DNA of 12,924 nucleotides, taken from the NCBI GenBank assembly GCA_050293845.1, contig JBNKNM010000162.1, positions 1 to 12,924 on the forward strand, given 5' to 3'. Source of the DNA: Pseudobacteriovorax sp. Lineage in GTDB: Bacteria; Bdellovibrionota_B; Oligoflexia; Oligoflexales; Oligoflexaceae. Below are positions 1-12,924 of the stretch, piece by piece. The notes under the pieces were generated by a model, which saw only the letters and a program-made list of their open reading frames with translations, ran no database searches and had not been told where the DNA came from. Within the stretch, counting starts at the first letter, position 1; the number at the start of each line of letters is the position of its first letter. Both the position numbers and the translations under genes were made by a program.

Positions 1-770
1 ATTCTGATTACGCTGCCAAGTAGTAGCCATATAAATATGTAGTAACCGAAGTGCCACCATAATTCGGTTTTTGCTTGGGCTTGAGGGATTAATTTCGGGA
101 GAGATTCAAGTTCACGCTTCTTATGATCGTATATCTGCTTTGCGTTGAGAAAGCTTGCTTCAAAAGCTCTAGACTTTGTGTCGAACATGGGACCGCAATC
201 AGGCACTCGACTCAGCTCACAGGACTCTCGATCAACATTTGATTTGGGCCACTTATTCAATAGATAAGTTGTTCTAGCTTTAGTCACTCCAAGAAGTTTT
301 TCACTTAGTTCTTTTTTTAGACTAGTACGCTGTGTCGAAATCACTGAGAGTTGGTCCAATTGGATCTCTCTTTCGAAGAAAATGAAGGCCCCAAACATGT
401 TAGCAATGATAATACAACTTGCAACGCACAGATTTATTCTTGACTGGTGACAACTCTGAAGATTTCGAATCTTTGAAAGATGATCGAATGCCACATAATC
501 TGTAAAAAAAGCAAGAACCCATGACATGACCATGGAATTGGTTTTAGAAAAATTTCCACTACTAGATAATACTACCTGAATAAACCCAGCAGTTACTGGA
601 ATAATGAATAAATACAGTCCGAACTTGATAACTGAGTATTGAATCTTGTTGAAGATTCCAGTGGGATGTTTTGGTATCTGTTTTTTGTTTTGATTATCGC
701 TTAGATATTTATATTTCGCAGCCAGAACTTCGAAAGTTTTTTCATGATTGTAAAATTCTGCTATACTCAT
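1..770 (-). CDS. Membrane protein (3 TM + coiled coil + C-terminal TM), 3'-partial; paralog of 10961..11812
   Basis: Not in the ORF track because it runs off the left edge. Manual translation from ATG at 770 is open to position 1: MSIAEFYNHEK...LYLFIIPVT...TDYVAFDHLS...LDQLSVIST...TTYLLNKWPKSNVDRESCELSRVPDCGPMF...QAKTELWWHFGYYIFIWLLLGSVIR, colinear with 10961..11812. GAGGA lies upstream. Confidence 0.9.
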   Translation of the reverse strand, partial: MSIAEFYNHEKTFEVLAAKYKYLSDNQNKKQIPKHPTGIFNKIQYSVIKFGLYLFIIPVTAGFIQVVLSSSGNFSKTNSMVMSWVLAFFTDYVAFDHLSKIRNLQSCHQSRINLCVASCIIIANMFGAFIFFEREIQLDQLSVISTQRTSLKKELSEKLLGVTKARTTYLLNKWPKSNVDRESCELSRVPDCGPMFDTKSRAFEASFLNAKQIYDHKKRELESLPKLIPQAQAKTELWWHFGYYIFIWLLLGSVIR

Positions 771-847
771 TTTAGTCAATTCCTCATCCTTGAGAGAGTT
801 GCTTCTCGTTCTGGGCTTAAGAATGGGGATTCTGACCGGAGCGAGAA

Positions 848-874
848 ATAGCTGTGGTACGGTACCACAGCTAT
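848..874. promoter_or_regulatory. Perfect palindrome ATAGCTGTGGTAC-G-GTACCACAGCTAT; candidate parS/operator (copy 1)
   Basis: 13-bp arms with a 1-nt spacer, overlapping the parB stop codon. The 17-bp core TGTGGTACNGTACCACA recurs at 2702..2718. Confidence 0.7.
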
Positions 875-1725
875 ACTATTTCAGATTCTATTGTTCTTGC
901 TTGACGACTATTGATAAACTTCATTGCCTGTAAAGCAGACAATAAGCTTTTCTTAGATTCAAGGTCCAAACTATACTCATTGAAGTAATCTAAAACCCTT
1001 GACTCAGGCTTAGGAGAACGGGCAGCCGATTGCTTTCCATTTATGACTGCTTTTACCTCCCTAAGCACGTCTTCATCATCCATCTTTTTTCTTGCAATTA
1101 CTGTCAGATTTTTACTTGTGAATTTCTCCGGATTAGCTCTTATTAAAGCTTTGGCTTCTGGAGGCCACTTAGACATTTTTATGTCTCTTAGTATTGTAAT
1201 CCTATCTCTACCAAAAAGCTTTGATAGTTCAGTTTGTTTGTAGCCTTGTTGGGCTAACTCACCAAAGCACTCTGCTACATCTAGCGGATGTAGATTTTTT
1301 CGATTTAAATTTTCTGCCATAGAAGCCGTCATATGCTCATCGGCGGCATCGAAAATGCGAATTAGACACTTAACTTCTGTATAACCTAAATCCTTAGCGA
1401 CTTCGATTCTTCGTCCTCCGCCTACTAATAAAATCTGTGGCAAACCGAACTTATTATCGACAATCGTAACAACTGGAGATTGTAGTATTCCATGTTTCTT
1501 TACTGATTCTAGGAGTTCTTGATATTCCCTAGAGTCTCTATCGAAAGCTTTCCTAATATTGTGCTTAGTAACAATTAGTTGAACAGGGATTGGGCCAACC
1601 TTTCCATCAAACTCTCTTAGTTTCTTTATCCTATCTAAGTCCCAACCCTCTGGCATTTTAGTGGAAAGTGATTTGGCTATTGAAAGAGCCTCTTTCTCAA
1701 TATCAATTTCAATTTTACTTGCCAT
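871..1725 (-). CDS. parB: ParB/RepB/Spo0J-family partition protein
   Basis: ParB CTPase-domain motifs (NIRKAFD, L.ESVKKHGILQSPVV, VGGGRRIEVA), ENLNRKNLHPLD.A, and HTH QTELSKLFGRDR. Directly downstream of parA with AGGGAG RBS. Confidence 0.93.
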   Translation of the reverse strand: MASKIEIDIEKEALSIAKSLSTKMPEGWDLDRIKKLREFDGKVGPIPVQLIVTKHNIRKAFDRDSREYQELLESVKKHGILQSPVVTIVDNKFGLPQILLVGGGRRIEVAKDLGYTEVKCLIRIFDAADEHMTASMAENLNRKNLHPLDVAECFGELAQQGYKQTELSKLFGRDRITILRDIKMSKWPPEAKALIRANPEKFTSKNLTVIARKKMDDEDVLREVKAVINGKQSAARSPKPESRVLDYFNEYSLDLESKKSLLSALQAMKFINSRQARTIESEIV

Positions 1726-1742
1726 AACTATTTTCTCCCTAA

Positions 1743-2612
1743 TTAAAAGGCATCAGCAAATGACTCTTCGAAATCCGTGGCTCTCTCCACTCGAAGCGGT
1801 TTTTGTGGACGACCAGTTCTTTTACCCTTTAAAAGGGGTAGAATTTCTTTCGCTAGATTCATGTATGCAACTGTAACTGGTAAGTGAGAATTGTGGTCGA
1901 TTAACGGAATTTGAGAGGCTGAAGAACTCGCAATTGCAGTTGATGAAGGTATAATAGTTTTAAGGATAGGGACAAAAGTAGTTTTCTCTAGCTCTCTCAT
2001 CTTTTTTTCAAACTTTGTATGAGTTCGATTTTTAGAATTAACTGCGGTTAGTACTACCCCCAGAAATTTGAGCATAGGATTAATATCTTCCTTTATTTCC
2101 TCAATACACTTTGAAAGATCTTTCAAACCTGCATAGGGATGCTTTTCAGCAAATGCGGGTACTAGATAATAATGGGAATAGCCCATAACACTGGTTAAAA
2201 CTGGGTCTATTGAGGGGTGAGTGTCAATTAGTATAACGTGGTAATCCTCAGCTTCAGGGCAATCCAAAAGTCTCTTGATTACCTGAAACTGTCTAGCAGT
2301 CCCTTGCAGCTTATTCATCTCAGTATTGAATGAAATATCATTAGCAATTAAGTCGACGTTTTCGTTTTTTGTCGGGAGTCTTAAGTCACCAATTGTTAAC
2401 CCTTTTCGAACTGCATAAGTTAGAGTTTTTTCTTTCTTTATAGCTGAGTCTTGCAGACCAAGCCAATCGGATGCATTTCCTTGATAATCACCGTCAACAA
2501 TTAAGACTTTTAAGCCTAGGTGGGCAAATGAAAAAGCGAGATTTACCACAGTTGTTGTTTTTCCAATGCCTCCTTTCTGGTTGCTTACCGCTATAATATT
2601 GGGCTTCTTCAT
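1743..2612 (-). CDS. parA: ParA/Soj-family ATPase without N-terminal HTH
   Basis: Deviant Walker A NQKGGIGKTT, A' motif VDGDYQGN, Walker B ILIDTHP. Start moved to ATG 2612 (MKKPNIIAV, 289 aa) because GGAG precedes it and a promoter lies within the longer 2717 extension. Confidence 0.95.
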   Translation of the reverse strand: MKKPNIIAVSNQKGGIGKTTTVVNLAFSFAHLGLKVLIVDGDYQGNASDWLGLQDSAIKKEKTLTYAVRKGLTIGDLRLPTKNENVDLIANDISFNTEMNKLQGTARQFQVIKRLLDCPEAEDYHVILIDTHPSIDPVLTSVMGYSHYYLVPAFAEKHPYAGLKDLSKCIEEIKEDINPMLKFLGVVLTAVNSKNRTHTKFEKKMRELEKTTFVPILKTIIPSSTAIASSSASQIPLIDHNSHLPVTVAYMNLAKEILPLLKGKRTGRPQKPLRVERATDFEESFADAF

Positions 2613-2654
2613 CTGCTTTTCTCCAAACAAAAGTCCAGGTTTAATCTTCCAATA

Positions 2655-2684
2655 ATTATATATTAGTGTGACTTTAAATGTAAA
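2655..2684 (-). promoter_or_regulatory. Sigma70-type promoter of parAB
   Basis: TTTACA-N18-TATAAT on the minus strand, about 40 nt upstream of the parA ATG. Confidence 0.6.
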
Positions 2685-2700
2685 TACTTTTCTAAAATAA

Positions 2701-2719
2701 GTGTGGTACCGTACCACAC
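2701..2719. promoter_or_regulatory. Perfect palindrome GTGTGGTAC-C-GTACCACAC; candidate parS/operator (copy 2)
   Basis: Core is the exact reverse complement of 853..869 and lies just upstream of the parAB -35 box. Confidence 0.7.
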
Positions 2720-2791
2720 AACACTTACAAAAAGCTTCTTATGAGATAATGTAAGTTTTTTCAATATTCTCACCTGTAAAAAACAAGCCAG

Positions 2792-2857
2792 TGTCTTTTA
2801 GAGTTTAAAAGTGGGGTAAGACACCTGTGATTGAGATGCGTACTCCAAACTTTGACG
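2792..2857. other. Possible remnant of resolvase-binding (res-like) subsites
   Basis: TGTCTT...AAGACA dyad (2792..2823) followed by TGT...GTACTCCAAACTTTGAC, which resembles GTACTCAAACTTTAC at 5913..5927. Confidence 0.25.
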
Positions 2858-2896
2858 TAAGAGAACCAACAACATGAGGTAGGTTGGGGTCCATAG

Positions 2897-3451
2897 TTAC
2901 TTCTTTTGCGAAAGAATCCCCCGAAGCTCACCTACTTCTTGCAGCACTTTTTCATACTTTGTCTGAATAAGAAGCATGTCCTCGTATTTGTCTTGGATCG
3001 CCTTTTTATTGTATTCGAGATCCTTGATTTTATTCTCTTTCTCACGAATCATCTCGACCATTTCTTTCCCATGTTTCAGCTCGTAGTCAAGTTTTGATTC
3101 GAGTCTTCTAATTTCGGCCAGACCATCATCTCGTTCTTCTTCAGCCAAGGCAAGCCTCTCACCTAGTTCCTTTTTTACTGCTTTTAATTCTAGGTCCGCT
3201 TCGGCCTTAGCTTTCGCCCATATCTGAGTTGCCATTGATTTCGCAAGTTCGATCAACTCTGGAGGCGTGTCGGCGGTATGAGTTATGGCGGTTGCTTGTC
3301 GCTGATCTTTCCATTCTCTGAGAAGGGGCTGGATCGAGGAAAAAGATCCACCGCCAAGGGCTTCGCGAACTCGGGCAAGGGTAGGTTTCACGCCACAGGA
3401 GTTTAGATCGTCGCATATAGCAAAAATATTTGTTTTATCAGCAGGTTTCAT
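2897..3451 (-). CDS. kfrA: KfrA-like plasmid DNA-binding coiled-coil protein
   Basis: N-terminal KPTLARVREALGGGSFSSIQPLLREWK matches the KfrA_N signature, followed by a long heptad-rich coiled coil. Adjacent to parAB. Confidence 0.85.
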   Translation of the reverse strand: MKPADKTNIFAICDDLNSCGVKPTLARVREALGGGSFSSIQPLLREWKDQRQATAITHTADTPPELIELAKSMATQIWAKAKAEADLELKAVKKELGERLALAEEERDDGLAEIRRLESKLDYELKHGKEMVEMIREKENKIKDLEYNKKAIQDKYEDMLLIQTKYEKVLQEVGELRGILSQKK

Positions 3452-3543
3452 GGGATGCGTCCTTTTTGTCTAAGTTCGATATGTATATTATAGTATATAA
3501 TAGTATTATACAAATACTATCTAATATTGAATTGAACTCATTT

Positions 3544-3620
3544 TGTTCGACTGTCGAACATTTCTTCGTTGCATGGACCTATAACTCTATGAGATAAAAG
3601 ATTTGTTCGATTGGCGAACA
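3544..3620. promoter_or_regulatory. Paired 17-bp operators TGTTCG-N5-CGAACA
   Basis: Perfect palindrome TGTTCGAC-T-GTCGAACA at 3544..3560 and imperfect copy TGTTCGATTGGCGAACA at 3604..3620, exactly 60 bp apart, upstream of the two-gene + strand operon. Confidence 0.65.
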
Positions 3621-3649
3621 TTTTGCAATCATTCAAGAAGGACACGGAA

Positions 3650-4009
3650 GTGGAAGGTGCTTACTATGACCTACTTTTTAAATGGACTGGCGAGATTGTT
3701 CATAATGACAAGAATGACGCCAATGCAAAGCGCTATGCAATAGGTCGACGCAGGTGGTTGTTTCTGAAAAAAAATGCTCAACCGTTTGCATATGAGACTC
3801 GGGAGGATGGTGAGCAGGTGGTGGCCTTTCTCGTCGAATGCGATAGCAAGCTCAGCGGAGACATGCCTCCTGATACGAAATACGAGTATCTATGTGGATC
3901 AATCAAAGGTAATGAGTATGTGATTTTTGCTTATATATGGTTCTCCTCTTTAGAAGACGCTAAATCATATGCACTGGAAAAAAATATGAAGATTAAAGGA
4001 GGCTGGTAA
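3650..4009 (+). CDS. Hypothetical protein, putative toxin of a toxin-antitoxin-like pair
   Basis: ORF track gives TTG 3611, but in-frame GTG 3650 has AAGGA 7 nt upstream. Stop overlaps the next start (TAATG). No family recognised; the toxin role is inferred from context only. Confidence 0.55.
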   Translation: MEGAYYDLLFKWTGEIVHNDKNDANAKRYAIGRRRWLFLKKNAQPFAYETREDGEQVVAFLVECDSKLSGDMPPDTKYEYLCGSIKGNEYVIFAYIWFSSLEDAKSYALEKNMKIKGGW

Positions 4010-4368
4010 TGAAAGAAAAACTTGGGCGTTTCGTGATAGATCTTGAAGCAGCACTAGATGATAAAGGCAACCTTGATGCCAAAAAGTGCCACAGTATCTA
4101 TTTGGAAACAGTAAAAAGAATTTGCCTTGAAGCAAGTGATGCTAGTAACTCAGAGAAAAAAGAGTACTTCGATTTTCTATCGGACCTATCTGATCTGAAG
4201 GACATTGAATTAGCGAAATATCTTGGTGCAACGCGTGGACAAGTTTCAGAGTGGAAGCGAGCAGAGAAAGGTATTAGTAACTCAACATGGGGACTGATTC
4301 GTATTTTTTTCTACGAGTATTTGATTAATGGCGTTATTCATCCCGTGCTGGAGACAAAGGCAGTCTAA
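4009..4368 (+). CDS. XRE/Cro-like HTH protein, putative antitoxin/repressor
   Basis: C-terminal LKDIELAKYLGATRGQVSEWKRAEKGIS HTH pattern, GGAGG RBS, translationally coupled to the upstream ORF. Its stop overlaps the convergent stop of 4365..5030. Confidence 0.7.
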   Translation: MKEKLGRFVIDLEAALDDKGNLDAKKCHSIYLETVKRICLEASDASNSEKKEYFDFLSDLSDLKDIELAKYLGATRGQVSEWKRAEKGISNSTWGLIRIFFYEYLINGVIHPVLETKAV

Positions 4369-5030
4369 CTGGTCTGAAGCCGATCAATAAAATCATTCCT
4401 AAGCGACAAACTCATGCATTCGAATTCAATTCGGGTATCAGTGATATTCACGCGCACCCCAAACTTGCTCCGCAGTGAGTCTACTACGTGGAGCAAATTT
4501 GGATCAGGCTCGCTGGGTTGCTTCCGCACACCGCGCACGGCATTTTCGAAGTTAGTTTTATAGTAAACGGCAGCTTTTCGAAGCTTAGAATATTTCTCCT
4601 GAAGCGCTGATAGTTTTGACTGAAGCTCTTTTGACTCATGTCTAAGGGTTCTATTTTCATGCTTTTCATGGGCTAGAGCCTCGCGAGCGCGTTCAACCTT
4701 CACCGAATTTTTGGTCCCTATGCTATATATACTTATGGACCTCACCACCTGGCTTAGCTTTTTAAGTTTGGTAGCAAGTGTACGGCCAAAAGTTCTAGAC
4801 CGGACGCTGTCAACGATGCGCTTAATAGCAGATTGAGATTTTTTTGCGAGAATATGGCGAGTTTCGATGTCGGCTTTGGCGATAAATTTTAGCCGCGAGA
4901 TCCATCGGCGATCAAGACCAAAGCGTTTTCCAAGCTCTGATTGGGTTTCTTTACTGTGGCGGATTTCAGCTGCAATCCGTATTAGCTCTTTTCCAGATCT
5001 CAAAAGTGCCCCCAGGTGCAAAATACTCAT
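4365..5030 (-). CDS. ParB-like HTH + coiled coil + Spo0J-type C-terminal domain, no CTPase domain (copy A)
   Basis: HTH TQSELGKRFGLDRRWISRL, central heptads, C-terminal DPNLLHVVDSLRSKFGVRVNI..TRIEF...LRNDFIDRL. About 78% identical (hand count, no gaps) to 7974..8642. True start may be TTG at 5003 after a GGGGG RBS. Confidence 0.8.
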   Translation of the reverse strand: MSILHLGALLRSGKELIRIAAEIRHSKETQSELGKRFGLDRRWISRLKFIAKADIETRHILAKKSQSAIKRIVDSVRSRTFGRTLATKLKKLSQVVRSISIYSIGTKNSVKVERAREALAHEKHENRTLRHESKELQSKLSALQEKYSKLRKAAVYYKTNFENAVRGVRKQPSEPDPNLLHVVDSLRSKFGVRVNITDTRIEFECMSLSLRNDFIDRLQTS

Positions 5031-5175
5031 TTATTTAAATAAATTATATAGTTGCTGTATTTTTTTGTAAAGGACAGAGATTATCCCAGGATACAATGTG
5101 CAAAAAATAGGCATTGCGTATTCCAGGCGTGGCGGTAATTACTTGGTTTAAAATATTTAGACAAAAAACATCTGT
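4945..5175 (-). repeat. 231-bp inverted repeat, left copy (pairs with 7829..8059)
   Basis: Reverse complement matches 7829..8059 with 7 mismatches in 145 nt of upstream DNA and none in the first 86 nt of the ORF. Confidence 0.95.
5043..5071 (-). promoter_or_regulatory. Sigma70-type promoter of copy A
   Basis: TTTACA-N17-TATAAT, conserved in both repeat copies. Confidence 0.75.
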
Positions 5176-5332
5176 ATAATGATCACCATACAAGCTCGGC
5201 TGAAAAATTGGCTAAGGGTGAAAATTGATAGTTCACAGGATCTTGTTGATAAAGAGGGTGCTTGAACAAGCAAATACAGGCCATCCCTACGTTCTACCAA
5301 ATTGATTAAATTGCGATCAGTTTTTCCTAGTT

Positions 5333-5800
5333 GGGATCAGTTTAGATACGGAGAAAAATCGAACGATCTTCCAAAATCCCTACCTACCAAGACTTTGCTG
5401 GGATAAAATATTGTAAACCGTCGATCGGGCGATCTTCATCATGGAGGCTATCTCTCCTGCAGTGTGCCCACTTTGCCTCAGCCGGCCAACCTTTTGGTGA
5501 TCAACTTTAAACTTAGGTCCAAATTTAATACCCTTCGCCTTCGCCTCATTCCGACCTTCGTTTGTACGCTCCATTATCCTTTGTCGCTCGGCTTCTGCGA
5601 CAGCCGGAGCCGAATAGGATGTTCGTGACTAAGATATAGCTCGCCTATCACCTTGTCGTTTTGAACACATAAACCGGTACGGCAACTATCTCTTTCAGAA
5701 AAAAAACAACTTGTCAAGGGTTAGGCTCCGACCTCTACATGCTGAGCGGCACGGGTTCTAGGAAGATCGTTCGATTTTTCTCCGTATCTAAACTGATCCC
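5333..5800. mobile_element. 468-bp non-autonomous Tn3-family miniature element
   Basis: Perfect 40-bp terminal inverted repeats GGGATCAGTTTAGATACGGAGAAAAATCGAACGATCTTCC (5333..5372 and 5761..5800) resembling Tn21/Tn501-type ends. Contains a resolvase remnant and no transposase. No 5-bp target duplication is visible (only GTT on both sides). Confidence 0.8.
5380..5604 (-). pseudogene. tnpR: C-terminal fragment of a Tn3/gamma-delta-type serine resolvase
   Basis: [29 protein letters not shown]...[10 protein letters not shown] corresponds to the resolvase E-helix, hinge and HTH. The catalytic N-terminal domain (YARVS) is absent. Confidence 0.9.
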
Positions 5801-5809
5801 GTTTCTAAG

Positions 5810-5928
5810 TGTAAAGTTAGGGTCTAAGGACCTATTCAGAAAGTGTCTATAAATTCAAAAATGGACCTTATTTTTACACATTTTCGCCTTACTTCTGGTG
5901 TCAATTTAGAGTGTACTCAAACTTTACA
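5810..5928. other. res-like site with three putative resolvase-binding subsites
   Basis: Imperfect dyad TGTCAATTTAGAGT-GT-ACTCAAACTTTACA (5899..5928), TGTCTATAAA...TATTTTTACA (5844..5878), and a third site starting TGTAAAGTTAGGGT (5810). The first two centres are about 52 bp apart, similar to Tn3 res sites I-II. Confidence 0.55.
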
Positions 5929-5961
5929 GCCAAGATAGTAACTTTTCCGAAAATATCTAAA

Positions 5962-6129
5962 TCAACCCCTTAGAGCAGAATTTATTCCAAGGGTGAATAT
6001 CGCAAGGTCTCTTGGATTATCAGATAACAGCTTTCTTATAGCAGCGATATCTTTTAAAGAGCGGATCGGTTCCACTCTTATCGTGCTGCCTGGTTTTGGG
6101 TGGTTGATATTTTTCAAAGCATGGACCAT
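5962..6129 (-). pseudogene. N-terminal fragment of a small tyrosine recombinase (phage integrase family)
   Basis: 55 aa, below the ORF-track cutoff: MVHALKNINHPKPGSTIRVEPIRSLKDIAAIRKLLSDNPRDLAIFTLGINSALRG*. VEPIR and RD..IF.LGINSALR match the box I region. The expected DL follows out of frame, then similarity is lost. Confidence 0.85.
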
Positions 6130-6166
6130 AAAATTTTTTGTTGATGGTATGGGCTAACAACAAAAA

Positions 6167-6195
6167 AGAATATGGCGGAGCAAAGAATGTGTCAA
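6167..6195 (-). promoter_or_regulatory. Sigma70-type promoter of the tyrosine recombinase remnant
   Basis: TTGACA-N17-TATTCT. The -35 box overlaps the end of the dyad site at 6194..6225. Confidence 0.6.
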
Positions 6196-6225
6196 TGCTA
6201 ACTTTCGATGATCAGTTAGTATTCA
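6194..6225 (-). other. loxP-like dyad site, copy 1 (candidate tyrosine recombinase site)
   Basis: Minus strand reads TGAATACTAACT-GATCATCG-AAAGTTAGCATT. Both 12-bp flanks are identical to those at 7745..7776. Confidence 0.6.
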
Positions 6226-6330
6226 GAGTCTAAAGATTAGATGTTTTTTTTGATCCACAAAGTTGAGATTAAATTATCTGATTTATCGAATTTCCAAACG
6301 CCGAATGCCACAAGCTTGGTCACTTACCCC

Positions 6331-6921
6331 CTAAATTCCGACACCAATATATAATTTAATGGCACTGAAGTATGCTTCACTGTTTCTGTTGTGACTATTT
6401 TTTCCACTAAATTCATCATGACTACTTTTGGCTGATTCTTTCAGTTTAAATAGTTGGTACCCAAGCCCAAACCACTCGACACCTAATATGAAATTTGAAT
6501 ACTTCCATTCGTTTCCAATTGATATCTTTCCGAGAATTGCATCAGTTTTGTATTCTTCGTAAGAAGATCCACTGCGACGAATAGTTTCAAAGTAGTGATA
6601 ACCAAGACTATAAGATGTAAAAAAAGTTTGTGTCCAAAAATAACTGTGATTAACGGAAGTCAATCTAAAGCTACCATGATTTGAGTTACCAAAAGCTTTT
6701 CCTGATTTGTATGATATTCCAAAATGGTGTGAAACAGAATGATTGTAGGCAATGGATACTCCACTTGATAGCGCTGCCCCACCCTCACCCAAGCTGACAT
6801 CATATTTCGCGGAATAACTAATGGAATCATTACCTGAATGCGGCTTGCTCTCCCTTTGACTGAAAGCATCATTTGAAGTTAGGTAGAAGGTTATTAGTAA
6901 AACAAGTTCAATGATTTTCAT
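6331..6921 (-). CDS. Secreted protein, probable small outer-membrane beta-barrel
   Basis: Signal peptide (MKIIELVLLITFYLTSNDAFS), alternating Gly/aromatic beta-strands (ISIGNEWKYSNFILGVEWFG), C-terminal strand LYIGVGI. Confidence 0.7.
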   Translation of the reverse strand: MKIIELVLLITFYLTSNDAFSQRESKPHSGNDSISYSAKYDVSLGEGGAALSSGVSIAYNHSVSHHFGISYKSGKAFGNSNHGSFRLTSVNHSYFWTQTFFTSYSLGYHYFETIRRSGSSYEEYKTDAILGKISIGNEWKYSNFILGVEWFGLGYQLFKLKESAKSSHDEFSGKNSHNRNSEAYFSAIKLYIGVGI

Positions 6922-7125
6922 ATCAAAAAGACCCTAGATAAAATTTAAAAATTAGATCTTCGAATCCACTAGTTATGGCTTATCTTTCCGGTGAGAGCAG
7001 TTTCGCTCAAAATGGGCCAGTGCACATAGCGACATTCCAGTTTTCTATGGGCTGGTAGAATAGTCCTTTACCAGTCTTGATTAAAATGTCAAAGCTTACT
7101 TATTGACGAATCAATCCTGCTCAAA

Positions 7126-7494
7126 CTACATACATTCGAATTCAATATTGTTGTAATTAAGAGTAGCCACTTTAGGACCACTGCCTTTATTCTCTCGACC
7201 ATTTTTTCTGTTTTGTTGTTCTGCGACAACATCTAAGACGTTAATTGAATAATACTCTTCCGTCTCTGTTCTACCATATCCTTCTTTACGAATACGAATT
7301 TCTCCATCACAGTAGGATTGCGCTAATCTAAGGGCTTCAGATCTTTCAATAGAGGAGTTTCTTTGATATTGTACAATGCCGCCCTTGTACGGATAATTAG
7401 TGTGCTCAATTATTTTAGTGATTGGACCTGAATAACTCGAAATGCAACCAATACACACCATCATTGGAACTATTATGATTTTTTTTCTCAGCAC
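7126..7494 (-). CDS. Putative lipoprotein
   Basis: Basic N-terminus, hydrophobic stretch and lipobox-like CIG-C; two further Cys residues (SYCDG, IEFEC). GTG 7494 is preferred over TTG 7500 for GGAG spacing. Confidence 0.65.
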   Translation of the reverse strand: MLRKKIIIVPMMVCIGCISSYSGPITKIIEHTNYPYKGGIVQYQRNSSIERSEALRLAQSYCDGEIRIRKEGYGRTETEEYYSINVLDVVAEQQNRKNGRENKGSGPKVATLNYNNIEFECM

Positions 7495-7744
7495 TCTCAA
7501 TCTCCAGTTAATTCATCTTCAACGAGCTACCGAATCTAACCAACACCAGCGAAATGTAGTCCAGATTATATAATTGTGATTTTAGAATCTTATAGCTGTG
7601 AACCATTTGAAGCCTGAAAAATTTTCCTCTGTTAGAACTTTTTGTGTTCAACTGTTAAAAATTTTCTTCACAGTTCAAATAGCTCACAAGGCTATCAGTT
7701 TTCTTCTCTAAGATGACATGGCAGAGAGGATAATATTGCAGCCT

Positions 7745-7776
7745 TGAATACTAACTAATGCCCCAAAGTTAGCATT
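7745..7776 (+). other. loxP-like dyad site, copy 2, inverted relative to copy 1
   Basis: TGAATACTAACT-AATGCCCC-AAAGTTAGCATT: same flanks as 6194..6225 with a different 8-nt centre. Confidence 0.6.
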
Positions 7777-7828
7777 CATTTTTACATACCATACATTATG
7801 AAATAAAATTAACAGGTTAGATCAAAAA

Positions 7829-8059
7829 ACAGATGATTTTTGTCTAAATATTTTAAACCAAGTAATAACCGCCACGCCTGGGATACGCGATGCCTATTTT
7901 TTGCACATTGTATCCTGGGACAATCTCTGCCCTTTACAAAAAAATACAACAACTATATAATTTATTTAAATAAATGAGTATTTTGCACCTGGGGGCACTT
8001 TTGAGATCTGGAAAAGAGCTAATACGGATTGCAGCTGAAATCCGCCACAGTAAAGAAAC
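7829..8059 (+). repeat. 231-bp inverted repeat, right copy (pairs with 4945..5175)
   Basis: Gap-free match to the left copy; paired coordinates sum to 13004. Confidence 0.95.
7933..7961 (+). promoter_or_regulatory. Sigma70-type promoter of copy B
   Basis: TTTACA (7933..7938), 17 nt, TATAAT (7956..7961). Confidence 0.75.
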
Positions 8060-8642
8060 TCAATCCGAACTCGGTCGACGCTACAATATTGATCGCCGCT
8101 GGATCTCGAGGCTTAAATTTCTTGCGAAAGCTGATCTAGAGACCCGTCAGATTCTTGCTCGAAAGTCCCAAACGACAATCAAGCGAATCATCGATACAGT
8201 CAGATCCAAGGCATTTGGACGAACACTCGCGACAAAGCTTGAAAAACTACGTCATGCTGTAAGGTCCATAAGTATATATAATATAGGGACGAAAAATGCA
8301 GCCAAGGTCGAGCGGGCACGCGAGGCATTGGCTAATGAAAAGTACGAGCATAGGCAACTAAAAGAAAAGTCAAAAATGCTTGAGCAACAGCATTCTAGCC
8401 TACAAGAAAAACTTTCCAAGCTACGTAAAGCTGCCGTTTACTACAAGACGAATTTTGAGAATGCTGTGCGTGGTGTGCGCAAGCAGACTGCCGAGTCTAA
8501 CCCTAACCTACTCCATGTCATCGATAGCCTTCGCAGTAAGTTTGGGGTGCGAGTATCGATTAACGATACTCGGGTGGAGTTTGATTGTATGAGTTTGTCG
8601 CTGAGAAATGACTTAATTGATAGGTTAACAGCGGCGGATTGA
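7974..8642 (+). CDS. ParB-like HTH + coiled coil + Spo0J-type C-terminal domain, no CTPase domain (copy B)
   Basis: Paralog of 4365..5030 with many synonymous and conservative changes, supporting a real gene. True start may be TTG 8001 after GGGGG (7991..7995). Confidence 0.8.
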   Translation: MSILHLGALLRSGKELIRIAAEIRHSKETQSELGRRYNIDRRWISRLKFLAKADLETRQILARKSQTTIKRIIDTVRSKAFGRTLATKLEKLRHAVRSISIYNIGTKNAAKVERAREALANEKYEHRQLKEKSKMLEQQHSSLQEKLSKLRKAAVYYKTNFENAVRGVRKQTAESNPNLLHVIDSLRSKFGVRVSINDTRVEFDCMSLSLRNDLIDRLTAAD

Positions 8643-8779
8643 TGAACACAATGTAGGATAATAATGAACTTTAGAAGTAAACTTGACTACCAAGTAAACA
8701 CTAACAAGGAACATATTGAGACAATTCCTTAGCTAGAAAGCCTATTAATGATTTGGAATATACAATTTGAAATGCCTAA

Positions 8780-8809
8780 GAAGAGGGGAGATTTCTGTAT
8801 CCCCTCTTC
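8780..8809. terminator. Hairpin between convergent genes, candidate terminator
   Basis: GAAGAGGGGA-N10-TCCCCTCTTC touching the stop codon of 8808..9623; U-tract is weak. Confidence 0.45.
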
Positions 8810-9623
8810 AATATTGATAGTTCAATTGATATATAGTTTTCCTATCAGGATTTTTTGATCGCTTAATAACCTTCTTAGTTTCCATTTTTTTAAGAGCTAC
8901 AGTTAGGTGAGAAGACGGAATACCAGTCCCCAATTCAAGCTCCCGGTTAGTCGCAACAAATGTGATCTGATTTTTTTGAATTTGAACTTTTAACAAATAT
9001 ACCAAGATACGCATTTCTGTCTTATTCAAATCATGTCCGCCCAAATAATCAAGCATGGACATAACATGTTTCTTACTTAACCTACTATTATAATGAATAT
9101 TTTCTGAGTCATTACCATTTCTTGGCACATTTTCCGTAGCTACGCTTTTCGTACTAAGATTTCTATAATTTGGTCCTTCGGAATCAAAGTTTTTTGTAGC
9201 TACGTCTTTAGCAGCTACTGATTCCGTAGCTACAGATTTCGTAGCAATACTTTTAGCACCTACTGATTCCGTAGGTACGTCTTCAGCATCTACAATTTTC
9301 GTAGCTACACTTTTAGCACCTACTGATTTCGTAGGTACATCTTTAGTATCTACAGTTTTCGTAGCTACACTTTTAGCACCTACTGATTCCGTAGGTACGT
9401 CTTCAGTATCTACAGTTTTCGTAGCTACACTTTTAGCACTTACTGTTTCTGCATCGGAAACTTTTCTTTCATCGAGTTGCTTTGATTTTTTCTTAGATGT
9501 AGTTTTTGACTTAGAACTTTTAAGTAGTTTATCTCCTTCTTTTAAAATACTCAGATTGTCATAGTTATTTTTAGACTTTTTATTCTTAGCTCTTTTTCCT
9601 AATATTTCAGTTATAGTTGCCAT
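8808..9623 (-). CDS. ParA-coupled protein: basic N-terminus, pentapeptide repeats, C-terminal winged helix
   Basis: Start overlaps the parA stop (TAATG). C-terminal LNKTEMRILVYLL...ATNRELELGTGIPSSHLTVALKKMETKKVIKR...TIYQL is a wHTH pattern. No ParB CTPase motif. Confidence 0.75.
   Translation of the reverse strand: MATITEILGKRAKNKKSKNNYDNLSILKEGDKLLKSSKSKTTSKKKSKQLDERKVSDAETVSAKSVATKTVDTEDVPTESVGAKSVATKTVDTKDVPTKSVGAKSVATKIVDAEDVPTESVGAKSIATKSVATESVAAKDVATKNFDSEGPNYRNLSTKSVATENVPRNGNDSENIHYNSRLSKKHVMSMLDYLGGHDLNKTEMRILVYLLKVQIQKNQITFVATNRELELGTGIPSSHLTVALKKMETKKVIKRSKNPDRKTIYQLNYQY
9196..9443. repeat. Intragenic array: 17 G(T/C)ANNTAC octamers at 15-bp period with a 60-bp higher-order repeat
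   Basis: Octamers at 9196, 9211, 9226 ... 9436 (GTAGCTAC, GCACCTAC, GTAGGTAC, GTATCTAC; the 9241 copy is degenerate), plus an in-phase GTAGCTAC at 9136. Confidence 0.95.
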
Positions 9624-10660
9624 TATCTACCTACAGCCTCCTCACCCAAATTGTTCACTACAGAAGATGATTTTGTTCTTTTTTTCGCTGATGCCCATTG
9701 ATCAATAACGAGAATTTTCTTAGTGATAGAATCCAATCCCTCTAGGGCAGTAAGTTTTTTTCTACTCATAGCCCAAATGCTCTTATTTTTCTTTATTGCA
9801 TCTGCCATAGGTTTTGATGTTGAGATTATTGACTCGAACACATCATCATTGTATTTGCTTTTTAGGTCAGCAATGAGTTCGTAGGCACTTGTGTGACTGG
9901 CGTTAAACTTATTTAGTATGACCAACTTTTGTGGTGAGTTTTTCCATTCTTTTTCAACTTGAGAAACATGATCATATGTAAGCTCAACACCAAATAGACC
10001 AAAGGTGTCAGGATCTGTTGGTATGATACAAGTATCCACATAACTATGTACAGCCATAGTAACTCTATTGAAATCACATGATAAATCAAAAAGTATTAGA
10101 TCATACTCATCTTCTAAATCCCCAAGTAGGGTGGGTATTATATTTCCGATATTAGAAGAATTTAGTTGCAGCAGTAGATCCAAGTTCGCAAGTTTAAGGT
10201 TAGCTGGTAATAAGTGAAGAAACGGAGTTAGCTCAACAATATAATCACTATAATCGATATCTTCACCATCTCTTTCTGCAGTATACAAATCCATAAAATT
10301 GCAAAAATCATCCTTTTTTGGATGTAAAGCTAATGACATCGTCAAATTTGCTTGCTTATCAAGATCTATTAACAATGTCTTGAATCCATAGGAACTTGCT
10401 CTAGTTCCCACACCATGTGCAATTGTCGTCTTCCCAGCTCCACCTTTTACTGTATGAATTGCCACCTTTTTCTTAACCCTGGGTATCTGACGCATATCAG
10501 TAATTTCTCTTACCTGTGCAGGGTAGATTCGATCGGATTTATTTGTTCCCTTTTTTTCAATTCCATTTTCGCGACAAAACTTATGCACCGCCTGAGCTGT
10601 AACTCCTAATACCTCACCTAGTTCTTGGGCAGTTAAAAAATAGTCAAAAAGCTCACTCAT
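9623..10660 (-). CDS. parA: Type Ia ParA ATPase with N-terminal HTH
   Basis: N-terminal LTAQELGEVLGVTAQAVHKF HTH, Walker A KGGAGKTT, IDLDKQANLT, YDLILFD; GGAG RBS. Confidence 0.92.
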   Translation of the reverse strand: MSELFDYFLTAQELGEVLGVTAQAVHKFCRENGIEKKGTNKSDRIYPAQVREITDMRQIPRVKKKVAIHTVKGGAGKTTIAHGVGTRASSYGFKTLLIDLDKQANLTMSLALHPKKDDFCNFMDLYTAERDGEDIDYSDYIVELTPFLHLLPANLKLANLDLLLQLNSSNIGNIIPTLLGDLEDEYDLILFDLSCDFNRVTMAVHSYVDTCIIPTDPDTFGLFGVELTYDHVSQVEKEWKNSPQKLVILNKFNASHTSAYELIADLKSKYNDDVFESIISTSKPMADAIKKNKSIWAMSRKKLTALEGLDSITKKILVIDQWASAKKRTKSSSVVNNLGEEAVGR

Positions 10661-10723
10661 TGGCGAATCTCCAAAGTATATAAAAAACGTATTACAACTA
10701 AATTTTAGAAAACAATTCTCATC

Positions 10724-10817
10724 ATTTCTACGAAAAACGTACCTACTTAAGTTGTATCTACGAAATATGTAGATACAACTTAAGTAGGTACGTTAACTGT
10801 AGGTACATAATCCGTAC
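10724..10817. repeat. Non-coding GTANNTAC array at 15-bp period containing a perfect 26-bp-arm palindrome
   Basis: GTACCTAC 10739, GTATCTAC 10754, GTAGATAC 10769, GTAGGTAC 10784, GTAGGTAC 10799, with in-phase half sites at 10724 and 10814. 10736..10761 is the exact reverse complement of 10769..10794. Confidence 0.92.
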
Positions 10818-10901
10818 ACTAATTACCAGTTAAACTATACAAAGATCTAAAATATCTTACCTAACTAGCATTAAGAATAGTAAAAGTAGTTGTTTTCGGA
10901 G

Positions 10902-10931
10902 TTGCAAAATATATATTGGATACTTTATAAT
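10902..10931 (+). promoter_or_regulatory. Sigma70-type promoter for the membrane protein / Rep-like operon
   Basis: TTGCAA-N18-TATAAT about 30 nt before the ATG. Confidence 0.6.
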
Positions 10932-10960
10932 TTATTCAATGTCTAAAATAGCGGAGTTCT

Positions 10961-11812
10961 ATGATGGAATTCAGACTGCAATACCTGGAATCAGACCCCA
11001 AAATAAAAGCCAGATTTAGATCAAGGAAGGCATATTGGCTTAAGAAGGGATTATCTGAAGAACAAGCTATATGCAGAGCTAATGAAGTCTTTGAAAAAGA
11101 TGATCCTTTATTTATGGAAGACGAACGAATAAAAGTTAATTTCTTTCATAGGAATAAGTACACCATTCTCAAATTGACTCTATATGCTTTGATTATCCCG
11201 GTAACCATTCAGGTAATACACTCTGCCCTTTCTAAAATGGGAATGCATCCTCAAATAATTTGGGGGTTATCATTCATACTTGCAATAGCCACTGATTATA
11301 TTGCTGTCGACCACATTTCTAATGTGAGAAGTCTTAAAAGAGGGATAGAACAAACTAATTTCGCAATTGCTCTCTTTATTATCTTCGCAAATTTAACAGG
11401 AGCGTATTGGCTACTCAAAAAAGAAGTAAAACTTGATCAGCTTTCTGTAATCTCTTCCAAACACACCGAAATGAAAAAAGAAGTAGATGCCAGACTAAAG
11501 ATCATGACCCAAACCAAAACAACATATCTTCTTAACAAGTGGCCTAATTCTAAAATCTCCAGAGAATCATGCGAATCAAGTAGAGTTCCAGAATGTGGGC
11601 CAATGTACGCCAAACAATCCCGCCCGCTAGAAGCAAAATACTTAACCTCCAAACAGCTCTACGAACATAAAAAAGCAGAGCTAGAAAAACTCCCGACACT
11701 ATTCCCCCAAACTCAAGCAAAAACCGAATTTTGGTGGCACTTCGGTTACTACGTATTTATTTGGTTGCTACTTGGCAGCGTAATTCGAATGGAAAAATTG
11801 TCTCAAGCTTAG
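10961..11812 (+). CDS. Membrane protein (3 TM + coiled coil + C-terminal TM); paralog of 1..770
   Basis: Three N-proximal hydrophobic segments, a coiled coil interrupted by SCESSRVPECGPMY, and C-terminal TM WWHFGYYVFIWLLLGSVI; GGAG RBS. Confidence 0.85.
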   Translation: MMEFRLQYLESDPKIKARFRSRKAYWLKKGLSEEQAICRANEVFEKDDPLFMEDERIKVNFFHRNKYTILKLTLYALIIPVTIQVIHSALSKMGMHPQIIWGLSFILAIATDYIAVDHISNVRSLKRGIEQTNFAIALFIIFANLTGAYWLLKKEVKLDQLSVISSKHTEMKKEVDARLKIMTQTKTTYLLNKWPNSKISRESCESSRVPECGPMYAKQSRPLEAKYLTSKQLYEHKKAELEKLPTLFPQTQAKTEFWWHFGYYVFIWLLLGSVIRMEKLSQA

Positions 11813-11831
11813 CCCCATATTGATCCAATTT

Positions 11832-12924
11832 ATGCAGGAAGCTGAAGTGGAAACTGAGAAGTCAAAAACAATTTTTACTAGCGTTGATATTCAAAAAGCT
11901 TTCATGCTTTTACGGACGCATACATGCATACCCGAGCTAGCTCTTTCAAGATTGCTGCTTATCTTTCTTCAGATGTCTTCGAATTTTCGAAAAGCCGGAG
12001 GTGGATATGACCTTGGGCAATTGTGGACCATATCCAACAATTATCTAGCACAGATCCTTGGATTCTCGGTTTCTAGTGCTAGCGGCACCAAAAACACATG
12101 GCATGGATTTAATTTAGTTACGCTCAACGGTGAAGACTTCGGTCTGATGTCATACGAAGATGATGGAACCATACATAAGCATGGTAGTCCCTATGCCCAC
12201 AAGGTCGCTCTATCAAAATCCCTATTAAATTTTTTTCGAAAAGTGAAAGCTGGTGAAAATATTACAGAAGAAGATTTTGACTTTTTTCTTCCCCATGAAA
12301 ATTACGCCCGCATGTGCTACCGGAAAAAGAAAAACAATGTCTCCAATGTTCGCCGCTGCATTATGCGTAAGCACGCTGAAGAAAATAATCTCCCCATTCC
12401 CGCCGAGATTGATTATCTCTCCAGCGTTGAGCGTAAAAAGCGACTCTATGCTCGACCCGATACATACCACATCAAAGTTCGAGAGATAAGGGCAAAACAA
12501 CCCACTCGTAAACAAAAACGACTGCTAAAATCCTGGAAGTCAGATTTCATCGAGTATTGGCATGTCTATGGATTTGATGAAGCATTAAAACGCATTAAAA
12601 AAAGGTTAAAAGAAGCAGGCTACGACCGCGAAGAGTATATCCTATCTCTGGTAAATATTATTCAAAAGCGAGGCCGGGGCAACGATGTTTTATTCGCCAT
12701 CAACTACATATTTAATAAGCTATATGTAGATATCATCGATGCCATTACCGGAAATATAGACGGTCCCATGGTTTCATTATCAAATTTTGTTTCGACATTG
12801 AAACTAGGAAACATCCCATCCGCCACCATCCAAAAATCTTTTGAGTATTGGAGTACAGGAGTTGGACTAACTAGGAATCAGATTCACGAGCTGAGTTCTA
12901 CTATTTCTCATCTTCTAAACAGCG
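11832..12924 (+). CDS. Long hypothetical protein, 3'-partial (at least 364 codons); possible replication initiator
   Basis: Not in the ORF track because there is no stop in the window. Manual translation MQEAEVETEKSKTIF...WTISNNYLAQILGFSVSSASGTKNTWHGFNLV...ELSSTISHLLNS is open to the edge, with a wHTH-like segment and a basic central region. GTG 11847 is an alternative start. The ORF is solid; the function is a guess. Confidence 0.7.
   Translation, partial: MQEAEVETEKSKTIFTSVDIQKAFMLLRTHTCIPELALSRLLLIFLQMSSNFRKAGGGYDLGQLWTISNNYLAQILGFSVSSASGTKNTWHGFNLVTLNGEDFGLMSYEDDGTIHKHGSPYAHKVALSKSLLNFFRKVKAGENITEEDFDFFLPHENYARMCYRKKKNNVSNVRRCIMRKHAEENNLPIPAEIDYLSSVERKKRLYARPDTYHIKVREIRAKQPTRKQKRLLKSWKSDFIEYWHVYGFDEALKRIKKRLKEAGYDREEYILSLVNIIQKRGRGNDVLFAINYIFNKLYVDIIDAITGNIDGPMVSLSNFVSTLKLGNIPSATIQKSFEYWSTGVGLTRNQIHELSSTISHLLNS

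Follow-up and report, generated by a model that had tools for sequence, protein, structure and literature searches.

Two inverted dyads with identical arms and unlike centres on a plasmid-like contig of Pseudobacteriovorax sp. as probable core sites of a ~197-aa tyrosine recombinase

The window analysed here is the whole stretch of 12,924 nucleotides of a plasmid-like contig of Pseudobacteriovorax sp. The contig is an imperfect palindrome that carries two diverged backbone copies in inverted orientation, and the inverted repeat is 805 nt long with 78% identity (4380-5184 and 7820-8624). The features of the window that are relevant to this study are as follows.

4365..5030, minus strand: coiled-coil backbone gene copy 1, 221 aa, in the left arm of the inverted repeat
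5333..5800, no strand: element bounded by inverted repeats of 48 nt (94% complementary), separating backbone copy 1 from the recombinase remnant
5380-5574: serine resolvase remnant (C-terminal HTH), inside the element at 5333..5800
5962..6129, minus strand: recombinase remnant of the catalytic-domain-only type, by alignment to the intact 197-aa copy
6167..6195, minus strand: promoter-like TTGACA-17-TATTCT, a sigma-70 consensus match only, pointing at the remnant
6194..6225, minus strand: site 1, predicted core recombination site, TGAATACTAACT-GATCATCG-AAAGTTAGCATT, from the sequence by pattern search
6331..6921, minus strand: putative outer-membrane beta-barrel protein, 196 aa, cargo (Atlas lead)
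7126..7500, minus strand: putative lipoprotein, 124 aa, cargo (...VCIGC lipobox-like motif, by eye)
7634..7746, no strand: flank A, conserved ~110 nt on the left arm of the site, by comparison with sister contigs
7745..7776, plus strand: site 2, predicted core recombination site, TGAATACTAACT-AATGCCCC-AAAGTTAGCATT, from the sequence by pattern search
7974..8642, plus strand: backbone gene copy 2, a 222-aa paralogue with 79% protein identity to copy 1

Site 1 reads AATGCTAACTTTCGATGATCAGTTAGTATTCA in plus-strand letters at 6194-6225, and the reverse complement of these letters is the sequence listed above. Both sites have two inverted arms and a short asymmetric centre, like a core recombination site, and their layout is 12+8+12, or 12-6-12 in the register of the family, in which the centre of site 1 is TCATCG. 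The two sites are mutually inverted and lie 1519 bases apart. They share 24/24 arm bases (12+12) and 3/8 centre bases, so that their overall identity is 27/32 (84%; pair I5). The first-pass annotation had reported TGAATACTAACT-N8-AAAGTTAGCATT with 24/24 identical arm bases at 6194-6225 (minus) and 7745-7776 (plus). This report is confirmed: the IUPAC motif, with up to three mismatches allowed, matches only site 1 and site 2 across the window, and none of 200 dinucleotide shuffles contains any match. The arms are thus fully identical, whereas the adjacent backbone copies are only 78% identical. The distance from site 1 to the recombinase remnant downstream of it is 65 nt, and that from site 2 to the downstream 222-aa backbone gene is 198 nt. 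Promoter-like hexamers (consensus matches only) adjoin both sites. An overlap of one site with the -35 box of the truncated recombinase gene had also been described; an overlap does exist, but it amounts to the two bases that the promoter-like match at 6195-6167 (minus) shares, at its TTGACA, with site 1.

The segment between the sites contains the two envelope genes. The N-terminus of the 196-aa protein resembles a signal peptide, and the ESM-Atlas clusters nearest to this protein are annotated as 'outer membrane protein beta-barrel' with a score of 0.97, which is used as a lead only. Neither this protein nor the 124-aa protein matches a Pfam or NCBIfam family. The statement that the sites enclose exactly the beta-barrel and lipoprotein genes holds for ORFs of at least 50 aa that lie wholly inside the site pair, save for one nested 70-aa frame.

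The 55-aa ORF at 5962-6129 (minus) covers residues 1-51 of a tyrosine recombinase that is 197 aa long when intact, with 86% identity. The remnant stops just past the first catalytic arginine, and its homology to the intact copy ends at about 5965, so that the catalytic set R-K-H-x-x-R-H/W-Y is incomplete in the window copy. The sole intact copy of the assembly, in which this set is complete, is located on contig C16; the copy on C53 stops immediately before the catalytic tyrosine, and the remaining loci of the genome are fragments. The C16 protein (197 aa) matches the Pfam family Phage_integrase (PF00589) with an E-value of 6.1e-13 and 49.3 bits (cut-off 27.1). Among 80 aligned homologues, at least 90% retain the residues R, K, HxxR, H and Y, and in a second homologue set these residues are present in 55/55. 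The AlphaFold model (pLDDT 89) has its best fold matches in XerA, XerH and Cre (TM ~0.7); its top structural matches are 5hxy and 5jjv, and the sequence shares only 14-26% identity with solved recombinases. The protein lacks an N-terminal core-binding domain. Its best NCBIfam match is the XerA/integron-integrase model with 62 bits, far under the cut-off of 220, and the NCBIfam search with E up to 0.01 returns Xer-type models only, all under their cut-offs, and no FimB/FimE model.

The family of this recombinase comprises at least 2846 protein clusters. It is patchy and accessory, being found in 4/22 genomes of the bacterial family of the host, and 1296 plasmid records contain homologues. Its loci are located in variable or plasmid regions rather than at a chromosome terminus, and many of them are chromosomal with no conjugation genes nearby. 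This minimal ~197-aa family appears to be uncharacterised. A search of the main texts of the literature found no paper that describes the family or its site, and PMC8138268, in the part available, names no such minimal recombinase group.

The relation between the site and the recombinase was analysed with 80 homologue loci from many phyla, the proteins of which are 47-60% identical. In 45/80 of these loci, the 500 bp upstream of the recombinase gene contain a CTAACT-N10-AGTTAG dyad, mostly at -163 to -219. Intact homologues had been named in the first-pass annotation as the place to look for the site, and the search is positive there. The dyad is enriched 54-fold, with 49 matches in 38.7 kb of upstream DNA versus 10 in 425.8 kb, and an unbiased scan for 14-6-14 dyads (score of at least 11) is positive for 40/78 upstream windows versus 10/277 control windows. 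The full site of the family is approximately 14-6-14. Arm positions 3-8 differ among loci, yet complementarity is kept in 42-47 of the 51 sites compared, which have 40 distinct centres between them. Two plasmids, Spartinivicinus pC and Kovacikia pB (L016 and L015), also have the dyad next to a homologue. In genome G011, which belongs to the same bacterial family, the same arm type is located 165-195 nt upstream of a homologue, and site and recombinase occur together at two loci. The strict motif is absent at 35/80 homologue loci, many of which carry variant dyads. No dyad is detected next to the homologue on pDCAR5 (L014) or next to that of the closest relative in the bacterial family (L098 of genome G021, 74% identity). 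The reverse test, the scope of which is the available DNA, is weak: 4/30 metagenome loci with a window-type motif show a recombinase, and the other 26 represent orphan sites, truncated contigs or matches by chance. Loose patterns in other genomes give totals not exceeding those of a reversed-pattern control, and only exact matches beside a recombinase gene were kept. The site thus tracks an element-encoded recombinase across phyla, which argues against the use of host Xer proteins. This result supports the earlier proposal that a tyrosine recombinase of the element itself, and not XerCD, would act at the dyads.

The fixed position of the dyad upstream of a gene, together with the promoter-like hexamers next to both window sites, would also fit a purely regulatory operator, at which a repressor (a recombinase-fold autoregulator or the 221-aa protein) binds and no recombination occurs. 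MrpR and YopR are recombinase-fold proteins that work solely as repressors, and the site is located 198-252 nt upstream of 3/5 homologues of the 221-aa gene in the genome. However, the catalytic residues that are conserved among the 80 homologues include the tyrosine nucleophile. The 221-aa gene is present without a site on C405, and the 221/222-aa backbone protein has no match in 72,556 plasmid records, although these same records do contain the site beside the recombinase. In addition, centres that vary freely between loci but form 11 exact reverse-complement pairs, as described below, are a need of strand exchange and not of an operator. A purely regulatory role is therefore improbable. The backbone protein may use the dyad as an operator, judging from the position of the site, and this would be a second function of the site.

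A second site is located 120-131 bp away in 11/53 site-bearing relative loci. The 6-bp centres of these paired sites are exact reverse complements in 11/11 cases, and none of the control hexamers for the second-site search exceeds 5/8 arm bases. Each such pair of inverted sites, the 6-bp cores of which are identical, encloses 86-97 nt bearing a -35-like TTGAC motif directly upstream of the gene. Cultured carriers of these pairs include Pseudooceanicola batsensis HTCC2597 (L082) and Halioglobus japonicus (L058). The exact reverse-complement centres indicate that working pairs of this family have matched overlaps. The centres of site 1 and site 2 agree at 1/6 positions in the direct register and 2/6 in the inverted register. 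No centre is common to two sites in this genome, the nearest being those of site 2 and the C16 site (5/6), and a genome scan for partner sites sharing a centre finds none above noise, the matches with 6/8 arm bases or more being noise; the two 8/8-arm matches, at C221:5918 and C43:15681, do not exceed chance expectation. The argument of the first-pass annotation that mismatched spacers speak against inversion is strengthened, because the pairs of the relatives match in all cases and the window pair does not. The centre of L085 was also considered as a possible inversion of the L087 centre; this candidate was dropped, since the two centres differ at only 2/6 positions.

Inversion of the segment between site 1 and site 2 as a phase-variation switch that toggles the envelope genes is accordingly very improbable. 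The sites are inverted and adjacent to a small recombinase, inverted pairs do exist in the relatives, and envelope proteins are typical phase-variable cargo. Nevertheless, the 2/6 agreement in the inverted register stands against 6/6 in the 11 relatives, and the adjoining recombinase gene is truncated. Promoter-like matches on the gene strand are located inside the segment, so that inversion would leave the genes coupled to them.

These results suggest, as a rather probable reading, that the window pair represents core sites of a ~197-aa recombinase that are mutually incompatible, with one site for each diverged, inverted backbone copy. The dyads would consist of a 6-bp overlap between two inverted 12-14-bp arms and would serve catalytic-domain-only recombinases of ~197 aa. 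Site 1 would be the own site of the adjoining recombinase gene, which is now down to 51 codons, and site 2 would be the equivalent site of the second copy of the same plasmid backbone. The pair should neither invert nor excise the segment, because the 6-bp overlaps of the two sites differ. Each site would recombine only with a copy that has the same overlap, for instance the duplicate in a dimeric plasmid or a matching one on a different replicon. Binding and catalysis at the sites by the recombinase are predicted from sequence comparison, and we infer that the enzyme would come in trans from the sole intact paralogue on C16. The sites would have a role in resolution or cointegration; the argument for resolution is that replicons usually carry a single site each. 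The envelope genes would be cargo that is caught between two backbone/cargo junctions, rather than a proven mobile cassette.

The distribution of the site within the genome bears on a different possibility, an active pdif-like module system, in which the recombinase moves this segment and the cargo of the sister contigs between plasmids despite the unlike centres. Cointegrates could be the intermediates of such movement; alternatively, a single strand exchange could be resolved by replication. Seven full sites, each with its own centre, and one half-site are present in the genome, and six of the seven full sites are without an adjoining recombinase gene. The left-arm side always holds differing cargo (lipoproteins, a CsgG/DUF4810/GNA1162 operon or a GNAT acetyltransferase), the flanks are mosaic, and homology breaks 2 to 17 nt from the site. 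Contigs from sister samples part exactly at 7745 and 7777/7778. Among related locus pairs whose homology reaches the site, it ends there in 15/20, so that the synteny breaks that had been expected at the site are seen both within the genome and among relatives. Four related pairs have homology that extends ~117-130 nt beyond the site; this extension contains a small upstream ORF in L039/L050 and a second site in L068/L082 and L060/L071, the fourth pair being L075/L094. The same arms with unlike centres also bracket cargo at L083 (1882 nt apart) and on Spartinivicinus pC (~3 kb). Acinetobacter Xer sites, according to the available part of PMC11705084, mediate cointegration rather than excision, with compatibility determined by the site sequence.

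In contrast, the envelope genes have no second context. The outer-membrane protein gene recurs elsewhere in the genome only as a 44-aa fragment, the lipoprotein gene does not recur there, and neither is found in the 30 metagenome loci bearing the motif. The mobile pdif-like module that had been proposed at first is not borne out by these results. No second complete module is visible, since the contigs are short. In Logan contigs of X1 (probably the source sample) and of X2-X4 (the same study), which miss rare isomers and are thus neutral as to inversion or excision, no joint between 6194-6225 and 7745-7776 is detected; the Logan joints 6117>7746 and 7778>8100 represent a C16-like paralogue aligned on the window. 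Moreover, no two sites of the genome share a centre, whereas the pairs of the relatives are all perfectly matched. An active pdif-like system is therefore unlikely. A palindrome of two backbones, each of which brought its own site, is the simpler reading and fits these data.

Flank A is also present beside the site on C379, C332 and C725, where it precedes different cargo genes. The fold of the 246-nt leader RNA at 7501-7746 (minus), which includes flank A, has a z-score of -1.9 and is not distinctive. Accessory recombinase half-sites were considered for flank A and rejected, since no conserved repeat was seen by eye, the only method used. A search of the whole window against Rfam with E up to 1 gives nothing near the sites or flank A. 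The only weak Rfam matches fall on a palindrome at 10706-10803.

An intergenic site upstream of a small recombinase-fold gene on plasmids might also be a transfer origin that is nicked by an atypical relaxase of the TcpM type. TcpM is a recombinase-like relaxase of Clostridium perfringens plasmids. However, the full recombinase catalytic set is conserved, the symmetric 14-6-14 structure with matched inverted centres fits a recombination core and not a nick site, and many loci are chromosomal without conjugation genes nearby. This possibility is very improbable.

Comparison with known systems places the predicted core sites closest to those that consist of one tyrosine recombinase and a site of ~34 bp with inverted arms and a short asymmetric centre, located beside the gene and usually present once per replicon. 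Cre/loxP of phage P1 is such a one-recombinase, one-site plasmid resolution system, and Cre is far longer than ~197 aa. The candidate system differs from Cre/loxP in that the enzyme is ~197 aa without an N-terminal core-binding domain and the centre is 6 bp instead of 8 bp. XerA and XerH resemble it in their catalytic fold and in the use of a single recombinase at a palindrome-like site with a 6-bp centre, but they have an N-terminal domain, and the present family is accessory, patchy and located in variable or plasmid regions rather than at the chromosome terminus. It is unlike the integron system (IntI/attI/attC), because an IntI-type integrase is longer than 300 aa and has a specific insertion, whereas the recombinase is 197 aa. 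FimB/FimE-fimS is an invertible promoter switch with tyrosine recombinases of ~200 aa, and the 11 relatives with inverted identical cores around a promoter-like segment resemble it. The window pair differs from it by unlike centres, which contrast with the identical cores of 11/53 relatives, and by a segment of 1.5 kb. Like the pdif/xrs modules of Acinetobacter, as described in the available part of PMC11705084, the genome has several sites with conserved arms and differing centres, cargo between inverted sites and mosaic flanks. It differs from them in that the site would belong, across phyla, with a recombinase gene of its own rather than with host XerC/XerD, and in that the cassette is found in one context only.

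A wider, joint reading is possible but tentative. The members of a large unnamed family of ~197-aa recombinases would each come with a lox-like 14-6-14 site, which would mark the outer edge of a self-contained 0.8-0.9-kb module; this module, in alpha- and gamma-proteobacteria, would carry a strictly spaced 120-bp invertible switch before the recombinase gene. In the Oligoflexia-like genome, the sites would have multiplied into orphans with diversified overlaps, located at the backbone/cargo junctions of several plasmids, and, in a pdif-like but plasmid-encoded manner, would set which replicons fuse and swap envelope cargo.

If confirmed at the bench, the ~197-aa enzyme and its 34-bp site would be among the smallest recombinase-plus-site systems. 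Confirmation would aid the annotation of thousands of genes labelled only as 'integrase', and would provide a second, Xer-independent case of conserved arms with diversified overlaps that could control recombination between co-resident plasmids. The 120-bp inverted pairs of the relatives are a candidate new phase-variation switch that is directly testable. With arms that co-vary among loci and centres that vary freely, the family offers many natural specificities, which is of practical interest for genome engineering. As a separate observation, the arms show a constant A/G asymmetry.

The contig C162 is contained complete in the window (12,924 bp) and is one of 741 in a 6.68-Mb draft genome. 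The dyad TGAATACTAACT-N8-AAAGTTAGCATT is located at 6194-6225 on the minus strand (site 1) and at 7745-7776 on the plus strand (site 2), at a distance of 1519 bp. The arms of the two sites are identical at 24 of 24 positions and the centres at 3 of 8. When up to three mismatches are allowed, the motif is detected in the window at these two places only and in none of 200 shuffles (0/200), which bears out the paired dyad described in the first-pass annotation. The genes at and between the sites are as follows.

5962-6129, minus strand: recombinase remnant ORF, 86% identical to residues 1-51 of the 197-aa protein encoded on C16, another contig of this genome
Between the sites, minus strand: gene for a 196-aa protein, whose nearest ESM-Atlas clusters are outer-membrane beta-barrels (score 0.97, a lead only)
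Between the sites, minus strand: gene for a 124-aa protein with a lipobox-like N-terminus

Searches of Pfam and NCBIfam give no family for either the 196-aa or the 124-aa protein.

The proposed association of the site with homologues of the recombinase is upheld by a survey of one genome per species, which yields 80 loci at 47-60% identity from an Oligoflexales genome, Desulfobacterota, Geobacter, cyanobacteria, alpha- and gamma-proteobacteria, Nitrospirota and others. Of the 80 loci, 45 have CTAACT-N10-AGTTAG, with at most two arm mismatches, no more than 500 bp upstream of the gene, mostly at -163 to -219. Its density is 54-fold higher upstream (49 matches in 38.7 kb) than in the remaining 425.8 kb (10 matches). 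A motif-free scan for 14-6-14 dyads scoring at least 11 of 14 finds them in 40/78 upstream windows versus 10/277 control windows, and also gives lineage variants of the same design, such as CGAATCTAAACTTT...AAAGTTTAGATTCG. The inner AACT/AGTT hardly varies among 51 sites, which have 40 different centres between them; arm positions 3-8 vary among loci and are complementary in 42-47 of the 51, part of which is accounted for by selection, because these sites were chosen as best dyads. The Spartinivicinus plasmid pC carries a perfect AACTCACTAACTTT-TACCTT-AAAGTTAGTGAGTT dyad some 130 bp upstream of a homologue with 46% identity, and Kovacikia pB carries a similar one; none is seen near the homologue of Solidesulfovibrio pDCAR5. 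In the bacterial family of the host, the recombinase gene is present in 4 of 22 genomes. One of these (G011) has a site with the arm type of the window 165-195 nt upstream of a frameshifted copy, as well as a second module with different arms; another (G012) has a degenerate dyad, and a third (G021) has no dyad within 420 nt of the gene. The reverse test gives a weak result: the exact window-type motif is matched in 30 metagenome loci, only four of which contain a homologue within the sequence examined, with the site 140-172 nt upstream in each. In so large a collection, some of the remaining loci probably match by chance (one adjoins Ycf4 and one SusD), some are cut contigs, and some, adjoining toxin-antitoxin or chemotaxis genes, look like true orphan sites.

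The 197-aa protein of C16 consists of the catalytic domain only. It matches Phage_integrase in Pfam (6e-13) and only Xer-type models in NCBIfam, all far under their cut-offs. In its AlphaFold model (pLDDT 89), the first 20 residues are unstructured and are followed by the standard fold, with XerA, XerH and Cre as the best Protein Data Bank matches. Copies or fragments of the gene are present on 17 contigs of the genome (11 at E <= 1e-10), and only that on C16 is complete. The copy on C53 stops just short of the catalytic tyrosine; in the window, similarity to the intact gene runs out near 5965 and gives way to unrelated DNA, followed by the inverted-repeat element at 5333-5800. The window copy of the system is decayed. 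At E <= 1e-10 the family numbers at least 2846 clusters, almost all with a length of about 197 aa, annotated at source only as 'integrase' or 'tyrosine-type recombinase'; among named organisms, Pseudobacteriovorax antillogorgiicola is the nearest (73% identity). In kind, the system is a tyrosine recombinase with its putative core site, and the family-level findings are directly testable. Neither family nor site is described in a limited set of papers or in the passages matched by term in the 2021 classification paper. On C16, the site and the intact recombinase gene are separated by what looks like a toxin-antitoxin pair, a DUF4258 gene and a gene for 145 aa (C16:50054-50827, equivalent to L005:8055-8828).

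Of 53 loci with a site, 11 have a second one 120-131 bp farther from the gene.

Paired sites upstream of the recombinase match: L034, L055, L058, L060, L068, L069, L070, L071, L082, L095 and L096, all from alpha- or gamma-proteobacteria

In all 11 loci, the 6-bp centre of the second site, the presumed strand-exchange overlap, and the proximal centre are exact reverse complements of each other. These centres vary by locus, and none of the control hexamers has more than 5 of 8 arm bases. The segment between the paired sites is 86-89 nt long (97 nt in L055), and in several segments a -35-like TTGA(C) motif is recognisable by eye towards the gene-side end. Inverted sites with an identical overlap are a substrate for inversion, and therefore the 11 pairs probably represent small invertible switches ahead of the recombinase gene, resembling those of the FimB/FimE kind. 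The exact match of the centres gives a rule for the window, that the centres of functional pairs in this family are matched. In the window, the overlaps of sites 1 and 2 agree at 1/6 positions in the direct register and 2/6 in the inverted register. The earlier argument from unlike spacers against simple inversion thus holds, and on/off inversion of the envelope genes is very improbable. That the site is purely an operator is quite unlikely, because such a role is hard to reconcile with these matched inverted centres and with the catalytic residues R, K, HxxR, H and Y, which are retained in at least 90% of the 80 homologues. That the dyad is of oriT type, serving a relaxase-like protein, is likewise very improbable.

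The window (1-12924) carries one plasmid backbone in two diverged copies, arranged as an imperfect palindrome. The inverted repeat formed by the 221-aa and 222-aa genes is 805 nt long with 78% identity, the end genes (259 aa and 283 aa) are paralogues with 53% identity, and the right-end genes resemble those after parB on C16 (87% and 57% identity). These matches indicate that each half of the contig is evidently a copy of the backbone found singly on C16. The palindrome gene set comprises the 221/222-aa, 259/283-aa and 368-aa genes; one backbone copy has kfrA-parA-parB, and the other a Rep-like gene and a second parA. The single site of C16 lies about 235 nt upstream of a 212-aa gene, and site 2 lies in the same place, 198 nt upstream of its own backbone gene copy. 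Between site 1 and its backbone gene copy lie the recombinase remnant and an inverted-repeat element.

5333-5800: miniature element of 468 bp, with 48-nt inverted repeats (94% complementary) around a serine-resolvase C-terminal HTH remnant

One arm of this element is found again on contig C516. The identity of the site arms, while the backbone copies are only 78% identical, points to constraint on the arms, presumably through their binding by a recombinase supplied in trans.

The best reading of the sequence is that sites 1 and 2 are two cognate sites unable to recombine with each other. Each would mark the point at which one backbone copy meets cargo and would function only with an identical partner, for example in dimer resolution or in cointegration with a matching site. 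This logic is similar to that of the Acinetobacter Xer sites, for which one study (PMC11705084) reports cointegration rather than excision, with compatibility fixed by the site sequence. An active pdif-like module system, as first proposed, is unlikely: Spartinivicinus pC and L083, a Ca. Anammoxibacter contig, also have cargo bracketed by sites whose arms agree and whose centres differ, but the window cassette is found in no second context in the genome or the 30 metagenome loci. The bracketed cargo is the recombinase gene and a methyl-accepting chemotaxis gene in Spartinivicinus pC (L016:2327-2360 and L016:5396-5417), and a 399-aa gene with no assigned function in L083 (L083:955 and L083:2837).

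Of the seven full sites in the genome, C162 has two and C16, C379, C225, C332 and C95 have one each; a half-site is present on C725. No two sites of the genome are alike in centre, the closest being TGCCCC of site 2 and TGCCCA of C16. The right arm, identical in six of the seven, faces the backbone side, where the 221-aa gene is followed by kfrA, parA and parB. The left arm is variable and faces the cargo, whose genes point away from the site and include lipoproteins, a CsgG/DUF4810/GNA1162 operon and a GNAT acetyltransferase. Flank A (110 nt) accompanies the left arm at four sites, and flank B (85 nt) the right arm at three to four. Similarity between copies stops 2 nt beyond the site in one comparison and 17 nt short of it in another, and sister-sample contigs part from the window at 7745 and 7777/7778. 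For 147 pairs drawn from the 80 loci, both members have a site and the alignment spans the gene; the alignment stops short of the site in 127, ends in or at it in 15 and continues past it in five. In one cyanobacterial genome, two copies share 92% identity between the site and a point about 120 nt beyond the stop codon and are unrelated outside this stretch; the site, a spacer of about 150 bp and the gene therefore form a self-contained module, at whose edge the site lies. Across the homologue loci, neighbouring genes show no conservation and are mostly of unknown function, defence or mobile-element genes. Three chromosomes have a single site each, adjoining the recombinase, and three Leptolyngbya plasmids have one site each.

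Several smaller features accompany these elements. C725:200-290 has flank A and the left half-site only; there and at C100:828-848, a compact AATGCCAACT-GA-AAGTTAAC palindrome adjoins recombinase fragments, and these structures may have been left by aberrant events at the site. Immediately upstream of the second parA (9623-10660, minus), at 10736-10794, lies a perfect inverted repeat of 26 nt around a 7-nt spacer, which may serve in partition or as an operator; this is the sole region of the window with Rfam matches, which are weak and sub-threshold. The ORF at 8808-9623 (minus) contains a 15-nt periodic repeat array (9127-9490) that encodes five-residue repeats in a 271-aa protein with weak RepL/DnaD-like winged-helix matches at its C-terminus. 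A repeat of about 70 nt (6244-6311), just beyond site 1 and downstream of the outer-membrane protein gene, is also present on at least nine other contigs of the genome and appears as loose ends in sister samples. The palindromic TTTGTTCGACTGTCGAACATTT occurs twice, at 3542-3563 and 3602-3623, 60 nt apart and upstream of the ORF at 3611-4009, and a weaker copy lies at 7643-7664 within flank A.

Follow-up and report, generated by a model that had tools for sequence, protein, structure and literature searches.

One of the questions that this locus raises is why a palindromic octamer, GTANNTAC, is found in two 15-bp-phased arrays that flank a parA gene, with one of the arrays lying inside the coding sequence of the gene that follows parA. 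In this study we analyzed the whole stretch of DNA that carries it (12,924 nucleotides, here called the window), together with related loci. Based on the sequence analysis, the locus is probably a ParA-driven partition cassette in which a three-part adaptor takes the place of the usual ParB. Since the cores co-vary between the upstream and the intragenic arrays, these arrays are most likely the centromere and the operator of the adaptor, which we infer to bind both. In each part that computation could address, the first-pass reading was supported.

Octamer arrays on both sides of parA

The window contains 18 matches to GTANNTAC where 1.77 are expected, and 18 was reached in none of 200 shuffles. 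Sixteen of these copies fall in the two arrays, and the remaining two are at 2680 and 5135. Upstream of parA, in the intergenic region that separates it from the divergent gene X, five exact copies start at 10739, 10754, 10769, 10784 and 10799 with a spacing of exactly 15 bp. Two half sites on the minus strand, TAGTGTAC (10821..10814) and GTAGAAAT (10730..10723), complete this array, and the count of five full and two half sites in the first-pass annotation was correct. The order of the sites is GTAYCTAC three times and then GTAGRWAY three times; therefore, the entire upstream array is one large palindrome. Within the gene downstream of parA, 11 exact copies (9136–9428) share a single 15-bp phase. 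It had been claimed that the octamer occurs 17 times in the intragenic array; 17 phased 15-nt units are indeed present, but only 10 of them carry the exact octamer; the sequence is GTANNTGC in six units and ATTGCTAC in one. According to Tandem Repeats Finder, the periods are 15, 30 and 60 and indels amount to 0%.

In the whole genome (6.68 Mb) there are 1161 octamers and clusters of at least three sites number just three, namely a GTAC microsatellite, which lies on another contig, and the two parA-flanking arrays, apart from which this genome has no real octamer cluster. Chance or CRISPR-like repeats were ruled out, as the period is 15, there are no spacers of that kind and the array is coding. 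The upstream and the intragenic arrays have only the octamer and the phase in common and their 7-bp spacers differ, a pattern that is easier to reconcile with selection acting on the core than with recent copying.

Table 1. Features of the parA locus, with positions given in the window.
Feature	Position	Strand	Description
terminator-like hairpin	8787..8804	-	directly 3' of the adaptor stop codon
adaptor gene (centromere-binding protein candidate)	8808..9623	-	271 aa, translationally coupled to parA
C-terminal winged helix-turn-helix domain (predicted)	8811..9074	-	residues 184-271
lone in-phase octamer GTAGCTAC	9136..9143	.	60 bp past the intragenic array
intragenic array	9196..9443	.	17 x 15-nt units, GTA NNT RCK RAA NNN (coding strand)
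ParB-like N-terminal peptide	9510..9623	-	residues 1-38, two short predicted helices
parA	9623..10660	-	345 aa, Walker-type ParA/MinD ATPase
promoter-like site for parA	10702..10730	-	TAGAAA-17-TAAAAT, 9/12, consensus match only
upstream array	10723..10821	.	5 exact GTANNTAC + 2 half sites, strict 15-bp period
perfect inverted repeat in upstream array	10736..10794	.	arms 26 nt, centre 7 nt
gene X	10961..11812	+	283 aa, divergent from parA, hydrophobic stretches by eye

The start of the adaptor gene overlaps the parA stop in the sequence TAATG. On the other side of parA, the -35 hexamer of the promoter-like site overlaps the last half site of the upstream array; promoter-like sites are not enriched in this region (5, against a shuffle mean of 8.6). 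In the family searches (Pfam, NCBIfam) no family was matched by gene X or by the ORF at 11820-12923. Homologues of gene X take the same divergent position in three related loci and lie downstream of the array in a fourth. Elsewhere in the window there is a ParB (871-1725), which matches both ParB_N and HTH_ParB. No sign of an origin was seen in the GC or AT skew of the contig.

The intragenic array is translated into (V-x-T/A-K/E-x) repeats inside a linker that is predicted to be disordered (residues 40-179). Because the repeat units are recent duplicates (a 60-nt higher-order repeat with 89% matches; 13 distinct units among the 17) and not independent samples, the codon statistics are inflated, with Val being GTA in 17 of 19 codons of the repeat region against 24% genome-wide and 2 of 6 in the remainder of the gene, Ala being GCT in 14 of 15 against 38%, Thr being ACG in 10 of 16 against 12% and in 0 of 11 in the remainder of the gene, and Lys being AAA in 14 of 14. 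Unit positions 3, 6 and 12, which are third codon positions, are invariant in 16-17 of the 17 units, whilst positions 4-5 (first and second codon positions) are variable and alter the amino acid. The suggestion that the constraint acts at the DNA level is supported by these fixed third positions. It could still be that the five-residue repeats matter as protein, for example as a spacer whose length is set, a tail that is multivalent or forms condensates, or an H1-like DNA-binding tail, with the DNA similarity being secondary, and the pentapeptide SV(P/A/G)TK, which is repeated in the window, in the related locus L013 and in a distant protein (P0001), fits such a role. Yet, amino acids vary under fixed third positions, the matching core is also present in non-coding upstream arrays, the peptide repeats are wholly different among loci, and the L013 palindrome gives VGT(K/D)(S/L)VPT when read from both strands, which is a property of DNA. 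Sub-threshold low-complexity matches to HC2 and H1-like families were also found, but a histone-H1- or HC2-like DNA-binding tail was rejected, as these matches are far under the cut-off and the repeats are not basic but neutral to acidic. We therefore regard a protein-level role as highly improbable.

The candidate adaptor and its ParA

ParA matches the families AAA_31 (E 5.8e-28) and CbiA (E 5.3e-14), both over the cut-offs, and has the deviant Walker A P-loop KGGAGKTT at residues 72-79, as is required of a ParA/MinD-type ATPase. Its nearest NCBIfam model is partition_RepA, with 61.8 bits against a cut-off of 348. An N-terminal extension of 62 amino acids contains an HTH_17-like HTH, found with E 0.008-0.017 in 3 of 3 homologues, which is under the 27-bit cut-off. 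This HTH is near-identical across eight loci, with G19, Q23 and H26 invariant. The first-pass annotation referred to type Ia; the architecture is indeed alike, but as the N-terminal HTH is sub-threshold the term stands for architectural likeness only.

Analysis of the adaptor did not yield any match to ParB_N or HTH_ParB in Pfam or NCBIfam. The AF2 model of the C-terminal domain (pLDDT 84) has the topology H-H-E-H-H-E-E, and its nearest folds in Foldseek are MarR-, RepA-type-initiator- and DnaD-like, which agrees with the earlier view of the partner as a winged helix, distinct from ParB. In a model of the linker together with the winged helix, the linker (~140 amino acids of 5-residue repeats) has a pLDDT of <50 and no secondary structure, and the winged helix 85-95. 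The basic N-terminus, to which the annotation had drawn attention, turned out to be part of a two-box motif, in which Box 1 is I-x-E-I-L with basic residues and Box 2 is Y-D-x-L..G..L-L/V. The same motif is common to the winged-helix partners, to a canonical ParB with a ParB_N domain that follows a homologous ParA (locus L008) and to a third partner type near distant ParAs.

A complex of the ParA dimer, ATP and adaptor residues 1-55 was predicted with a score of 0.36, against 0.02 for the best of three controls; the partner pLDDT was 50-54 and the runs have no fewer than 80% of contacts in common. When the tool was calibrated, 116 of 157 solved complexes and 2 of 215 mismatched pairs reached the mark, and those that reached it with a score of 0.60 or less comprise 18 of the 157 solved complexes and both mismatches. 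The prediction thus weakly suggests that the N-terminal peptide contacts ParA.

Another hypothesis is that the winged-helix protein initiates replication, either solely or in addition to serving as adaptor, that the arrays are origin iterons and that ParA is merely co-transcribed. The winged helix has sub-threshold matches to Phage_rep_O in 5 of 7 family members at E <= 0.01 (best 1.5e-05), to DnaD_N in 3 of 7 and to RepL in 2 of 7; for RepL, the 100-aa domain of the window reaches 21.9 bits over a cut-off of 20.3, and the whole protein 19.3. Foldseek also places the N-terminal domains of initiators (4pql, 4pta and 4pt7, TM 0.54-0.59) near it, among MarR-type regulators. These family matches are generic for winged helices: DnaD_N, MarR, TrmB and SarA score near the Phage_rep_O and RepL level, MarR, TrmB and TubR are equal in score, and TubR (PDB 6tey) gives a profile match with E 0.0045. 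Iteron initiators have an N-terminal DNA-binding domain and a domain that recruits the helicase or its loader, and their iterons lie beside an AT-rich unwinding region. In contrast, the predicted winged helix of the window is C-terminal and the only folded domain, with no second domain for helicase recruitment, and the intragenic array is an unbroken coding repeat in which no AT-rich unwinding tract was found. An initiator would agree with the lack of any recognisable Rep gene in the window and with the position of the upstream array in one related locus (L010), where it lies between the par operon and an operon with a Toprim primase-like protein, encoded by a separate gene that adjoins X. It would also have a precedent, as in p42d the oriV is located inside repC and the RepC protein works in cis (PMC3155836). 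On the other hand, the N-terminal motif shared with a canonical ParB after a homologous ParA, the translational coupling to parA in 8 of 8 loci and the number of copies (from 17 to 20 or more, and in L009 at least 17 units that follow the partner gene), which is more centromere-like than origin-like, all argue against it, and we consider an initiator to be unlikely.

Related loci and co-variation of the octamer

We compared the window with seven further loci that have ParA homologues at 35-45% identity; these belong to related genomes of one order, are not fully independent, and include one join across two contigs (L025-L004) that is an assumption. One partner is a canonical ParB (L008) and six are non-ParB, of which four are confirmed winged helices, one is a probable winged helix and one is truncated by the contig end. 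The assembled loci L011 and L013 are incomplete. All of the partner genes begin at or overlap the parA stop with a GAGG-type ribosome site ahead, and are thus coupled in 8 of 8 loci. Repeat sites were assigned to the partner gene for 6 of 6 non-ParB partners, though L009 is without an intragenic array: its direct repeats of 17 bp, at least 17 in number, come immediately after the partner gene, with none inside it and no upstream array, and their period need not be a multiple of 3 because the array is outside the reading frame.

In L010, L011 and L025, as in the window, there is also a tandem 15-bp array with a related core in the intergenic region between X and parA. The core differs in each locus (TCTAAAWCAG, RACASTGT and GCWRCAGCRGAAAST). 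In a motif cross-table, each of three cores tested as patterns is confined to its own locus, with 0 occurrences in its own parA, and is not present in the upstream regions of other loci; in two other genomes that were checked the arrays are the sole clusters of their core. The co-variation of the octamer between upstream and intragenic arrays that the first-pass annotation asked for is therefore seen in the window and three loci, each having both arrays with its own core. The reverse case, in which homologues would keep the peptide with random codons and have no upstream array, is the opposite of what was found, as the peptides differ (KSVAT, ASKTE, TATAE, DSVPH and others, neutral to acidic) and the DNA layout is kept. 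In the comparison of array profiles, the two arrays of L010 are nearly identical (12.5/15), the diagonal value of L011 (7.1/15) is lower than that of L011 against L025 (8.6), and the window's own value of 8.6 is modestly above the off-diagonal values of 5.2-8.2. When shared 8-mers were counted between upstream regions and adaptor genes, L010 alone was above background. Nor are the loci uniform in layout: in L012 the upstream cluster lies 520-720 bp away from parA without being tandem, and L013 has separate 25-bp palindromes scattered through the linker with a single half site upstream.

Helix 3 of the winged helix varies across loci and groups with the DNA word: an x-S/N/T-H helix 3 is seen in the window, L009, L012 and L013, whose cores are of the GTAG type, and loci with other cores have other helices. 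The HTH of ParA was also tried as the array reader and was rejected, since its helix stays conserved although the words differ between loci. As the ParA HTH is constant and helix 3 of the winged helix tracks the word, the adaptor fits as the specificity determinant.

One may also suppose that the upstream array alone is functional, as operator or centromere, and that the intragenic repeats are neutral copies in a tolerant linker, kept alike through slippage and gene conversion. In favour of this, disorder is predicted for the linker, its peptide lacks conservation from locus to locus, a homologue of 90 aa (P0002) is entirely without the linker, the near-identity of the L010 arrays is as expected from recent conversion, and the units of the L025 arrays, being 100% identical, point to ongoing slippage. 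However, in-gene sites are assigned to all six non-ParB partners, intragenic sites outnumber upstream sites in most loci, the spacers of the window differ between the arrays with octamer and phase retained, and the dispersed palindromes of L013 are no slipped tandem. That the intragenic sites are mere passengers is, in our view, very unlikely.

Proposed mechanism and comparison with known systems

A mechanism that fits a partition cassette is that the N-terminal ~38 residues of the adaptor contact ParA, probably stimulating it, whilst the disordered linker of ~140 residues would join this peptide to the C-terminal winged helix, which would recognise GTANNTAC. In the window, 5 to 7 sites lie over the parA promoter and 17 to 18 in the linker-coding part of the adaptor gene. 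The adaptor would coat both arrays; the promoter array would then serve as the operator, leading to autorepression, and both arrays would jointly form the partition complex (the centromere). This complex would present many tethered N-terminal peptides to nucleoid-bound ParA-ATP, and plasmids would be separated via the usual ParA gradient mechanism. The DNA word would set the peptide repeat and not the reverse, because the linker tolerates almost any hydrophilic sequence, and the site and the gene would be inherited and diversify together because they are physically one.

A further option, which as a whole we find rather unlikely, is that the in-gene array is also self-loading and self-measuring. 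Since the winged helix is made last and transcription and translation are coupled, the nascent adaptor could emerge close to the array carried by its own gene and be loaded in cis onto the encoding plasmid copy. An occupied intragenic array could block RNA polymerase within the adaptor gene, past parA, and so set the ParA:adaptor ratio. The likeness of the winged helix to initiators of the O-, DnaD- and RepA_N-type suggests, as the source of the adaptor, an initiator whose gene already contained iterons, and the array may still couple replication to segregation. As site and reader share a unit of ~0.8 kb, a new incompatibility specificity could emerge and be moved in one piece.

Type Ib systems are defined by a short ParA (~200-230 aa) without an N-terminal extension, a small ribbon-helix-helix centromere binder and short-repeat arrays over the promoter that double as centromere and operator; examples are pB171 par2 with parC1 and parC2, TP228 ParF/ParG and pSM19035 delta/omega, and in ParG and omega a flexible N-terminal tail acts on ParA. 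The parCAB system of the Myxococcus plasmid pMF1, also of this type, is like the window in having a Walker ParA with a non-ParB DNA-binding partner that is without database homologues, and short, partly palindromic words in arrays that flank the par genes and overlap the promoter; its arrays ItA and ItB are on both sides of the operon, its word is AGATGTCT and its partner autoregulates (PMC3235114). In the window the overlap is with the -35 hexamer of a consensus match to a promoter. Unlike type Ib, the window has a long ParA (345 aa) with an HTH-like N-terminal extension, its partner is larger, with a 140-aa linker and a predicted winged helix in place of the ribbon-helix-helix, and its second array is inside the partner coding sequence and not downstream of it.

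Type Ia is represented by P1 ParA/ParB/parS, by F SopA/SopB/sopC, where sopC has 12 repeats of 43 bp, and by RepA/RepB of RepABC. The window is similar to these in its long ParA with an N-terminal extension, the parA-then-partner operon, the N-terminal partner peptide and the tandem-repeat centromere (a candidate in the window), but its partner is without the ParB_N CTPase domain and the ParB HTH. Without ParB_N, spreading by a CTP clamp would be lacking, and its role must fall to the many sites. As partition systems are classed by motor and adaptor, the window would fall between types Ia and Ib, because it has a long ParA and a winged-helix adaptor that retains just the ParB-like N-terminal peptide.

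Sites that lie within a gene and act in cis are found in the lambda ori, where iterons lie in the linker-coding part of gene O, in RepA_N origins within rep and in Bacillus subtilis, where parS lies within spo0J. These share with the window an acting or binding site embedded in the coding sequence of its own protein; however, they are origins or single 16-bp parS palindromes, against 17 to 20 or more candidate centromere sites here, and here the array fills the linker, would dictate its peptide repeat and has a matching non-coding upstream array. TubR of TubZRC is, as predicted for the adaptor, a small winged-helix protein that builds a segregation complex on tandem iterons, but the motor in the window is a ParA ATPase and not the tubulin-like GTPase TubZ, and there is no significant sequence relationship. 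Other winged-helix centromere binders are AspA of pNOB8 and Par of pSK1. An N-terminal ParB-like peptide and an in-gene array are not known from the TubZRC, pNOB8 AspA and pSK1 Par systems.

Searches for further relatives gave little. No match was found by megablast of the locus or by tblastn of three adaptors against plasmid records, the winged helix was found at family level in 0 of 21 other genomes, ParA gave a single irrelevant short match against the genome contigs, and scans of metagenomes with the close alignment and with P0001, and of viral contigs, found none. A word-indexed protein search with the whole adaptor returned P0001 only, matched via its repeats. An exhaustive HMMER search with the 110-aa C-terminus among 1.84 billion representatives gave one match (P0002), and a profile search for longer proteins gave six, of which at least three are the adaptors of L012, L013 and L009. 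In the literature covered (full text, in part, from journals outside subscription) there was no description of a ParA partner whose own gene contains its centromere array, and within that scope the winged-helix protein is undescribed.

The ParA-contact peptide can be seen as a portable module, with at least three different DNA-binding bodies in one ParA clade. A centromere array within the coding sequence of its reader would be a clean natural case of dual coding, in which the DNA-binding word dictates the peptide repeat of a disordered linker. The same layout with different words across systems offers a panel for the co-evolution of centromere and reader specificity, and also for the splitting of plasmid incompatibility groups and for the sequence load that a functional linker absorbs. 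Such arrays break short-read assemblies, as in contigs C355 and C489, where a second system of the same genome lies, and in annotation they risk being mistaken for low-complexity protein repeats.

The operon and its two octamer arrays

The window (12.9 kb, 38% GC) is one entire contig of a 6.68-Mb draft genome in 741 contigs. The ParA encoded in the operon is clearly placed among the ParA/MinD ATPases by its domain match (AAA_31, E 5.8e-28); ahead of this domain, an N-terminal extension of 62 aa contains an HTH_17-like motif below threshold. parA and the following adaptor gene overlap, stop codon and ATG sharing bases in TAATG, and a terminator-like hairpin lies 3' of the latter.

Features of the window
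Feature	Position	Strand	Description
gene X paralogue	3-779
canonical parB	871-1725	-	ParB_N and ParB HTH
second parA	1743-2717	-
kfrA-like gene	2897-3451	-	KfrA_N, E 2.3e-22
coiled-coil paralogue	4365-5030		221 aa
resolvase-type piece	5380-5574		64 aa, HTH_7
ORF	5962-6129		55 aa
coiled-coil gene	7974-8642		222 aa, convergent to adaptor gene
adaptor gene	8808-9623	-	271 aa, 3' of parA
intragenic array	9196-9443		17 units
parA	9623-10660	-	345 aa
upstream array	10739-10806		5 octamers
gene X	10961-11812	+	283 aa, divergent from parA

The window has 18 copies of the octamer GTANNTAC, where 1.8 are expected; none of 200 shuffles reached this count. Counting by position confirmed the five full and two half sites described upstream of parA, with exact 15-bp spacing and a half site at either end. 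Inside the adaptor gene 11 octamers share one 15-bp phase; the first-pass annotation had listed 17 sites here, and 17 consecutive units are indeed found in phase, only ten of them exact octamers, the others being six GTANNTGC and one ATTGCTAC. The period is kept without indels. Genome-wide, the 1161 octamers form three clusters of at least three sites, two of which are these arrays and the third a GTAC microsatellite elsewhere. The octamer observation as a whole is upheld. The arrays sit 1.3 kb apart with parA between them. The upstream one forms a large palindrome with a perfect 26-nt inverted repeat inside, and it extends over the -35 hexamer of a promoter-like site for parA (a consensus match only; such sites show no enrichment there).

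Read along the coding strand, the unit is GTA NNT RCK RAA NNN. Codon use was compared with 1501 long ORFs of the genome and with the rest of the adaptor gene: in the repeat region Val is GTA in 17/19 cases (24% genome-wide, 2/6 in the rest of the gene), Ala is GCT in 14/15 (38%, 2/4), Thr is ACG in 10/16 (12%, 0/11) and Lys is AAA in 14/14 (64%, 16/26). Unit positions 3, 6 and 12, all third codon positions, are fixed in 16-17 of the 17 units, whereas positions 4-5 differ between units and so encode different amino acids (A, D, P, G, S). Protein-level selection would give the opposite pattern, and the counts agree with the DNA-level constraint proposed earlier from GTA for Val and from a next codon that ends in T with a varying amino acid. 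The codon test alone is weak because the units are recent duplicates (a 60-nt higher-order repeat with 89% matches; 13 distinct units among 17). It is very improbable that the 5-residue repeats act at the protein level: the pentapeptide SV(P/A/G)TK does recur in P0001, a distant protein found in protein searches, but the peptides are not conserved between loci and the codon pattern points to DNA.

The adaptor protein

The last 100 residues of the adaptor are confidently predicted to form a winged helix (AF2 pLDDT 84, from a 7-sequence alignment). With this model, Foldseek returned MarR-type regulators first (E 5.6e-4); the next matches include the initiator N-terminal domains 4pql, 4pta and 4pt7 (TM 0.54-0.59), which we take to be RepA_N plasmid initiators, and a DnaD model. 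Among the seven family members, matches were to Phage_rep_O and TrmB (5/7 each), DnaD_N and MarR_2 (3/7 each) and RepL (2/7), all near or under cut-offs and generic for winged helices; a profile search of PDB sequences gave TubR at E 0.0045. In the family search the adaptor had no ParB_N or ParB HTH match, whereas the other ParB of the window matches both, and the earlier description of a winged-helix partner that is not a ParB therefore holds. In the full-length model the winged helix has pLDDT 85-95 and two short helices are predicted (residues 4-13 and 23-38), while residues 40-179 have pLDDT <50 and no secondary structure, which places the 5-residue repeats in a predicted disordered linker. 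Sub-threshold matches to a histone-H1- or HC2-like tail were rejected as compositional, since the repeat peptides are neutral to acidic.

The first ~40 residues contain Box 1, [I/L]-x-[E/D]-[I/L]-[L/M] followed by basic residues, and then Box 2, [Y/F]-D-[I/L]-L..G..[L/I]-V. Both are common to the winged-helix partners, to the canonical ParB of a related locus (L008) and to a third kind of partner (L014-L017). At L014-L017 the ParAs are more distant (26-29% identical) and are followed by this third type, of ~260-270 aa with the same Box 1, which is neither ParB_N-like (by eye) nor the winged helix. The complex of a ParA dimer, ATP and adaptor residues 1-55 was predicted with a score of 0.36, against 0.02 for the best of three controls; the partner was modelled at pLDDT 50-54, with agreement between runs in at least 80% of contacts. 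In calibration this mark was reached by 116/157 solved complexes and 2/215 mismatches, with only 18 of the 157 and both mismatches at <=0.60, and our run was unlike the calibration in its custom alignments and included ligand. The prediction lends weak support and adds little to a ParA-adaptor pairing that was already likely.

The adaptor is rare. An exhaustive HMMER search with its C-terminal 110 residues against 1.84 billion representative proteins found one relative, P0002, a 90-aa stand-alone winged helix (54% identity) lacking the N-terminal peptide and linker. A profile search gave six proteins, unnamed or 'hypothetical', two of them from an Oligoflexales MAG and a 'Deltaproteobacteria' MAG, and searches of plasmid records, of viral contigs and of metagenome contigs gave no match. 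P0001 (292 aa, metagenome) resembles the adaptor through its repeats only (E 2.4e-4); by eye, its SV(P/A/G)T(K/E) pentapeptides flank an apparent winged helix.

Related loci and array specificity

A ParA search of 131 genomes of the phylum gave eight places at E <1e-70, the window and seven homologues of 35-45% identity, one being a second copy in the window's genome. At each of the eight, the gene after parA has a GAGG-type ribosome site in front and begins either at the parA stop or overlapping it.

Partners and repeat sites at the seven homologous loci
Locus	Partner	Sites in partner gene	Other sites
L008	canonical ParB, by ParB-box GHRR motif in translation
L009	winged helix	none	array immediately 3' of the gene, at least 17 direct 17-bp repeats (TTTAGGTAGCACCAAAG); no upstream sites
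L010	154-aa winged helix	TCTAAAWCAG core in 8 units of 15 nt, peptide ASKTE	9 units between gene X and parA
L011	cut by contig end	RACASTGT, periods 15 and 60 nt	upstream: 5 units of GACACTGTTAGGCCG
L012	710 aa	GTAGCYA, 20 counts	cluster upstream of parA at 520-720 bp; parA itself without sites
L013	winged helix	four 25-bp palindromes GGTAGGCAC-N7-GTGCCTACC, half sites 15 bp apart	more downstream at contig end; one half site upstream
L025	runs off contig in repeat	at least 9 identical units of GCTACAGCGGAAACT	upstream: 6 units of GCAGAAAGTGCAGCA, 11/15 identical after rotation

The L009 copy number is a lower bound due to 100 N inside the array (3348-3447). The L013 palindromes read VGT(K/D)(S/L)VPT on both strands; at 2226-2490 and 2802-2846 VGTKSVPT is translated from one strand and the other would give VGTDLVPT, and the protein has both versions because the centre of the palindrome is not perfectly symmetric. 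This array runs on past the contig end. In the window's genome, contig C489 (L004) begins with the repeat of L025 (contig C355) and beyond it encodes a winged helix (32% identity). One 15-nt unit, perfectly repeated, terminates both contigs; assembly thus broke down at the array, and the two are probably one split system. It is the second of this design in the genome, with a ParA 45% identical.

That the intragenic repeats are neutral passengers is highly unlikely, as sites are found at 6/6 non-ParB partners (at L009 downstream, with none in the gene), the spacers in the window differ between the arrays, and the L013 palindromes are dispersed. Whether the octamer co-varies between upstream and intragenic arrays next to parA had been posed as a test, and such co-variation is seen: each core in the motif cross-table is confined to its own locus, with none in its own parA. 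In a 6.2-Mb genome 16 of 52 core matches make up the two clusters and the others are singletons; in an 8.2-Mb genome a two-unit pattern matches 10/10 in the two arrays and controls 0. The arrays are the only clusters in both genomes. Array-against-array profile diagonals were 8.6, 12.5, 7.1 and 11.0 of 15, that of L011 (7.1 of 15) lying under one off-diagonal value, and plain 8-mer sharing separated L010 alone. As their genomes are related, the compared loci are only partly independent.

The N-terminal HTH-like motif is near-identical in the eight ParAs (G19, Q23 and H26 invariant) in spite of their different DNA words. Among the partners, helix 3 of the winged helix is variable: the x-S/N/T-H type (window, L009, L012, L013) goes with GTAG-type words, and in L010 and the L025 partner (C489) both helix and words deviate. 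A near-constant ParA HTH-like motif with a helix 3 that varies with the word fits the adaptor, rather than ParA, as the putative determinant of array specificity.

Partition, replication and the rest of the contig

The sequence itself gives the layout, its recurrence and the co-variation; from these we infer four steps. The winged helix would bind the octamers, the promoter-proximal array would act as operator, both arrays around parA would build a partition complex, and this would expose nucleoid-bound ParA to numerous N-terminal peptides held on long, flexible linkers. The comparative evidence supports the reading of the first-pass annotation, in which the winged-helix protein binds the upstream array as operator and the intragenic one as centromere or origin, and the arrays are probably centromere and operator. 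With a 15-bp period, each site is rotated by ~154 degrees about the helix axis relative to its neighbour, and the bound protein would more likely form a spiral than a stack along one side. Inside genes the periods (15, 18, 60) are all divisible by three, against 17 in the extragenic L009 array, as would fit a site spacing adapted to the reading frame.

It is unlikely that the adaptor is a replication initiator and the arrays iterons. Its family and fold matches are initiator-like, the window has no recognisable Rep, and there is the precedent of an oriV inside repC, with RepC acting in cis (PMC3155836). Against this stand the ParB-like N-terminus, the coupling to parA in 8/8 loci, the single folded domain at the C-terminus, the high site copy numbers and, in L010, a separate Toprim primase-like gene beside gene X.

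Winged-helix centromere binders exist with other motors (TubR), cis sites within the gene of the protein that uses them occur at origins, and a single parS lies within spo0J. A full-text literature search of partial coverage found no account of a centromere-type array inside adaptor coding sequence. The ParB of pMF1, which is without homologues, represses its operon and binds AGATGTCT-type iterons upstream and downstream of this operon as well as along the plasmid (PMC3235114). The window system resembles such type Ib systems in its orphan adaptor and flanking arrays; by the usual criteria it belongs neither to type Ib, given the long ParA and an adaptor other than a ribbon-helix-helix protein, nor to type Ia, since the adaptor is not a ParB. 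We rate it as a putative new form of ParA-driven partition.

At L012, the gene 3' of the 710-aa adaptor (extended region 5020-5664) is like the C-terminal part of the window's 222-aa coiled-coil protein by eye. There was no family match beyond coiled-coil noise, and the gene is possibly a further conserved cassette neighbour.

A second, unrelated partition locus occupies 871-3451 on the minus strand, and the two ParAs of the window can be aligned around Walker A only. The contig appears to be either a composite built from two related backbones or two plasmids joined wrongly in the assembly. The gene X paralogues are 53% identical and the coiled-coil paralogues, in inverted orientation, 79%; each copy lies close to one of the two par loci, and recombinase remnants (the resolvase-type piece and the 55-aa ORF) are found between the paralogues.
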